Below are positions 1 through 64,000 of a stretch of DNA of 64,000 bases, piece by piece. Each line of letters begins with the position of its first letter. Position 1 is the stretch's first letter. The notes beneath the pieces are model-generated. The model searched no databases. It worked only from the letters and a program-made list of their open reading frames with translations, and was not told the origin of the DNA. Source of the stretch: a virus; the IMG/VR virus record IMGVR_UViG_3300045740_000163, positions 1 through 64,000 of that record; one strand, written 5' to 3'. The position numbers and the translations under genes are program-made.

Positions 1-86
1 CCAGAGTAAGCGTAACTCGCTGGTGCCATTGAAGGGCCGTTCATACGCTTACTCTAAACGCCTCAAATCCTGCAATTATTTTACTA

Positions 87-1877
87 TCAATATCCAGCGT
101 ACATCGCAGCACGAGGCGCTTGTTGCTGAATAAAGTCTTTGACTCGTTGCAGGTGAGGCTGAACTTGAGGGGATGTTGCCCCGACCATGTCGAAAGCACC
201 GGGATTGCCGTTCACCACGGCGTCAGCAGTTGCTTCAGCGTTACCAACAGCAGCAGAATCAACCTTGGAGCCAATCGGAGCAGTCACTGTGGTGGTAGTG
301 ATTGACTCAGCGCTCTGCTGATTAGCTGCAGGATTAACTAGCTGACGACGCTGATACTCATAAGCAAGCGCGGGGTTCGATTGAGCCCAAGCAGAAAGTT
401 GAGCACCGATGGTGGGAGATTGTCCCTCCATGTACTTCATCAGTTCCCGCTGCTTATCAGCTGAACCTGCGTAAGCCGCACGAGCAGCGTAGTAATCTTC
501 AATGCTGCGGTACTTCTCAGGGCTCATGGGTTCCACAGCGCGGCGTACAGCGGCTGCGCCAGGAGCAGACTGAGCGAGGGCTTCGCGGATCGTGCTTTCT
601 CGCTGAAGATTCCCCGTGGTGACGATAGGAGCTGCTGCAGGGTCGATGTTGCCAGGAGCAGGAGGAGCTGCAACTGCAGCAGGATCCACAATGCCTAGCG
701 GGCTACCGTCTGCCTCGGTGAACAAGGGAGTCGTCGGGACCTGAGCCAAAGGAAGACTGGGAGGAGAACCAGCAGTTGTCTCGCCCGTGCGGTCACGAGG
801 CATCATCCCTGCGACACCAGCACCAAACAAACCAAGACCAGCCGCTCCAGTCGCAGCTCGGAAAGCAGGATTGTTTAAGAGAGCGCCGAGATCGACAAGC
901 TCAGCTCCGCTTGCTGCATTACGAGCAAACGCAGCAGACGCCAAGGGATCCACGGGGGCGGGGCCTGCGCCGCCACCGAATGCAGGACGCGGAGCGACAG
1001 GGCCGAAGTCGGCCGCTTCACGCATCATCATGGTTCCAATGCGTTCTTGAGCTTCCTTAGGAAGTTGACGCAGAAGTTCCGGGCGGATGTTGTATTCGCC
1101 GCTAAAGATATCAGGTAATTTGGACGTAAAGAATGATTGCTGGCCTTCAGGTGTTCCGACAGGGCGAACAACTTCAGGTTGCGCTTGGCTTAAACGAATC
1201 GTTTCAAGATTCCGTTCAGTCGCTACAGGACCGCCGCGATAAGGCTGTCCGCCAATCGGGGTACCCTCGGGTCGAAGAGCACCTTTAGCTGTGGTGAATT
1301 CAGTAGCCGCACGCGATCCAGGGGGAAAACGAAGATCGAGCTGACCCTGGACTGGTGTACCAGTCATCGAGGGACCTTGCATCGGAGCTCGCAGAGGGCC
1401 CTGAACTGTAGGCTGAGTAATTAAATCCTCTGTAAACTGAGTGCGTGCAGCAGGCGACTGTAAGGTCTCTTGTGTAGTAGTCGCAAGGGCGCCTCCACGC
1501 GGGCGTGGTCCCTGCATCGGCTGAGTGATAAGGGTATTTATGGTTCGCGACCCAGCGGGAGGAGTCGCGGTCCCACCCCATTGAGGTACCGGAGCTTGAC
1601 CCAGTTGACGGGAAGTGGGGACATTCAGGGTACCTAAAGTGCCTAAATTCCCACCGCGCTGGCTGACAACAGAAGGAAAAGCAGTAAGCTCATCCATCAA
1701 ACCAGCTTGTACGGCTGCTCGGCGGACAGGGTCGCTGATGCCTCGCACACCGCTCATCTCAGCAGCCGGGAGAACCTGCCGAACGGACTCCATTAACTGA
1801 CGTGCTTGCTTAGCGCCGCCAGCACGTTGAATTAAGTTCCTAAGAAGACCGAACCCCCCACGAATACCCGACTGCAT
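87..1877 (-). CDS. hypothetical Ala/Pro/Gln-rich protein, probable internal virion protein
   Basis: 596-aa ORF in the late minus-strand block; low complexity; internal LITQPxxQGP repeats; WAQSNPALAY motif shared with 25857..26705. Confidence 0.6.
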   Translation of the reverse strand: MQSGIRGGFGLLRNLIQRAGGAKQARQLMESVRQVLPAAEMSGVRGISDPVRRAAVQAGLMDELTAFPSVVSQRGGNLGTLGTLNVPTSRQLGQAPVPQWGGTATPPAGSRTINTLITQPMQGPRPRGGALATTTQETLQSPAARTQFTEDLITQPTVQGPLRAPMQGPSMTGTPVQGQLDLRFPPGSRAATEFTTAKGALRPEGTPIGGQPYRGGPVATERNLETIRLSQAQPEVVRPVGTPEGQQSFFTSKLPDIFSGEYNIRPELLRQLPKEAQERIGTMMMREAADFGPVAPRPAFGGGAGPAPVDPLASAAFARNAASGAELVDLGALLNNPAFRAATGAAGLGLFGAGVAGMMPRDRTGETTAGSPPSLPLAQVPTTPLFTEADGSPLGIVDPAAVAAPPAPGNIDPAAAPIVTTGNLQRESTIREALAQSAPGAAAVRRAVEPMSPEKYRSIEDYYAARAAYAGSADKQRELMKYMEGQSPTIGAQLSAWAQSNPALAYEYQRRQLVNPAANQQSAESITTTTVTAPIGSKVDSAAVGNAEATADAVVNGNPGAFDMVGATSPQVQPHLQRVKDFIQQQAPRAAMYAGY

Positions 1878-1908
1878 CTCTAGTTAACGCAAGATCAATA
1901 GAGACAGT

Positions 1909-2529
1909 CTATCTCCAATTTGCGTAAAAGTAGAGACGGTCTGAGCGAGAAACGTCTGGAGGACCAGGGATCGCCTGGATGAACTCTCCACCACTACGCT
2001 CAAATCGATACCGTGAAGCCACGGGGTCTTTGTAGTTTGGTACGTAAAGCATTTCAGCTAAACGACCGCACTCGTATAGATAGTTTTCGCGCCAGATTCG
2101 AGCTGTTTCCCGCTTATCCTGAATCGAGATAGAGCGAGAAACGTCACCAAGAATTGTTTCCTGACGGCTGGTAGCCCTTCCGGCAGCCAGTTCAGTTAGA
2201 CGCTCAGCTTCTTCACAGCGCTCGACCTGAGCAACGATTTTGTCGTAATAAAACTCACTAGGAATACTGTTACAAGCCTCCAAAAGGCGAGCGTAGTCAC
2301 CAGCAGGAACTGTGGCAATGTTATATCCTAAGTGATAAGCAATACGACTGAAGTTAAAATCATCAACACGGTAGCCAAAGGTTTGCGCAGGGTTACGCGT
2401 TAGCTGATTAACTGCCGCGTAAATTACTTCGCGCTTTGTGGCGTCTGTGCTAGTGGGTTGAAATACAACCCCCTGCTGAGCTAGAAAAGATTGAATCTGT
2501 TCTAGCTCGTTCTGGCTTAACTGCGCCAC
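1909..2529 (-). CDS. hypothetical protein, possible head-completion/adaptor
   Basis: 206-aa globular ORF downstream of the capsid genes; function inferred from position only. Confidence 0.5.
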   Translation of the reverse strand: MAQLSQNELEQIQSFLAQQGVVFQPTSTDATKREVIYAAVNQLTRNPAQTFGYRVDDFNFSRIAYHLGYNIATVPAGDYARLLEACNSIPSEFYYDKIVAQVERCEEAERLTELAAGRATSRQETILGDVSRSISIQDKRETARIWRENYLYECGRLAEMLYVPNYKDPVASRYRFERSGGEFIQAIPGPPDVSRSDRLYFYANWR

Positions 2530-2551
2530 AACCCAGTACCCTTACATTTCT

Positions 2552-3007
2552 CTATTCTACGTACACAACTCCAGTAGCAAACACTTCGGACCATTCGACT
2601 CGTTTAATACTTTCAAGTTGTTCGAGCTTTGTAAAACGCTCACCAGGCAAGGATTGACGAAGTTCGACAATTTCTTTAGCCGTTTTAAGGCCGACTCCAG
2701 GCAGACACTGTGTCAAACCTTCCGGAGTGAGGTTATTTAAGTTAATACGATTGTCAGTAGGAGGAAGTGGCTTGACGACAGTCACTTCAACCTCATCTTT
2801 CTTGATGTTCCGACGCCCACGGCGGGTTTGGAGCGTATTCGAAACCGTTTTTGGCTCTAAATCCTCTTTAAACTCATCAACTTGATCTTTATGAGCGAAG
2901 AAAACCTTACCAGTGGTGCTGGAGCGCACCATAAAGTACTCACCGTCGTCGTGAGTAGAGATTACGTCGATCTTAACCCCACTGGGCTTATAGACTTTGG
3001 CGGACAT
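2552..3007 (-). CDS. helix-hairpin-helix (ComEA-like) DNA-binding protein
   Basis: C-terminal RINLNNLTPEGLTQCLPGVGLKTAKEIVELR...FTKLEQL matches the ComEA HhH pattern. Confidence 0.8.
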   Translation of the reverse strand: MSAKVYKPSGVKIDVISTHDDGEYFMVRSSTTGKVFFAHKDQVDEFKEDLEPKTVSNTLQTRRGRRNIKKDEVEVTVVKPLPPTDNRINLNNLTPEGLTQCLPGVGLKTAKEIVELRQSLPGERFTKLEQLESIKRVEWSEVFATGVVYVE

Positions 3008-3050
3008 CTGAAAAAGTCAGTATGTGGGCAGTAGTTTAGATCAAAATAGC

Positions 3051-3314
3051 CTAATCCTCACGCATACGCTTCAGGTCTTTCTCGAAATTGCCTAAAAACT
3101 CGGCTCGTTTAGCCCAAGTGTCCCCGCCTGTGCATCCTTTTTTGGGGTTGATGCAGACAGGATCGTTAACTCTGTTACAAACAAGCCCTGCAAGATCTAA
3201 CTCATTGCCTTTATAGCCGGTTTTCCAGTGATGTACGCCGTTAAGCCACGTGGCGCCACACCGAGAACACTCTCTACGCTCTAGCTTTAGATCTGAAAGC
3301 TCCCGATCGTCCAT
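3051..3314 (-). CDS. conserved cyanophage-type Cys-rich protein
   Basis: CxxCGAxWxNGxHxWxTG..GNELDLAGLVCN..CINP pattern typical of small cyanophage proteins. Confidence 0.7.
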   Translation of the reverse strand: MDDRELSDLKLERRECSRCGATWLNGVHHWKTGYKGNELDLAGLVCNRVNDPVCINPKKGCTGGDTWAKRAEFLGNFEKDLKRMRED

Positions 3315-3405
3315 ATAAGTGGATAATTACGGTACGCTTCATTAACTCTGACAGCGGAATGCGTTAAATACTGTAAAAAATTAATTAAGAACAGGAAATA
3401 AAGAC

Positions 3406-3433
3406 AAAAAAAGACCCCTCCGAAGAAGGGGTC
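3406..3433 (-). terminator. intrinsic terminator
   Basis: minus strand GACCCCTT-CTTCG-GAGGGGTC followed by T7. Confidence 0.75.
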
Positions 3434-3493
3434 CCCCTTGGTTTCGCAACCTGAGTATATCAGATACAGTGTCTACACGTTAAGGCTCCTCCC

Positions 3494-3994
3494 ATGGACC
3501 GAAACCCGCAGGCCAAGCATCCGTTATACCAGACCTGGAAAGATATGAGAGATCGCTGCCTTAACCCTAATAACACAGCTTACCAAAAGTGGTATGGCGC
3601 AAAAGGTATCACTGTATGTGAAAGATGGCTTAAGAGAAATCCTATTGGTACAAACAAAGGATGGGCTCCTGGATTTCAAGCTTTTGTTGAGGATATGGGA
3701 CCAAAACCAACTCCAAAACATCAACTCGATCGTATAGACCCAGCAAAGAGTTACGAGCCCTCAAATTGTCGTTGGGTTACAACTTCAGAACAGGCTTCAA
3801 ACAAAAAACCATATAAAAGACCTTCTGTTCAAGGAGAGAAGAATAAAAACGTTAAAATTACTGAAGAAAAAGTAAAACAACTTAGAAAAGATAGAAAACA
3901 AGGATATACGTATGACCAACTCAAAAGTAAATACGGTATTTCTAAATCTACAGTGGCTCAAATAGTAAAAAGAAAAACTTGGCAACATATATAA
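3494..3994 (+). CDS. HNH homing endonuclease with C-terminal HTH
   Basis: W..MR.RC.NP...YGAKGITVCERW...LDRID....YEPSNCRW motif; AT-rich; opposite strand to its neighbours. Confidence 0.85.
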   Translation: MDRNPQAKHPLYQTWKDMRDRCLNPNNTAYQKWYGAKGITVCERWLKRNPIGTNKGWAPGFQAFVEDMGPKPTPKHQLDRIDPAKSYEPSNCRWVTTSEQASNKKPYKRPSVQGEKNKNVKITEEKVKQLRKDRKQGYTYDQLKSKYGISKSTVAQIVKRKTWQHI

Positions 3995-3996
3995 TT

Positions 3997-4021
3997 AAAA
4001 AGCCTCTCCCGAAGGAGAGGC
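3997..4021 (-). terminator. intrinsic terminator of the capsid operon
   Basis: minus strand GCCTCTCC-TTCG-GGAGAGGC followed by T5. Confidence 0.85.
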
Positions 4022-4043
4022 GTATACGCTCTAGAGCGTTAGA

Positions 4044-4922
4044 TCACGTCGGTGATGTCGAGGTGTACACCGAAGATTCGATGAGACCACCGGGCTGCAG
4101 AGCGAGATCGGCACGCTCCGGAGGTGCGTCGGGAACGATCCAGCACACTTCGCAGATAGCGAGGGCTTTGTTCTTACCAGCCAGCTTGCCAGCAGCGGCA
4201 CGGGGATCATAGATACCCGAACCTTGGGCCAGACCAGAAGCGGCAACACCGCCCAGGTTGCTGGTGGTGAACAGTTTCCACTGGGTATCAGCAGTCAGAG
4301 CAGACAGGCTGCTCGAATTGATGATGTTGGTGGAACCGACAGTGCCGTTAGCAATGCGGCTGTTCGAGCCAGTGACGGAAGTACCGAACTGACCGGACAC
4401 CACGGTGGTGGTGTTGCGCAGACCTTGGCCCACAGAGGGGATCAGGGTCAGCTGAGGAGTAGCAGAACCGCCGGCGACGCCGGAGCTCACCACATCGCCG
4501 CCGTCCACACGGAGGGAGGTACGGTACACGAAAGCACCAGAAGGCACAGTAATGCCGTTGGTGATGTCGGCCCGAATGTCCTTGTGGTAATCGGGGGAGG
4601 GGATGATGACGTTGGCGTTCAGGAAGGGCTGTTGAGCACCGTTCTGACCGGAACCATAAGGCTGGGTGTAGTAATCCAGCTGATTATTGGTGCCGAGAGC
4701 CTGATAGCTCAGGTCAACGTAACCGATGGCTTGCTGAGCAATCCAACCGGGACGGAACACCACGCCCACGGGGCCACCAACGGGTTGGTTGGTGTAGCTC
4801 GTTTGAACGCCATTGGCGTTCTCGAACTGCATGGTTTTTTCTTCGTGCCAGTAACGAAGAACGTTGGTGTAGTTGCCGGGATAAATCTTGGCAACCGAGA
4901 TCTGGTTAGGGTTGATCGTCAT
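4044..4922 (-). CDS. probable minor capsid/decoration protein
   Basis: directly follows the major capsid gene; strong SD (GAGGAGG); highly expressed codon usage; Gly/Ser/Thr-rich. Confidence 0.6.
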   Translation of the reverse strand: MTINPNQISVAKIYPGNYTNVLRYWHEEKTMQFENANGVQTSYTNQPVGGPVGVVFRPGWIAQQAIGYVDLSYQALGTNNQLDYYTQPYGSGQNGAQQPFLNANVIIPSPDYHKDIRADITNGITVPSGAFVYRTSLRVDGGDVVSSGVAGGSATPQLTLIPSVGQGLRNTTTVVSGQFGTSVTGSNSRIANGTVGSTNIINSSSLSALTADTQWKLFTTSNLGGVAASGLAQGSGIYDPRAAAGKLAGKNKALAICEVCWIVPDAPPERADLALQPGGLIESSVYTSTSPT

Positions 4923-4936
4923 TGTTAGTTACCTCC

Positions 4937-6052
4937 TCAAGCGTCGAAAGAGTAACCAACGGTGACGAAGTCAGCATTCAGAAGCTCGAAACCTGCGTAC
5001 AGGCTCCAAATCATCATGATGAAGCGGCTGAAGTCGTCGTTGTTGTTGAGCAGCACCTGGGCGTTGTTGCCACCGATGCCGACACCAACAGCTTGAGGAC
5101 CAAAGAAGATACCGACAGCAGCGTTGTAATCAGCGGTGCTGGAGGCGATGGTCGCGCTCTGAGTTTGGGTAGGCATGTTGGTGCTTTCGAAGAAGCGCAC
5201 GCCTTCAAACACGAAGCCGGTGGGCATGATCGGCTCGCCAGCCACGAAGGTGGCTTGGCCGAAGCCTTGACCCATGTACAGGGCAGCGTTGGGCTGCATC
5301 CCGGACATGAGGGGATTGATTTGACCGTTGCCAGGATAACGAGCAACTTCGCGGAAGTCGCTGTTCTGACGCAGGTGCATCAGGAAGGTGGGATCGCAAA
5401 CGCAGCGATAGAAACCATCCTGGAAGGTAGGAGTGTTCCGCTTGCGCAGGCTCTTCACCACGCGCAGCAGGTCATCCTTAACGTCGAACTTAGCTTGCTC
5501 GGCGTTGGTGTAGCTCAGAGCACCGGTGGCGAGATCACCGGGGAAGTAGTAACCGCCTTGGGTGTCAGAAGACTGACCCTTAGAAACAGCCTTCAGGAGT
5601 TCATTGATGAACACCCGATCACGCCAACGACGATAGTCGTCGAGCAGAGTCAGGCTGCCGATGGACTGGTGGAAAGTGGTGAGGTTGCCAGTGTCCAGCA
5701 GAAGGCGCTGGGCAGTGATCAGAGTCTCACGCGCAATCTTGAAGGTGCTGGGCTGAGTGGGATCACTCGGGTCAGCAGGGCCGGTGTACTCGCGAAGAGT
5801 CACGAGCACCTTATCCTTCACAATATTGCGGCTGTTAGCAGTACCGATGGTCTGCTCAGCAGTACGCTCGCGAGATTCTTTAGAGCCAGGATTACCGAAG
5901 AACCGGTAGCGATCTAACTGAACCGTCTGGCCGGGCTGCTTCGAGAAGTCGTGAACAACCACAGGCTCCGCAGCCATCTCAACGATGTATGCGGGGTGAG
6001 GACGGTAAAGTTCCGCACCAAGGATCTTCGGGAAGTCGTTGTCAATAAACAA
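4937..6052 (-). CDS. major capsid protein
   Basis: 371 aa; GQTVQLDRY, GVRFFES and C-terminal DDFSRF..IW motifs resemble N4-gp56-like HK97-fold capsids; strongly biased codons; located after scaffold and portal. Confidence 0.85.
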   Translation of the reverse strand: MFIDNDFPKILGAELYRPHPAYIVEMAAEPVVVHDFSKQPGQTVQLDRYRFFGNPGSKESRERTAEQTIGTANSRNIVKDKVLVTLREYTGPADPSDPTQPSTFKIARETLITAQRLLLDTGNLTTFHQSIGSLTLLDDYRRWRDRVFINELLKAVSKGQSSDTQGGYYFPGDLATGALSYTNAEQAKFDVKDDLLRVVKSLRKRNTPTFQDGFYRCVCDPTFLMHLRQNSDFREVARYPGNGQINPLMSGMQPNAALYMGQGFGQATFVAGEPIMPTGFVFEGVRFFESTNMPTQTQSATIASSTADYNAAVGIFFGPQAVGVGIGGNNAQVLLNNNDDFSRFIMMIWSLYAGFELLNADFVTVGYSFDA

Positions 6053-6134
6053 CGCTTATCTCCGAAAAAACTACCTACTAACTATAAGAGTGGAGAGGGC
6101 CCCATAAACTACAGGTTGTTGCAATTTTAGTGTT

Positions 6135-6938
6135 TTAAATTTTTGTCCCTGGGCTAAATTTGCGCACCATGTTACGCACACCTTCACCAAGCACACCGTA
6201 TATAGAACCGTAGTTCGGAACATACCTTAATGACTTCCCTCGGTAGCTGAAGCGGACCGGGGCGCCCATCTGGCCAGGAACGCCGGAGTAACGAGTTTCC
6301 GTGAAACTTTGACAGTAGATAGGGTAGTGATACACCCACGCGGCACGAGAGCCTGAGGTGTCGTTAGTTGGGTTAGTAAGCGAAGGAGAGGCAACCGTGG
6401 GGTGAGTAACTCCCCCGCCGGTGATACCCCCTCCGTCTATCGTGTTGTCGTTTGAACTAGGTGTTTGGAACGGAGAGTAGACCTGGTTATCAGGAATCTG
6501 CTCGCCATACCAAGTGTGCGTACCGAAGTTACGCAGACCAGGCTCAGGGCCGTAAGCAGTCTGGACACTCGCGTTAGCGTTGGTGTAGATACCCTGCGCA
6601 CGAAAACCGACATAGCTATCGAGCAACCCAGATGCGTGAGGCTGGGTATTCTGATAGTTTGTCCAGTAACCAGAAACTGCAGGCGGTACTGCGCGCCAAT
6701 CCGTAGTGAAATAACCGCTGATATTCGGCGGACCTACAGGAATACGCCCAAAATCAGCACCTTCATCGTTGACTCCGAACCAGGTTTGTTGGACACCAGA
6801 CGGAGGAACATATCCACTCGAAACAACTAAATAGGTATCCGTCAGGTCCAGGTTGTCGCCTGTGCGCTGAGGTCCAGATTGAATCGGGTGATAGAGGTTT
6901 TTATCGTATTTCCAATTAGTTTGCGGTGCGTATACCAT
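6135..6938 (-). CDS. hypothetical protein (head module)
   Basis: 267-aa Gly/Tyr/Pro-rich ORF upstream of the major capsid gene. Confidence 0.6.
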   Translation of the reverse strand: MVYAPQTNWKYDKNLYHPIQSGPQRTGDNLDLTDTYLVVSSGYVPPSGVQQTWFGVNDEGADFGRIPVGPPNISGYFTTDWRAVPPAVSGYWTNYQNTQPHASGLLDSYVGFRAQGIYTNANASVQTAYGPEPGLRNFGTHTWYGEQIPDNQVYSPFQTPSSNDNTIDGGGITGGGVTHPTVASPSLTNPTNDTSGSRAAWVYHYPIYCQSFTETRYSGVPGQMGAPVRFSYRGKSLRYVPNYGSIYGVLGEGVRNMVRKFSPGTKI

Positions 6939-7001
6939 AGTGCTACTACAGCTTATTTAATTGTACTTGGTCTAAAATATTTAAGAGCTTTGTAAGGGCG
7001 A

Positions 7002-7337
7002 ATGTCCTCGCACGTTGAGAGAGCCCTTACAGTGTTTTTCGAAGATCCTGAAGCTTCTATCGCCTGTTTCTCAGGTTCGATAACGGAAAGTTTGACGCAC
7101 CCACGCGGCATTAAAAAAGTTATTCCGTACTTAATTAAGGCATCAATCGTCGGCTACATGCTGGCTACCTTTGTCAGCCCCGCCATCGAAGAGCGGTTTA
7201 AACTCACAAAAAATGAGGCCATAGCGACCTCATTTATTATTGGTTACGCAGGAATTCGAATTTTGGCAGCAGCGGAAAGACTTGCCGAAAAGGAATTCGA
7301 GCGCAGATTGGGAAAGAAAGAAGACGATATCAGCTGA
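7002..7337 (+). CDS. small membrane protein, holin-like
   Basis: two hydrophobic segments and a charged C-terminal tail. Confidence 0.5.
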   Translation: MSSHVERALTVFFEDPEASIACFSGSITESLTHPRGIKKVIPYLIKASIVGYMLATFVSPAIEERFKLTKNEAIATSFIIGYAGIRILAAAERLAEKEFERRLGKKEDDIS

Positions 7338-7467
7338 TAACAACAGAGTCGTCGAATGTATTAGCTGTTTCAGCCTGAGGTTCAGTAGCCTGAACTTCTT
7401 GAGTCGGCTCTTGGGTTTCTTCTTGTTTGGCGTCTTCTTTACGAGGGCGGTAACTAAGTGAGCGCAT
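7330..7467 (-). CDS. small acidic protein (45 aa, not in ORF track)
   Basis: manual translation MRSLSYRPRKEDAKQEETQEPTQEVQATEPQAETANTFDDSVVIS. Confidence 0.5.
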   Translation of the reverse strand: MRSLSYRPRKEDAKQEETQEPTQEVQATEPQAETANTFDDSVVIS

Positions 7468-7499
7468 AATCAAAACTTGTCTTTAAAAACACTAGCAAG

Positions 7500-7525
7500 A
7501 AAAAAGCCTCCCGTTTTGGGAGGCT
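7500..7525 (-). terminator. intrinsic terminator after the scaffold gene
   Basis: minus strand AGCCTCCC-AAAAC-GGGAGGCT followed by a T-run. Confidence 0.8.
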
Positions 7526-7549
7526 GTGAACTTTAGCGTTTTGAAGCTA

Positions 7550-8473
7550 TCAGGCAGGGTCCATGAAGAGGAGCTTGCTGCGCATAGCTTCAGGGCCCAT
7601 CTGCTGCAGAACACGCCAGGCGTTCTCGGGGCTGCGATTCATAACATCGCTGAACTGTTCCCACTGTTGCTGGGGAGCTGCACCCATGGCAGAACCACCG
7701 GCGTTGGCCGGAGGAGCGGGCATGTCATAGCGAGGCTGATAAGCCTGGGCCTGCTGCTCGTAAACACTGGTCTCACCATCGATGTCCACGGGGACAACCT
7801 CCGTGAAGTAACGATCAGTGTAGTTAGCCAGATGATCAGGATCAGTCAGGATGATCTGCATCGCGTCGTGGCGAGCAGCCAGAGCGTCCATTTGCTGAGC
7901 TTGATCGATCAGAAGATCTTCAAGCGAGCAGGCATACTGATTCAGAATGCCAGGAGCTTCGATCCCGAAGTGATTAACGACCTCGGCGGTTACGGGACTT
8001 ACGCTCGTTTGCGGGTCCGTAGAAGTTTGCGAGGAAATTTGGGTCGGTGAAGCGCTGGTATACGAGGTCGGCGCTACCTGCTGTTCCTGATAAGCCCAGG
8101 GTTGGGCCTGTAAATTCTGACTGCTCAGTTGAGTAGCCAGTTGCGTAGTTGCCTGGTAAGGCGACTGTTGAGCCGGGCTGAGGGATTGAGGATTGACCTG
8201 CGTCAGCACCCGCTCCAGGGTACCCATCGCTGCTTCCCAAGGATTGCTCGGGGAGGATTGCGACGTTAACGGGTTGAACTGGTTGCTGATAGAAGGGGCC
8301 GAAGCCTGTTGTACCTGCGACGGCGGTTGGGCTGTAGGTACCGAAGCTACCGCCGGGGTAGAGGTTTGCGCCACCCACTGCGGGTAGGCGGTTGAGCCCT
8401 GGTCCGAGGATACCGCCGGGGCTGCCGCCGGGGAGACCGGGCTCGGGGTCGAAGCTTGGATCTGCTGGCTCAT
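7550..8473 (-). CDS. probable capsid scaffolding protein
   Basis: Gln/Ser/Ala/Pro-rich disordered N-terminus and helical C-terminus; lies between portal and major capsid. Confidence 0.6.
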   Translation of the reverse strand: MSQQIQASTPSPVSPAAAPAVSSDQGSTAYPQWVAQTSTPAVASVPTAQPPSQVQQASAPSISNQFNPLTSQSSPSNPWEAAMGTLERVLTQVNPQSLSPAQQSPYQATTQLATQLSSQNLQAQPWAYQEQQVAPTSYTSASPTQISSQTSTDPQTSVSPVTAEVVNHFGIEAPGILNQYACSLEDLLIDQAQQMDALAARHDAMQIILTDPDHLANYTDRYFTEVVPVDIDGETSVYEQQAQAYQPRYDMPAPPANAGGSAMGAAPQQQWEQFSDVMNRSPENAWRVLQQMGPEAMRSKLLFMDPA

Positions 8474-10199
8474 AGCTACCCGAGTAAGTTAGTTCTTCCG
8501 CGAGGTGGTCGAATGTCCTGTAAAGGAGCGGAGTTATGTTCAGTCTAGGATCAGCCGCAAGTGGCTGATTAGGCGCAAGGGGATGCGGCGACTGCAACAT
8601 CTGGCTTAATAATACCAGAAATTGTTGCATTGCTGATTGAGTTTGCTGCACCATGCGGAAGGGGAAACCCTTCAACATCTCAGCTCTTTCAGAGTCAGTC
8701 TTTTCAGGAAAAAGGAATTTAAGAGCTTCAACGCTGTCCACGCCAAGCTCTTGCAAGTTACGAACAACGATCGACTTTTGGTTGATGTCGTACGCTGTGT
8801 CTTCGTAAACATCGCCCTGGTACCTATAAGTAACAGTGCGATCCCCGTCTTCAGGTAAACCGATGACGCCAGGAGGGACTTTATTTTCCTGAAGCGAAAG
8901 TTGAATAGTTTGAGTGACTTTGGCTTCAAAGCGAGAGAGCGCTTTTTGATATTTCTCTACACTTTCTTCGGTTTGCTCTTTCGGAGGGCTTGGTTCTTTA
9001 AGTCCAGCTGCAGCGATAAACGATTCGCGGAAAATAACTTCCTGGTGATAGATCATCATCTCTAGGAGACGATTGAATCCATAAGTAAGGAAGCTTTTGT
9101 TCTTTCGAAGAGCCGTGGCCTGAGCACGACCCATCAAACCTTTAATTTCAGTTGCGGTCGCACCTGCGGAGATTGAAATTTCATCAACCCCGCCGAGAGC
9201 TGTTCTAATTTCCTCTCGCAGCAGAAGCGCATACCGGTTCATGTCTCCATTAACCGGATCCGGGGTCATGTAACCCACGCGGTCAGAAGGCTCAACGTTC
9301 GCGATAATGCGAGGAACGCGCAAACCGCCTCCCATCCCAGCCCCGAAAGGCTCGCTTACGCGTGTCGAAGGGCTATCGACTCCCGAAAAACCGCTTTGAC
9401 TGCTGATTGTCGGCCTAAAAGTGCTTCCTGAATCGCTTGCTTCGACCAGATCGCTCCTAGGACGCGAACTAATCAGCGTAGGATTGCCAAAAAACTCAAT
9501 ATTCTTAGCAATATTTCGAGTGAGCTCGTCGTGGAGCACAATTTGCTCCATAAACGGATCAAACTCACCCTCTCCCTCGGTACCGCTCGCGTTTGGCTTG
9601 TTTAAAACCTCAACAGCGGGAATAAAGCCTAAGGTATTGGGTCGCTTTCTGGCTGGAGTGAGGATAGAACCCGGCTCTAGATCAAAACTAAGCTCAGTAT
9701 CAGTCTCAACCTCACTAATTTCGTCAGCAGTTATAGCTAAACGAACATACCGCTTGTTTTGCCCGTAGCTATTGCTGGGTAAACCAAGATTCGCGTTCTT
9801 GACTTTGTAGCTATAAACAATAATTACTTCCTCAACCTCACCATTTACATCGTGGTACACACGATATTGGTTTTTGTTGAAGAAATAAATCTGATATTTG
9901 AGCTTTGGGTCTGGGCGGAAGTAAAAAAGCCCACAGCCGTCAATTAAAAAGTTGCGAATTATCGCAGGAAAACGAATATCTAACTTATTTAAAGCAATTA
10001 CATCATCAAGAAAACGAGTACGCCCCTTAAACGTATCCTGGTCACAATAAAAAGTAAGACCCTTCTTAATCATCAGAAGGGTCATCTGTTGCAGATGGCT
10101 CAAAACAACCATGGTCGATGCCTGGTTGCTTCGATCTTGAGTGCGCGATGCCTCTAAGATCTCGTTGAACCTTTTCCTAGTTTCAGTCGAGCTGGCCAT
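7974..10199 (-). CDS. portal protein
   Basis: large ORF between terminase and scaffold/capsid; NTLGFIPAVE and helical clip/stem-like segments as in portals; the last ~166 codons overlap the scaffold gene. Confidence 0.7.
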   Translation of the reverse strand: MASSTETRKRFNEILEASRTQDRSNQASTMVVLSHLQQMTLLMIKKGLTFYCDQDTFKGRTRFLDDVIALNKLDIRFPAIIRNFLIDGCGLFYFRPDPKLKYQIYFFNKNQYRVYHDVNGEVEEVIIVYSYKVKNANLGLPSNSYGQNKRYVRLAITADEISEVETDTELSFDLEPGSILTPARKRPNTLGFIPAVEVLNKPNASGTEGEGEFDPFMEQIVLHDELTRNIAKNIEFFGNPTLISSRPRSDLVEASDSGSTFRPTISSQSGFSGVDSPSTRVSEPFGAGMGGGLRVPRIIANVEPSDRVGYMTPDPVNGDMNRYALLLREEIRTALGGVDEISISAGATATEIKGLMGRAQATALRKNKSFLTYGFNRLLEMMIYHQEVIFRESFIAAAGLKEPSPPKEQTEESVEKYQKALSRFEAKVTQTIQLSLQENKVPPGVIGLPEDGDRTVTYRYQGDVYEDTAYDINQKSIVVRNLQELGVDSVEALKFLFPEKTDSERAEMLKGFPFRMVQQTQSAMQQFLVLLSQMLQSPHPLAPNQPLAADPRLNITPLLYRTFDHLAEELTYSGSYEPADPSFDPEPGLPGGSPGGILGPGLNRLPAVGGANLYPGGSFGTYSPTAVAGTTGFGPFYQQPVQPVNVAILPEQSLGSSDGYPGAGADAGQSSIPQPGSTVALPGNYATGYSTEQSEFTGPTLGLSGTAGSADLVYQRFTDPNFLANFYGPANERKSRNRRGR

Positions 10200-10236
10200 C
10201 TACACACAGAACAGAAAATTAAAACCCTAAGAAGGC

Positions 10237-10395
10237 TCACTTGCTAGCAAGAGCTTCCTTAGCCTTTTTAGCCTTAGCCTTAGCGCGCTTACGAGTGTCT
10301 TCAGAACCACTTACCTCCTGACCGCTTGGAGCTTTTTTAGCTTCACGATCAGCAGCAAATTTCTTGAGAAGCTCAGCAGGCATTTTGTCAGCCAT
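10237..10395 (-). CDS. small Lys/Ala-rich protein (52 aa, not in ORF track)
   Basis: MADKMPAELLKKFAADREAKKAPSG...KRAKAKAKKAKEALASK; start overlaps the upstream stop. Confidence 0.65.
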   Translation of the reverse strand: MADKMPAELLKKFAADREAKKAPSGQEVSGSEDTRKRAKAKAKKAKEALASK

Positions 10396-11200
10396 CTGGC
10401 AAAAGGTACGCTTTGACTCTTTCCAGTTTAACTGCTTCCTGCGGTAAATCCTCGATTGGATACGAGGTTAACAGATGATCTTGGCGTCCGAGCATATCGG
10501 TGTTGCCCTCCTTAGGTTCAAACTCATCACAGAGTTTTTGAACATCAGGACGATCCCAGATGTAGTACTCAGCGATTGACCGCAATTTGGTCTTTCTCTT
10601 ATCTGCATCACCCATCCAACTAAGGTGCCAACCAGCGTCTCTGTTACCGAAGTAACGATTGTGCTGCGTGGCGCGCATCGAGGATAAAGTACCGAGCTGC
10701 TTTAACCGGCTTACTGTACTAACCACGCCGCAACGCCAATCGAAAAGCTCACCTTCAGGGGAGATTAACTGGCGATCTGCTCTTCCGTAGTGCATCGACA
10801 TGCTCAAGCGAACGACTTTATCTTTCTCCTCTTCAACAACTTTCAAAAGTTCAGGAAACTTAGCTGGATTCGCGATCTCGTCACAATCCGAGCAAATAAA
10901 AACCGTATCGTCAGGCATCATGTGGAGCCCAACGCCGAGTGCATCACGCTGACCCCTCTCACGAATCCAAGGATCGGGAGCCTCTTCAGCAGAGGGAAGC
11001 TCTACGTGGAGCACTTGAATCTTGTCTTCAGGTAACCCCAGCTCACGTATGGTGTCTAAACAAGTAAATGGTTTCTCTTCGCCACGGTGCGTACGGTTAG
11101 CGTCCGTAATCAAAAAACCATCAACATGGTTTTCTAGAGTCCTAACCCTAAGCTCAAGAATTTCGCGCTCATTAAAATAACAAAAACAGTCTAAGAGCAC
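10388..11200 (-). CDS. glycosyltransferase family 17-like
   Basis: DCFxYFNExEILELR, THRG, SDCDEI and GWHLSW motifs. Confidence 0.85.
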   Translation of the reverse strand: MLLDCFCYFNEREILELRVRTLENHVDGFLITDANRTHRGEEKPFTCLDTIRELGLPEDKIQVLHVELPSAEEAPDPWIRERGQRDALGVGLHMMPDDTVFICSDCDEIANPAKFPELLKVVEEEKDKVVRLSMSMHYGRADRQLISPEGELFDWRCGVVSTVSRLKQLGTLSSMRATQHNRYFGNRDAGWHLSWMGDADKRKTKLRSIAEYYIWDRPDVQKLCDEFEPKEGNTDMLGRQDHLLTSYPIEDLPQEAVKLERVKAYLLPDG

Positions 11201-11231
11201 TGTGAGCGAAAGCGTGTCGTACTATATTAAC

Positions 11232-11525
11232 TCAATCGCCCAGCTGGATGTACTTTGAAGCTTTTTGCTTAGCGCGCTTTAATGAATTTCCGTTGGTTTG
11301 ATCCAAGAACAATCCTTCGTCTGTCCCAATCCCCGTGTACTGCTCTGATGGTGGAGCGGGAGCCTGGGGAGCAGGTGAATAGTTGTAGTCCCGCTCTTCA
11401 TCTTCCATAACTGCAGCGAACGCATCGCTAGCAGGTTGATTAGCGCGCCGCTGCTCATCCGCAGCACGCATATTCATTTCGTATGCTTTGGCAAACCCGA
11501 AAGCAGCTTGAGTAAAAGGGTCCAT
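11232..11525 (-). CDS. hypothetical protein
   Basis: 97-aa ORF in-line with the operon, translationally coupled. Confidence 0.6.
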   Translation of the reverse strand: MDPFTQAAFGFAKAYEMNMRAADEQRRANQPASDAFAAVMEDEERDYNYSPAPQAPAPPSEQYTGIGTDEGLFLDQTNGNSLKRAKQKASKYIQLGD

Positions 11526-11809
11526 CAGTACAGCACGAAAACACCGTTGACACTACCGCTAATTAAAGCAGTGCAAGCGATAGGAATAAGATCATTGCCG
11601 TCTAGGTTTACAGCAGTAGCATGTTGGCCAGGTGCGTCCGAAAGCTCTACAGTTAGATAATCCTTGGAGTTGGAAGCCTTAGCTTCAATGAAGATGGCTC
11701 GACATGTAGCAAAGTTCTTTCGACCTTGAGCGGGAGCCCAACCAAAACCACTGGCATAGGGCAGTGCAGCAGTCTGCCCGTATACAGAGCCAAACGCCCG
11801 GATATCCAT
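11525..11809 (-). CDS. small beta-rich virion protein, head-spike-base-like
   Basis: RAIFI...LTVEL...G..LIPI...A...VFVLY pattern resembles RcGTA Rcc01079-type spike base proteins. Confidence 0.45.
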   Translation of the reverse strand: MDIRAFGSVYGQTAALPYASGFGWAPAQGRKNFATCRAIFIEAKASNSKDYLTVELSDAPGQHATAVNLDGNDLIPIACTALISGSVNGVFVLY

Positions 11810-11841
11810 ATAAAAAGACTGTTTCGTCTATCTTAACGTGT

Positions 11842-12132
11842 CTAGCTGTTCTTCTCCAAGTAAGTAATCAAGCGATCTAAATACCACCGGGCTTTTTTGA
11901 GATCTTCTAAACCGTTTTTATATTTCTCTCTCGACACGTACTTCAGTACATTCATTTTGCAGCCCCCGCAAAACTCTTCAGGGGATAAGCAAGATTCCAT
12001 GTACTCGATTGTCTCGATAGATCCTTTTGTGTAGTGACTAGGGTGATTAACACAATCGTTTAGATCTTGCTGTGCGCTCAGACCTAGTCCAGAAAAACTG
12101 AGCTGAACGTAATCTTCGTTACTCATAACCAA
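11842..12132 (-). CDS. DUF3310 (SaV-like / T7 gp1.7-like) protein
   Basis: VNHPSHY..GSIETIEY...KY..R..YKNG.EDLKKARWYL. Confidence 0.9.
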   Translation of the reverse strand: MVMSNEDYVQLSFSGLGLSAQQDLNDCVNHPSHYTKGSIETIEYMESCLSPEEFCGGCKMNVLKYVSREKYKNGLEDLKKARWYLDRLITYLEKNS

Positions 12133-13003
12133 ACATCTCCGTGATGTCGAGAACTTTGCCCAGTTTATCCTCTAACTGCGAACTGTATTTTGTGTCGCAG
12201 TGCTCTACTAAACCGCATGGAGCAATCTGAAGCTTATTGCCTACTTTTAAAACAGGGACGACTCGACGGTGCTCCTGTCCTTCCAACAAATTTTCAAAAG
12301 CAAGTCCCATAGAACTCCGGTCAGCGAGCGGCCAGCAACGAAACTGGGTAAGCTCAAAACTTCTTATAGGGTCGGAGCTCGAAGAGGTTACGTACTGTTC
12401 TGCCATCTGCTGGTCGAGAATCATCATCCCCATATAGGGATTACCGAGAGAAACAAATCCAACAAACCAGTCATCTAATGGAGTTAGATAAGAGTTAACT
12501 GTGTAAGGTCTGTCTCCCCACACGTCTCGCGTCGGTTGGTTCAGCTGCCACACCTTGTGGTTATCAAACGGAACCATCAGAGACTTATAAGACTCATACC
12601 GACAAAACCCAGGCTCTAAATTGAGTTTCTTTAATCTGTCCTTGTACAGGAACCAGTACAAAAAGTTTTCACTGGTAAAACAGATATCGTTCTCGGTATA
12701 GACGTAAAAGTCGTAGTACTTATTTAATACAGCTTCACGAAGCAAACCTTTATGAGCCCAAGTTAAAGAGTACCCCTCCCACTCTTCAGAAGCTACAACA
12801 ATATGTATAGAGTTAAAAGTAACGTTAGAGTCAAGTAACTCTTTTAAGGTAGCTTCATCACCTCTATGCGCGTAGTCGATGTAAATAAAAACATCCTTTA
12901 CGCCCGGTATCTCCTCATAGCCCCGAAGAGTTTTTAGTAAAGCGTCGAACCGAGAAAGAGGATCGTGAGCAGTGACAAAAATAAGAAACTTGTGTTCGTT
13001 CAT
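12119..13003 (-). CDS. putative GT-A fold glycosyltransferase
   Basis: YDFYVYTENDI resembles a DxD-type motif after a beta strand; sits in a glycosylation gene context. Confidence 0.45.
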   Translation of the reverse strand: MNEHKFLIFVTAHDPLSRFDALLKTLRGYEEIPGVKDVFIYIDYAHRGDEATLKELLDSNVTFNSIHIVVASEEWEGYSLTWAHKGLLREAVLNKYYDFYVYTENDICFTSENFLYWFLYKDRLKKLNLEPGFCRYESYKSLMVPFDNHKVWQLNQPTRDVWGDRPYTVNSYLTPLDDWFVGFVSLGNPYMGMMILDQQMAEQYVTSSSSDPIRSFELTQFRCWPLADRSSMGLAFENLLEGQEHRRVVPVLKVGNKLQIAPCGLVEHCDTKYSSQLEDKLGKVLDITEMFGYE

Positions 13004-14526
13004 CAGTACTCCATTTCGAAATTACCGCGACGTTGTAAGAAGCATACTAAGTGCGTATACGCATCCAGTAAGTCATCGTGGGACGTCGCACCAATGTTGA
13101 TCAGCTGATCAAATAAAGCATCAAATTTGCGATACCTGTTAAATATCACCTTTTTATTCTCCAGGAGACCTAGCGTCCCACGGAAACGGGCGATCTTATC
13201 CCCTCTAAAACCTTTAACCTCGTGGATATGAAGGTTACCGAGACCCCATTCGTTCAGCATCACACGTCTTAGGTCAGCCGCTAGAGAAGCCTGATAAGCG
13301 ACCGATTCAACGACTAACGAACAGGTTGAATAAGTAGGGAAGAACTTACCATCAGTATCCTCTTGGAGTATGCCCCACTCAACCAACATCTTGCACAGTA
13401 AGTCAATCTTTTCAAGATTACCGATAGAGCGCACCTGATGTGCGTCAATAATATAGTATTTATCTTTTAAGCGGCCGCCCAAAACGAATGCCGTATAGTC
13501 TGACGTCTCGTTCTTACTCGCCGAAAGATCAACACCTACAGCAAGACTATCGAACTCAGTTACCACGTCGCCTTTGACTAACAAATCTGGCGAGAGAACC
13601 AGATCAGATGTCATCACAGGTTGTTGCTGATACTGGAAAGCAAAAGCAACTGGATCAAGTTCCTTCTGCCCTAGCAGATAATCAACACTCCACTGCTCGG
13701 GCCAGTAACTGACGGGTTCACCATCGTTGTCGTAGGTAAGCGCTTCCTGCTGAACTTGTTTCCAGCCTTTATCTGGCACAAACATCGTCTTGTGGATATC
13801 CAACGGGTGGAATCGGGTCCCCAAGCAGATAGCTCGACCACCTTCGAAAATAATCGGCGCGATCACAGAACTCCAGTTATTGTTCATTTCTTCTCTAATG
13901 GTAGGGTTTTTAATATCAGTACTTGATTTAATAGGGTCATCTACAATAACAAGGTGCGCACGTTTTGACGTAATCGAGCCTCGTAGACCAGCAGCTCGGA
14001 GCGTAAATTCTTCGTCACCCACACGGCTAATGCCGGCATAATCAAAATCGATACTCCAACCGATATCAGACTGCATACCAGAACGCAGTTGAACCTTTGG
14101 AAAGATCTTTTTATAGGTAGAAGAATCGATAATCTGCTTGATGATGCGGCTTTTAGGAATAGCCGTGGCGATGTTGTACGAACAATAAATAATCTGAAGA
14201 GGGAGACCCGCAGTAGTGTGCCTCCCAATAATCCATGCGGTGAACATGTTCAACACAGTGGATTTAGCGCTACCCCTAGGAGCTAGAATATCTAGATTAG
14301 GTCCAGCAATGTCTAAAAGGTACCTATTACTTTCACCGGTTATTAAATGCTTATGCCACTCCAGCATGTGAGCTGCTGGCGCTTTATCCATAATAGTACA
14401 AAACGTATGGAAGTCATCTGCCGCACGCATAAAGATATTATCAATCGCGCCGCTCTCTGAATCCACGGCTTTCGCTGCACGTAGTTTTAACGCACGACGA
14501 TACGCAAATGTCTCTCTGCTGGGCAT
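13003..14526 (-). CDS. terL: terminase large subunit
   Basis: Walker A APRGSAKST, Walker B VIVDD, GTRFH coupling motif, YQQQP, and nuclease GVDLS...SDYT...HDDLLDA. Confidence 0.95.
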   Translation of the reverse strand: MPSRETFAYRRALKLRAAKAVDSESGAIDNIFMRAADDFHTFCTIMDKAPAAHMLEWHKHLITGESNRYLLDIAGPNLDILAPRGSAKSTVLNMFTAWIIGRHTTAGLPLQIIYCSYNIATAIPKSRIIKQIIDSSTYKKIFPKVQLRSGMQSDIGWSIDFDYAGISRVGDEEFTLRAAGLRGSITSKRAHLVIVDDPIKSSTDIKNPTIREEMNNNWSSVIAPIIFEGGRAICLGTRFHPLDIHKTMFVPDKGWKQVQQEALTYDNDGEPVSYWPEQWSVDYLLGQKELDPVAFAFQYQQQPVMTSDLVLSPDLLVKGDVVTEFDSLAVGVDLSASKNETSDYTAFVLGGRLKDKYYIIDAHQVRSIGNLEKIDLLCKMLVEWGILQEDTDGKFFPTYSTCSLVVESVAYQASLAADLRRVMLNEWGLGNLHIHEVKGFRGDKIARFRGTLGLLENKKVIFNRYRKFDALFDQLINIGATSHDDLLDAYTHLVCFLQRRGNFEMEY

Positions 14527-14575
14527 ACTATCTAGAAAAGTGTCTGTATACTGATAGGCAAGATTCTACTGCCAA

Positions 14576-15748
14576 ATGGCAAAAATTCTTTGGTACGGCG
14601 ACATCCTCTCCAACACGGGATTCGCCCGAGTTACACACAGTATTTTAGAGCACCTAGCAAACACACATGAAATTGTAGTTTTTGGGATCAACTACAATGG
14701 GGATCCTCATGATCTGCCCTTTAAAGTTTATCCAGCTGCAGCAGCAAATCCCTCAGATCGCTTTGGGATCGGTCGCCTGCCTCAAATAGTCGAAAAGGAA
14801 AAACCAGACTTTATTATCTGCTTGAACGACATCTGGGTCGTCAATCAAGTCTGGGAGAGGGTTCACCTTCTAAAAGACGCTATTAAATTCAAATTCATTG
14901 CCTACTTCCCAGTTGATTCAGCGTACTACGTGAGCTCTATGCTTTCGTATATTGCTGACTGGGATTTTGCGATTACGTTTTCTGTTGAGCAAGCTCACAG
15001 AATCATGGCTCAGGGGGTTCAACCAAAACTTCTCGGCGTGGTTCCCCACGGGCTGGATGAAGGTAAGTTCTATCCAATGCCGCAAGCAGAAGCTCGTAAA
15101 GCTCTGCGACTGCCTGAAGACAAGTTTATTGTTCTCAACGCGAACAGAAACCAACCAAGAAAACAAATTGACCTGACAATCAAAGCATTTGCTGAGTTTG
15201 CTGCAGATAAACCAGATACTCTGCTCTATCTCCACATGAGCGAAAAAGATCTCGGTTGGGATATACGGGCACTTTTCGACGCTGAAATGCGCCGCAGGAA
15301 CGCACCAGTTGACAACCGTTTAATCATGACGAGCGCGAATATCGATTATTTAAACGCACCGCCGGATGACCTTTTAAATAAGATCTACAACGCATGTGAT
15401 GTCGGCATCAACACAGCAAACGGAGAAGGTTGGGGCCTGGTTTCGTTTGAGCACGCATCCTGCAAAAAACCGCAGGTTCTCCCAAACCACACGTCGTTCA
15501 GTGACATCTGGAAAGGAAGCGCGTTGCTTGCGGACGTCGCCGCGTGGATCTACGACAAAGACCTAAGCGTCGAACGGGGAATTGTTGATGTTAATGACGT
15601 TGCAGTAAAACTAACAAAGCTGTACACCGATAAGTCTTACTACAGCGAAGTTGCCGAAGCTTGTTACAAGGTGACCCAAAACCCGGCATATCGCTGGGAT
15701 CGTATCGCTGACGCATTCAACAAAGCCGTGGAGGAGCTGAGCAAGTGA
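14576..15748 (+). CDS. glycosyltransferase family 4 (GT-B)
   Basis: TGFARV, NRNQPRK and GEGWGL..FE motifs. Confidence 0.9.
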   Translation: MAKILWYGDILSNTGFARVTHSILEHLANTHEIVVFGINYNGDPHDLPFKVYPAAAANPSDRFGIGRLPQIVEKEKPDFIICLNDIWVVNQVWERVHLLKDAIKFKFIAYFPVDSAYYVSSMLSYIADWDFAITFSVEQAHRIMAQGVQPKLLGVVPHGLDEGKFYPMPQAEARKALRLPEDKFIVLNANRNQPRKQIDLTIKAFAEFAADKPDTLLYLHMSEKDLGWDIRALFDAEMRRRNAPVDNRLIMTSANIDYLNAPPDDLLNKIYNACDVGINTANGEGWGLVSFEHASCKKPQVLPNHTSFSDIWKGSALLADVAAWIYDKDLSVERGIVDVNDVAVKLTKLYTDKSYYSEVAEACYKVTQNPAYRWDRIADAFNKAVEELSK

Positions 15749-16830
15749 CTCAATTTCATCGTTATCGCACTTACTACAACCGCGCAACTCAACGCTCTTT
15801 TGCGCCCTCAAAAACAGGGTTCCCTTCTGTATTTGATCAAGCGAGCGATATCGGAGGAACTTTCACCAAAATAACTTCCGGGCTACCTAAAGACAGCTTT
15901 GCTAATTTCAGCCCCTGCGTCACACAGCACCGTGGGGCCACCTTAATCGCGTGGCGGTCGCAGCCGAAACATTTTGTATTCCGGCACGACATGAAGTACT
16001 TCTACTACAACAACACGCCCACGGATATTTGGATCGGTCAGCTGTTGAGTGACGACACGATTGTCGCTCCTCGGAAGCTAATCGACAAACCACATCGACT
16101 CAGCTACGAAGATCCTCGTATCTTTGTATCCCCTGAAAACGACTTACTTTGTCAGTTTGTCACTAGTACATACGCAACCAAATGGGACAGTACGAAACAC
16201 AAGATGATCCAGTCCCCAAAGGTATGCACAGGAGTCGTTAATGAATTTGGTTCGCTAGTCGATAAACTTTATCCTCCAGTAGGTCAAAACCTGGAAGCAG
16301 GTAAATCCGAGAAAAACTGGTGTTTCTTCTCCGACCTTCAATATCTTCGATTGCTCTATTCCACGCAGCCTATCGTCATAAAAACTCCCGGACAGGTTGA
16401 TAAAACAATTGACTCAACCTGTTTGAAAAAGGTCACGGGCGAGCATCCGACATTTAACTCAACAGCACCTATTTTGCTCGATGACGAATGGCTCGTATTT
16501 TTCCACTGGAAATTTATGTGCCGAGAAGTTGATAGACGTCCTTACTTGATGTACGCATTAGGTGCTTACACACTGGATAAGGATCTAACACGAGTAACTC
16601 GGATGATCAACGAACCTCTTTTTATCGGTTCGACAAACGATGATCTAGTTACTTGGACAGATCCAATCGGCAACGATATATCCAATCAACCAGCGTGCAT
16701 CCTTCCTTTTGGCTGCTTTGTGGACATCAACGAAGATTTGGTGATGTCGCTCGGAGTTAACGACTACTTTATGGGTATCTTTAGAACACCTGTACTCAAT
16801 GTACTATCGTTAATGGAGCCCGTCGATTAA
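15745..16830 (+). CDS. beta-propeller glycosidase/phosphorylase-like protein (GH43/GH130-like)
   Basis: NFSP, YEDPRIF, EKNWCFF and LGVND motifs. Confidence 0.65.
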   Translation: MTQFHRYRTYYNRATQRSFAPSKTGFPSVFDQASDIGGTFTKITSGLPKDSFANFSPCVTQHRGATLIAWRSQPKHFVFRHDMKYFYYNNTPTDIWIGQLLSDDTIVAPRKLIDKPHRLSYEDPRIFVSPENDLLCQFVTSTYATKWDSTKHKMIQSPKVCTGVVNEFGSLVDKLYPPVGQNLEAGKSEKNWCFFSDLQYLRLLYSTQPIVIKTPGQVDKTIDSTCLKKVTGEHPTFNSTAPILLDDEWLVFFHWKFMCREVDRRPYLMYALGAYTLDKDLTRVTRMINEPLFIGSTNDDLVTWTDPIGNDISNQPACILPFGCFVDINEDLVMSLGVNDYFMGIFRTPVLNVLSLMEPVD

Positions 16831-16905
16831 AGGATTCTGTATCCTTAATAATCCACGAAGCCAAGGCGGGCTAGAGGGTAGGTGTAAACCTACCTTCGCC
16901 AACTT

Positions 16906-17436
16906 CTAGCTCTTCTCTTCTTTTTCGATAGTCGACCAGACAACCATCGACGCGTCCTCAAGTAACGAATACATCGTGGGCGCGTCTTCGAAGCTATTCA
17001 TCAACTCGCGCATACAGCGGTCAGCTCCAGCCAGCAACAAACCTCGGCGGTCTAAGCCGTCTGTAAGTTGCCTGACTGCTTGGATGTGAGATCGAATTTC
17101 TTTTTGAAGGACAGCAATCTTCGTAGCAGCAGTTGCGTAATCCAGCATTCCCGTAAGGGTCATCTGCCTTACGTTGTGTAGATCAGTTTTTAAAGAGTCG
17201 ATCTCAATAAGAAGAACCTTTCGGAGATCTTCTTTTGGGTACTTCTCTTGTACCCACGCTGTAAGATCTGCGATAGATCCGGTATAGCTCGGTTTTAAAA
17301 ATCGAGCATAAAGATACGCTTCGATATCACTCGCGGCGTTCTTTGCGTAGTGTTTAAAAGCGTCTTGTTGGGACTTGTCTAATGAACTAAGCCAAGTCCC
17401 TACAGAAGTCGAATCACCAATTGTAGATTTAATCAC
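16906..17436 (-). CDS. helical hypothetical protein (terminase small subunit candidate)
   Basis: 176-aa helical ORF on the terL strand, separated from terL only by the inverted GT4/GH pair; function inferred from position. Confidence 0.4.
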   Translation of the reverse strand: MIKSTIGDSTSVGTWLSSLDKSQQDAFKHYAKNAASDIEAYLYARFLKPSYTGSIADLTAWVQEKYPKEDLRKVLLIEIDSLKTDLHNVRQMTLTGMLDYATAATKIAVLQKEIRSHIQAVRQLTDGLDRRGLLLAGADRCMRELMNSFEDAPTMYSLLEDASMVVWSTIEKEEKS

Positions 17437-18152
17437 GCAAAAGCTCGTGTACCAGCAAGAGCTTGGTTAGCGCCGAACTGTTTAATGGCTAGCTGACCTT
17501 TGGTAGCTGCTTTTGTTCGGGCCAAGTCACCAAGCGTCCTCACTTTATCTAACTGAGCCGCATTTTCAAACTGCTGTGCACCCAAAGCAAGAAGTCCCTC
17601 GTTTTGAGCACGAGTTTGAGCGATCTTGTTAAGGGTTTCTGCTTGGTTCTTAGCGACGTCGCCACGGAGCTGCTCTTGGTAAGAACGAACTCCCATGTTC
17701 GTCAATCCAAGTTGATTGGCGAGTTGGTTTTGACCGGCTAAGGAAGCTGAACCAGCTTGAGCCAAGAGCGTGGGAGCACCAAGCTCTGTAGATAACTTAG
17801 CTTGTCCTAAGTTATACAGAGTATCAAGACCCTTACCGGAGCCGTACCCAGCTACAGAAGCTTGTAGTGTTGCGTCTTTCTGAGCTCGCTGAAGTGCTTC
17901 AGTGAGCATACTCAGCTGAGCAGAAGCTTTAGTCGTAGCTTCTTGGCCGATAGCTCCAGCTAAAGCGCCTTGAAGAAGACTTAAACCTTGATAAGCAGCG
18001 GTTAAAGGGTTGTTTTGCGCAGCCATCTGCGCTGCGAACTGAGTGTAAGCGTCGTTGGACTGACTGCCTCCACCGCCGCCGCCAAAAATAGTAGGAAGAA
18101 TACTCCCCCCGACACCTGCAGCTAAACCGCCGAGAATTGCTGGTAAGACCAT
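17433..18152 (-). CDS. Ala/Gln/Gly-rich putative internal virion (ejection/pilot-like) protein
   Basis: Gly-rich hydrophobic N-terminus followed by an A/Q coiled coil. Confidence 0.55.
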   Translation of the reverse strand: MVLPAILGGLAAGVGGSILPTIFGGGGGGSQSNDAYTQFAAQMAAQNNPLTAAYQGLSLLQGALAGAIGQEATTKASAQLSMLTEALQRAQKDATLQASVAGYGSGKGLDTLYNLGQAKLSTELGAPTLLAQAGSASLAGQNQLANQLGLTNMGVRSYQEQLRGDVAKNQAETLNKIAQTRAQNEGLLALGAQQFENAAQLDKVRTLGDLARTKAATKGQLAIKQFGANQALAGTRAFA

Positions 18153-18154
18153 GA

Positions 18155-18775
18155 TTAGCTGATGGTGGAAGAGGGCATACCGAAACCAGATCGACCCTGA
18201 CCCGCAAGAGCAGCGCCGCCCTGAAGAACATTCGGGTTAGGCATACCAGCCGTATAAGCCAGCTGCATCATCCCCAAACCAAGCGTGGCGTCGCGGTTGA
18301 TTTGAGCCTCGGTGATGCCACGCCAAGCGCCGATAACGTCACCTTCGATTTTGCGACGTGTCAGCTCGCGGGTTTGCTCCATACCCGCAATTCGATTCAG
18401 CTCCTGAGAACGCTCCCAGTTTGCTTGATCAATTGCAGCACGCTCAGCATATAAGCGTGGATCTAAGTTAGCGAGAGCAATCTTTGCTTGAAGCTCGTTG
18501 GAGCCTTTAAGTTGCTCTAATAGAGCGGCAGCTTGAGCTTCCCCAGCACCCGACTGCAGACGAATCTGCTCTAAAGCAAACTTTGCTTTTTCACGCTCAA
18601 GTGCTAAATCACGCTGAAGTTGAGCATCCCTTGCAGCTTCTAAAGCTGCTCGTTGCGCAGCCTTTTCTTCAGGTGATTCACCAAAGAGTGCTTGAGCGCC
18701 GACGGTGCCAGCAGCTCCTAAGCCAAGGGTACCAAGACCTCTAAGCGCTGATAAAACTAAAGGATTTAAAGCCAT
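18155..18775 (-). CDS. putative internal virion (ejection/pilot-like) protein
   Basis: Gly-rich hydrophobic N-terminus followed by a coiled coil. Confidence 0.55.
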   Translation of the reverse strand: MALNPLVLSALRGLGTLGLGAAGTVGAQALFGESPEEKAAQRAALEAARDAQLQRDLALEREKAKFALEQIRLQSGAGEAQAAALLEQLKGSNELQAKIALANLDPRLYAERAAIDQANWERSQELNRIAGMEQTRELTRRKIEGDVIGAWRGITEAQINRDATLGLGMMQLAYTAGMPNPNVLQGGAALAGQGRSGFGMPSSTIS

Positions 18776-18780
18776 CTCTA

Positions 18781-19302
18781 TTACATCCCCTGTGCGACAG
18801 TTTGAAGCGATGGATCAATATTAGGACGAGCTAAGTAACTTTGGAGAAACTGTTGAGCAACCCCAGAAGCAGCTTGAGCTCCCGTACCAGCAGCTTGAGC
18901 AATAGCAGGAATAGCTGCAACAGGAATTGCAACCTGAGCTTTAGCTAATTCACGAGCACCAGCTTCATCAGCTGAGATTCGAAGCTGTGCTTCACGCTCG
19001 TTAATAATATCTTGAGCGTTGAGCATAGGCAGCTCTTCGCCACCGGGGAGCATATTAAGCACCTGGCGACGCATATTCTCACCAGCAACAAACTTTTCGA
19101 TCTCCTTGACGTCTTGCAAGGTGATCATGTATTTGCTACCGGAGCTACCTTGAGGAGCCGGAGCTTCTAAACCACCGGTGGCGGCTTGAGCTAAACCCAT
19201 CCCTCCCGAAACAAGAAGGCTACCTAGCACTTCTTGAAGCAGACCTCCAGGGGTAAGGCCGCCCATCTTACCTACAGCAGCGGCAGGAATTTGCGGTGCC
19301 AT
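18781..19302 (-). CDS. putative internal virion protein
   Basis: Ala/Gly-rich; same architecture as its neighbours. Confidence 0.5.
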   Translation of the reverse strand: MAPQIPAAAVGKMGGLTPGGLLQEVLGSLLVSGGMGLAQAATGGLEAPAPQGSSGSKYMITLQDVKEIEKFVAGENMRRQVLNMLPGGEELPMLNAQDIINEREAQLRISADEAGARELAKAQVAIPVAAIPAIAQAAGTGAQAASGVAQQFLQSYLARPNIDPSLQTVAQGM

Positions 19303-19305
19303 TAA

Positions 19306-19545
19306 TCAATAACCCCCTGGATTGTCGTAACTAGTCCCACTAGGGGGCTTCTTAGTTAATTTTATAGGATCTTGCTGATTGTCGGTACTTACACCACGCT
19401 CGAGTTGCTCAGGCGAGGGATAAGCAGCAGTCTGAGGGAAATTACTTGCAATATATAGACGCATAAAAGTATTTGCGTCTAACGCAGGAGAGAGCTTACG
19501 AACATCCCTCTCTCTTAGCTGCTGCTGACGAGCGTTTAATTCCAT
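19306..19545 (-). CDS. hypothetical protein
   Basis: coupled 79-aa ORF. Confidence 0.55.
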   Translation of the reverse strand: MELNARQQQLRERDVRKLSPALDANTFMRLYIASNFPQTAAYPSPEQLERGVSTDNQQDPIKLTKKPPSGTSYDNPGGY

Positions 19546-20042
19546 CAGCTCAACTGTTGATAAGCGCGAGAAGGTTCGATGCCGTTAGACGATGGAGCGT
19601 TTAAAACGCTGTAGTTAGAACCAAGATTCGGGGTGTCGTACTCAAGAGGACGCTGAGAAGAGAGACGATCTGACTCTTCATCTTCTTGCTCAGCAAGTTG
19701 CTCTAAGAGCATCATGATCAAATTAAATTCCTCAGGATCTAAGGATGCGATCAGCTCCATGAGGTAGGCATCCTCGTGGGGACGCTCAGGCTCCGTCCGA
19801 AGACGAGATGCCAACTGTGCTTTCTGCATCGGCATCGTGTTGTCCGGATACCCGTTCAACGAACGAGTAGCACCTGTGTAAAAACCGTCGCCTTCCATAC
19901 CCGGCATCGGGGGAAGACCGCGACCAAACTGTCGAACGATTTGAGCGGTAGCAGGTGCGGCGGCTGCCATCTCCGCAGCAGTCTGAGGAACGGGGAGTCC
20001 AAGCACCCGAGCTGCTAATTCGTAATCAGCTTTAGAAAACAC
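19545..20042 (-). CDS. hypothetical protein
   Basis: 165-aa ORF, coupled to its neighbours. Confidence 0.6.
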   Translation of the reverse strand: MFSKADYELAARVLGLPVPQTAAEMAAAAPATAQIVRQFGRGLPPMPGMEGDGFYTGATRSLNGYPDNTMPMQKAQLASRLRTEPERPHEDAYLMELIASLDPEEFNLIMMLLEQLAEQEDEESDRLSSQRPLEYDTPNLGSNYSVLNAPSSNGIEPSRAYQQLS

Positions 20043-20304
20043 CGGACACTACCACAGCTTGTTCTTCTATCTTACCTTGTATCTTTAAAATATCGCCAGG
20101 AGCGCAACTAAGAGCCGTACAGAGCTTCTCTAAAACATCAGGTGATGGTATGTACGCAGGGTTTGTGTAGATCTTACGGGTTGTCGTTGGTGATAAGTCA
20201 GCTAGTTTGCTGAGGCCAAATGACGAGATATTTCTAGCGCTAAGCAAGGACTTTAAATTATTTACAAGACGTCCCCCGGCCGTATAAGAAGAATAAAAAG
20301 GCAT
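20032..20304 (-). CDS. XRE/Cro-C1 HTH transcriptional regulator
   Basis: LKSLLSARNIS..GLSK...LSPTT...LEKLCTALSCAPGDIL. Confidence 0.85.
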   Translation of the reverse strand: MPFYSSYTAGGRLVNNLKSLLSARNISSFGLSKLADLSPTTTRKIYTNPAYIPSPDVLEKLCTALSCAPGDILKIQGKIEEQAVVVSGVF

Positions 20305-20384
20305 CTTATGCGTTGAGTTTGTTCTACTCAGTTAGTTTAAGCCCTTCACCAATGTTCACTAAGTCCGTACTGGGATCCTCCCCA

Positions 20385-21152
20385 TCAGAAACCTAGGTGT
20401 TTGCGGCGAACAAACTCTAAATCGTACGTTGTAAAGTCAATAGGAAGCTCAGGGACATTGAAAGGTGTTTTATAGGTCTCACCGTCAACATGTGCCTGCC
20501 ACGCCTCGCTCCATTTCATATGGAGATACCTCTTGTTGAGCTCGTGTGCGACGTGAACGGCTGTCTGAAGTCGAGGCTCAGACCGCCAAGTCTGAGAACC
20601 GTCTGAGTAGTCTTTCTTCGTACCGTGGTAATACTCGTGATCCAGGCTTAAAACTCTCTTCAAGTCGTCATGGATAAAACGCATTCCATAATCCATGTCT
20701 TCGCAGTAGCCCGGATATAAGTTTTCATCAAACAAACCATACTTATTAACGACCCAATCTTTCAAAAGAAAGATATCCCAGCCGCCTGACCCGTGGATAA
20801 TCCCTGTTTCTTCGTCTTGAGCTTTTTCATTCATTTCTTGAAGAAAACCTGGCTCAAACATAATGTCGTGATTCGAGATTACCCAGTAAGGGGATCTCAT
20901 AAAACATTTAATGATTAAATTCCAAGCACCTGAACACCCAACGTTTGCTGGCATGTGCGTCACATGCACATTCTTTACGAACGGATTAGACAACTTGCGA
21001 ACATTTTCTACCGCGTCCGTAATCTGCCCTCTGCCGTTGTTATTAAATACGACGAAGTTATCGACTGGGTAGTCGATACTCATGAACAGTCTGTGCAGCC
21101 AGTAAGGGTTATTGACGATAGCTGTACCTAAAACCGGGATCGACTCGCGCAT
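20385..21152 (-). CDS. glycosyltransferase family 2-like
   Basis: NVGCSGAWN, SNHDI and GLFDENLYPGYCEDMDY motifs. Confidence 0.85.
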   Translation of the reverse strand: MRESIPVLGTAIVNNPYWLHRLFMSIDYPVDNFVVFNNNGRGQITDAVENVRKLSNPFVKNVHVTHMPANVGCSGAWNLIIKCFMRSPYWVISNHDIMFEPGFLQEMNEKAQDEETGIIHGSGGWDIFLLKDWVVNKYGLFDENLYPGYCEDMDYGMRFIHDDLKRVLSLDHEYYHGTKKDYSDGSQTWRSEPRLQTAVHVAHELNKRYLHMKWSEAWQAHVDGETYKTPFNVPELPIDFTTYDLEFVRRKHLGF

Positions 21153-21164
21153 ACGACTGATAAC

Positions 21165-21614
21165 TTATGTCAGCATGTTATCAGAAACTATCGCTTGGAA
21201 CAGGTTGCAGCCACGGGCATCCTCCGTCTCTGCCTCCGGTATATCAAACGAACAACCATAAGGAGTCAGGTGAGCACAATCACAGCAAGGTATGCCATCA
21301 GGCACAGACACAGCAACAGGCTCAGGAGTGGCTTCTCTTAGTGGAGGATTTACATCCCCAAATATCTGTTGTAACTGGGAAAACTTGGAACGCAGAGAAC
21401 GAAGCTCTTCGTACACACTTGAATCTACTTCGTATGTAGTGTATTTGTAATCACACGATAAACACACATATCTTCTTCGAACACCCTCGAAAACCTTCCG
21501 ACTCTCTTTTACCTTGGACTTTTGTTCGCCGCAGGCAGGACATTCTTTTAATTGTTGAACACTAAGGAGTCCAGAGATCTGTTCGGGTGTGTGCTTTTTC
21601 TTTTGAGGAGCCAT
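21165..21614 (-). CDS. NrdR-like zinc-ribbon protein
   Basis: CPACG..SKVKESR....RRRYVC.SC..KYTTYE plus a second C-terminal Cys cluster; start moved to ATG 21614 because the longer ORF runs into the tRNA. Confidence 0.75.
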   Translation of the reverse strand: MAPQKKKHTPEQISGLLSVQQLKECPACGEQKSKVKESRKVFEGVRRRYVCLSCDYKYTTYEVDSSVYEELRSLRSKFSQLQQIFGDVNPPLREATPEPVAVSVPDGIPCCDCAHLTPYGCSFDIPEAETEDARGCNLFQAIVSDNMLT

Positions 21615-21628
21615 AAAAGATTTGATAA

Positions 21629-21710
21629 TGCTGCAGGTGGGACTCGAACCCACATGAGATAAACTCAACGCATTTTAAGTGCGCAGCGTATACCATTCCG
21701 CCACTGCAGC
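21629..21710 (-). tRNA. tRNA-Leu(TAA), intronless
   Basis: GCTGCAG/CTGCAGC acceptor stem, GCGCA-CTTAAAA-TGCGT anticodon arm, long variable arm, GGTTCGAGTCC T-arm. Confidence 0.95.
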
Positions 21711-21733
21711 GGCATGAGGACTATAGCGATTAA

Positions 21734-21949
21734 TCAGGCGTCCTGGTCCTTTGTTTCGGATTTTTTCCAGGTTTCGTCGCCAGGCAACGGTTCTGTGCCG
21801 TACTCAAACGTGTCGTAGTCCTCGTCGTTACGGGGATCTTCTACAAACACGTAGTGCGTGGTCTCAGACTCAATAAACTCTTGTAAGTTAGACAGAGCCT
21901 GAGAGAGGAGGCTCTCCTCCTCAGGTGTCAGTTTTTCAGGCGTCGACAT
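21734..21949 (-). CDS. acidic hypothetical protein
   Basis: 71-aa ORF. Confidence 0.55.
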   Translation of the reverse strand: MSTPEKLTPEEESLLSQALSNLQEFIESETTHYVFVEDPRNDEDYDTFEYGTEPLPGDETWKKSETKDQDA

Positions 21950-21951
21950 GA

Positions 21952-22233
21952 TCAGCGGTAGATAGGGACGTAAGCATTAGCGATCCGGTGACACTGCCAG
22001 TCGTCGTACTTGCCGTACTTACTGAGCTGTGCCTGCATACACGTTGTCTTGATAGCGGTGTACTCGCGCCGACGCTCTCTCTGTATCTTACTTTTCTCAA
22101 GGAACCCAGGAATGCAGGCGACAAATAAAATAGTGAAAAAGATCAGCACAAAGTAAGTTGGTCCTTTCCAAGCGATGGCTGCCTGAACGGCGTGCCTAGA
22201 GTCGATGTTGATGTTGGTTGTCATGTGAGTCAC
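21952..22233 (-). CDS. small membrane protein
   Basis: one TM segment; preceded by a sigma70-type promoter. Confidence 0.55.
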   Translation of the reverse strand: MTHMTTNINIDSRHAVQAAIAWKGPTYFVLIFFTILFVACIPGFLEKSKIQRERRREYTAIKTTCMQAQLSKYGKYDDWQCHRIANAYVPIYR

Positions 22234-22247
22234 CTAGTGACACGACA

Positions 22248-22276
22248 AGCATACACGTCAGACTGGGGCCTGTCAA
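22248..22276 (-). promoter_or_regulatory. sigma70-type promoter
   Basis: TTGACA-17nt-TATGCT on the minus strand. Confidence 0.7.
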
Positions 22277-22316
22277 GAAAATCCTGCTACGATACTGACA
22301 CATCAAAGTTCTGCCC

Positions 22317-23030
22317 ATGACCACGACAAGCAAGCCGAGCTTCAAGGAGCTGATGGCTCAGCTGGGCGAGGAAACCGCAGCAGTCGCCCCCGTGGTCCAG
22401 ATCCAAGGTAAAAAGAAACTAGACGACCGGTATAACTTCAACCAAAGCTGGTACGACGCCCTTTTAAACACCGATATGGTGTTGTGCACCCGCGACGAAG
22501 CGGCAGAACTGCGCCTAAACCCCGCTGAAAAGCGTCAAATCGTCGAAATCGGTGTTTACGAAGGTGCTTCTAGCTGTTTTTGGTCCGATTTTTACCTCTC
22601 ACACCCCGAATCCCGCTTAACTTCGATCGATCCGTTCACCGGAAGCTCTGAGCACCACGAAAAACCGGAAAATTACCCAGAACTACCCAATATCGAGTTG
22701 ATTGCCCGTGGAAATATCGCCAAATCCGACAACGCAGCGAAAATCGAGATCATCAAAGGCTGCAGCTGGGACGTTTTTCCGGAACTGAACCGCCGAAATC
22801 AGGGCGAACCTTGGATCGACCTGCTTTATATCGACGGAGCTCACGATCCGACCTCTGTTGCAAGGGACACCACGCTGTTTGTCCCCATGGTTAAGAGTGG
22901 GGGCGTCGTTATTTTTGATGACTACGGCCATCCCGATGTTCAGCGCGGTGTCGATATGGCGCTCAACGCTTTCGCCTCGATGAAGCTGGCTGTGTTTACA
23001 GGCTGGCAACTCGTAACCAAGGTCGCATGA
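22317..23030 (+). CDS. class I SAM-dependent methyltransferase (Methyltransf_24-like)
   Basis: VEIGVYEGAS, IDPF, LYIDGAH and GGVVIFDDY motifs. Confidence 0.9.
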   Translation: MTTTSKPSFKELMAQLGEETAAVAPVVQIQGKKKLDDRYNFNQSWYDALLNTDMVLCTRDEAAELRLNPAEKRQIVEIGVYEGASSCFWSDFYLSHPESRLTSIDPFTGSSEHHEKPENYPELPNIELIARGNIAKSDNAAKIEIIKGCSWDVFPELNRRNQGEPWIDLLYIDGAHDPTSVARDTTLFVPMVKSGGVVIFDDYGHPDVQRGVDMALNAFASMKLAVFTGWQLVTKVA

Positions 23031-23242
23031 GTTCTGAAGACATCTGCCGCAACTGCCGGTACTTCCAGTTAACGCACGATGCGGAAGTCAACGGGACAGG
23101 ACAATGCCGCCGGTTTTCTCCTGTTCCCGTCTATATTCAATCTGCGCTGCTGCCACGGGCTCAATGGCCTCAGGTCAACGCAGACAAGGATTGGTGTGGA
23201 CAGTTCAAACCCCTTAAATCAAATCTCAAACGAGACACATGA
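23027..23242 (+). CDS. small Cys-rich (HiPIP-like pattern) protein
   Basis: CRNCRY...GQCRR..P...WP.V...DWCGQF. Confidence 0.65.
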   Translation: MSSEDICRNCRYFQLTHDAEVNGTGQCRRFSPVPVYIQSALLPRAQWPQVNADKDWCGQFKPLKSNLKRDT

Positions 23243-23318
23243 GATTGGCGCTTAAGGGGTTTCGGCCCGCGCCCCACACCTTTCCCCACCAGTAGCTGAG
23301 CACGTACGCAGTTTTTTC

Positions 23319-23564
23319 TTACACCCGCTGCCCTTCGTCTTCTACAGCTTGCTCCTTGGCCGCTTTTTTAGCATCCCAATCCGCTGGCTTTGTCCTTCGC
23401 GTCAACTGAGCTTTCCTCTCATCCACCAGGTGCCAGCTACTGACAAAACTCTGTTCTCCCCACGCTGCCTTAACCAAGATCCCGTAATCATCAACCCCAA
23501 TAACTTCGAAATCAGCCTCATCAAATAACACACAAGTCATATACTTTACTAACTCCCTGGGCAA
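23319..23564 (-). CDS. hypothetical protein
   Basis: 81-aa ORF; start uncertain. Confidence 0.45.
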   Translation of the reverse strand: MPRELVKYMTCVLFDEADFEVIGVDDYGILVKAAWGEQSFVSSWHLVDERKAQLTRRTKPADWDAKKAAKEQAVEDEGQRV

Positions 23565-23612
23565 ACATAAATGCTAAAGTGATAATACACCCTTAAAACT
23601 AAAGGGACTGAA

Positions 23613-24455
23613 GTGGCCAACGGAATTCAATACTTACCGACATATCGCTCTGGCTTCACTGGTCCTAGCGAACGGATTGGCGGCTCATCCCCGTATCACA
23701 TCGACCTTAAAGTCTTACAAACCCTTCCGCTGCAAGAACGAGTCCGCGCGATGGATTCGCTTGCTAACCAATACAGCTCAATTGGACGCGAAATTGAATT
23801 CTCCAACCAAGCTGTTTCTGGTCGTCGATGGAACCCAACAGCGCCCCTAGAAGAAAAAGTTAACTTACTCGAAGCTGCTGCCAAGGCCCACGCTCCGCGT
23901 AGCGGTTGGGATTCGTACGATTTTTACGTTCCCTTTAAAGGCAAATCCCGTTTTGACCCCGGCGCAGTCGAAGGTGCCTCAATTTATATTCCTGGTGTTC
24001 CTGGCGGCAAAATCACCCGTGGCTCAGGTGGTGGTTATGGGTTCTTCAGTGAAGCTGTAGACCCCGCCGGCCGTGTTGTGTTCCGTGTTGGCCACGGTGA
24101 CATCAACCGCCCCGAAACCGAAACTGAACTTGCTGTCGCAGAACAAGCTGCACAACAAAACCAGACAGCACAAAAACAAGATAAATCTGCTGAAGATCTG
24201 CTCAACGAAGCAATCGCAGCAGCTCTGAAGCCCGCACCGCCTGAATTCAAATCAAGCTATGCGGGCCCTAGCGAAGAAGAATTCCGCCGTCGTCGCAACC
24301 AACTTGAGAGCACCATGCTCGAACTGATGCTCGATCAAGCATCGCGCCAACAAGAACAACCCGCCACGCCTCAGCTCGGCCAAAACACAAGCGGTGCTCA
24401 AGCGGCAGCTATGGGACTTCGCAGCTTTGGGCAGATTCCAAAGTCAACGATTTAA
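23613..24455 (+). CDS. putative permuted M23/LytM-like peptidase-domain virion protein
   Basis: TG...GSSPYHID precedes H...D, GGGYG and VGHG; Gln/Ala-rich tail. Confidence 0.45.
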   Translation: MANGIQYLPTYRSGFTGPSERIGGSSPYHIDLKVLQTLPLQERVRAMDSLANQYSSIGREIEFSNQAVSGRRWNPTAPLEEKVNLLEAAAKAHAPRSGWDSYDFYVPFKGKSRFDPGAVEGASIYIPGVPGGKITRGSGGGYGFFSEAVDPAGRVVFRVGHGDINRPETETELAVAEQAAQQNQTAQKQDKSAEDLLNEAIAAALKPAPPEFKSSYAGPSEEEFRRRRNQLESTMLELMLDQASRQQEQPATPQLGQNTSGAQAAAMGLRSFGQIPKSTI

Positions 24456-24472
24456 GTCCGCTAAACCTCAAC

Positions 24473-24688
24473 TTACTCAGCCGCTTCGTAGCCCTCACCG
24501 GGAAACAGCGCGTGCAGGACGGACTCTACCTCAGATGCGGCTTTACGGCGACGATCAAGCTCCGCACATAATGCTTTTTTAATATTAGGAATAAATTTAT
24601 CAGCCATATCTTCATCAAAGTGTTCTAAAACACTTTCTTCTAACCTACTGTACACATTCTGCTCGTACGTTTCAGTTACGAACGACAT
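24473..24688 (-). CDS. hypothetical protein
   Basis: likely start at MSFVTETYEQ. Confidence 0.5.
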   Translation of the reverse strand: MSFVTETYEQNVYSRLEESVLEHFDEDMADKFIPNIKKALCAELDRRRKAASEVESVLHALFPGEGYEAAE

Positions 24689-24875
24689 CGTTCCAATGAC
24701 GGATGACACCCGCAACAATAAGGCAGTTCGTCACCAGATAGCTCACAAATATGAAAGTCCTGATCCAAGCCACACGGTCTGAGACCTTCGAGCACTCGTC
24801 AGCCTTAGGCCCCAGCGCACTCGCCCAAATCTTAAACGCCTTCTGCCTACGGCGCATAAATCGATCAAGTCTCAA
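24672..24875 (-). CDS. conserved cyanophage-type small membrane protein
   Basis: W..ALG.K.......D.VA.IRT.IF.SYLVTN..IVAGVIRHW. Confidence 0.7.
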   Translation of the reverse strand: MRLDRFMRRRQKAFKIWASALGPKADECSKVSDRVAWIRTFIFVSYLVTNCLIVAGVIRHWNDVVRN

Positions 24876-25157
24876 CTAAGTCTATCGACCTTAAAATTAT
24901 CGAATATCCAGCTCGCCATCTTCGTCCCAAGTCATGCTGTGCATAAGTTGGTAGTTAGGTTCTTTCATGTGCCGTGTGGCTACAGGTGTCCCAGCACGGT
25001 TTGTATGAGCTCTAGGAGACAAAGCCAACAGCTTGCCAAATTGCGTCGTGATTCGATCAAACGCTTTACAGGGATCCCCCACAGCTTCCTTGCGTGTCCT
25101 TTACTCTAGTAAGCCTTGCGCCGCAGGGGATCTCAGCTTTGTAAAAACATTACGTAT

Positions 25158-25646
25158 TTACACACCACCCAAGGGGTAGCCCTGCTTCCTGAGGTTCCTG
25201 CGAGCGCGATCAATCTTGCCGCTTTCTCGAAGCTGCTGAATAAAGTCAGCCAACTGAGCAAAAGACTCAGGAGACTCAGGACCGCCTACATCAACGTCAG
25301 CAGGGGCGACTCCTTTAAAAGGAACATAGCCAGCAACTAGTCCACGATCAAGCATAAACAGATCTAAAAATGTTTTAGCTGCACGATCTGCGTCTTCGAT
25401 TTTCCTTATAAAGTCAGGGCCGAGAGAATCTACGGAAGCAGTACGAGGGATTTCACTAATTCCATAATCTGTAGGGGTATCGGCAATAATCCCACCACCG
25501 CTACCGGGACCACGTCGACGAGCCCTATCAAGGAGATCAATCTCCATGGTGTACTTATCTTCAGGGCGAAAAACTAGATCTCTAGTACTGTAAGAATCTT
25601 CGCCAGGCCGAAAAACAAGGTCCCTCAACATGCTGCTCTTCGGCAA
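25158..25646 (-). CDS. hypothetical protein
   Basis: 162 aa; tandem RDLVFRP(G)ED repeat at the N-terminus. Confidence 0.55.
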   Translation of the reverse strand: MPKSSMLRDLVFRPGEDSYSTRDLVFRPEDKYTMEIDLLDRARRRGPGSGGGIIADTPTDYGISEIPRTASVDSLGPDFIRKIEDADRAAKTFLDLFMLDRGLVAGYVPFKGVAPADVDVGGPESPESFAQLADFIQQLRESGKIDRARRNLRKQGYPLGGV

Positions 25647-25856
25647 TAAACCTCAATCTATTTTAGAGCCTCCTAAAGGAGTTAAACGCTCCATAGTAGT
25701 TATTTTGCTGCTGTGGGCCGTAGGCTTTGTGATTATGTACTTAGACAATATCTGCCTACAAGTCATTCGCTTCAAGAATTACTGCTGCAACAACAAGCAT
25801 CAGTAAAACAAAAAGAGTGCCAATCAAAAAGATGACTGGCCAAACCACAGAGGTCA

Positions 25857-26705
25857 TTAAGCAGGCTCCGGCAACAATCCGCGCTTCTCAGCTAAGCGGT
25901 ATGCAAGATCCGGATGTGCTTCGACCCAAGTCATCAGAGCTTCGGGGGACATGCCTTCAACAGCTCCACCCTCATAAAGACGGCGCTGAAGCTCGCCACC
26001 TTTAGCCATCTCAGCTCCCAGAACACGCTGGCGCGCATAGAGTTGGGCTAATTCGTTCATAGCCTGCGGCTGAGCCTGCGCTTGAGGCTGAGGTGTTGGA
26101 GAGGCAGGAACCTCACGAGTCACAGGAGGGCGCCGTTCTTCAACAGGACGTCGAGATGCCGGGGGTGTTGCATCACGTCGTGGCTGTACATCCTGGGTCT
26201 CAGCATTTGCAACCCTAGGACTAAACCTATCAATACGATACTCACCCATTAATACTGTGCCGTCGTCGTACCTTACAGGACGCGGAGGGCCGTAATCGTC
26301 AGCAATATACACACCAGGAGGGCGTCGGTCTATAGCTTGCTCAAAAGCTTGCTGCTTAGCCACACGGGAAACCATGTCCTCGCGAGAGTTATAACCAAGA
26401 CGTTGCCAGTTGCTATACGGATCGTCCGATTGGGGAGTACTTCCGGCAAGACTTGCTGTGATATTAAGCGGACCAGAAGCAAGGTATAATCCAGTATCTA
26501 TAATCTTTTTAACAGGATTCTCTTTTGGCAAGAATTCACTAGCGACAATTCCTGCGATTTCCGGCCTGAAACCAATAGTAGGTCGCACATAGCTACTACC
26601 TAAAGCCCGACCAGCTAAACGAACTGGTGCAGACTGAGTAACTGCCTGAACAGCTTGAGAAGTTTTAGCGGTTAGTGCTCTTTTAAGATCCTCAAGCCAG
26701 CTCAC
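25857..26705 (-). CDS. hypothetical protein, probable virion protein
   Basis: 282 aa; C-terminal WVEAHPDLAY motif shared with 87..1877. Confidence 0.6.
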   Translation of the reverse strand: MSWLEDLKRALTAKTSQAVQAVTQSAPVRLAGRALGSSYVRPTIGFRPEIAGIVASEFLPKENPVKKIIDTGLYLASGPLNITASLAGSTPQSDDPYSNWQRLGYNSREDMVSRVAKQQAFEQAIDRRPPGVYIADDYGPPRPVRYDDGTVLMGEYRIDRFSPRVANAETQDVQPRRDATPPASRRPVEERRPPVTREVPASPTPQPQAQAQPQAMNELAQLYARQRVLGAEMAKGGELQRRLYEGGAVEGMSPEALMTWVEAHPDLAYRLAEKRGLLPEPA

Positions 26706-26757
26706 TTTTAATCAAACTATCTCTCAGCAATAATTATAAGCGGGTTATAAGGCTAAT

Positions 26758-26780
26758 AAAAAAGGGGGCGTAACCCCCCT
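26758..26780 (-). terminator. intrinsic terminator
   Basis: G/C-rich hairpin followed by a T-run on the minus strand. Confidence 0.65.
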
Positions 26781-26923
26781 GAAGACCTTATCCTCCGTCC
26801 CCTCGTAGGAGACATTTGTACGATAACAACTCAGAAGCCAGAGGCAAGAGGCAGTTACACAGGTTAATAAAAACCAAGGTGAGCTCAAAACTCAGCTAGA
26901 GAGATCGTGCTGACTCAAGTGAA

Positions 26924-27829
26924 CTAGCGACCACCGCGAAGGTAATTACCGGGTGCCGAATGGCCTCCGCGAACATTCTTTTGGAAGATTTGATTCCCAA
27001 TCCGTACATCAGCTCGCTGAAGAGCCGAAGCATCTACACCAGTTCCGCGCCGCCTTGCAATCTCCTCAGCCACGGCTTGCCTATTGATAGGCATACCCAT
27101 GCGCAGAGCTAATGCGGGGTTCGCAGAAATATCATAATTGGACGTTACCGTCTCAGATCCAGCCTTACTCAGGGGATCGAAATTGGGATTGCGCTGAGTC
27201 TGGAACGCTGTAGCCCACTCGTTATAGCTACTAGGTGTCAACTTACCGGAGAAAGTAAATTGAGGATTGTTGATGGTGCCGCCACCAGTTACATATTCAG
27301 GCATCATGCTGCCTGTAACACCACCGGCGGTTGTAGTTTGCCCAAACTGTTCAGGATTAGGATGAGGCATAAGGTAGCGCTTCATACCCATTGAAGCGAT
27401 ACGTGCAGTATTTCTAGCCATCGCTTCGGACACTTCGTGCATCTTGCCTTTAAACGATCCATAGCCACGATTATCCTGCACATAAAATTTGCCATCACGC
27501 TGCTCGATTTTTGGCATAAAGCCCGCGTAGGACCCGTAAGGATCCAAGATAGTCTTGCCTTCAGCGGTTTTACCGAAGCCAATATCTCCTAAATCACCGA
27601 CCATCGAACCGCCTGCAGGAGCACTGGCGGCATTTGTGCCAGCTTCCATCATGGTGGTGGGGTTAATCTCCTGGAATCCAGTAGAAGTTCCAGTAGATGC
27701 GGTATCAGGATTCGTTTTAACGGGAGTAAAACCCTGTAGATACTGGCTTAAAAAATCCTGTGGGCTGCTTGAAGAGCCAAAACCCCTACGAGAACGCTTG
27801 AAACCTGCAGAAGAAGGAGTTTGGGCCAC
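26924..27829 (-). CDS. Gly/Thr/Ser-rich hypothetical protein
   Basis: 301-aa ORF with TATAAT upstream. Confidence 0.6.
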   Translation of the reverse strand: MAQTPSSAGFKRSRRGFGSSSSPQDFLSQYLQGFTPVKTNPDTASTGTSTGFQEINPTTMMEAGTNAASAPAGGSMVGDLGDIGFGKTAEGKTILDPYGSYAGFMPKIEQRDGKFYVQDNRGYGSFKGKMHEVSEAMARNTARIASMGMKRYLMPHPNPEQFGQTTTAGGVTGSMMPEYVTGGGTINNPQFTFSGKLTPSSYNEWATAFQTQRNPNFDPLSKAGSETVTSNYDISANPALALRMGMPINRQAVAEEIARRRGTGVDASALQRADVRIGNQIFQKNVRGGHSAPGNYLRGGR

Positions 27830-27877
27830 AACACTTAAGTATTTAACACCATTATAAACAACAATTTAATTGGTAAA

Positions 27878-27950
27878 TCGCGAGGGACGGAATCGAACCG
27901 CCCGTTTCTGAGCTATCTGCTCAGCGTTCTTCCTCTTGAACTACTCACGC
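27878..27950 (-). tRNA. atypical tRNA-Ile(GAT)
   Basis: cloverleaf with D-arm GTTC/GAAC, anticodon arm CTGAG-CAGATAG-CTCAG and T-loop TTCGATT; A at position 33; irregular acceptor/T-stem split. Confidence 0.7.
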
Positions 27951-27982
27951 AGCCCGATACCAGTGGTAGAGCGGGAACTTTT

Positions 27983-28144
27983 TCACTTTAGCGTGGTGTT
28001 CTCGTGCGAATAACGAGGATCGATTTCCACGCCGCGATAGACACACCGGGGGCTTGCTTCACGGGTCGCTTTTTGCCACTCAAGCACCTCTTTCTGGTGC
28101 TCAACAGTGTCATACTGTTTGCCGCGATACGTTAAAACAGTCAT
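27983..28144 (-). CDS. DUF4278 family small protein
   Basis: MTVLTYRGKQY...CVYRGV duplicated YRG motif; start set at ATG 28144. Confidence 0.8.
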   Translation of the reverse strand: MTVLTYRGKQYDTVEHQKEVLEWQKATREASPRCVYRGVEIDPRYSHENTTLK

Positions 28145-28165
28145 GGGTAGCCTGTAACTCCCTAC

Positions 28166-28192
28166 ATTGTAAGATTTGGTAGCGATTGATAC
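28166..28192 (-). promoter_or_regulatory. NtcA box and -10 element of the DUF4278 promoter
   Basis: minus strand GTATCAATCGCTAC (GTA-N8-TAC), then 7 nt, then TACAAT. Confidence 0.7.
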
Positions 28193-28276
28193 TGTATTAC
28201 TGCTATACAAAACACACATTTAATTGTTGAGCCCACACTTCAGCCGTAGAATTTACGTGTACTCTGCATTCCTCCC

Positions 28277-28474
28277 GTGGCAAGGGAGTGGAACACGCCC
28301 GTCCGCGAGCCGTGGAACGGGATGATCAAAGCATCATTGGATGCGGTAGATCGCCACAACGACCATTATTTAAAGACAAATAACTATAAACACCTTGTAG
28401 CCGCACATTACTTAAGGCAGTACGTAGCTTACGTAAAAGATATGATAATTGAGATAGAACTAACTCAAAACTAA
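28277..28474 (+). CDS. conserved phage hypothetical protein
   Basis: REWNTPVREPWN...L.A.D.H...Y...LRQYV pattern. Confidence 0.6.
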   Translation: MAREWNTPVREPWNGMIKASLDAVDRHNDHYLKTNNYKHLVAAHYLRQYVAYVKDMIIEIELTQN

Positions 28475-30834
28475 CGACCAAATAGTAACTCAGACAGGCC
28501 AAACTCACCTTTGCGTGGGTTAAAACGCTCTTTTGCAAGGTCCATACGACGTTGCAGCTCGCTCCGAGTCTGGTTTTTGTACATTTGCTGCTTTTGAGCC
28601 GCCGTTAATGGCTTGATTTCAGCCACGAGTGGCTTTGCGCCTTGTGTCACGGGCGCCGAAATGCCAGTTCGAGGCGCAGTTCCGAGGAATTGACGCACTT
28701 TAGGCACGATACCTTCGCCAGTTTCCTGCCGAACCACTTCATTCAGCGCCCGAGCACCAGCAGTTCCGACCATCCCTGCACCAATTCCAGGTGCAAAAGG
28801 AGCTGCAACCGGCGTAGACAGCAACATTGCAGCACCAGCAGCAGTAGGTAAGCTTTGTGCAAACTCCTGCGCCATTTGTTTGCCCATAGCCACGGGGCCT
28901 TGAGCATATCCAGTGCGGATAGCTTCGGGGCTTGGGATTAAATCAGCTGCGCCAGGAAGGAGTGAGGAAGGGACGCGGCGGATATTAGACAAAGCCTCAG
29001 CACCCCCACCTAGTACTGCACCAAAGACAGGATCTACGCCGTAATAACGCGGAGTAGCAGAAGCGGGTAACGCAGGCTGGAACACAGAAGCATCTCCAGC
29101 GTCACGAATAGCAACAATACCTCTTAGTGGTACTTCAGTGCGTTCTAATTGAATTGGTATAGCTTGTCCTTTATCATCAACATAAGACACCTGTGTACCA
29201 GTTTTGCTTACAGGACCAAAACCAGCTGAGGTGTAAGCTAAACCACGCAGGTTAGGAAGTTGGCTATTTGCGTCAACAAAAGGTTGCAGCCTACGCAAGG
29301 TACTGCTTTCTTCTTTTGTCTTGCCCTCCTCGACTCGTTTATCTAAAAGATCACTAGAACTGAGTGGACTATTAGTAACTACTGTCCCCGGACGCAAGCC
29401 ACTAAATGCTGTATCTGCGACAAATCCAGATACAGGGTTAACAAGCTCGGGAGGTAAAACCTTTGCACCATAACCAGTATCTCTGTAGCCAGGCTCTCTC
29501 GTGGAAAAACTTACGCTTGTGTTGGCCGTAACAGGATAATCAGCTAGAAAACGCAAGGCATTCTTAGATACTTCAGAGCCAAGGAGATTCTTATCTACCT
29601 CCATTAATGAAATATCGCTAGGCACATATCTACTGACATCAACTGCATAAGCGTCAGGATCGTCAAACGAAGCTAAAGACACTTCTCTAGTGTCTGGGTC
29701 TAAGTAAAAAGCTCCTTGACTACCGGTTCCACCTTGAGTTCTACGTAAACCAGGATACGTCTGAGCCAGCCGTTTTCTATCTTCAGCGTCTAATTGGTCA
29801 TAGAGATCATTAAATTCTTTTGCTCGTTGGTTAATCCTCTTGATTAAAGGGTTGTCTTGTACAGACACGTAGCCACCGCCGCCGATTACAGGGCGATTTT
29901 CACGAAAAGCCGAGGTCTCGATTCGGTCCAGATCTGCAGGGTCTTGAAGGATGTTCCGTAAAAACTCACGTGCGCCTGCCTGCAGATCCGTTTCTCCACT
30001 GGTGTAGTCTGCCTCTGCTATCCTCAAAGCGTTGGCAACATCCGAGACGGCAAAAGCCTCGCCTGCAAGAGAATCAGACTCGGACAAAATTTGGTTATAA
30101 AGAGCGGCACGATCCTCGGGAGAGGAGAACACTTGCTCTTTGTCTACATAGCTCAAATAAGGCTCAAACCCTGCCTTACGTACACGAGACGCCTTACCTT
30201 TTAGCTCAGGTTCTGCAAGAAGAACCTTATCGAGTTCTGGATACTTAGTAAGAAGATCATCAAAAGCCTCAACAGTTCTTTGACTACGTAATTTCTCTAA
30301 CTCATCATTAATATCTTCGACCTGACTAAAAAGTCCAGGAATACCTGGCTGAAAGCCGGCAGAACCAAGTCCCCGGTAAGAAATAGGTTCAGGGAGTTGA
30401 ACCGGTACAGTTACAGGAGTGCCGCGAAGACGATTGAGAGCTTCTCGGTCTGCCTCTTCTATACGTTGTAAGTTAGTTCTTTCGCTATTTTGACGTTGTT
30501 GCTCTGCATACGCATTTTGAACACCGTAATCACCTAGAACCTCTCTAACTTGAGGGAGAATCTGAGATTCGAAAAATTCCCTAGGGCTTACCGGACGCGC
30601 AGGAGCAAGGTTAGGAGACCACGCCTGGGTAGGTCTAGGAGTAACAGGCTGAGCTGTTGCCGGAACAACATCCTCCGTTGAAGGATCGCCGAATACGTCG
30701 CCAGGTTCTATAGGTTGCGGTTGACCAGCAACACCCTCCGCTAAGGGCTCCTCGAATACAGTGCCGGGTGCAAATTGCCGTTGACGAGCAATACGATCCT
30801 GAAGTCCAGGAACCTTATATCCGTACGAGTTCAT
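28471..30834 (-). CDS. large hypothetical protein, probable internal virion protein
   Basis: 787-aa ORF with a Gly/Ala-rich hydrophobic segment near the C-terminus. Confidence 0.65.
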   Translation of the reverse strand: MNSYGYKVPGLQDRIARQRQFAPGTVFEEPLAEGVAGQPQPIEPGDVFGDPSTEDVVPATAQPVTPRPTQAWSPNLAPARPVSPREFFESQILPQVREVLGDYGVQNAYAEQQRQNSERTNLQRIEEADREALNRLRGTPVTVPVQLPEPISYRGLGSAGFQPGIPGLFSQVEDINDELEKLRSQRTVEAFDDLLTKYPELDKVLLAEPELKGKASRVRKAGFEPYLSYVDKEQVFSSPEDRAALYNQILSESDSLAGEAFAVSDVANALRIAEADYTSGETDLQAGAREFLRNILQDPADLDRIETSAFRENRPVIGGGGYVSVQDNPLIKRINQRAKEFNDLYDQLDAEDRKRLAQTYPGLRRTQGGTGSQGAFYLDPDTREVSLASFDDPDAYAVDVSRYVPSDISLMEVDKNLLGSEVSKNALRFLADYPVTANTSVSFSTREPGYRDTGYGAKVLPPELVNPVSGFVADTAFSGLRPGTVVTNSPLSSSDLLDKRVEEGKTKEESSTLRRLQPFVDANSQLPNLRGLAYTSAGFGPVSKTGTQVSYVDDKGQAIPIQLERTEVPLRGIVAIRDAGDASVFQPALPASATPRYYGVDPVFGAVLGGGAEALSNIRRVPSSLLPGAADLIPSPEAIRTGYAQGPVAMGKQMAQEFAQSLPTAAGAAMLLSTPVAAPFAPGIGAGMVGTAGARALNEVVRQETGEGIVPKVRQFLGTAPRTGISAPVTQGAKPLVAEIKPLTAAQKQQMYKNQTRSELQRRMDLAKERFNPRKGEFGLSELLFGR

Positions 30835-30885
30835 GCAGCTAAAAGCCCTGAAACTATCCTAAAACAAAAAATAAGAGCCGACCGC

Positions 30886-30913
30886 TTGACAGACCCGCGC
30901 GACACTGTATACT
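30886..30913 (+). promoter_or_regulatory. sigma70-type promoter
   Basis: TTGACA-16nt-TATACT. Confidence 0.7.
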
Positions 30914-30943
30914 GGTCGTGTGCCCACATAAACACTGTATTAC

Positions 30944-31282
30944 ATGTCAAACGCCATGATGTCCATCAAAATCTACAAACACTGCGACACCTGGGCCTTC
31001 ACGGATTTATCCAAAGGTCTCAGAGACGAGCCTTTCGTCTGTGGAATCCCGGAAATTATCAATTACTTCATCGAAAACTTTAGCGATCCTTCTAAAGAAA
31101 CGCACAGAATTATATTTTCAGCACGAAATTTCCCGCATTCACATGGAAAACTCGTAAAAACCGAGATGGAGTCCGGAGGAGCATGGTATTCCTACGAAAA
31201 CTCTATGAAAGGCTGGCTTTGCCCCGCAACATTGGAGTTTTTTGAAGAACATCCAGACGAACTGTACGTAAGGTTTGAGTAG
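30944..31282 (+). CDS. conserved hypothetical protein (DUF6717-like pattern)
   Basis: WAFTD...GL..EPFV.G...FSA..FP...GWLCPA...FF...P..LYV. Confidence 0.7.
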   Translation: MSNAMMSIKIYKHCDTWAFTDLSKGLRDEPFVCGIPEIINYFIENFSDPSKETHRIIFSARNFPHSHGKLVKTEMESGGAWYSYENSMKGWLCPATLEFFEEHPDELYVRFE

Positions 31283-31310
31283 AAAAAGGTAAAACAGAAA
31301 ATTTTTCACC

Positions 31311-31337
31311 AATCGCTCCCACGCGGGGCGATTTTTT
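31311..31337 (+). terminator. intrinsic terminator
   Basis: AATCGCTCC...GGGGCGATT followed by a T-run. Confidence 0.7.
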
Positions 31338-31346
31338 GTATCTGTA

Positions 31347-31419
31347 TGGGGGTCGCGAGGATCGAACTCGCCTGAAATCGATTATGAGTCGACCGCTTTC
31401 ACCAGATAGCTAGACCCCC
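31347..31419 (-). tRNA. tRNA with CAT anticodon (Ile2 or elongator Met)
   Basis: GGGGGTC/GACCCCC acceptor; GTCGA-CTCATAA-TCGAT anticodon arm similar to bacterial Ile2; TATAGT about 10 nt upstream. Confidence 0.9.
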
Positions 31420-31569
31420 GTGCCTGCCACTATACTGACAATGGACCTTTTGGGGTCAGTTTACTCCGCCGAAAACCATAGGTATCTCGCCCGCGTCGTC
31501 GCGCGAGCTCTATATATAAAAAAAAGGCCGAATTGCGGGCAGATTGCGCCCACTATGTAACACAAACCT

Positions 31570-31690
31570 CGCGCGTGCGCGTATGCGCGTGCGTGTGTGC
31601 GTGTATGCGCGTGCGTGTACGCGTGTGCATGATGCGCGCGTGGGCGGGGGTGCGCGTTTTTCTACGCGCGTGTGCGCATGGCGTGCGCGC
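31570..31690. repeat. alternating purine/pyrimidine (CG/TG/CA) tract
   Basis: 62 nt of uninterrupted YR alternation (31570-31631) followed by shorter tracts. Confidence 0.9.
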
Positions 31691-31794
31691 TTCCTCTCCC
31701 TGCTGACTGAGCTTACCGAGCTCACCTAGTGTGCCAATCTGCAATCCGGTTGCAAGGGGTTGACCTAGTGCGCCGTGGTGTGATCTCATTAAGG

Positions 31795-32620
31795 GGTCGA
31801 AGGGCGAGAGCCCGATCGGCAGAACCTGGACAACCTGCAGCCCACGCGTCGCCACCCGGTACGATCCCGGCGGTTGATCAGCCAAGCCCTGCGAACCTAC
31901 GCGTTCCCGCTTGTGCCGATCGCCAAACCGTCACTCCATCGTTCCGACAGGCTCCGCACCATGCTGTAGGATTCCAGCAACGGGCCGAGAGGCTCGACGA
32001 CATAGCAGCTCAGCCATCGCTCAGCTGGCCGCAGACGGAACGTCGCCATAAGTAGGCTCCCCAGGGAGCCGAGACGGCGAGACGACGGACTGTAGGCTAG
32101 GTGTTCCGACAGGCTGCGGACTGATCCCCCTGAGGCTAGTAGCCATAGGTGCGGCCGCCGAACCATTCAAGGCCCGCATCAGCACTAGAATCTCCCGCCC
32201 ACCCGGCGATGGCCAGCGCGTCACGCTAAGGGAAGCTCGGAGCTAGTGTCTCGCCCGGAAGGCCCTTAGTCCGCTGCTGTAGGTTTTTAACTTCCTACAG
32301 TTGTGCTGAGTTACAATCGCCATACTCTGACGACAGGCAAGCCGGGTGGGACCCGTGAGAAGTCCAGGGATCGAGCGTGGTGAGAAGTAACGCAATACCT
32401 AAACACTTTTTATCCGCAGGGATGTTGTGTCCGAGTACCTGCATCAAACACAGGTACGCTGGCACAAGCCGCAGGAAGTTATCTTCTACGGTCATCATCC
32501 CGGCGGGGCACAATTTAATAGCTTTTGTGCGCATTATGTGCGCCATAACTGACTTTAATTTGGGGTCAGTTTCCCGGATTCACTCTTTAGTGGGGCCTGG
32601 TATTACCTACCGGGCTCTAC
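31795..32620 (+). ncRNA. candidate large structured non-coding RNA
   Basis: no credible ORF; nested long-range helices, multiway junctions, GNRA loops and G-U pairs on the + strand; boundaries approximate. Confidence 0.6.
31802..31833 (+). promoter_or_regulatory. rrn-leader-like antiterminator (GNRA hairpin plus boxA)
   Basis: GGGC-GAGA-GCCC followed by GAACCTGGACAA, which resembles cyanobacterial boxA GAACCTTGAAAA; TTGACC at 31760. Confidence 0.55.
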
Positions 32621-32774
32621 TTAGGGGTGTGTTTGTTTGTATCCGTGATCACGTTTGATCATGGTGCAAAGTTTCGTTTCTGCTTTTATGTCTGACGCTC
32701 TCCCTGTGCGCTATAGTGCACACTGAGGGCCTCTACCCTCACCTTTTACTACAGTTTCACAGGTGTATTTAAAC

Positions 32775-33080
32775 ATGACTGAACTGACAATCAAGACCAA
32801 CAATCAGCCACCCCCGCTGTTCAATCCCTGCGAACTTTCGCAGTCTCAGCGTGCCAAACTGCGCCGCCAATTTGATTGGATGAGCGACGATGAGTTTGAC
32901 CATAATTGTTCATTCTTTCTCTATCGCGGTTGGTATTACAACCTCTCTGACTTCCTGACTAACACTAACCCTGACGGTATGTTTAAGGGTTGGCACGGTA
33001 TCGCTAGCGATTCCTATTTCACAGGAACGCTAGTCAAACTGTGCGGCAACGATGTTATCGTCGGCCGTTATTCTTCCTGA
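32775..33080 (+). CDS. conserved phage early protein
   Basis: FF.YRGWYY.LSDF...GW.G..SDSYF.G.LVK pattern; first gene of the early arm. Confidence 0.7.
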   Translation: MTELTIKTNNQPPPLFNPCELSQSQRAKLRRQFDWMSDDEFDHNCSFFLYRGWYYNLSDFLTNTNPDGMFKGWHGIASDSYFTGTLVKLCGNDVIVGRYSS

Positions 33081-33114
33081 TTACTGTAACTAACACCAAC
33101 AACATCACAACACC

Positions 33115-33315
33115 ATGAACAACCTACGCTCAACCACGCTGCGTACAGCTCTTGTTGACTACCGAGCAGAACTTATCCGCATGATGGTTAAGTATCCAAT
33201 GACTTTTTGCGGCAATAAAGAGATCATTAAAGAGATTGATGATGTTCTGCTTTCTATTGAGGGCAACATCACAACAGTCTGTGTAACCCCGAATACCTGT
33301 AACGCCAACATTTGA
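33115..33315 (+). CDS. small early hypothetical protein
   Basis: AC-rich leader followed by ATG. Confidence 0.6.
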   Translation: MNNLRSTTLRTALVDYRAELIRMMVKYPMTFCGNKEIIKEIDDVLLSIEGNITTVCVTPNTCNANI

Positions 33316-33317
33316 TC

Positions 33318-33572
33318 ATGAACTACACTTACACTCCTGCACATTTCCCCAACAATGTCAGTTGGTATCGCGAACTTGTGCACCTTGATGGTGAACTTGT
33401 CGGCGAGATTAGTGAACCAACCGACTCTACTTCCGCACGCAGAATCTATCGCGTCGGTAAGTACGTTCCCTTTCAAGTTGCCGATGGTTATGTAGATCTT
33501 GTCAGTCTCGTGGCAAGGTTCGACACAGTATCTGAGTGCAAAGACTTTATCAACAACGGAGGTATCAAATGA
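33318..33572 (+). CDS. small early hypothetical protein
   Basis: in-line ORF, start at MNYTY. Confidence 0.6.
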   Translation: MNYTYTPAHFPNNVSWYRELVHLDGELVGEISEPTDSTSARRIYRVGKYVPFQVADGYVDLVSLVARFDTVSECKDFINNGGIK

Positions 33573-33829
33573 ACATGCAATCTCGTTTGGATGAACTTTC
33601 TGCCCAGCTCGATGTACTAGCCACGCGGAAGCTTAACGCTCGCAAGAATCAACAATGGGATCTTGTGGACGCTTTGTATCAGCAGGAGTGGCTACTTGAT
33701 CAAGAACATTACAAGATCAAGCAACAGTTACAGTTCCAAGCTGACATGCAAGCTATGGACGATTGGTATGACGACGACAAGAATCGCGACGCATACAACG
33801 AACGTATTGTCTCTATGTATCTTGATTGA
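33569..33829 (+). CDS. small early hypothetical protein
   Basis: ATGA-coupled start with a GGAGG SD. Confidence 0.6.
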   Translation: MNMQSRLDELSAQLDVLATRKLNARKNQQWDLVDALYQQEWLLDQEHYKIKQQLQFQADMQAMDDWYDDDKNRDAYNERIVSMYLD

Positions 33830-33831
33830 TC

Positions 33832-33999
33832 ATGAACATGCAACCTATTCCTAACTTCAACTTCATTAATCGTCGCGAGGTTGAGTTCACTCTTGCTGCG
33901 CTTAATCGACTCGCACAATCTGGCGAGATTGATCCCATAGAGCAAGACGAGTTCTATAACTTCCTTGACGCTTTCCAAACATTCGCCCTGCAAATCTGA
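33832..33999 (+). CDS. small early hypothetical protein (55 aa, not in ORF track)
   Basis: MNMQPIPNFNFINRREVEFTLAALNRLAQSGEID...; fills the gap exactly. Confidence 0.55.
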   Translation: MNMQPIPNFNFINRREVEFTLAALNRLAQSGEIDPIEQDEFYNFLDAFQTFALQI

Positions 34000-34004
34000 T
34001 CACA

Positions 34005-34316
34005 ATGGCTTACACAATCGACACAGTTGCTGCACGCGAACTAGAAGTGTACGCAGTCAACTTCTCAGACTCTCACTACAACACAGTGGGCAAGACTCTA
34101 TCTAAGTTCTACAAGCAAGGTACATTTAGTCTCGACCGGGCTATTGCTTACGTTGAGCGCTATCTGTTAGTGCCAGCCGCTAAAGATTACCAACGCGAAC
34201 ACGGTTCTATGACAACAGCATGGAACACAATGTTTCCCAAACCTGAGCGACTTGTGGCCGCAGAATCTATCGCCCACAGCTTCGTTTCTGAGTTCCGTCT
34301 TGGTAACTTCTGGTGA
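34005..34316 (+). CDS. conserved phage early protein
   Basis: ARELEVYA.N ... AAKDY.R..GS....FPK..R..AA pattern. Confidence 0.65.
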   Translation: MAYTIDTVAARELEVYAVNFSDSHYNTVGKTLSKFYKQGTFSLDRAIAYVERYLLVPAAKDYQREHGSMTTAWNTMFPKPERLVAAESIAHSFVSEFRLGNFW

Positions 34317-34540
34317 CAACTAACAACATCGACGACAACTACATCATCATGGATGATCTCATCAACAGGCAATTCACCCTACAACGTGATGTTCTAGCCA
34401 GCTGGAATGAACTGCACAAGATGAAGCTCAAGCACGAAGCTTTGCTATCCGAACTGCATAAGATTCGTGAGCAGATTAAGTATGAATCTGAGCCATCTTT
34501 GTTTGATCAAATGTTTGGCGAACTAGAACCTAACCGCTAA
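34313..34540 (+). CDS. small early coiled-coil protein
   Basis: coupled ORF; stop codon lies in the loop of the repeat hairpin. Confidence 0.6.
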   Translation: MTTNNIDDNYIIMDDLINRQFTLQRDVLASWNELHKMKLKHEALLSELHKIREQIKYESEPSLFDQMFGELEPNR

Positions 34541-34578
34541 CGCGGTGCGCCCAATCACACAATACCAACAACATCATG
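34527..34578 (+). repeat. early-region intergenic repeat, copy 1
   Basis: AACCTAACCGCTAACGCGGT...TCACACAATACCAACAACATCATG. Confidence 0.8.
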
Positions 34579-34755
34579 GAAACCTCAAAGCGTCAACAAC
34601 TCACCTCTGACTACATTGATCGTGTACTCGATAACATGAGCACAAAAGATCTCGTGCGCATTGTATGGGAGCAACTCGAAGAGAATCTCGAAGGCTATTC
34701 AGACGAAGAGTTAGTTAGTGAGATTCAAGACTATTATCCTGAACTCCTAGACTGA
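34576..34755 (+). CDS. cyanophage-type small acidic protein (59 aa, not in ORF track)
   Basis: METSKRQQLTSDYIDRVLDNM...YSDEELVSEIQDYYPELLD. Confidence 0.7.
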   Translation: METSKRQQLTSDYIDRVLDNMSTKDLVRIVWEQLEENLEGYSDEELVSEIQDYYPELLD

Positions 34756-34783
34756 CAACTCACACAATACCAACAACATCACC

Positions 34784-35065
34784 ATGAAACTTTCCGTCTT
34801 TGATCTTCACCGTGGCTGCACAGAATACGTAGAGCTGCCATCAGGTAGGTGCGTTAATGTCCACGTTGCTCGCTTAGCTAACACCACAGAGGTTCACGTT
34901 CAAGCTAACAACGAACAGTGGCCGCAAGAATACAGCGACACGTTTCTACATTGCAAGCGTTGTGTGAATGTGTTTCACAGTGCATCGAAGTCACTAACTC
35001 ACGAAGACATTGAGTATCTGCAGGATCGCTACTTCCGCCCTTACGAAGAACTTACCTTTGCTTGA
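34784..35065 (+). CDS. small early hypothetical protein
   Basis: preceded by the repeated AC-rich leader. Confidence 0.6.
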   Translation: MKLSVFDLHRGCTEYVELPSGRCVNVHVARLANTTEVHVQANNEQWPQEYSDTFLHCKRCVNVFHSASKSLTHEDIEYLQDRYFRPYEELTFA

Positions 35066-35283
35066 TTATGTTTAAGCAACTCAAAGTAGATCTAACAGTC
35101 TCCGCTGAACAACTCGAACTCTTGCACTTTCTTCTATGCAACGATCGCATGAGATTGTTTCGAGACAACCCAGACTCATTCAACAATCCTGGATCTTACG
35201 CAGAACAGATAGAACAACTGTGGGCTTTAGTAACACACACTCGTGACAACAACTTAACTACATCTAATGAGCGGGAGGATTGA
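35062..35283 (+). CDS. small early hypothetical protein
   Basis: coupled ORF. Confidence 0.55.
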   Translation: MIMFKQLKVDLTVSAEQLELLHFLLCNDRMRLFRDNPDSFNNPGSYAEQIEQLWALVTHTRDNNLTTSNERED

Positions 35284-35431
35284 CCTTGCCTGAGTTCACT
35301 GTTGTTCTTAATGATCACCACTCGTTTGACATCTTCATCGACGGCGAGCGTTGTTACTTTGACTTCACTCCTGATGATCTCAAAGCGTTCAGCATAGCTT
35401 TCGCTCTTACACACGAATCTGAAGACTAATT

Positions 35432-35599
35432 ATGTACTACATCCAACGCCGTTCAATCAACCACAACTACTTAGAAACTGTGGATGAGTTCGAGTCTCAC
35501 AAGGAGGCTAAAGCCACGCTGCATGAGTATCAAATCTGTGATTACTCAGCTGATTACTACATAAGCTCACGTTGCTGCAAAGCATGGAGGGATTCATGA
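35432..35599 (+). CDS. small early hypothetical protein (55 aa, not in ORF track)
   Basis: MYYIQRR...LETVDEFES.KEAK..L.EYQ..D.SA.YYISSRCCKAW. Confidence 0.6.
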   Translation: MYYIQRRSINHNYLETVDEFESHKEAKATLHEYQICDYSADYYISSRCCKAWRDS

Positions 35600-35829
35600 A
35601 GCTAACTATTGAATACGAAGTAACAACATCGTTCAGAATCACCATCGAGCGTGACGCAATCCCAGAAAGTCACGATGCTTTGCTTGACTCAGTAACTCGT
35701 GATGAACTAGCTGAAGCTCCTATGGAAGTTAATGAGATTGAGTGGGGTCACATTAAAGAAGCGTGGCGATCTTCAAGCCCCGAGACTACTTACGTCTTTG
35801 ACGAGAACAACGATGTTCTTTTCCCATGA
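35596..35829 (+). CDS. small early acidic protein
   Basis: ATGA-coupled start with a GGAGG SD. Confidence 0.6.
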   Translation: MKLTIEYEVTTSFRITIERDAIPESHDALLDSVTRDELAEAPMEVNEIEWGHIKEAWRSSSPETTYVFDENNDVLFP

Positions 35830-36041
35830 AACAATCAGCCAACCTAGTCCGTGAACAAACTAGAGCAACAGATCTGTGGACACTACTGCACGATGCTGAG
35901 CAACTTGTAGTTAATCACGAGTATCTCCACGCTCGTATGCACCAACGTCTGCAGGATCTTATGAATGTCGTTGAGTCTTATCAAGAAGCGATTGAGCTAA
36001 AGCTTGAGCAAGACAATCTAGACAGCGACTACCTAACCTAA
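35826..36041 (+). CDS. small early hypothetical protein
   Basis: coupled ORF. Confidence 0.6.
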   Translation: MKQSANLVREQTRATDLWTLLHDAEQLVVNHEYLHARMHQRLQDLMNVVESYQEAIELKLEQDNLDSDYLT

Positions 36042-36088
36042 CCCGCTAACGCGGGGCCAACTCACACAATCACTTCAACAACACAATG
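36035..36088 (+). repeat. early-region intergenic repeat, copy 2
   Basis: AACCTAACCCGCTAACGCGGGGCCAACTCACACAATCAC...ATG. Confidence 0.8.
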
Positions 36089-36490
36089 TCTTTCACACAA
36101 CACTGCGCAATCGCTACCTGCAGCATTAACAACGTGCTCGACGTTAATGATCTCTGCTCTAATCTTTATGACTACTTGACTAACCACGAAGACGAGATCC
36201 CCGAAGCTCTGCAGGATTGTGCTTCCTTCGAAGAGTTTGCTGATCAAGTCTCAAACTATGTAGAACTTGTCGGCGACAAGCTCACAGTGACAATGGACAC
36301 GGAAGAGATCAATAGCGACAACGAGATCTTTGACTTCATCACTGATCACTACGCTTGCCTGATGACAAGTAAGTTTATGAAGATCGTGTGGACTTCATAC
36401 GATAGTCGCGCAGGTATCTCTGCTGATTGCACTTACTACGACAACAGCAACAAACTAATCGACATCGAAGCGATCCTCAATGCCCGCTGA
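36086..36490 (+). CDS. very acidic early protein
   Basis: 134 aa, Asp/Glu-rich. Confidence 0.65.
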   Translation: MSFTQHCAIATCSINNVLDVNDLCSNLYDYLTNHEDEIPEALQDCASFEEFADQVSNYVELVGDKLTVTMDTEEINSDNEIFDFITDHYACLMTSKFMKIVWTSYDSRAGISADCTYYDNSNKLIDIEAILNAR

Positions 36491-36509
36491 AGCGGGGCCG
36501 ACTCACACA
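36483..36509 (+). repeat. early-region intergenic repeat, copy 3
   Basis: CCCGCTGAAGCGGGGCCGACTCACACA; the upstream TGA stop lies in the loop. Confidence 0.75.
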
Positions 36510-36514
36510 GAGCC

Positions 36515-36542
36515 TTGACTGTTCCGACAGGCATGGTATAGT
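36515..36542 (+). promoter_or_regulatory. sigma70-type early promoter
   Basis: TTGACT-16nt-TATAGT with an extended TGn. Confidence 0.75.
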
Positions 36543-36591
36543 GTGAGGGCCTCTCTTCTCATCACATCTTCTACGGTCATCATTTCGCATC

Positions 36592-36816
36592 ATGGCAAAT
36601 CACATCCCTTACGATCTTTACACCTTGAGCTGGCACTCTCTTGCGTATCACTCTCTCGCTCGCTTTAAGCAAATCGTGCGGAACGATTGCACGATTCCCG
36701 CAGATGTAATCGAACAGATCGAAGACAACATCATCCCCGCACTTGAGTATCTCGAAGGGTGGGAACCTACAGATGACATGATTCAAGCTCACATCGACTC
36801 ACACGGGATGATCTGA
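36592..36816 (+). CDS. small early hypothetical protein
   Basis: first ORF after the promoter. Confidence 0.6.
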   Translation: MANHIPYDLYTLSWHSLAYHSLARFKQIVRNDCTIPADVIEQIEDNIIPALEYLEGWEPTDDMIQAHIDSHGMI

Positions 36817-37019
36817 TGATTCAAATTGTCGTTGACGATGAGTATGGCGCACCGTTCGCCATTGATACCTTCCTAACCATTGAGGATGCTCGTCACGCTC
36901 TAAATGAGCTGGAGTGCTCTCTTGAAGATTGCATGACACCAGCGCGTGCGCATCGCTTAATGCAGGCAATCGACCAGCTTAAACAATCCATTGCAGACCA
37001 TGAAGATGGTGACGATTAA
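36816..37019 (+). CDS. small early hypothetical protein
   Basis: coupled ORF. Confidence 0.55.
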   Translation: MIQIVVDDEYGAPFAIDTFLTIEDARHALNELECSLEDCMTPARAHRLMQAIDQLKQSIADHEDGDD

Positions 37020-37371
37020 CACCAACGAAGGTGCTTTCAAGATCCCTACTAAATGGATGGGAGAAGCCTTAGCTGTCCACCGCCCGGTTGTTGGTTTCGG
37101 TGGCAAACTCAGCAAGGAGAAATGCACCTGGACAATCACTCACATTGAGTCAGGGATGACTGCCGGCAGGTATAACGGCCCCATGCAAGAAGCAATCAAA
37201 CTAGCTAAAGCTTGGGATCTCACGTTCAGAGATGAACTACCTGGCCCGGATCCTGATGCGAAAGCTTGGATACGTAAAGACCAATGGCTAAATCAAATCC
37301 GCAAATTCAGTCCAATCGCTTCACCTAATTCGTTTGAGGCTGTGGTGAACCACTACACAAGCGATGATTAA
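37000..37371 (+). CDS. early hypothetical protein
   Basis: LAVHRP...WTITHI.SG motif of small phage proteins; start uncertain. Confidence 0.6.
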   Translation: MKMVTINTNEGAFKIPTKWMGEALAVHRPVVGFGGKLSKEKCTWTITHIESGMTAGRYNGPMQEAIKLAKAWDLTFRDELPGPDPDAKAWIRKDQWLNQIRKFSPIASPNSFEAVVNHYTSDD

Positions 37372-37497
37372 CTTCTTCTGCTCAACAATTACCTGTGTAC
37401 AAATGTACACCGGAGTATCACCAACTTATACACAAACACCAAACAACTACTCAGCAGTTACCCAATCAAGCGTTATTACTTGTACTAAATCAGGCCC

Positions 37498-37809
37498 TCA
37501 ATACGCCTGCTCAAGTGCACGAAGCGCTTCATCAAGCGCATCTTCAGGAGCTCGGCCAACCATAGACGGCTTCCTTGACTGGTAGCCGACATAAATAGAG
37601 GGATCCATACCAGCAGATCCTCTGAAGATCAGCGGCGAATCAGCTCGCTGAATCTCTACCTCACCACGCGGAGTTATCGTGATCCTGCCGGTTTCATCCT
37701 GAAGCATCCCTTTCAGCAAGAGATTCTTCAGAGCTTCTCCTTCAGGAGGTAAGGTAACTTCCCCAGCCTTACGGACAAACTCACCGATTAACTGATTACT
37801 TACGTCCAC
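37498..37809 (-). CDS. hypothetical protein in inverted orientation
   Basis: 103-aa ORF that fills the gap on the opposite strand. Confidence 0.5.
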   Translation of the reverse strand: MDVSNQLIGEFVRKAGEVTLPPEGEALKNLLLKGMLQDETGRITITPRGEVEIQRADSPLIFRGSAGMDPSIYVGYQSRKPSMVGRAPEDALDEALRALEQAY

Positions 37810-37841
37810 TTAAAAACGCCAACCTCTCAACAGTTTACGTC

Positions 37842-38207
37842 ATGAGAACCATCGAAAAGAAGATGCTCAGCGCAATCATCGAGCGAAAGAATTTCAGCTT
37901 GGATAACACTCGCGTTGATTGCATTTATCTCCCACATCCTGCGGACTCTGAAGATCGAATCATCGACCGCTGCAATGTTTATCTGCACGGCAATCTGATT
38001 GCCACGGTGACTCCTGACGACGTAACAGTAAACAACTGTGGGTGGCGGACTAATACAACTAAGTCTCGCCTGCACGTTATCTTGCGTGAGTTCTGCGGTG
38101 CCTGTGTATCACAAACTAATTTCGAGTGGTTTCTGACTACGCAAAGCGATGTCATCCACATGATGGACAAACAGGATTACACTGTTAGCCGCGTTCCAAT
38201 GCACTGA
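37842..38207 (+). CDS. conserved phage early protein
   Basis: MR.IEK.M..AI...NTRV...VYLHGNLIA...GW.T.TTKSRL pattern. Confidence 0.75.
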   Translation: MRTIEKKMLSAIIERKNFSLDNTRVDCIYLPHPADSEDRIIDRCNVYLHGNLIATVTPDDVTVNNCGWRTNTTKSRLHVILREFCGACVSQTNFEWFLTTQSDVIHMMDKQDYTVSRVPMH

Positions 38208-38461
38208 TGCCTCTGCCTAATCTGCGAACTAACCAACGTAACCTTATACGTTTGGTAGCACAACACGAACACCGCTATCCTGACGAACCTTGCTACCTCG
38301 GCAAAGTCACAGCAAGTAGGCAGAACGTCTTTCTAAAAGCTGTTGCTTCACTGGAAGAACGGAAACTTGTGGAAATCGACCGCACAAGTAACAACTTCAG
38401 AGCCTGGACAATTAAGCTTCTAGTTCCTCTCGAAGATGTAATCCCTCAGTCTCTCAACTAA
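38207..38461 (+). CDS. small winged-helix-like protein
   Basis: AVASLEERKLVEI pattern. Confidence 0.5.
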   Translation: MPLPNLRTNQRNLIRLVAQHEHRYPDEPCYLGKVTASRQNVFLKAVASLEERKLVEIDRTSNNFRAWTIKLLVPLEDVIPQSLN

Positions 38462-38463
38462 CC

Positions 38464-38742
38464 ATGAAACTCCTTACTTCCTTACTCCTTACTTCTTTCG
38501 CTTCCCTTCTTATCGCCACGCCGGCTAAAGCTCAGTGGGCGATGACTTGCACTCGTGAGTACAACAGCTCAGTAAATCTTCGTACTCAACCATCAACACG
38601 AGCAACAGTAATTGCTTCGATCCCAAACGAAAGCTACCTGCGTGCACTTACGTGGGTGTGGGGCGGAGACAAACTGCGCTGGTGGAAGGTTGAGTACAAC
38701 GGCCTAGTTGGCTGGATGCGCAGCGATTACCTCTGCAGATAA
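38464..38742 (+). CDS. secreted SH3b-domain protein
   Basis: signal peptide ending AKA; VNLR.QPS...VIASI...WWKVEYNG.VGWM..DYL. Confidence 0.85.
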   Translation: MKLLTSLLLTSFASLLIATPAKAQWAMTCTREYNSSVNLRTQPSTRATVIASIPNESYLRALTWVWGGDKLRWWKVEYNGLVGWMRSDYLCR

Positions 38743-38764
38743 ACAACCAAACTCATCAACGATT

Positions 38765-39184
38765 ATGTTTCGCAAACTAGGTTGGGTAGCTGTAGGCGTA
38801 GGCGCCTTCTTCGTTGCCTCTATTTGTGTGAGTCTCGGGGGCATGGTCATCTCGGCTTTGATACCCGGAGCTTCTAAAGACGAGCCAGGCAAGCTAGAGG
38901 CAGACCCACAACAGCAATCTAAAGCTGAGTGGCTCCAACAACTAGAAGGGGGTGGCCCAGCTAAGACTCAAGAGACTAAGACCGAAACTCAACAGAAGAC
39001 AACATCAGAACCAACTCAACAACCAGCACCGGAGGTAGCGGCTGATTCAGCTCCCATGTTTCAACCAGCTAATACGGCTCCTGCTTCAGCTCCCCCAGCA
39101 CCTAAGGTAGGACCGGGCAACTTTGACTCACCCTCACCCTACCAAGCTCCTCCAGTTATCCAGTCAGGCCCTGGCAACATGTAA
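38765..39184 (+). CDS. membrane-anchored Pro-rich protein
   Basis: N-terminal TM segment and disordered tail. Confidence 0.6.
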   Translation: MFRKLGWVAVGVGAFFVASICVSLGGMVISALIPGASKDEPGKLEADPQQQSKAEWLQQLEGGGPAKTQETKTETQQKTTSEPTQQPAPEVAADSAPMFQPANTAPASAPPAPKVGPGNFDSPSPYQAPPVIQSGPGNM

Positions 39185-39191
39185 CTAACTG

Positions 39192-39935
39192 ATGAACCTC
39201 AAAATGTACGCTTTAGTTGGCACCGTCAGTGGTCTCGCGCTGGCGCTAGGTGTTCACCACGGGCAACAGTTTTTCAAATCGAGAGCAGAAGTCAGCGAGT
39301 ATCACCAACAGATGATGCTTGCAACAGAACAACCCTTAGAGTTGGGCGACAACCCAGCTCGAATCTATCCCGATGGTGGGCTACCTCTGGATGCTACACC
39401 TGAGCCAGGTTATGAAAGCGAGCCAGGATCATTACGCCCGTCCATACAGTTCACAGATCAACCTCCGCCGCTTCCTCCACTATCTAACACACCGTTCCTC
39501 GTTCTTAAGAAATCAGCGCAAACGATCAAAGCAACTAAAGATCCTATTTGGACGCTCCAACTGATCAGTAAGGATGGCACTGTCCTAGATAGCCTTCAGG
39601 CTGTGACGGGTAGAGCGTCCCGACAAGCAGTTAGTCGTCACGTCTCAGGTACAAAAGCACCTTTACCTGTAGGAACTTATCGGATCGACCGAGCTGGGAT
39701 CGAGCGAGGCCCCTTCAGTGACCCTGAACTAGGTCGCGGCTACTGGATTCCCATCACTCCCCTGTTTTCCACGGGGCGATCTGATCTTGGCTTTCACGTT
39801 GACCCCTCATGGGGCAAGCTAAACGGAGAGTCAGGAACCAGCGGGTGCATCGGCCTTGAGAACGTTGATGCGACAGTGAAACTGGTTACCTGGATCAAGC
39901 ACTTCAACGTATCTAAACTGATTGTTCAATCATGA
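39192..39935 (+). CDS. L,D-transpeptidase (YkuD) family protein
   Basis: N-terminal TM segment; PLP.GTY.I and catalytic GFH...GTSGCI motif. Confidence 0.8.
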   Translation: MNLKMYALVGTVSGLALALGVHHGQQFFKSRAEVSEYHQQMMLATEQPLELGDNPARIYPDGGLPLDATPEPGYESEPGSLRPSIQFTDQPPPLPPLSNTPFLVLKKSAQTIKATKDPIWTLQLISKDGTVLDSLQAVTGRASRQAVSRHVSGTKAPLPVGTYRIDRAGIERGPFSDPELGRGYWIPITPLFSTGRSDLGFHVDPSWGKLNGESGTSGCIGLENVDATVKLVTWIKHFNVSKLIVQS

Positions 39936-40093
39936 CACGCAGCATTTACAAGAAGTTTCAAATCCTTGCTCTGACTTTCTCAGCATCAGTTCTTCTGAGT
40001 GCAGTAATGCGCGGAGGTACTGTTTCTAAAAGTCACTCCATGCAGTGCCCTGTAGCACCCAATGGTAAGCTCTACCTAGCTCCGGGGTGCTAG
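39932..40093 (+). CDS. small exported/membrane peptide (53 aa, not in ORF track)
   Basis: ATGA-coupled; hydrophobic core; two Cys. Confidence 0.5.
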   Translation: MTRSIYKKFQILALTFSASVLLSAVMRGGTVSKSHSMQCPVAPNGKLYLAPGC

Positions 40094-40286
40094 TGACATC
40101 ACCAATCACAGTTGTATTGCATTCACAGATTAGCAACAAACACATCACCTATACGAACTTAAGTCCCTCCGCTCTGCTCGCTCTAGTCAAGGGAAGCAAA
40201 AGCAAACAAGCCAAAGAGTTAGCAAACCGACTCATCCCTGTCTTGGAAGATCTCGCCAAGTAGACTTTCCTCTTACTTCTCCCTCC

Positions 40287-40409
40287 ATGAAGCTTCTTAC
40301 CGATCTCATTCTGATCTCATTCAGCGTCATCTGTTTAAGCTCTGTGGCTGCCCACGCGCATCACAACGGTCATCACCCTGAAATCACCCAAGACCAATGT
40401 CAGAAGTAA
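40287..40409 (+). CDS. small exported His-rich peptide (40 aa, not in ORF track)
   Basis: MKLLTDLILISFSVICLSSVAAHA-HHNGHHPE... Confidence 0.45.
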   Translation: MKLLTDLILISFSVICLSSVAAHAHHNGHHPEITQDQCQK

Positions 40410-40594
40410 GCTTCACTAAAGACGAGATCCTCACTCTCCGTCGCGCCCTCAACGCACTAGTCACTCGGCAAGAACTCAACTTGCTGTCGGCTTCGGAACC
40501 TATGAAGCGAGAGATCAGGGAGACTCTCTCGAACTTACATGATCTTGACATTAAATTACTACAGCTAAAACCTCAATGCTCTCACGCGTTATAG
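40397..40594 (+). CDS. small helical protein
   Basis: in-line ORF. Confidence 0.5.
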   Translation: MSEVSFTKDEILTLRRALNALVTRQELNLLSASEPMKREIRETLSNLHDLDIKLLQLKPQCSHAL

Positions 40595-40890
40595 AACCCT
40601 TCGCTCGTTACAATCCACGCGAAGTTTCCTGTACTACATTTCTTATCTTTCTTGCTGTCGGGGAGTCTCACGAGGGACTCCTTCAGACAGACCTAGCTCG
40701 CAAGCTCAACATCCCGAAGTCAAGCGTTAGTCGAAACTGTAGCTTGTTGGATACACAAACTCAGAAGGGTGAACCTGGCATGGGCCTGGTGACCCGAGAG
40801 CCCTGGCACGCAGACCAAAGAGTCAAGCTTGTAAAACTTACAGCTAAAGGTCGTGAATTGTTTGATGAAATTCACAGCCGCTTAGGTTAA
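40576..40890 (+). CDS. MarR-like winged-helix regulator
   Basis: QTDLARKL.IPKSSVSRN...D.RVKLVKLTAKG. Confidence 0.85.
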   Translation: MLSRVIEPFARYNPREVSCTTFLIFLAVGESHEGLLQTDLARKLNIPKSSVSRNCSLLDTQTQKGEPGMGLVTREPWHADQRVKLVKLTAKGRELFDEIHSRLG

Positions 40891-40905
40891 TCTCACTGGA
40901 GTCTC

Positions 40906-41430
40906 TTGATGTCTGTGGTCTTACCTGACTGGCGGATCAAATCTCTATGCGAAGAAGGGATGATCACTCCCTTTGATCCCACGCTGGTCAACCCAGCAAG
41001 TTTAGATGTGACTCTCGGCACTAACCTTTACGTCGAGACGGAGAAAGGTGGGCTCCTGCCTAAGGACATCTCGGAGAACACGAGAAATAACCCTTATCTC
41101 CTGATGCCTAATGAGTTTGTCTTAGCTGAGACGTCGGAAGTATTTAACATCCCTGACTTCATTAGCGCACAGTTTGTGCTTAAGTCTTCTCTCGCTCGCG
41201 CAGGCTTGGAACATCTTCTTGCCGGCTACATCGATCCAGGCTTTCACGATTCTGTTTTAACTCTTGAGTTCAAGAACGCTAAACAATTCAGTCCCTTTCC
41301 GATGTGGCCCGGTATGCGCTGTGGTCAGATCGTGTTCACTGAGATGACTGATGTTCCTCAAGCTAGCTACAGGTACACTGGTCGATACAATCATGATGCA
41401 AAGGTAAGCAGATCGAAAGGTATTCTGTAA
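40906..41430 (+). CDS. dcd: dCTP deaminase
   Basis: PASLDVTL, KSSLARAG, AGYIDPGF..VLTLE, Y.GRY. Confidence 0.92.
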   Translation: MMSVVLPDWRIKSLCEEGMITPFDPTLVNPASLDVTLGTNLYVETEKGGLLPKDISENTRNNPYLLMPNEFVLAETSEVFNIPDFISAQFVLKSSLARAGLEHLLAGYIDPGFHDSVLTLEFKNAKQFSPFPMWPGMRCGQIVFTEMTDVPQASYRYTGRYNHDAKVSRSKGIL

Positions 41431-41596
41431 CTCACTGGATCTCATACGAGATCCTTTGAGTCTTAGGTGAGAAAGATAAAAGTATTTAAGTGTGTCTAAG
41501 TTTGTTGCTAATCTTACTTATAGAAAAAGTTTTCTTATTAAGAAAAGTTGCACTTACTAGCTCAGGGTATGCACAGGATAAATACCTGGAGAGGGG

Positions 41597-41625
41597 TTGA
41601 CACTGTGCTTTGAACGATGTACATT
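41597..41625 (+). promoter_or_regulatory. sigma70-type promoter
   Basis: TTGACA-17nt-TACATT downstream of an AT-rich tract. Confidence 0.75.
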
Positions 41626-41682
41626 GCTCTGCATGGGCGGCACCGGCCCCAAACGTGGTGCGGAACCATCGCATAACATCAC

Positions 41683-42108
41683 ATGACTAAGATCACTACA
41701 CAAGCTTTAGTTAATCAAGGACGCATCAGTGCTGAGCGTTATGACTCCTGCGACACAGCTTTAACTGAGTTGAATGACAGCTTTGGCGTCGAGTACGAAG
41801 CATCAAAAAGCAACCTGAACTCGATGCTTTGGCAGGCAGACACAAACGAGATTGATCTCTCAGTATTCCAAGGAGAAGATTCTCTTTTTAAGTTTCCTGA
41901 GTTCAAAACCAACATCGTGGTGAGGATTGATCGCATCCCCACGCCGCATCAAAAGATCGACAAGCTCGATGACAAGATCGCTGATCTAGAGCTCAAGCTC
42001 AAGCTTGCCAAGGCTGAGCGCAAGGCACTGATCGAGCAGCTAATTCTCAAGGGTCAGGTCGATCTTCTGACTGACAAAATCACCGCCGTCTTCCGTCGCC
42101 TCAAGTGA
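41683..42108 (+). CDS. coiled-coil hypothetical protein
   Basis: first gene of the DUF3150/AAA/vWA operon. Confidence 0.65.
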   Translation: MTKITTQALVNQGRISAERYDSCDTALTELNDSFGVEYEASKSNLNSMLWQADTNEIDLSVFQGEDSLFKFPEFKTNIVVRIDRIPTPHQKIDKLDDKIADLELKLKLAKAERKALIEQLILKGQVDLLTDKITAVFRRLK

Positions 42109-43322
42109 TCATGAACACCGACAAGATCTTTTTGCTTCACTGCTCTGTTAGTGCTTCAGTTCGGCAGAGCACGCAGATCAAGATGGCTGATCTTCAGCTG
42201 CCAAACTCTGTGATCGACGTTCTTGAGAAGCAGCAATCCGTTTCTGTGCGGCCCACTCTTTCAGGCAAACTAAAAGATTTCCTGAACCTGCTGCGTATAG
42301 AACAACGGAAGTTGTATGACGAATGCACAATCCATAATGGTGATGTGCACTTCCTCCACGAGGATTACTTTGAGGAAGCTATGGAGCGCATCGCCAAGAT
42401 TCGTTCTGATGCCAACTCTTACAACGAGCAACTCAATGAACTGTGGTTGCAGGAATACACTAGGTGGAGCAACACTGTTGAAGGATTTCTTGAGCCTCTC
42501 TTCCGTGATGACCCTGAAGGTTTCAAGCTGGCGAAGGAAGCTTATTTAACTATCTTTCCTACCAAGCAGGAGTTTGAGAATCCGATTCAGGTGTTCGTGG
42601 TCGGGCCGAATCCTGTAAGCATGGTTGTCTCTGAGAGCAAAGAAGAGCACTCAATCTCATCTGCGATCCAAGAAGCTGCGATCTTCAACACCACGCAAGT
42701 GTTGGAAGCTGCTCGTGAAAGCGCAGCCGATCGAGCACTAGCTAAAGCGGCCGAGCTTATTGATGATCTCGATGTTCGTGTGTCCAGCAAGGTGGGTGAA
42801 CGTCAGACCGGCGGCACCAAGCGCCGAGGATCTTGGCAGATCACTGCAGAAACTTTGCAGCTAATCACCAGACACTGCCCTGGCTTTGAGAATCTCTCAA
42901 AGCTATCAGACGATCTACTTGAGGTTGGTGTACGTCTTCAATCCGAATCCGCCAAGATAAAGAATCAGGCGTTTAAGGATTACACGGACATCAAGGCAGA
43001 GATCCGGAGTGAGCTACAAGCAATTGTAGACTCGCGAAGTTCTTCTAATGGCTTGGAGTCTCTTAAAAGATCCTTGGCACTCTCGGGCACGTACCGAGAT
43101 TTGCTTGGCAAGATCACCAGCGCTGAAAACCAGGAGCAGCTCGATGAGCTTTACCACGAGCTTCAGATTGAAAAAGATGTGTATCACCAGCGAGCCAAGC
43201 ACCTACAAACGTTGTTCGATCAGCGTCTTGAACTTGTTAAAGCTCAAGCCGTGGGCCTGGACGACTTGATTGATGAAGTTAAATCAATTGAAGCGGAGAC
43301 TACGGATGACCTTGACTTCTAG
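42105..43322 (+). CDS. DUF3150-like helical protein
   Basis: long helical ORF upstream of MoxR/vWA; family call rests on context and general layout. Confidence 0.5.
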   Translation: MIMNTDKIFLLHCSVSASVRQSTQIKMADLQLPNSVIDVLEKQQSVSVRPTLSGKLKDFLNLLRIEQRKLYDECTIHNGDVHFLHEDYFEEAMERIAKIRSDANSYNEQLNELWLQEYTRWSNTVEGFLEPLFRDDPEGFKLAKEAYLTIFPTKQEFENPIQVFVVGPNPVSMVVSESKEEHSISSAIQEAAIFNTTQVLEAARESAADRALAKAAELIDDLDVRVSSKVGERQTGGTKRRGSWQITAETLQLITRHCPGFENLSKLSDDLLEVGVRLQSESAKIKNQAFKDYTDIKAEIRSELQAIVDSRSSSNGLESLKRSLALSGTYRDLLGKITSAENQEQLDELYHELQIEKDVYHQRAKHLQTLFDQRLELVKAQAVGLDDLIDEVKSIEAETTDDLDF

Positions 43323-43442
43323 ATTCAGTCTTAAAGATCTTGTTTTTCTACGCGTCAACAACAGTCTAAGTAAAGGCTATAGATCTCGAAAACGAGATCG
43401 TTTAAAGAAACTACTCAACTGCATCTTCACTATCTTCGACTA

Positions 43443-44627
43443 ATGAACGACAAACTTTTTGCTCAGCTTCAGAACTTTCGCTCCAGCCTCAACACTGTTT
43501 TTCTTGAGCGTGAAGATGTCATTGATGGGTTGCTCGCTTCCCTGATCACCAAGCAGAATAGTTTTCTGTTTGGTATGCCTGGTACCGGTAAGTCTGAACT
43601 GGTGCGAGCAGTATCAAATGGTTTTAAAGGATCACACTTCTTTGGCTATTTACTTTCACCCACAACAGATCCCTCTGAGCTGTTCGGTCCAGTCGCAGTC
43701 TCCAAACTGCTGAAAGATGAATACGTTCGTGATGTCAAAGGGTATCTCCCAAGCGCCAACATCGCATTCCTTGACGAGCTGTTTCGTGGCAGCTCAGCTG
43801 TTCTCAATTCACTGCTTACGATTCTCAACGAACGTACTTTTAACAACGGACGGGATGTCATTGAGACCCCGATCCAATCCATCGTTGCTGCAACTAATAG
43901 CTTTCCTCAAGAAGAATCACTTCAAGCTTTCTGCGACCGATTCCTCTTCAGGCCCACAGTGGATCTTCTAAAGAAACCAGCTTCCAAACGCCAGCTTGAT
44001 GCGTGGGCTCTTGGTATTAAGGAACGCCCAACCGCAACGTCAGAACTCACCTTCGAAGATTTACAAACTCTCCAGCAGGAAGTTACATCTGTCCAAGCAA
44101 GCGATGAGTTTCTCGATTCGTTTACTCAGGTAATTGATCTACTCGCAACCAGAGGTATCACCATTAGTGATCGCCGTCGCGTTCAGATTCTGAAGTTCTT
44201 GCGAGGCTGGGCGATCGTACAAGGTGATGAAGAGCTGTACCCGGAACATCTTCATCGTTCTCTTGTTCACATCGTTTATCAAACGACAGACGATGTACAG
44301 TCCATCAAGGATGTGTTAGAGCAAGTAGTACCTACTGCTGAAAAACTTCTTGAAAGTATCAAGCGGGCTCACAACGGAATCCTTACGGAATACCACGCCG
44401 TCCACGCTCAAGAATCTAAGAGTGTAGATGATCTGAATCGTCTTGTAGGGAAGCTCCGCAAGATGCACCGAGACCTTGATACTTTAAATAACAAGCTGGA
44501 TAACATTCTCGAATCTGGTCAGTACAGAATCTCAGCTCACGCTCGACAGACAGCAACCAAACTCGCTCAAGCAATTGAGTCGTCATCACAATCAGTAGCT
44601 AGCTCTATCTCAAACATCTCCTCATGA
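43443..44627 (+). CDS. MoxR/RavA-type AAA+ ATPase
   Basis: GMPGTGKS, ELFGP, FLDE, LNSLLTILNER, DRF. Confidence 0.92.
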   Translation: MNDKLFAQLQNFRSSLNTVFLEREDVIDGLLASLITKQNSFLFGMPGTGKSELVRAVSNGFKGSHFFGYLLSPTTDPSELFGPVAVSKLLKDEYVRDVKGYLPSANIAFLDELFRGSSAVLNSLLTILNERTFNNGRDVIETPIQSIVAATNSFPQEESLQAFCDRFLFRPTVDLLKKPASKRQLDAWALGIKERPTATSELTFEDLQTLQQEVTSVQASDEFLDSFTQVIDLLATRGITISDRRRVQILKFLRGWAIVQGDEELYPEHLHRSLVHIVYQTTDDVQSIKDVLEQVVPTAEKLLESIKRAHNGILTEYHAVHAQESKSVDDLNRLVGKLRKMHRDLDTLNNKLDNILESGQYRISAHARQTATKLAQAIESSSQSVASSISNISS

Positions 44628-46165
44628 AAACCAACACCGAGTTCCTCCGCCTTGTAAACAACGATCCTCTTGTACTAGCGGTCTCTGCTCTGTCTGACTT
44701 TTTGTGGGATGACTTTATTCGAGATGCTCGTCCTATCGTCAAGTACATCGAAGATCGCTACAACATCCGTCAGCTGTCTCGCTTTGGGAAAGAGCTGTTC
44801 GATTTTCTATACAACGGCGGACAGGTAACTACGGTCATCACTTTGGATGAAGCCGAAACTTACTTCCGAGCAAAACAAAACGGCCAAAACCCTGAACTGC
44901 CTAAGAACTACAAGCCTGAATATGCGTTCTGGGTAAATCTGTTCATTCAGATTTGCGAGTCGCCTGCTTGGCCACGGCTCGTATCCCTTTCAGTTGGAGA
45001 TCAGTTCACTGCAGGTAATAACGCTATCAACGTCCTGAATGAGCTAAGCGAGGTTATCGATAAGCAGATCGAGCAGGGTTTTATCGATGCTCACATGCTT
45101 GCTGATGCTGGGCAAGAGTTACAGAACATACGAGAACAGTTCATGCAAGCTAAGGCTCGCGGTGACCTTGCCAAGGCTGCGGAACTTCGCCAAAAGGGTA
45201 AAGAACTCGGTCAACAGATCGAACAGGCCATGCAAGAAGCTGCAGAAAACATGCAGCCTCAGGTGGGTAAAGCTGTCGACCGGGCTCATCAGACTGCTAA
45301 AGATGTTCAAGATGCTATGAGTCAGTTGGCTGGCTCGGAAGCAGGAAAAGGTCTTGCTCTCAACGACATAGCACAAAAACGAAACCTAGCTCGTAAACTC
45401 TCAGCCAACCCTGGGTTACGCGAACTGGTCCGTCGACTGGGTGCATTCAGGCAAGCTTGGGCGGATCGCAAGCGTGCTCGCAAAGGCCGTTCAAACTACA
45501 GCGACATCGTAGGAGCCAAGTTCTCGGATGAAGTGATTAAAGCTTTCCCTGCCGAAATCGCTCTTGCTGCCACAGAGCATGGTCGCGCTTTGTTCGCCCT
45601 GAAATACAGCCAGAAAACGTTACTCACAAAAGACTACGAAGCAAAGATCAAGGAACTCGATAAAGGTCCTGTCGTTATGTACATCGATATCAGTGGCTCG
45701 ATGGCTGGTGAGTCTGAGCTGTGGTCGAAAGCACTTGCTTACGTCGTTGCGGAAGAGTGCTTAAAGCAGAACCGGGCTACTCATATTCACTTGTTCGACA
45801 CCGTAATTCAAAAGAGTATTCATCTCGATAAGAACAGAAGTGACAACGAACGTCTTCTTAACTTTGTTCTCAGCTGGACCACACGCGGTGGTACGTCGTT
45901 TTGCTCTGTAATCGATCATGCCTTAAGTAAGGTAAACCATGTCGACAAAGCTGACATTTTGATGATTACTGATGGTAACGCTGAAGTGTCTGACCCTTTC
46001 ATCAGACGCCTAAATGCTTTCAAGCAAGAACACGGAGTCCAATGGAACAGCTTTTGTATCGGAAAGAAATCACGTGTGCTGAGTCAATTCAGTGATGCTG
46101 TGCACACTGTAGATCCTTCAGACGACTTTAGTAGTGCAGAACTGTTCCAAAACGCTTTAAACTAA
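44624..46165 (+). CDS. vWA-domain (ViaA-like) protein
   Basis: MIDAS DISGSM, GGT.F and ITDG in the C-terminal domain; coupled to the AAA+ gene. Confidence 0.9.
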   Translation: MKTNTEFLRLVNNDPLVLAVSALSDFLWDDFIRDARPIVKYIEDRYNIRQLSRFGKELFDFLYNGGQVTTVITLDEAETYFRAKQNGQNPELPKNYKPEYAFWVNLFIQICESPAWPRLVSLSVGDQFTAGNNAINVLNELSEVIDKQIEQGFIDAHMLADAGQELQNIREQFMQAKARGDLAKAAELRQKGKELGQQIEQAMQEAAENMQPQVGKAVDRAHQTAKDVQDAMSQLAGSEAGKGLALNDIAQKRNLARKLSANPGLRELVRRLGAFRQAWADRKRARKGRSNYSDIVGAKFSDEVIKAFPAEIALAATEHGRALFALKYSQKTLLTKDYEAKIKELDKGPVVMYIDISGSMAGESELWSKALAYVVAEECLKQNRATHIHLFDTVIQKSIHLDKNRSDNERLLNFVLSWTTRGGTSFCSVIDHALSKVNHVDKADILMITDGNAEVSDPFIRRLNAFKQEHGVQWNSFCIGKKSRVLSQFSDAVHTVDPSDDFSSAELFQNALN

Positions 46166-46218
46166 CCTGGTCTTTTTGAACATGCGGAGTAGATTGAGGG
46201 TCGTCGACTACTCCCCGC

Positions 46219-46647
46219 ATGGATAGACGAACTGAAGCAGCGGCAATCCGAAAATTAGAGGCTGAGTACTCGCCTGCCACGGAGAGATTTGAACTCGAAG
46301 ACTGGTTAGCTCAACAGTTGTTCGAAACTTATCACAACATAAATGAAGGTAACGCAGAACTATTTAAGTTCAGGGAGGCGGTAATTCTTTATGTTCCATC
46401 TACAGAATTGATCAACGCTACAAGACTAATCGGCAGCGACATAACAGAACATTGTGTTCTACTCAGCGGATTCTTATACAAAAATTATGGAGTAAAAAAA
46501 CTAGGAAACAAAGCTGACGTTGAGATGGAGCTTATGCTTAGCGAGTTTGATTTTGAATTAATGGCACTTCAGATAGCTGACGACTTGATTGCGTGGTACG
46601 ACAATATGAGCTTAGTGAACGATGTGCTTTCAGTGTACAGTAAATGA
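46219..46647 (+). CDS. hypothetical protein
   Basis: 142-aa ORF. Confidence 0.6.
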   Translation: MDRRTEAAAIRKLEAEYSPATERFELEDWLAQQLFETYHNINEGNAELFKFREAVILYVPSTELINATRLIGSDITEHCVLLSGFLYKNYGVKKLGNKADVEMELMLSEFDFELMALQIADDLIAWYDNMSLVNDVLSVYSK

Positions 46648-46728
46648 CGGAAACCTTAAGATAAACTGAAGTCCTCTTGCTTCCAAGCATTGGAACGATA
46701 GTCTCTACTCGTTCCGCTTCACTTCAAC

Positions 46729-47541
46729 GTGAACTTCAAATTCAAAATCGGCGAGACGACTCTCGACAACAATGAGGCAAAAGCTCTTCTGAACGCGGCC
46801 GGCCGAAACCAAGCAATCGTTGTGGACATCGCTGACCACATCGACCCGACAATGATTGATGCAAAAAAGCTGTTCTCAATCAGCGTAGAGACCAAGAACC
46901 CTACCCTTGCATCTCTGGCAGCTCGGTTCGCAATTGAGGGAGTCGAAACCCCTAAGAAAAGAACTTACAACCGAACAGACGCCAACAGGATCTCGCGGAT
47001 CGAGCCGACCACAAGCATCAATGCACCAGATGAAGCTATCGAGGCTCTGTGCAAGATGACAAGCCTCAAGGCAATTGGGGCGGCGATGATTCTTGATGGG
47101 ATTTGCGACGGAAACAGTCGGACTCTGCGTCAGATCGCTACCAGCTGCGTAAATAACATGGCTTATCGCGGCTCAGTAAGTCCGGATTCCCAGTGCTTCA
47201 TGGGCTTCTGTAAGGATGGTGAAGGGCACTACCGGACGCTGAATCAGGGGCCGAACGTCCCTAGAAGTGCTTGCTACCACGCGTCTCCGATGTACACAGC
47301 TATCCGTGATGGCGCTGCTCTTCTTAAAGAATGGGGCCTGCTTGAGATGAAAGAGATCATCGAGTTCGGAAGTAAGGACAAGGTGCTCAACGAAAACAGC
47401 AAGCGGCTCCGTCGCACCGTTTACGCTGTTGCACCTACAGCCATGGGTCAGAAGGTAGCCCGCGAGTGGGGAGACATTAAAGATTTCATTAGTCGTCGTT
47501 GGAGCACCCGCATTCGGGAGCGGAACGCTTACGCTGCATAA
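46729..47541 (+). CDS. hypothetical protein, possibly DNA-binding
   Basis: 270-aa ORF followed by a terminator. Confidence 0.6.
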   Translation: MNFKFKIGETTLDNNEAKALLNAAGRNQAIVVDIADHIDPTMIDAKKLFSISVETKNPTLASLAARFAIEGVETPKKRTYNRTDANRISRIEPTTSINAPDEAIEALCKMTSLKAIGAAMILDGICDGNSRTLRQIATSCVNNMAYRGSVSPDSQCFMGFCKDGEGHYRTLNQGPNVPRSACYHASPMYTAIRDGAALLKEWGLLEMKEIIEFGSKDKVLNENSKRLRRTVYAVAPTAMGQKVAREWGDIKDFISRRWSTRIRERNAYAA

Positions 47542-47564
47542 ACTCTTTCCTCGTCAACCCAGTT

Positions 47565-47589
47565 GGGCGTCGAAAGGCGCCCTTTTTTT
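47565..47589 (+). terminator. intrinsic terminator
   Basis: GGGCGTC-GAAA-GGCGCCC followed by T7. Confidence 0.85.
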
Positions 47590-47594
47590 ATCCC

Positions 47595-49490
47595 ATGAAA
47601 ATCTTTTACGCAACTACCCAAGAGCAGTTCAAGCAAGCACTTAATGAACTAACGCAGATACCAAAGATGTGCTTAGACTTCGAAACAACGGGTCTGGACT
47701 CACACGTCTCTAAACCTCGTTTAATTCAACTTTGTACTACCGACGAAAAAATAGAGAATAGGACTGTTTACGTTCTCGATTTATTTAAAGTCCCTGATGT
47801 CACGGGGCTTAAGGAGCTAATTGAAAGTCGTGAAATGCTCCTGGGTCATAATCTTAATTTTGACTTACAGTTTCTTTTATCTTTAGGTATCGATTACAAA
47901 GGAAAAATCTTTGATACTTACATTGCAGAGCGCTGCCTACGAGCTGGGTTTAAGGAGAAAAAGGTTTCCCCGAAATTACAAAAGCCTTATTTCGATGACG
48001 TCAGCTGTTCACTAAAAGCTGTAGTGAGTCGGCGTCTTGAATTAGACATCAGTAAAGAACAACAGGTATCTGACTGGAGCAAAGAAGAACTGGATATAGA
48101 ACAGATTGAATATGCTGCAAAAGACGTAGACCTGCTGCCGAAAGTCGCTGCAGATCAACTAAAAGAGCTAGTCGAAGAGTCGCTTATAGACGTTTACTCT
48201 CTTGAATCCAAATGCGTCCGCCCCGTGGCGCGTATGTGTCACAGAGGATTCAACGTTGATGTTAATAAGCTGATCGCATTAAGAAACGCTATACAAGTAA
48301 AGCTGGATGAGGTTACTCTAGAATTCTGCACTAAGCTCGACGCTGCTTTACCACCGGAACTCAAGCTTCCTAGGAGGATTGATGGCTCACTGGCAATCGG
48401 GAAAAACCTTCGAAAAGAATTCAACCCTGGCTCAGGAGTTCAGTGCACAAAGTGTTTCGAAGCACTTGGCGTTGCACTTCCAACAAATCCAGGAACAGGA
48501 AAATCGACACTTAATCAGATACAGCTCGCAGAGTTCGACAGTGACGATCCCTTTCTCAATCTTTACCGTAAGCGCACAAAAATTGAAACGCAGCTGGAAC
48601 ACGCTGAAAAGCTTATTGCAAATATAAATCCTATAACTCATAGAATTCACTCAGGCTACAACCAATACGGAGCGAACTCGGGTCGATTTACCTCTAGCGG
48701 GGCAAAGAAAACTAGCGCAAAAAAAGTTAAGGATCAGTTTGCGATCAACGCTCAACAGATCCCTCGCGATAAAGAATTTCGTGAGTGCTTTGTAACTACT
48801 CCGGGTTATCAGCTAATCATTTGTGACTTCAGCCAAATCGAGTTAAGACTCGGTGCTGAGTTAATTGGAATCCCTCAAATGATTCAGGCGTTTAAGGATG
48901 GACATGATCTACACACAGTTACAGCCAGTTTAATTTACAAGATACCATTAGACGAAGTTCAAAAACACCAGAGGCAAGAAGGAAAAACTCTAAATTTTGC
49001 GTTGTTATATGGAATGGGGTACCGCAAGTACAAAACTTACGCTGCGCAGAGTGGAAAGATAATTTCATTATCTGAGGCTAAAGTCGCCCACGCTGCGTTC
49101 CACAACGCGTATCCTAGGTTGCGCCAATGGCACAGAGAAAGATCTGCGATGGTTGAAGACGGGTGGACTTACGTAAGGACACCCCTAGGCCGTAGGCGTC
49201 TCCTCTCTTACGATGACGCGGTGATGACTGCTTGTGCCAACACACTGATACAAGGAGCCGGAGCTGATATTCTTAAGCTGTCTCTAGCCAAACTCAACCC
49301 TCACCTCGGGGATGAAGCTCACTTAGTTGCTTGTGTTCATGATGAAATTGTTCTCGAAGCTATTACAGAAAAGGTTGAGTACTACAAAGAAGTGCTTGAA
49401 GGCTGTATGAAAGAAGCAGCCGAAACGATCTTAAAAGAAGTCCCTGCTAAAGCAGACGCCAGTTACGGAGATTCTTGGTCTGAAAAATGA
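47595..49490 (+). CDS. polA: family A DNA polymerase with 3'-5' exonuclease
   Basis: exonuclease DFET, HNLNFD and YAAKD; motif A DFSQIELR, motif B KTLNFALLYG (Phe at the E. coli 762-equivalent), motif C VHDE; start set at ATG 47595. Confidence 0.95.
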   Translation: MKIFYATTQEQFKQALNELTQIPKMCLDFETTGLDSHVSKPRLIQLCTTDEKIENRTVYVLDLFKVPDVTGLKELIESREMLLGHNLNFDLQFLLSLGIDYKGKIFDTYIAERCLRAGFKEKKVSPKLQKPYFDDVSCSLKAVVSRRLELDISKEQQVSDWSKEELDIEQIEYAAKDVDLLPKVAADQLKELVEESLIDVYSLESKCVRPVARMCHRGFNVDVNKLIALRNAIQVKLDEVTLEFCTKLDAALPPELKLPRRIDGSLAIGKNLRKEFNPGSGVQCTKCFEALGVALPTNPGTGKSTLNQIQLAEFDSDDPFLNLYRKRTKIETQLEHAEKLIANINPITHRIHSGYNQYGANSGRFTSSGAKKTSAKKVKDQFAINAQQIPRDKEFRECFVTTPGYQLIICDFSQIELRLGAELIGIPQMIQAFKDGHDLHTVTASLIYKIPLDEVQKHQRQEGKTLNFALLYGMGYRKYKTYAAQSGKIISLSEAKVAHAAFHNAYPRLRQWHRERSAMVEDGWTYVRTPLGRRRLLSYDDAVMTACANTLIQGAGADILKLSLAKLNPHLGDEAHLVACVHDEIVLEAITEKVEYYKEVLEGCMKEAAETILKEVPAKADASYGDSWSEK

Positions 49491-50380
49491 GCAAATCCAT
49501 TAAGCGAATTCGCCCCATGTCCCCTAGCAAATTTAAAGTGGGGGATCGAGTAACAGAGAACATAAAGAACATCGCGTTTGTGAGTCCTTTTGCCGAGCAA
49601 AAGGTAAAAGACACTGTCGCAAATTATGTGCACGATACTCGTGTAGGTACGGTTAAAGAAGTTTTTGTTAAAACAAATAGTCGGGGTGACAGACGTCACT
49701 ACGCTTCAGTTCTGTGGGACTACCTACAGTCGACCACAGAGCACGAGCAAGGCCGTTTAAAGCTTCACGCTGCCTCGTTGCAAATGGCAAGCGTGAGTAA
49801 GAGTCCAGAACAACCTAAACCAAATGTAACTACAAAGAGGTCAAAAGCATCGGTGGAGATCCTGAACTTAGATTCAGTTAAAGAAAAAGACATATTCACA
49901 GCTAAAACCGAGAACGGTTACGTAGGTTGTGCCCGCACACAGACAGGTGTTTGTTTCACAGTCGAAGTGTTCGAAAGCGCTCTCGAAGCAGCAAACAAAG
50001 CCCGAAGCTTAAAACGACAACTAGAGTCGAAAGAAGCCCAAGAATGTAAAGAAACCAAAAAAAAGTCAGAAGAAATAAAAAAATGTGTAGTCAGAAAAAC
50101 TAATAAAAAGGTAACCTTGAGATCGAGACTGTACACACTCGACGAGACCAAGGCAATGCCGCTTCTGCGTTTCCAAGAGGTGTGGGTAATTATAAAAGAC
50201 GCTATGTATGTGAGCGACTGCCTAGACCGCGAAAGAAAGAACTTAGTAAGCTACACAAGCAATAAAGAAAAAGCAATGTACTTTACGTGTCATGAAAAAG
50301 CTAAAATGACTATGAGAGTATTAAAGGGTACAGTCGGTCCTGGATTTGACTTGAAGCGTTTTTTTATAGAGAATAAGTAA
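49487..50380 (+). CDS. basic hypothetical protein
   Basis: coupled to polA; N-terminal KFKVGDRV SH3-like pattern. Confidence 0.6.
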   Translation: MSKSIKRIRPMSPSKFKVGDRVTENIKNIAFVSPFAEQKVKDTVANYVHDTRVGTVKEVFVKTNSRGDRRHYASVLWDYLQSTTEHEQGRLKLHAASLQMASVSKSPEQPKPNVTTKRSKASVEILNLDSVKEKDIFTAKTENGYVGCARTQTGVCFTVEVFESALEAANKARSLKRQLESKEAQECKETKKKSEEIKKCVVRKTNKKVTLRSRLYTLDETKAMPLLRFQEVWVIIKDAMYVSDCLDRERKNLVSYTSNKEKAMYFTCHEKAKMTMRVLKGTVGPGFDLKRFFIENK

Positions 50381-50400
50381 AAGCAGTCAGGTGTAGTTGA

Positions 50401-50649
50401 GTGGCCACACGGTACGCTGGTGATTACTTTGGGATCTCTCTGGCTGATAACTACGGCACCGAAAGGTCTCAGCTACTCTCCTATTACCCAGAACTGCGTA
50501 AAGCTAGTTCGCCTAAAAAAGCGGATAGACCTCAGACAGTCACAAAAGAAGTAAGAGCTGTGGGCCCTTTCGCAGGGTTTAAAACTCTGAGCAAAAAAGG
50601 AGATTACAAGGCAGTGCCTGTCTTCAGCGGATTCAAGACTGTCAAGTAA
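50401..50649 (+). CDS. small basic hypothetical protein
   Basis: two F[AS]GFKT repeats; N-terminus similar to the next gene. Confidence 0.55.
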   Translation: MATRYAGDYFGISLADNYGTERSQLLSYYPELRKASSPKKADRPQTVTKEVRAVGPFAGFKTLSKKGDYKAVPVFSGFKTVK

Positions 50650-50708
50650 TCAAGGACGACAAGGTTTATACTATCTAAATAGATCGAAAAGACTAGCGGG
50701 CTAACCTA

Positions 50709-51593
50709 ATGACCTATTCCCTCCCACAGTTTGCAGGTAATCTGTTTGGGATTGATCTGGCTGGTCTGTTTAAGGACAACGAAGGTAGCGGAATCCCGGA
50801 GGGGTTCATGCCAGGCTTCAACTTTACAGCAAACGTGAAAGGTCGTAGCCCCGGTACTCTCACATACAAAACACCAAAGATACCTTCAGGTACTGTTGAG
50901 TTTTCACTGGTTCCTAAACTACCAGACATAGTCAACCAACCTACAGCACCTGTAACTCCTGCTCCTGCTCCTGCTCCCGCTCCCGCTCCCGCTGCTCGGT
51001 CCCTTCCCACGTACGCGCCTCAGTACGCCTCTCTTTTCAGTGGTACTCCTACTTACACGCCTCCTAGAAATCGTCAACAACCGACACCTGTTGCAGCTGC
51101 CCCAGTAACACCTACCCAGCCAGCGCCTGCAGTCACTCAACCCGTAGCACAAACGCCGACAAAACCAACATACGGCTCCGGCTTGGTGGATCAAATTAAA
51201 GCAGGGGGTGACATTCTTTCTAAAAAAGAAGCCGTTCGAATCGCGGGCGAGACTAAGAAAACAGTTGCTGAAGTGATGTCAAAAGCTCTGAACGTTGGAG
51301 TTGGCTTGGGGACTAATCTTGTTAACGCATATAGCAAAGGTAATTTAGGACCTAACGCAAAAAATCTATATGGTGACTATGTTATTGGACCATACAGCAA
51401 AAATGTTGCAAAAGCGCTTCAAAACCTGGCTCCTTTAAAAAACCTAGAACTTCCTCAAGGCACTGCGTATGTAGGAAGCAGTAAGTATGTCACTCCTGCG
51501 AAATCCACCTACTCGAAGGTCGGAGGAAGTGTTTATACACCTGCTTCGACTGTCTACAATCCAATTATTATTCAACGGCAACTGAATAAATAA
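50709..51593 (+). CDS. Pro/Ala/Thr-rich hypothetical protein
   Basis: (PA)n linker. Confidence 0.6.
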   Translation: MTYSLPQFAGNLFGIDLAGLFKDNEGSGIPEGFMPGFNFTANVKGRSPGTLTYKTPKIPSGTVEFSLVPKLPDIVNQPTAPVTPAPAPAPAPAPAARSLPTYAPQYASLFSGTPTYTPPRNRQQPTPVAAAPVTPTQPAPAVTQPVAQTPTKPTYGSGLVDQIKAGGDILSKKEAVRIAGETKKTVAEVMSKALNVGVGLGTNLVNAYSKGNLGPNAKNLYGDYVIGPYSKNVAKALQNLAPLKNLELPQGTAYVGSSKYVTPAKSTYSKVGGSVYTPASTVYNPIIIQRQLNK

Positions 51594-51770
51594 GTTAATA
51601 GCGTTATCGAAGAGAGGGGCTATGCTGAACATAGCCTATCTCTTCCTACATGAATCGCTACATTAAATTTGTTTTTGAGAGAGCGGCAAAAGCTTTTGGT
51701 CTTTATGTAATTTTTGCCGTAAACGAAGAAGACAGAAGGTGCATAATCGAAGCATCAAATTTCCAGCCGA

Positions 51771-52346
51771 ATGACGTGTACTGATTACTGTCTGTACGTA
51801 GAGCGAAAAGGAAAACGCCTCCGCGTCGCGATATCTGCTAACGAATCAAACCACGCGCAAGCGCAAGCTTCAGACATCACAAGGGCTCTACAAGCGGATA
51901 CGTTCTCCCTCTCGTACGAAAGCGTAAAAGAAACAAACTTATCTATATTGTTCAAACGCCTAGCTTCTAATAATTTTACACACAGCGCATGTGACATTTG
52001 GGAAGGATCCCTCTGTAACGGATCTCCCGTGATGTACGCACTTAATAGAAAGTACTACATACGCCCATTGATACTAGATTATCTTGAAATAAATAAAGAC
52101 GGCTGTGTCAAACCATCCTGCGGCACTCCCGCTTGTATAAATCCGTATCACAACTCTTACAAAAAAATGAAGGCGTCAAAGCTTGGGGACGCCGACACGA
52201 ATTTAGTACTAGCATTCTCCAGCCAAGGCGTCCCGGTCCGGGAAATTGCCAAGGCACTCAAGGTACACCGATCAACGATTTACCGAGCATTAAACCGTGA
52301 ACATTTTCACTCTGGGACTTCGCATCACAGATGCGGCCGAGACTGA
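51771..52346 (+). CDS. degenerate His-Me/HNH-fold protein with C-terminal HTH
   Basis: C.IWEG...VKPSCG...CINPYH plus GVPVREIAKALKVHRSTIYRAL. Confidence 0.65.
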   Translation: MTCTDYCLYVERKGKRLRVAISANESNHAQAQASDITRALQADTFSLSYESVKETNLSILFKRLASNNFTHSACDIWEGSLCNGSPVMYALNRKYYIRPLILDYLEINKDGCVKPSCGTPACINPYHNSYKKMKASKLGDADTNLVLAFSSQGVPVREIAKALKVHRSTIYRALNREHFHSGTSHHRCGRD

Positions 52347-52944
52347 CGAAAACAAAGTCGTGCATGTCTTAGCTGAGTCTCTGCCTTCAAGCGACAAGCG
52401 TGTCGCTACGAAAGTGCAGCTCTCAGTTAAGGAAGACCAGTACAACGCAAAAGTACTTAAAACCCTTCAAGAAAAAGAAACTGTGCTGGCCATCGGGCCA
52501 ACAAAGACAACTCCCGATGGTGTCCTACAGATGCAGCCCATGCTTGTCGTCGCCAAAGATAACTGGGACGATCTGCTTGCTGTCAATCTTTTCGTCTCCA
52601 CGGGTGGTCTTGGTCCAGCTACTGAAGAAACTCAGCTTGGAGACAACACCGTAACCAACCGCTCTCTCGCGTGGCAGGACGAAAAAGGTGAAACTTCCTG
52701 GTTTAAACTGAGCGCATGGGACGCATTATCTGCACAACTTGCTGAGCTTGCGCCTGGCACGCCAACAATTGCTGTCGGTCGCGTAAGCACTAGCGAAAAA
52801 GAAGATCGGAAGTATCTTAACTACGGGGTTGAGAAAATTCTCTACCTGCCACGCAGCAAAAAGGCTGCACCTGCCAAAGCTGCTGATCCTGACAAAGGCA
52901 CAGTGTCTACGGCCGCTCTCGGATCACTGGACTTCTCTCTCTGA
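52297..52944 (+). CDS. ssb: single-stranded DNA-binding protein-like (tandem OB folds)
   Basis: ETSWFKLSAWD.L..QLAEL..GT..IAVGRV; acidic/hydrophobic LDFSL tail. Confidence 0.65.
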   Translation: MNIFTLGLRITDAAETDENKVVHVLAESLPSSDKRVATKVQLSVKEDQYNAKVLKTLQEKETVLAIGPTKTTPDGVLQMQPMLVVAKDNWDDLLAVNLFVSTGGLGPATEETQLGDNTVTNRSLAWQDEKGETSWFKLSAWDALSAQLAELAPGTPTIAVGRVSTSEKEDRKYLNYGVEKILYLPRSKKAAPAKAADPDKGTVSTAALGSLDFSL

Positions 52945-52953
52945 TTAACAACC

Positions 52954-53784
52954 ATGGTTTTTATCGCAGGCAAATTTTCGGCTGATGAAATCCTCTGCCA
53001 GATTCCGCCGCACACGCTACGTATCGACCTTCAAAGCCGTTATTGGAAATCCGATTCTGATAGTGAAGCGGCGATCGTCGACAGCAACGGCAATGGGATT
53101 CCGATTTCGTTCGTGCTTCTTGGGTTCACGCCGTATTTCGGTAACCTCGGTATGCGCAACCACGAGGAATTTATTCGTATTGCTTACATCGGTGTCACTC
53201 CTAATCACCGTCTGCTTCCGCCTCGCTGTGTGTGCACTAGCATCATCAGTGGTAAGTCATCTCAAAGGAACTTCATCTCGTACTTCCAGACGCTCTACAA
53301 CAATCGTATTAACGTAGGCGAAGTAATCACCGAAACGAAGTTCGTTCAAAAATCCTTCAACGAGAGGGATCCGATGACTGGTGCAGATGGCGCCAAGATT
53401 AACTACAACGTCTTAGAGTTTCGGGATCGCCCAGCTCAAACGGATGAAGAGCAGAAGCTCATTGAAGATATCAGCGCGTGGCTTGAATCTGGTTCAGGAG
53501 ATTTGGTGGCATCTGCTTTACGCAGTACTATCTCCGGCGCTCATTTGGTTGAGTTACCTCTGGGAGAAGACCACGCGGCCATTAAGGAAGCGTTTATTGA
53601 AGCTAACCCGAAAAGGTTAGAGGGCTCAGCTCCCGCCGGCTTAGCTGCACTTCCCGCAGGTGCTGGCGCTCCGGGAGCCAAAGCCGAACCTGCTGCTCCT
53701 CCTGAGCCCAAGAAAGCTACCAGCAAAAAGGAGCTGACAGAAGAACAAAAAGCTGCTTTACAGGCTGCTGGTCTGGATTTCTGA
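52954..53784 (+). CDS. hypothetical replication/recombination protein
   Basis: co-transcribed with SSB; disordered tail ending LDF. Confidence 0.55.
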   Translation: MVFIAGKFSADEILCQIPPHTLRIDLQSRYWKSDSDSEAAIVDSNGNGIPISFVLLGFTPYFGNLGMRNHEEFIRIAYIGVTPNHRLLPPRCVCTSIISGKSSQRNFISYFQTLYNNRINVGEVITETKFVQKSFNERDPMTGADGAKINYNVLEFRDRPAQTDEEQKLIEDISAWLESGSGDLVASALRSTISGAHLVELPLGEDHAAIKEAFIEANPKRLEGSAPAGLAALPAGAGAPGAKAEPAAPPEPKKATSKKELTEEQKAALQAAGLDF

Positions 53785-53814
53785 GCTAAGCTCTTCCTGG
53801 ATTGTTCACGCCAG

Positions 53815-53839
53815 AGGACGCCGCAAGCGTCCTTTTTTT
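53815..53839 (+). terminator. intrinsic terminator
   Basis: AGGACGC-CGCAA-GCGTCCT followed by a T-run. Confidence 0.85.
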
Positions 53840-53843
53840 GTGC

Positions 53844-54077
53844 CTACAGCTCCAGCAAGTCACCAAACGAAGGGAGATTGACACCATATGCAATACAGTA
53901 CTTTATAATATTCTCAAGTAACTTAGCCCTTATTAAATAATTAGCATATACTACTTCAAGCACCTCCCTGGACTCTTCAGCACTAAGCTTATCCATGCCA
54001 TCGAGAAAAGCTCGGTGGGTGAATTTTTGCTCAAGCGTTAGGTGAGACTTAAGCTTATCCAGCAACTGTTCTGACAT
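53844..54077 (-). CDS. nblA: NblA-like phycobilisome degradation protein
   Basis: LTLEQKF..RAF.....KLS.EE.RE.L..VY..YLIR matches the NblA LSLEQQF helix-loop-helix pattern. Confidence 0.7.
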   Translation of the reverse strand: MSEQLLDKLKSHLTLEQKFTHRAFLDGMDKLSAEESREVLEVVYANYLIRAKLLENIIKYCIAYGVNLPSFGDLLEL

Positions 54078-54612
54078 GTCAAACTTCTACCGTGTGCCTC
54101 GCTACATATTCGATCCTATCCGTGAATCGGGTTTGGTTGATGGAGTAATTCTCTTACCGTACGACCCCGAAGGGGCTCTTGAGAAACAAGTACGTAAAGC
54201 AAAAGTAGATGATGTAATAACAAACAACTGTGAAGAGAACCTAGTAGATCTTGACTGGTGGGCAAAACAAAAAGGTCAGATCGATTGGGTAGTGGCCATA
54301 ACGCAAGGTATGAAAGACTACACTAAATGGATTACTGAGTGCGGGCTACAAGCAGCAAAAAAGGGTGTTTGTATTCTTGACCGCTTGACCTTTCTTGAGC
54401 CCACACGGGCACGAGAAGAATTTTTGCAAAACTCATCGCTAACAAACCTTAAGATCCTGTCCCCTAGGCCATCATTTCGTGCGGATGGTACAAATTCAAA
54501 AGATCCTGTAACTTCTGCGTGGTTCTTGTTTCAAAAACCAGGCGCGGCGCAAGTTAACACCTGCATTGACTTCGAGGTATCGTGGCATCGCCCACAAAAC
54601 CTAAAACTGTGA
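54076..54612 (+). CDS. degenerate DNA methyltransferase-like protein
   Basis: FY..P, RLTFLEP..R..F, RPSF and AWFLF scaffold of small phage amino-MTases, but no NPPF/Y motif. Confidence 0.55.
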   Translation: MSNFYRVPRYIFDPIRESGLVDGVILLPYDPEGALEKQVRKAKVDDVITNNCEENLVDLDWWAKQKGQIDWVVAITQGMKDYTKWITECGLQAAKKGVCILDRLTFLEPTRAREEFLQNSSLTNLKILSPRPSFRADGTNSKDPVTSAWFLFQKPGAAQVNTCIDFEVSWHRPQNLKL

Positions 54613-54932
54613 GTAAGCGTCTCTTCAAGCAACTAGATCAACTTATTGAACTTCAGATCGAACAAAACCGTCAGCTCGATAAAATCACTGCATTACTCGT
54701 AGGGCAGCAGCTGCTGACTGAGTGTGTCGATTATCAAGGGAACGCTCGCTCACCTGAGGATTGCGCAGAAATAACAATTGAGAGTTTCTCGGCTGCTCTC
54801 TGTCTAATGTCTGAGCTGGACCAGCGGAATCGGGATTACCAGTATCAAAAGTCTGAGTTCTTCCTGTATGAAGAAAACGACGAAGATGACGAAGATGAAG
54901 ATGATGGTCCTGTAGTATCTAGTTCGTTCTAA
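54609..54932 (+). CDS. hypothetical protein with acidic tail
   Basis: GTGA-coupled start; N-terminal coiled coil. Confidence 0.55.
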   Translation: MSKRLFKQLDQLIELQIEQNRQLDKITALLVGQQLLTECVDYQGNARSPEDCAEITIESFSAALCLMSELDQRNRDYQYQKSEFFLYEENDEDDEDEDDGPVVSSSF

Positions 54933-54958
54933 AATATTTAGGAATTGACACTAATTCT

Positions 54959-55738
54959 GTGTCCGATACACGAGTAACTATTAACGGTTTAAGGCATTAT
55001 CTCTGTGCTGGTGTTCCTAAACCTCTACCGTCTGTAACGTCCGTACTCAGTGCGACGCAATCGGAGACAACACGTAAAAAACTTGCGCATTGGAATCTAA
55101 TGAATCCAGGCGCAGCAGATGCTGCCGCCACTAGAGGAACTTGGATTCACAACAGTGTAGAAGATTACCTACGTGGCTTAAGAGTCATCCCATCAGAACA
55201 GTACAAACCGTATTGGGATGGTGTGCCCGAACTTCTAGACGAGCTTCTCGAAGGAGGCCGCGTACTTTGGAGTGAGAAGCCGTTCAATCAACCACGGTGG
55301 TCAAAGTACGTCGGCGACGATGGTGTGGGAAGGATACATTACTACAACGAACACACAGGTCACGGGTACGCAGGATGCTGTGACTTGATTTATATGAACT
55401 CAAATGCCGATATCGTTTTGGCTGACTTTAAAACCAGCAATGGACCTTACTCGGCTAGGTTCCCTAACAAAAACCAGAACATCGATGAAAGAACTAAAAA
55501 AGCTCTAATCTCTGGCGTGTTCAAAACTAAGAAGACTAGACTACAGCTCGCTGCCTATAAACTTGCAGCTGAAGCTTGTCTAGGAATTAAAATTGCTAAA
55601 ACACAAATTATAGTTACGACAGCCATACCTGAGTTCAATACTCAGATATTTACATTCGGCTCTGAAGAGGTTGAAAAAGACTGTGAAAGTTGGCTCGAAG
55701 TTCTAAAAAGTTACTACGAACTCCATCCTCAGGCGTAG
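54959..55738 (+). CDS. PD-(D/E)XK exonuclease
   Basis: PSVTSVL, RGT.IH, YAG..D...DFKTS, QLAAY. Confidence 0.9.
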   Translation: MSDTRVTINGLRHYLCAGVPKPLPSVTSVLSATQSETTRKKLAHWNLMNPGAADAAATRGTWIHNSVEDYLRGLRVIPSEQYKPYWDGVPELLDELLEGGRVLWSEKPFNQPRWSKYVGDDGVGRIHYYNEHTGHGYAGCCDLIYMNSNADIVLADFKTSNGPYSARFPNKNQNIDERTKKALISGVFKTKKTRLQLAAYKLAAEACLGIKIAKTQIIVTTAIPEFNTQIFTFGSEEVEKDCESWLEVLKSYYELHPQA

Positions 55739-55840
55739 AATCAAACCCACCAGACGGCTGTTCCTGAGAGGGTTCTTCAACTTTTCTTAGGGTTCACTCG
55801 CCCATTTTCGGGGCATACTAGAGGCGCTCAGCGACATCCC

Positions 55841-58612
55841 ATGAAGTTCATTTGCTCTGTAAACCTTGGGGTCGCGTCTCATCTCGACCCGATCCAGGGC
55901 AAAATCGCGAGCGGCGGTAACTTTGCTGCCTTTAACTCGGGCTGGGATGCTGTCGAATACGAAACAACAGAGCTAGCTGATGTTTTAGGAAAACAAGCTG
56001 GCTTATGTGCGTGGCACCTTCAGGATGGAAAAAGACAAAAGAACACAACAGGAGTAATTAAAGCTGGCCTAATTATTGTCGATATTGATAACCAAGCGGA
56101 TCACAAAGACGAACAGGGAAACAAAGTACAAAAGCAAGAACTAACAGTAGAGCAGGCGCTTGATTTAGATATATGTAAAAAGTATTTAACGCTTGGCTAT
56201 TACTCTCCATCTACCACGGAAAAGTGGCCTCGCTTTCGATTGGTATTTGGTTTAGAAACAACGGTCATCAATCCAAGTTTCTACCAATGGTTCTGTAAAC
56301 AGATCTACGCACAGATACCAGGATCTGACGTCCGTGCGACAACAATCCCAAATCTCTTCTACGGACCGAGGGGACCGGAAGAAATCTTTGCGCAACCAGG
56401 GCGCTTTATCCCTACCGAGAAAATTAACGAAGCCATTCGGGCTTTTGCCTCCCTACCTGTCGATGAGACGGACGCTGGGGGAGACCCTTCGGAGTTTTTA
56501 AACCAGGTAACCATTCGTCAAAACGGAATGGACTTGGTTCGACTGGTATCGAACACCGTCCGTTCGGTGCTCAATGGCGACGAAGTCGGAGACCGCAGCT
56601 CCACAATGGCTGCAGTATTTAAAGAACTGCTGGGCTGGTCCAATTGGTGTCACAAGCATGGAGTGGCTCTAAACACGTCACCATTGACTGTGGCACGTGA
56701 TGCGTTCTATAATATCTATGGTTACCCGCACGACATCGATGGAAAGTTTGACCGGATCCTGAATTCCATCAGGAATCCCGAGGAGCTGCAGCCTGCAGTG
56801 TCATTAGCTTCAGAGCTGGGAGAGCTCGGTACCTGGAAAAAGATCCGACGAATCAGCCGCTCTGTCTTTGACACCCACGCCTCGGCAGAGGTAAAGGAAG
56901 CTCTCGAACAAGCCAAGCGAGATGCAGCTGTAAACGCTGTGCTCGACATGTCTGAATTTGATCTCAGCTCTCCGGAGCCTGAAGTATCTACATCAAAACC
57001 CAAATTAAAAGCAAAAACTAAAGAGATGGACGTTCCTTCCACACCGACTCAGCTTGTAAATCTTCAAGGCAGTGCAAAAAGCCGAGAGTTTTCGGAGAAC
57101 GATGTTGCTGACATTATTGTCACTAACCAGGGTGACCAGTTTATTTACGATAGTTACTTAGATCAATTTTATCATTATGATGAAGACCAAGATATTTGGT
57201 ATCACCAAGATGAACAACATATCAAGCGACGCATAGTCAAAGCTCTCGACTCATTTGTGACTGCTGGTGTGCTAGCTAAGTACAACGCAGCCATGATTAA
57301 TAGTGTCTTTTCGATCCTCAAAGCCAAATTGCTGAAATCGGCAGACGGTGGTCGCCGCAGCATATGGACAAAGTCTCGTGGTTGTATTCCTTTTAAGAAC
57401 GGTGTTCTCGATACAACGACTCTTGAGTTTGAACCAGGTCAACATAAAGAACTTTATCTACGTCACAAACTTCCATACGATTACGACGCTAAAGCTCAGT
57501 GCCCTGAGTTCATGCGGTGGATTACTTCTGCACTAGATAAAGGACAGGAGATACTGATTCAAGCTTTCGCTAGGGCTCTACTTACTGGTTACACCGCAGG
57601 TGAGAGGTTCTTGCACCTTGTAGGTCCGGGTGGTACGGGCAAATCGACGATGCAGCAACTGATGGTAGCTCTCGCCGGTTTCCACGGAACCCACACGTCG
57701 AGCTTGGAAGTCATAGAGACAAACAAATTTGAGAGCTACAACCTGATTGGCAAGAAACTTCTTCTGCTGACAGATGAATCGAACTACAACCGTCGTATGG
57801 ACGTGTTGAAAAAACTGACGTCTGCATCAGATACTCTGCGTGCTGAACGTAAGTATGGCAAGGAAATTATTAGTTTCAAACCAGAATGTTTAGTGTGTAT
57901 CGCAAGTAACGAGCATATTACTTCAAATGACTCCAGCAGCGGTCTAGAGCGTCGTCGTCTGACGATTGTGATGGACAAAGTCGTTGAACCGAGCCTGCGC
58001 AAAGAACTGATCAGTGTTTTCGATGATCACATCGAAGGAGCTTTTGTGCCTGAGATGAGCGGCATCGTGACCTGGGCGCTCAGTATGGACTATGCAACGA
58101 TGAAAGATGTACTTGCCAATCCAACTAAGCACGTTCCTTCCCTAAACCGCACAAACATCGAAGCTCTTTTGTTCAATAATCAGTTTGTGGCGTGGCTCCA
58201 CGACTGCTGCTTGTATGCACCTAACAGTGTCACGCCGGTAGGCCAAGGAGCACGAAAACCAAACACAGACGAAGCCGAAAAAGGAATGTATGTAGCTAAT
58301 GCTTACGGTGCTTTGTATCCTAGTTATGCAAACTTCTGTAAATCGTGTGGGTACAAACCTGCTGCGAAACATCGTTTCGTAGAACGTACCAAAGAAGCTA
58401 TGGTAAACATCTTGAAATTACCGAATGTAAAAATAGTGTTGAATGATGGTATTGCCGGCATCAAAGGGCTGCGGATCAAAGCATATGACTTACAATCCGA
58501 CCGTGCAGCAAAAGGTCCTGATCGCCTGCCTAGTCCGGTGGAATTCGCTCAGGACATGAACAGCAACCGTTGGGATTCAGCTTTCCAAAAACATGATCCG
58601 GTTAAACCCTAA
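55841..58612 (+). CDS. primase / D5-like SF3 helicase
   Basis: N-terminal VDID..YYSPS..PRFRLVF primase-like domain; D5_N IPFKNG; Walker A GPGGTGKST; SN..RR. Confidence 0.9.
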   Translation: MKFICSVNLGVASHLDPIQGKIASGGNFAAFNSGWDAVEYETTELADVLGKQAGLCAWHLQDGKRQKNTTGVIKAGLIIVDIDNQADHKDEQGNKVQKQELTVEQALDLDICKKYLTLGYYSPSTTEKWPRFRLVFGLETTVINPSFYQWFCKQIYAQIPGSDVRATTIPNLFYGPRGPEEIFAQPGRFIPTEKINEAIRAFASLPVDETDAGGDPSEFLNQVTIRQNGMDLVRLVSNTVRSVLNGDEVGDRSSTMAAVFKELLGWSNWCHKHGVALNTSPLTVARDAFYNIYGYPHDIDGKFDRILNSIRNPEELQPAVSLASELGELGTWKKIRRISRSVFDTHASAEVKEALEQAKRDAAVNAVLDMSEFDLSSPEPEVSTSKPKLKAKTKEMDVPSTPTQLVNLQGSAKSREFSENDVADIIVTNQGDQFIYDSYLDQFYHYDEDQDIWYHQDEQHIKRRIVKALDSFVTAGVLAKYNAAMINSVFSILKAKLLKSADGGRRSIWTKSRGCIPFKNGVLDTTTLEFEPGQHKELYLRHKLPYDYDAKAQCPEFMRWITSALDKGQEILIQAFARALLTGYTAGERFLHLVGPGGTGKSTMQQLMVALAGFHGTHTSSLEVIETNKFESYNLIGKKLLLLTDESNYNRRMDVLKKLTSASDTLRAERKYGKEIISFKPECLVCIASNEHITSNDSSSGLERRRLTIVMDKVVEPSLRKELISVFDDHIEGAFVPEMSGIVTWALSMDYATMKDVLANPTKHVPSLNRTNIEALLFNNQFVAWLHDCCLYAPNSVTPVGQGARKPNTDEAEKGMYVANAYGALYPSYANFCKSCGYKPAAKHRFVERTKEAMVNILKLPNVKIVLNDGIAGIKGLRIKAYDLQSDRAAKGPDRLPSPVEFAQDMNSNRWDSAFQKHDPVKP

Positions 58613-59168
58613 TTTGACCCTGGCAGTGGTTGCTTCCGCTGCCGTAGGCGTCGCCACAGCGATCACGGCTCCTCAGTTTGTAGGGGCATCTCTAGCCTTC
58701 GCTGGCGGTCTGATAGGTGGTGCTGGTATTGGACGTGAGCGTGCTTTGCGTCAAAAGCAAAACGAAGAGGCAGCTACCCGCGTAACCTCCTGCTTCGCTG
58801 CTCTCTACGAAGCAAATAGAGGGATCATCGATCCGATGCAGCTCGGAGTTCTTGCAAATATTCCGGGAGAACGAGCTCACGCTTTCCTGACCGGTTTAGC
58901 AGAGACAACAAACGGGCAGAAAATTACTGTTGCTCAGGGAGCAGGTGTCGTCTTTGCGTTTCCGCATTCGCAATCGGCCTTAGACGAATTAACTGTCAAT
59001 GCTCGCAATTGGGCTGAAGCGCAAACTCAGCAATTGAGCGCTGAGTTAGATCAACACAAACAAGCTCTTCAGTATCTTCAACTACAGCAAGCTGCTGCTG
59101 CAATGCCTAAAACACCTGCTCCTCGCATGGAGCCAAGTCCTTGGGAGAACGTCGCTCCGCCCGCTTAG
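58593..59168 (+). CDS. membrane protein
   Basis: two N-terminal TM segments. Confidence 0.6.
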   Translation: MIRLNPNLTLAVVASAAVGVATAITAPQFVGASLAFAGGLIGGAGIGRERALRQKQNEEAATRVTSCFAALYEANRGIIDPMQLGVLANIPGERAHAFLTGLAETTNGQKITVAQGAGVVFAFPHSQSALDELTVNARNWAEAQTQQLSAELDQHKQALQYLQLQQAAAAMPKTPAPRMEPSPWENVAPPA

Positions 59169-59187
59169 TCATTACCACTAATCACCC

Positions 59188-59550
59188 ATGACACAGCAAC
59201 ACCCCATCACCCCACCACCGGAGCTGGTGCAGCAGTGGGACTGCGAATGGAGGGAGCAGCAAAACGCCCCAGTTATCGGCTGGTCGGCCAATCTTCTTGC
59301 CTATGTCGCTGCTCGCGCCGCACAATGGGGCGCCGACCAGGAACTGGAGGCGTGTTGTGAGTGGCTTCACTGGCAAAACCTGGCCACACATCCCGAACTG
59401 ATCCCTTCGCTCCGCGCCGCCCGCCGCCCCAAGGCACCGAGCTTGAAGGAACAGGCGCTTGAGATGCTTGAGAACGCTTGGGAAGGTGGGCACGTCAACA
59501 ACAACGCCGCCCAAACCATCCGCCGCGCCCTGGAGGCTCTCAATGACTGA
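59188..59550 (+). CDS. small phage protein (HPITPPPELV type)
   Basis: ITPPPELVQQW...AAQWGADQELEACCEW...LRAARRPK..SLKEQAL. Confidence 0.7.
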   Translation: MTQQHPITPPPELVQQWDCEWREQQNAPVIGWSANLLAYVAARAAQWGADQELEACCEWLHWQNLATHPELIPSLRAARRPKAPSLKEQALEMLENAWEGGHVNNNAAQTIRRALEALND

Positions 59551-60028
59551 TTACAAAGCAACGTCCGATCAGTGGAATCAAGTTCAGCGATGTGCCGATG
59601 TAGTTGGCAGCTCTGATTGCTCTGCAATTCTTGAACTCCGCGCCAGGATCGAGATACTAGAGGCTGCAGCTAACAAGCACATCGTCGAAACCAATTCCAA
59701 CATCGTGGCCTTGGCGAGCCGCGTCGAAGCGCTGGAGGCTGTCAAGCGCCCAGCATCAAAGGTCTACGAGATCAGCGAGCCGCTGAAGTTGACGCCTGAG
59801 CAGGCGCAACAGGTCAGGGATCTGCTCGCACCCAACTCCAAGCCAATTCCTAATTCCTCCCAAATTAGGAGTTCGCTGGTGGAGCGGGTGCAGGGCGCGA
59901 TCCACGATGTGGAGTTCCCACACGGCGACGACGAAGCCCGCGCCGCGATCCGCGAGGTGGCGGCGTGGTTGGACGAAAACACCGGCGGTGACGCCGCCTG
60001 GATGCTGACGCAGGAGGCCAAGCGATGA
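59543..60028 (+). CDS. small phage protein
   Basis: ATGA-coupled; ILELRARIE.LE and ARAAIREVAAWL modules. Confidence 0.65.
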   Translation: MTDYKATSDQWNQVQRCADVVGSSDCSAILELRARIEILEAAANKHIVETNSNIVALASRVEALEAVKRPASKVYEISEPLKLTPEQAQQVRDLLAPNSKPIPNSSQIRSSLVERVQGAIHDVEFPHGDDEARAAIREVAAWLDENTGGDAAWMLTQEAKR

Positions 60029-60300
60029 CACGCCTACTTTCACCACCCGCCAAAATCATCCGCCAGTGGGAAGCCGAATGGGACACCAACGGTGCCGCCC
60101 ATTGCGACAGCGTTCTCTACATCGCCGCCAAAGCTGCAACCTGGGGCGCGAAGGCTGCCATTGAGTGCGCTCTCAGGGACACCGCTTCATGCCACTGGCG
60201 CGTTGCTGATGGCCCTGAAGATGGAGTGCAACTGGTGCGTGCCAGTGATCTGGTGGCTTGGGCTGCTGCCATCGGCAAGCGTTATGAGGTTGAAGAATGA
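60025..60300 (+). CDS. small phage protein (paralog of 59188..59550)
   Basis: SPP...IRQWE.EW...YIAAKAATWGA. Confidence 0.65.
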   Translation: MTRLLSPPAKIIRQWEAEWDTNGAAHCDSVLYIAAKAATWGAKAAIECALRDTASCHWRVADGPEDGVQLVRASDLVAWAAAIGKRYEVEE

Positions 60301-60530
60301 CTGACCTATCACCCGCCGCGCAGGCGGTGCTGGATGCCGTTGAAGACGACTGCATACACCCCACAGACTTGCACCATATTGCCGCCGCCGCCCTGCGAGC
60401 TGCTGCGGATCAGGTGGTGCCAGAAATGGTCAACGCTGTTGGCGACGAACACGACAACGCCCGCCGTGAGCAGTGGATTCGCATTCGGCGCAAATTCCTT
60501 GCCATCGCTGACGAACTAGAAAACCAATGA
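60297..60530 (+). CDS. small phage protein (LSPAAQAVLDA type)
   Basis: tandem paralog of 60527..60763. Confidence 0.7.
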   Translation: MTDLSPAAQAVLDAVEDDCIHPTDLHHIAAAALRAAADQVVPEMVNAVGDEHDNARREQWIRIRRKFLAIADELENQ

Positions 60531-60763
60531 CTGAACTCTCACCCGCTGCGCAGGCGGTACTGGATGCTGCCAACGGCGCTCAATGTTATGGTCCTGACGA
60601 CTGCCTCAATGAATCTCGCTGGATTGCTGCTGCCGCCCTGCGGGCCGCTGCAGATCAGGTGGTTCCAGCACTACGTCTTCCGTATGATTCTTGCTGTGAT
60701 GTAAGTGCATCAGCAATACGAGCCGAACTTCTGGCCATTGCTATTGAACTTGAAACCCAGTAG
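60527..60763 (+). CDS. small phage protein (LSPAAQAVLDA type)
   Basis: tandem paralog of 60297..60530. Confidence 0.7.
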   Translation: MTELSPAAQAVLDAANGAQCYGPDDCLNESRWIAAAALRAAADQVVPALRLPYDSCCDVSASAIRAELLAIAIELETQ

Positions 60764-60772
60764 TCACCTTCA

Positions 60773-61471
60773 CTACTGCGGCAGGTAGCGAATAAAATCC
60801 CAACCTTTAAGAGAAGGATCTTCCGATTCTTTAACAGCTTTAACAACAGTTGGAAGCTCGCGGGCGAGACGATACCCAATCGAACGCGCAATCTCACGAT
60901 GCTCTTTTTGTGTGTCGTCCTTGCCTCTTAACCCAACATAATGAATAAAACTACGAACTGTGCCGCTCATGTGCATACGAGTCGGTGTATATAACGGAAG
61001 AATATTCCTTGCGCATTCACGAGCCACGCCTGCCTGAAGCATCTCGTCGTAAAGACCTTGAATCTGACTGTCGACAATCTCCAGCCTTTCCCAGAAAGAT
61101 TCACACATGTAAGTCGGCAGACGGTCGACACTGCTCTGCCGATTCTTCTGAGCTTGAAAACGAAGCTCAAACTGATAAGGTTTTTCCTCTAGGTCGAGTG
61201 TTTCGCTAGGTGCGCAATACCTCTGCGACAGTTCCTGAAATACGAAACTCCGATGCCTAAGAATTTGAGGAGAAATAGCCCGTGTCGTTGATATCTCAAA
61301 GCTCGCAGAAGCCTGCTCGAAGACACTCCAGTGTGCGTGCTTAATACAATAAGTTAGAAGCTTCTCGTACTCGTCACGATCAGGATCTTTTGTGGAGACC
61401 CTGGCATGTCTAGCAATTACTTTTTCCGCATCTGGTGTAATCCAATCTAACTGAGCTGTATGCAGTTGCAT
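60773..61471 (-). CDS. thyX: flavin-dependent thymidylate synthase
   Basis: HWSVFE, QILRHRSFVFQELSQRY, ECARNILP, TQKEHR. Confidence 0.95.
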   Translation of the reverse strand: MQLHTAQLDWITPDAEKVIARHARVSTKDPDRDEYEKLLTYCIKHAHWSVFEQASASFEISTTRAISPQILRHRSFVFQELSQRYCAPSETLDLEEKPYQFELRFQAQKNRQSSVDRLPTYMCESFWERLEIVDSQIQGLYDEMLQAGVARECARNILPLYTPTRMHMSGTVRSFIHYVGLRGKDDTQKEHREIARSIGYRLARELPTVVKAVKESEDPSLKGWDFIRYLPQ

Positions 61472-61480
61472 AAAATTAAA

Positions 61481-62068
61481 TTAGGGTAAGCTAGAAGCGA
61501 AAGAGTTTAATTCAACAATATTAGGCTCATACGCTTCTTCTGGCCACAAATCAATAACGGCTTTGTTACGAGCAGCCGCAGCTTCTTGTATGGTTTCGTA
61601 ATATCCCAAATTTTTAGGCGTACCTTCAATCGTTATCTGCGCTATCCATTTTGACCGCTTACTATTCCAGTGAACTCCTTTCACGCCAGAAGTATTATTT
61701 TTACGCAGTCCTTGATTTTTCTGTGTAAGGCCCACGGTGTCTTTTCGTAAATTGGATACTGTATTGTTTAAACTATTCCTGTCTATGTGGTCGATCTGAT
61801 GAGGGTAAGGATCTTCCCCATAAGCTAAAAGATAAATAACTCTAGAAGCTAGAAATCTTTTTTTGTCGATTACGACACCCCAAACACACCTACCGTCAGA
61901 ACGTCTGGATATAGAGCCAGTCCACTCATCTTGCTTTGCATTGTTCGCTCGGGTGATTTTATTTTTTAACCCACTCTGCGTATTCAATTTATTAATATCC
62001 GGAGATTCTATATAAAATAACTTGTTTACATAATCAACATCAAAAGGAAGCGGTTTAATAACAGCCAT
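61481..62068 (-). CDS. HNH-AP2 homing endonuclease
   Basis: IDHIDRNSLNN..SNLR plus AP2 NNTSGVKGV.W...KW.AQI...LGYY. Confidence 0.88.
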   Translation of the reverse strand: MAVIKPLPFDVDYVNKLFYIESPDINKLNTQSGLKNKITRANNAKQDEWTGSISRRSDGRCVWGVVIDKKRFLASRVIYLLAYGEDPYPHQIDHIDRNSLNNTVSNLRKDTVGLTQKNQGLRKNNTSGVKGVHWNSKRSKWIAQITIEGTPKNLGYYETIQEAAAARNKAVIDLWPEEAYEPNIVELNSFASSLP

Positions 62069-62107
62069 GCTTGTTATCACACACCTAGCGACTATAACAG
62101 CTTTTCT

Positions 62108-62248
62108 CTAAGATTTTGGGAACGTCTGCTGATACCGCAATCTAGCAGTGATCTCACTCGGATTCGACACCATTCGAGCAAGGTCTGCAGGACCGAAGCC
62201 AAGCTTCATACCAGCCATGCGCATGTTATCGGTTTCGCGGTGCATCAT
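62108..62248 (-). CDS. small hypothetical protein (46 aa, not in ORF track)
   Basis: MMHRETDNMRMAGMKLGFGP...; coupled to the upstream stop. Confidence 0.5.
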   Translation of the reverse strand: MMHRETDNMRMAGMKLGFGPADLARMVSNPSEITARLRYQQTFPKS

Positions 62249-62760
62249 TTGAGAGGCTTTGCAGGAAGCTGAAGAGGCAACATGCCCGGAGTGTTGTAAT
62301 TTTGAATCATGGTCGCTGCAGACAGGTCTGGAGCGTTCAAGAAATTCTGATTAAGAGACGTTGTAAGAATTTTGAGCTGATTACGAAGCTCAGGATTCAG
62401 CGTATTTTGAGTTTTGACTAAGTACTCACCTTTGCTCATGTCCGCAGCGCGGTCAGGAATCACGAGCTGATCGCGGTGGTTGTAGCCAGCAGGCCCTGTC
62501 AACTGCTGGCTCGGAACGATATTCCCAGGCTGCATGTCGGTGGGTCCCACGGCCTCCCGAGTGTGCTCACCCCGATCAACTTGATATTGCGAGTAGATGC
62601 GATTGATATTATCGAGTTGAGTAGCTCGATTAAGTTCAATCATCTCAGGAGTGTTCTGGTACAACGCCGGAACACCAGTAGCCAAGCTACCAAGAGGCTT
62701 AACGCGCTCAGCTGAAGGGCCTAAGCCACCAGGGCGCTGCAGGAAGTTAGAGCCAGTCAT
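62245..62760 (-). CDS. hypothetical protein
   Basis: 171-aa ORF. Confidence 0.6.
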   Translation of the reverse strand: MTGSNFLQRPGGLGPSAERVKPLGSLATGVPALYQNTPEMIELNRATQLDNINRIYSQYQVDRGEHTREAVGPTDMQPGNIVPSQQLTGPAGYNHRDQLVIPDRAADMSKGEYLVKTQNTLNPELRNQLKILTTSLNQNFLNAPDLSAATMIQNYNTPGMLPLQLPAKPLK

Positions 62761-62774
62761 AGTTTTATCTTAGC

Positions 62775-63008
62775 TCAATCAGGGTTTCTGGTTCGATTTC
62801 GTGAGGCATCAATAGCCCTTAGATTTGAAGGACTGTTGTTATGAGGGTTGCCATCCTTATGGTCGACATCCTTACCATCACCCTTATGGACGCGACCTTC
62901 GCGCATCATATATCTCCTCGCTTTATTTCTAGCTGCACGACGTTTTTTCACCTTTTCGGTGCCGTCGTAATTCTCGTATTCTTTCTCGTAATCTCTCTTA
63001 TACGCCAT
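62775..63008 (-). CDS. small HNH-motif protein
   Basis: RDY.KEY...RNKARR...GDGKDVDHKDGNP.NN...NLR. Confidence 0.85.
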   Translation of the reverse strand: MAYKRDYEKEYENYDGTEKVKKRRAARNKARRYMMREGRVHKGDGKDVDHKDGNPHNNSPSNLRAIDASRNRTRNPD

Positions 63009-63023
63009 CAGCTCACTAAGTTT

Positions 63024-63257
63024 TTACAATTCTAATCCAGCTTTAAACAGATCCTCGACGGCATATCCACGGTGGGTCACCAAGTGACGTGCAAAATCAG
63101 CCAAGTCTGCTTGGAACCGCTGAAACAGTCCCGTGTAGCAGCCATTGCCAGGAGCATAAAACTCATACAAAGCATCTAAAAAGAAAGCTTTGCTCTGCTC
63201 ATCATCAACGCTCCAATTATCAAGGATCGTCTGATAGTCAAACTCGACAGACGCCAT
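63024..63257 (-). CDS. conserved phage hypothetical protein
   Basis: FLD.LY..Y....G.YTGL.Q.F pattern. Confidence 0.6.
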   Translation of the reverse strand: MASVEFDYQTILDNWSVDDEQSKAFFLDALYEFYAPGNGCYTGLFQRFQADLADFARHLVTHRGYAVEDLFKAGLEL

Positions 63258-63286
63258 AAGAGATTGGCAAGGGTTCGTACTCTAGC

Positions 63287-64000
63287 TCACTTGGCCAAGA
63301 TGACCCATCCCGACTTGGGTCCTTCAACCAAGAACCTCGGTCCTAGATTCTTTTTCGAGTACAAACGATATTTACCATCAGTAGACACGTAACCGCCGTT
63401 AACAAGATCCATCTCACCGAAGGGATCGTGAACCCAAAGCTTCGACTTATCAGCGGTGATGCCCACGCAGCAAATCCAGTGGCCTCCACCTGTTGGCCGT
63501 GACACCGGGCCCTTGTGAAGCACGCCCATAGGAACAGGAATTCCCTGTTTCAATTGCGACTCAATCAGAGCCCAATCGGCGTTCTGTACAAACTGTGCAT
63601 CAACGCCAAAGTGCTTCAATGCTTTAAGCTGAGCAGAAGCTTCTGTGGTGTCACCAAACCTATACACCTCTTTAATATATTCATCGTCACTACTAATAGC
63701 GTCAGGCTCCAGGCTCTCTAAGAGCATCGCACAGCTGCTGCTAAAGCAGGTGCGCATGGGATCTTTGCTGTTATCCCGCTGCGAGAAATAAGGAACAATA
63801 AGCTTGATCTCCCCATCAGGCTTAGGGGGATTCTCTTGCGTTTCCACATCGTTGATGATCTTCCAGTGATCTGGGAAAATCCACCACTCTTGATCAGGAC
63901 GTTGCTCTAGGAAAACTCGCTGATGAGACTCGCCCGCATACATCCTCAGTTCGATCCACTGCCACGCGCTGCCTTTGGGGACAAACAGCTTCTCCTCAGC
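63287..64000 (-). CDS. C39-like peptidase domain protein (probable cell-wall hydrolase), 5' end outside the window
   Basis: VPYFSQRDN...CFSSSCAM, GGGHW, DPFG; the frame stays open to the window edge. Confidence 0.8.
   Translation of the reverse strand, partial: AEEKLFVPKGSAWQWIELRMYAGESHQRVFLEQRPDQEWWIFPDHWKIINDVETQENPPKPDGEIKLIVPYFSQRDNSKDPMRTCFSSSCAMLLESLEPDAISSDDEYIKEVYRFGDTTEASAQLKALKHFGVDAQFVQNADWALIESQLKQGIPVPMGVLHKGPVSRPTGGGHWICCVGITADKSKLWVHDPFGEMDLVNGGYVSTDGKYRLYSKKNLGPRFLVEGPKSGWVILAK

Follow-up and report, generated by a model that had tools for sequence, protein, structure and literature searches.

The window analyzed here, a 64,000-nt stretch of viral DNA, carries on its + strand, between position 31796 and approximately 32510 (perhaps approximately 32575), a conserved, modular and highly base-paired RNA, which measures ~700 nt to the end of its three-way junction, or ~780 nt should the hairpins that follow be part of it. 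The stretch is probably an RNA gene, encoding a large structured non-coding RNA from an undescribed family; its carriers are uncultured relatives of Synechococcus phage S-EIVl that live in fresh water. It occupies a 1.35-kb gap between a tRNA-Met(CAT) gene on the - strand (31347–31419) and the first + strand gene at 32775, and its G+C content is 61–65% compared with ~45% for the genome. A first-pass annotation of the window had pointed to a large, densely paired phage RNA in this gap and to the lack of a credible ORF between tRNA-CAT and 32775; that observation is partly confirmed and its interpretation partly supported, the large structured RNA itself being upheld and three of the long-range helices and the switch pairing not. 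No conserved open frame was found in the gap.

The analysis is based on 21 near-full-length distinct copies collected from related viral and metagenome contigs; the 23 metagenome loci with the RNA represent 19 sample prefixes, and six further viral contigs also carry it. Comparison of the copies shows that what is preserved is an RNA secondary structure on the + strand, in which a conserved core bears peripheral hairpin modules; these are exchanged, extended or capped off from copy to copy. Two covariance models (Infernal) were searched over the collected loci, i.e., R1 for the central domain, seeded on eight copies and returning 22 matches (18 distinct), and R2 for the 3' domain, whose structure was set by hand and which returned 18 full-length matches. 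Alignment A2 omits duplicates (L015, L052, L054, L059, L060, L062 and L069) and fragments (L048 and L051), A5 comprises 14 of the 20 3'-domain copies, and A7 comprises the 18 sources with complete matches, thus omitting L002, L049, L057 and L068, which are cut by contig ends; A8 omits L067 (identical there to L016), while A9 and A10 omit L055, L057 and L064 (identical to other rows).

Covariation among homologues, which the first-pass annotation had proposed as a check on its reading, is present among the 21 copies in each of five sub-domain alignments, where 90–96% of cells are paired, compared with 17–50% when partners are slid, and 7–13 pairs per domain have changed on both sides. For the central domain, 95.1% of cells are paired and 13 of 32 pairs changed on both sides (slid controls 26–48%); the corresponding values are 90.0% and 12 of 35 for the 3' junction (32–50%), 95.1% and 10 of 38 for V3 type A in 13 copies (17–44%), 94.9% and 7 of 32 for V6 alpha (32–42%), and 96.2% and 7 of 37 for V6 beta (34–48%), the structures of the last three (A8, A9 and A10) being derived from the alignments on which they were counted. 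In all five alignments, none of 500 shuffles attained either the observed covariation score or the observed percentage of paired cells, tests that are inflated because the sequences form a few clades, and a measure of further pair types was not above the shuffles in four of the five (321, 491, 493 and 152 of 500 for central, V3 type A, V6 alpha and V6 beta). The central structure obtained from eight copies holds in 287 of 301 cells (95.3%) of ten other distinct copies, and RNAalifold over the whole length returned 65 pairs, 21 of them with changes on both sides. Such compensatory changes indicate selection on pairing. An all-against-all column covariation scan of A2 was discarded, as it was dominated by clade effects (two module types).

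Table 1. Elements of the RNA, its upstream region and the second early promoter, numbered by position in the window
Feature	Position	Strand	Description
Inverted repeat TGCAA-N5-TTGCA	31740–31754	+	just upstream of the -35-like hexamer
Predicted sigma-70-type promoter	31760–31789	+	-35 TTGACC 31760–65; 18-nt spacer; -10-like TCTCAT 31784–89
Hairpin P1	31798–31818	+	CGA-A-GGGC-GAGA-GCCC-GA-TCG; variable module; read by eye
BoxA-like 12-mer GAACCTGGACAA	31822–31833	+	10 of 12 positions as in cyanobacterial rRNA-spacer boxA GAACCTTGAAAA
Helix P2	31861–65 with 31938–42 (31861–31942)	+	encloses variable module V2
Most conserved segment CCGACAGGCTCCGCACCATGCTGTAGGATTCCAGCAA	31943–31980	+	nearly invariant; first GTTCCGACAGGC copy from 31941
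GNRA-capped hairpin P4	31981–31996	+	CGGGCC-GAGA-GGCTCG
Domain V3 type A	32011–32116	+	P5 32011–19/32107–16; long irregular helix P6 32024–47/32076–101
V3 type A apical hairpin	32055–60/32065–70	+	
Second GTTCCGACAGGC copy	32103–14	+	within domain V3
Central domain	32112–32277	+	P7 32117–25/32265–73; P9 32182–88/32243–49; P10 32192–99/32234–42
Hairpin V4, GNRA-capped tip	32148–53/32175–80	+	central domain
Hairpin V5	32205–13/32220–27	+	central domain
Hairpin P12	32277–32300	+	CTGTAGG-N10-CCTACAG
Domain V6 alpha	32303–32398	+	closing helix 32303–14/32387–98; P14 32317–38/32362–83; hairpin 32343–47/32351–55
3' three-way junction	32411–32513	+	Ha 32415–24/32496–505; Hd 32470–79/32484–92
Hb and Hc, long hairpin	32426–41/32451–67	+	in 3' three-way junction
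Downstream hairpin row	32509–32610	+	32509–15/32527–32; 32530–34/32540–44; 32590–97/32603–10
Hairpin AACTGAC-N-GTCAGTT	32547–73	+	conserved; then only TTT
Second early promoter and leader	36515–36583	+	TTGACT-GTTCCGACAGGCATGG-TATAGT; shares pieces with the RNA
Exact 18-mer ATCTTCTACGGTCATCAT	36566–83	+	identical to 32481–98; ends 8 nt before the ATG of a 74-aa gene

Base-by-base reading located all complementary segments listed in the first-pass annotation at the coordinates given there; the copies conserve four of the proposed helices, and three others are coincidences specific to the window. At the 5' end, a hairpin is indeed present where a GAGA-capped one had been placed (31802–31813, within P1), its sequence differing between copies (GCC...GGGG-TTCG-CCCC...GGC and further forms). 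The helix proposed between 31813–21 and 31914–22 is specific to the window, the partner being CCAATCC or absent in most copies. Helix P2 changes from ACGAT/ATCGT to CGGTG/CACCG, TCAGT/ACTGA or ATGAT/ATCAT in other copies, among which module V2 exists in three unrelated versions. A search for partners of the 5' segment 31838–53 repeatedly pointed to CCACGC as a candidate for pairing with a GCGUGG that immediately precedes TAACGCAATA; in alpha-type copies this GCGUGG already lies within a covarying helix. The predicted pairs of 31943–31980 never vary, and they therefore constitute no evidence for or against a helix. The GAGA hairpin that follows (P4) is conserved with compensatory changes, its six pairs being intact in 21 of 21 rows and the fourth pair occurring as GC (8), CG (6), GU (4), UG (2) and UA (1).

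Domain V3 is present as type A in the window, while eight copies possess an unrelated type-B module in its place. The GGCTCCC/GGGAGCC hairpin noted earlier at 32055–70 persists among relatives as GGCTCC/GGAGCC, with compensatory changes, and the outermost four pairs of V3 (32006–09/32119–23) were dropped because they never vary and clash with P7. In the central domain, L053 and L061 have a GCAA tetraloop in place of hairpin V5. The long-range helix previously drawn between 32198–207 and 32341–50 is confined to the window, since both arms lie within other covarying helices, i.e., 32192–99/32234–42, 32205–13/32220–27 and the local hairpin 32343–47/32351–55, the last of which varies from CGGGT/ACCCG to CAGGT/ACCTG. 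Nor is the CTAAGGG/CCCTTAG pairing of 32226–69 conserved, 32265–73 pairing with 32117–25 instead. Compensatory changes do support the CTGTAGG/CCTACAG pairing of 32277–300 (P12), which appears as CTGCAGG/CCTGCAG or CTGTAGA/TCTACAG in other copies, as well as the three-way junction closed by 32414–24/32496–506 together with its inner hairpins. Between these two elements, ten distinct copies possess a longer beta-type module flanked by the same closing sequences as V6 alpha. The suggested switch or pseudoknot pairing of 31909–17 with 32461–69 depends on a one-base insertion that no other copy has. Among the downstream hairpins, compared by eye, L050 has TTGGC/GCCAA in place of CTGAC/GTCAG, and L016 has GTGC/GCAC instead of GCGCA/TGCGC. 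This row (32509–32610) may contain the 3' end of the RNA, and a terminator scan flagged neither these hairpins nor any intrinsic terminator on the + strand of 31700–32720.

The assignment to the + strand, for which G-U pairs and GNRA loops had been invoked, is upheld by the collected copies: they contain 213 G-U cells and only 22 A-C cells, an excess which indicates that the RNA reads on the + strand, as the GNRA loops also do. Consensus energies of the reverse complement are weaker, and R2 matches score 75–103 bits on the + strand and only 21–33 bits on the opposite strand. The expectation that the stretch would fold better than dinucleotide-shuffled sequence was correct for 20 of 20 shuffles (z -3.9), yet the opposite strand behaves nearly equally (z -3.4), and folding energy thus does not tell the strands apart.

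That the RNA belongs to a class outside Rfam, as had been surmised, is supported by searches of Rfam 15, which yielded two tRNAs and nothing else for the whole window at gathering score, one tRNA and low-complexity artefacts on a GT repeat for 31300–32800 at E<=10, and the same outcome for four variant copies at E<=0.1. The RNA reached the gathering score of neither GOLLD RNA (which we take to be RF01998), ROOL RNA (presumably RF03087) nor any other Rfam 15 family. No group I or II intron was matched in the stretch (E<=10) or the four variants (E<=0.1); the stretch is intergenic, with no adjoining reverse transcriptase or homing-endonuclease frame. BLASTN of 31420–32775 against 50,697 GenBank phage records returned no match. 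Of 21 loci picked up in viral contigs by scanning with a 16-mer, only the six known relatives aligned beyond the 16-mer; none of the other 15 matched R1, and these were rejected as chance matches. Models R1 and R2 found no match (E<=1) in either half of Synechococcus phage S-EIVl, the closest cultured phage, whose strand-switch region is without a G+C-rich stretch. With regard to the neighboring genes, the DUF6717 neighbor had no tblastn match among GenBank phages, and for the early 101-aa protein the sole matches were to five unrelated phages, at 31–38% identity.

The predicted promoter (Table 1) would place the transcript start at approximately 31796. A -35-like hexamer, a spacer of exactly 18 nt and an nAnnnT hexamer (GATGAT, CATACT or GAGAAT) are found in 16 of 20 copies; the window's own -10 (TCTCAT) is poor and departs from nAnnnT, and a consensus scan returned no promoter here. 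At the place of the inverted repeat 31740–54, other copies contain a different one, ATAAGC-N3-GCTTAT. The boxA-like 12-mer, compared here with the cyanobacterial boxA given in the available text of bioRxiv 10.1101/2021.01.08.426015, is nearly invariant across the copies in A2, while the number of boxA matches at <=2 mismatches in the window (11 against 7.65 expected) is not significant alone. A 5' hairpin followed by this 12-mer suggests rRNA-style antitermination.

Among 12 listed sequencing runs none contained half of the sampled words, and the four examined consisted of assembled contigs with depths of 2–13. One freshwater RNA library covers only 31592–32582, with no flanking bins, while one riverine RNA library contains identical pieces of the stretch and of flanking genes, one piece starting at 31775, ~20 nt upstream of the predicted start. 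These contigs are weak evidence, attesting to presence in RNA libraries and not to transcription, start, end or strand, and no weight is given to parts that they leave uncovered. Production immediately after infection, as envisaged by the first-pass annotation, is a candidate scenario drawn from sequence, namely from the predicted promoter, weak in the window's copy, and from the position at the head of the + arm.

Under the preferred reading of a separate RNA gene, transcription would run rightwards from the -35/18-nt/-10 promoter, and the first 40 nt of the RNA would present a hairpin and then the boxA-like 12-mer. By analogy with host rRNA operons, this leader may load Nus factors, enabling the polymerase to finish a long, untranslated and strongly folded transcript. 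The most likely role, which is advanced tentatively, would be that of an architectural or decoy RNA that acts in trans, is produced at the head of the early arm and uses its invariant single-stranded segments to bind a phage or host factor. Since two of these segments, GTTCCGACAGGC and TCTACGGTCATCAT, recur in the promoter and ribosome-binding region of a downstream early gene, the level of the RNA could be coupled to early expression. A more ambitious version, which must be considered doubtful, would make this a novel class of large ornate RNA found in freshwater cyanophages alone, of ribozyme-like or self-assembling build, with an invariant junction core and exchangeable arms, whose boxB/boxA-like leader hijacks host rRNA antitermination and folding machinery and which acts either as a catalyst or as an RNA-only scaffold in host take-over, and not as a simple regulator.

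A somewhat unlikely alternative is that the folded RNA, instead of having a gene to itself, forms the long 5' leader of the early operon or a segment processed out of its precursor. Polymerases starting from 31760 would become termination-resistant at the conserved boxA-like site and read through the downstream hairpins into the early genes, and RNase may cut at the long Hb/Hc stem, as happens in rRNA operons and T7 early transcripts. This view is favored by the scan of 32510–32775, between RNA and early gene, which found no canonical terminator, by the terminator-like hairpin with U-run in the early leader (32724–41), by RNA-library contigs that cross 32501–32651 and 32709–32948, and by the Hb/Hc hairpin, which lies ~300 nt upstream of the early-gene homologue, on the same strand, in nine of the 11 hairpin-bearing contigs with such a homologue. 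Contigs cannot, however, show one continuous transcript, and the early gene possesses its own conserved -10 (TATAGT, 32712–17) and leader hairpin, both in common with the second promoter (36515–61). The promoter and TCTACGGTCATCA leader core of that second element are kept in L010, L011, L013, L014 and L018, and the leader core only in L016. Moreover, relatives without the 600-nt 5' part retain the early gene, and a 700-nt core with invariant junction sequences far exceeds the needs of a leader.

It is very unlikely that the transcript primes or activates phage DNA replication, either as a persistent hybrid cut to a primer or by opening a nearby origin. ColE1 RNA II, the model for such a primer, is likewise a structured transcript of several hundred nt and adjoins a replication control region; at this locus no antisense partner or origin was identified, and RNA II-type primers need no modular multi-domain core. 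The position at the strand switch between divergent arms would suit an origin, as would an A-tract and TATATA box (31511–26), an alternating purine-pyrimidine tract (31565–31700) and paired GATC palindromes (32648–63), but cumulative GC skew makes no turn here and the AT-rich box lies upstream of the promoter, so that transcription is directed away from it. Many related contigs end within ~600 nt of the region, which the repeat tract and mosaic variants explain equally well.

Still less probable is conservation acting on the DNA, in the form of an operator cluster, a packaging or terminal site, or cruciform palindromes between the arms. The Hb/Hc hairpin does occur in 56 of ~115 extra viral contigs fetched by 15-mer, often flanked by (GY)n repeats and without the large RNA, and its orientation relative to the flanks flips between some contigs; furthermore, GTTCCGACAGGC also fills a promoter spacer, and contigs often end at the locus. 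A double-stranded or cruciform reading cannot explain the ten-to-one excess of G-U over A-C, and it is equally opposed by the retention of GNRA loops, the replacement of a helix by a tetraloop, and nested multi-branch helices with changes on both sides across 700 nt. For the 5' 600 nt it already agrees poorly with the data. A decayed protein gene or captured host DNA without a function of its own, to which the G+C content unlike that of the rest of the phage and the open frames of 80–160 codons in every copy might point, is already contradicted, as no frame is kept in place, phase or strand among the 21 copies, indels are not multiples of three, the compensatory changes attest to selection on pairing, and the core pattern has no match among one genome each of 185,579 prokaryote species.

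Among known systems, the separate RNA gene favored here resembles GOLLD, which is generally known, and described in the available text of PMC12286853, as an ornate, multi-domain RNA of hundreds of nt with a conserved and a variable part and of unknown function, found in phages and lake metagenomes and often near tRNA genes; it differs in the lack of an Rfam match (window stretch E<=10, four variants E<=0.1) and of any common sequence motif seen. GOLLD also forms homo-oligomers. ROOL is likewise large and structured, is linked to phages and tRNAs, has no known function, and forms RNA-only cages according to the available text of PMC12286853 and PMC12515178; here the difference consists in the absence of a covariance-model match and in another habitat and host group. 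Structured-RNA candidates have also been mined from IMG/VR intergenic regions, the available text of PMC10690425 reporting 8,495 motifs from the same data source and by the same kind of evidence, i.e., covariation in phage intergenic regions. At the 29–151 bases given there, none can be the whole 700-nt RNA, but pieces of it, or the widespread hairpin, may be among them; a full-text literature search found no description of this RNA, the motifs of PMC10690425 being set apart by length alone. The 5' end is reminiscent of the antitermination sites of rRNA leaders and spacers (boxB hairpin and boxA), with a hairpin followed within a few nt by the boxA-like 12-mer, at most ~40 nt from the predicted start of a long untranslated structured RNA. 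As this is a phage ncRNA and not an rRNA, the likeness would be one of working principle only.

To our knowledge, only a handful of bacterial or phage RNAs longer than 500 nt with conserved multi-domain folds are known, among them GOLLD, ROOL and OLE. Their solved structures have been surprising and their functions are still open, and a further, unrelated class of large RNA would give structural biology a new target. Core and dispensable parts are already marked by the module swaps that occur naturally among the 21 copies, which makes the design of constructs for probing or cryo-EM straightforward. The RNA would also permit a test of whether phages use host rRNA antitermination to make long untranslated RNAs, and it would offer a handle on early regulation in a widespread and almost unstudied lineage of freshwater cyanophages.

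The non-coding stretch is embedded in an 86,390 bp IMG/VR virus record that carries direct terminal repeats and is judged complete, the window covering its positions 1-64000. It separates two diverging gene arms, encoded mostly on the - strand left of ~31400 and on the + strand right of 32775, and the G+C content across about 31700-32400 is 58-65% (genome ~45%). Pfam searches identified within the window a family A DNA polymerase, a D5-type primase/helicase and a large terminase. The terminase shares 54% identity with its counterpart in Synechococcus phage S-EIVl, which came from an arctic lake, the runner-up phage reaching 24.5%. Judging from this terminase, the window is derived from an uncultured freshwater relative of the S-EIVl cyanophage lineage.

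The flanks of the stretch display several further features. A lone + strand gene for a DUF6717 protein (30944-31282) lies among - strand genes, immediately left of the tRNA-Met gene, and adjoins the non-coding block in relatives too (loci L017, L082, L114 and L157); at 27878-27951, ARAGORN predicts a tRNA-Ile(GAT) that is not reported by the Rfam tRNA model at its gathering threshold. A CTGAC...TTTGGGGTCAGTTT hairpin is present in two same-sense copies (31437-31462 and 32549-32572; 14 nt exact, 1110 nt apart) that flank the entire non-coding block, each being kept in relatives. The purine-pyrimidine repeat at 31565-31700 is kept in the related loci L005, L002, L016 and L021, is replaced by unrelated sequence in L011 and L013, and is the source of spurious microRNA matches in Rfam. 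Seven of 17 related contigs (L010, L012, L014, L018, L022, L023 and L025) begin or end upstream of the first early gene, at a distance of no more than ~620 nt from it, an assembly break-point for which the repeat tract, co-existing mosaic variants or a physical genome end could be responsible.

Features of the locus and domains of the RNA (both-side changes, pairs altered on both sides; type-A, alpha and beta values were counted on the same alignments that yielded those structures)
Feature	Position	Strand	Description
tRNA-Met(CAT)	31347-31419	-	
A-tract with TATATA box	31511-26		
Alternating purine-pyrimidine (CG/TG) repeat	about 31565-31700		~130 nt, at strand switch
Type-A module	31998-32127	+	13 copies; 95.1% paired; both-side changes in 10/38 pairs
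Central domain	32112-32277	+	95.1% of 553 cells standard pairs; both-side changes in 13/32 pairs
Alpha module	32297-32399	+	8 copies; 94.9% paired; both-side changes in 7/32 pairs
Beta module			substitutes for alpha in 10 distinct copies; 96.2% paired; both-side changes in 7/37 pairs
3' three-way junction	32411-32513	+	90.0% paired; both-side changes in 12/35 pairs; slid controls 32-50%
Long junction stem	32428-32465		imperfect 15-bp hairpin TGTCCAGAGTAYCTG-N9-CAGGTACGCWGGACA; loci L074-L186
Second early promoter	36515-42		TTGACT-GTTCCGACAGGCATGG-TATAGT (16-nt spacer); strongly conserved

Via two flanking proteins, 25 related loci were gathered in IMG/VR, and six contigs can be aligned with the stretch, at 70-88% identity and in a mosaic pattern, entire blocks being swapped among otherwise close copies. 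A 34-nt degenerate pattern built from the most conserved block matched 23 metagenome contigs, which bear 19 sample prefixes, and had no match in prokaryotes (185,579 species, one genome each). Removal of duplicates and fragments left 21 near-full-length distinct copies for alignment, which group into a few clades. No DNA similar to the stretch was found in GenBank phages, and the closest cultured phage, S-EIVl, is without the RNA. Distant relatives of the early gene (L017, L019, L020, L021 and L026) also possess a G+C-rich zone upstream of it, which has in common with the stretch only a -35-like TTGAC, a CCTAGACAA-type 12-mer and one hairpin, and which the central-domain covariance model does not match.

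That the stretch encodes a genuine structured RNA is well supported as regards both its fold and its strand. Positions 31795-32620 fold better than 20 of 20 dinucleotide shuffles (z -3.9), as the first-pass annotation would predict, but the reverse complement does likewise (z -3.4), so that folding energy indicates unusual self-complementarity and not which strand carries the RNA. RNAalifold predicted 65 pairs across all 21 copies, 21 of which change on both sides in at least one copy. As MAFFT shifts some module types by one column, the domains were tested one by one, and both-side changes among relatives were found in all five domain alignments; the 'further pair types' measure did not exceed that of shuffles in four of the five domain tests. 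The central-domain model, built from 8 copies, returned 22 matches, every one on the expected strand, and none in 15 chance loci. Sliding the 3' partners of this domain by 1-3 columns left 26-48% paired, its covariation score was reached by none of 500 shuffles, and 287 of 301 cells were paired in 10 distinct copies outside the derivation set. The 3' junction, whose structure was set by hand, is represented by 18 full-length matches.

All of the complementary segments originally listed are present in the window at the coordinates given for them. The helices at 31981-96, 32055-70 and 32277-300, and the junction 32414-24/32496-506 together with both inner hairpins, are kept and covary in relatives; at the junction, for example, CCGCAGGGATG/CATCCCGGCGG of the window corresponds to CGTAGGGATAGTG/CACTATCCCTACG in the related locus L050. 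Other proposed pairings are not conserved: 31813-21/31914-22 is built on the palindromic CGATCG, its partner being altered or missing in most copies; each arm of 32198-207/32341-50 is taken up by other covarying helices; in place of 32226-32/32263-69, positions 32265-73 pair with 32117-25 in a helix that covaries (ACTGA/TTAGT to ACCGA/TTGGT); and the 'switch' pairing 31909-17/32461-69 needs a C insertion unique to the window. GNRA loops (GAGA, GAAA, GCAA and GCGA) top several helices, the hairpin 32205-27 is swapped for ACC-GCAA-GGT in two copies, and helix P2 (31861-65/31938-42), which encloses three unrelated inserts, occurs as ACGAT/ATCGT, CGGTG/CACCG, TCAGT/ACTGA and ATGAT/ATCAT, qualitative signs that are in line with an RNA.

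The + strand reading first proposed is favored by the 213 G-U cells versus 22 A-C cells summed over the five domain alignments, since these counts would swap on the - strand. Consensus folds are weaker on the reverse complement (-67 versus -74, -41 versus -48 and -36 versus -41 kcal/mol), and with the 3' domain model + strand matches score 75-103 bits, no - strand match exceeding 33 bits. Every copy contains stop-free stretches of 80-160 codons, as expected given the G+C content, but no open frame is constant in strand, phase or place across copies and indels are not in threes. The stretch is not coding, consistent with the initial view that it holds no credible ORF.

The structured RNA appears to be undescribed so far, no description of it having been found in the literature searched. 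At gathering thresholds, Rfam 15 returned only tRNAs from the whole window, while a search of 31300-32800 with E up to 10 yielded nothing beyond low-complexity artefacts on the GT repeat, the stretch itself and four divergent copies matching no family. GOLLD and ROOL are similar to the RNA in their size and modular construction, in coming from phages and lakes and in having a tRNA gene nearby, yet the RNA matches neither covariance model. An IMG/VR intergenic-region survey describes only motifs of 29-151 bases (PMC10690425), among which sub-domains of the RNA may already feature.

A promoter upstream of the RNA is plausible: 16 of 20 copies carry a -35-like hexamer (TTGACC, TTGACG, TTTACA or TTGTCA) followed after exactly 18 nt by nAnnnT (GATGAT, CATACT or GAGAAT), which puts the predicted start some 25-40 nt upstream of a conserved 12-mer. 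In the window itself the -10 reads TCTCAT, and a simple promoter scan detected none at this site. The first RNA element is a hairpin of variable sequence, followed by the nearly invariant 12-mer GAACCTGGACAA (31822-33), which is identical at 10 of 12 positions to the cyanobacterial rRNA-spacer boxA GAACCTTGAAAA, as given in bioRxiv 10.1101/2021.01.08.426015; matches of this level number 11 in the window versus 7.65 expected, which is not significant alone. A putative boxA-type antitermination leader is plausible from position and conservation. Three or four conserved hairpins lie 3' of the junction, with no canonical terminator among them, and the early gene has a separate TATAGT (32712-17) and a leader hairpin of its own. 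Within that leader, a few nt 3' of this -10, a terminator-like hairpin with T-run (32724-32741) could represent an attenuator requiring antitermination. Pieces of the stretch are present in public RNA libraries solely as low-depth contigs, one library also containing flanking genes.

Motifs of the RNA recur at the second early promoter. GTTCCGACAGGC is present twice in the RNA (31941 and 32103) and makes up the spacer of this strong promoter. An exact repeat of the junction 18-mer 32481-98 occupies 36566-83 and stops 8 nt short of the ATG of a 74-aa gene. As these copies are same-sense, they suggest a common binding partner rather than antisense pairing. Five relatives retain the promoter together with the leader core TCTACGGTCATCA; the 28-nt promoter, spacer included, is invariant in four of these and differs by one base in L010, a near-invariance which suggests that a factor binds the spacer. 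Between promoter and gene (36515-36594), a covarying leader hairpin is followed by the motif TCTACGGTCATCAT directly before the gene, a motif that the five relatives likewise retain.

A 15-mer fetched roughly 115 further viral contigs, 56 of which possess the hairpin that forms the long junction stem, with both its A-G mismatch and its T-G wobble kept, mostly without other similarity to this phage; (GY)n repeats are often alongside and the large RNA is absent. The 3' junction model gave 35 matches (35-93 bits) on 100 of these loci, one being a family member. A homologue of the early gene lies ~300 nt away in 11 of the 56 contigs, on the same strand as the hairpin in nine and on the opposite strand in two. 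Contig ends often lie no more than a few hundred nt from the hairpin, and its orientation versus the flanks is not constant between some contigs (e.g., L092 versus L087). Taken alone, the hairpin may constitute a widespread phage element with a regulatory, processing or terminal role and, since it is widespread without the large RNA, the 600-nt 5' part seems to have been added upstream of an older regulatory hairpin.
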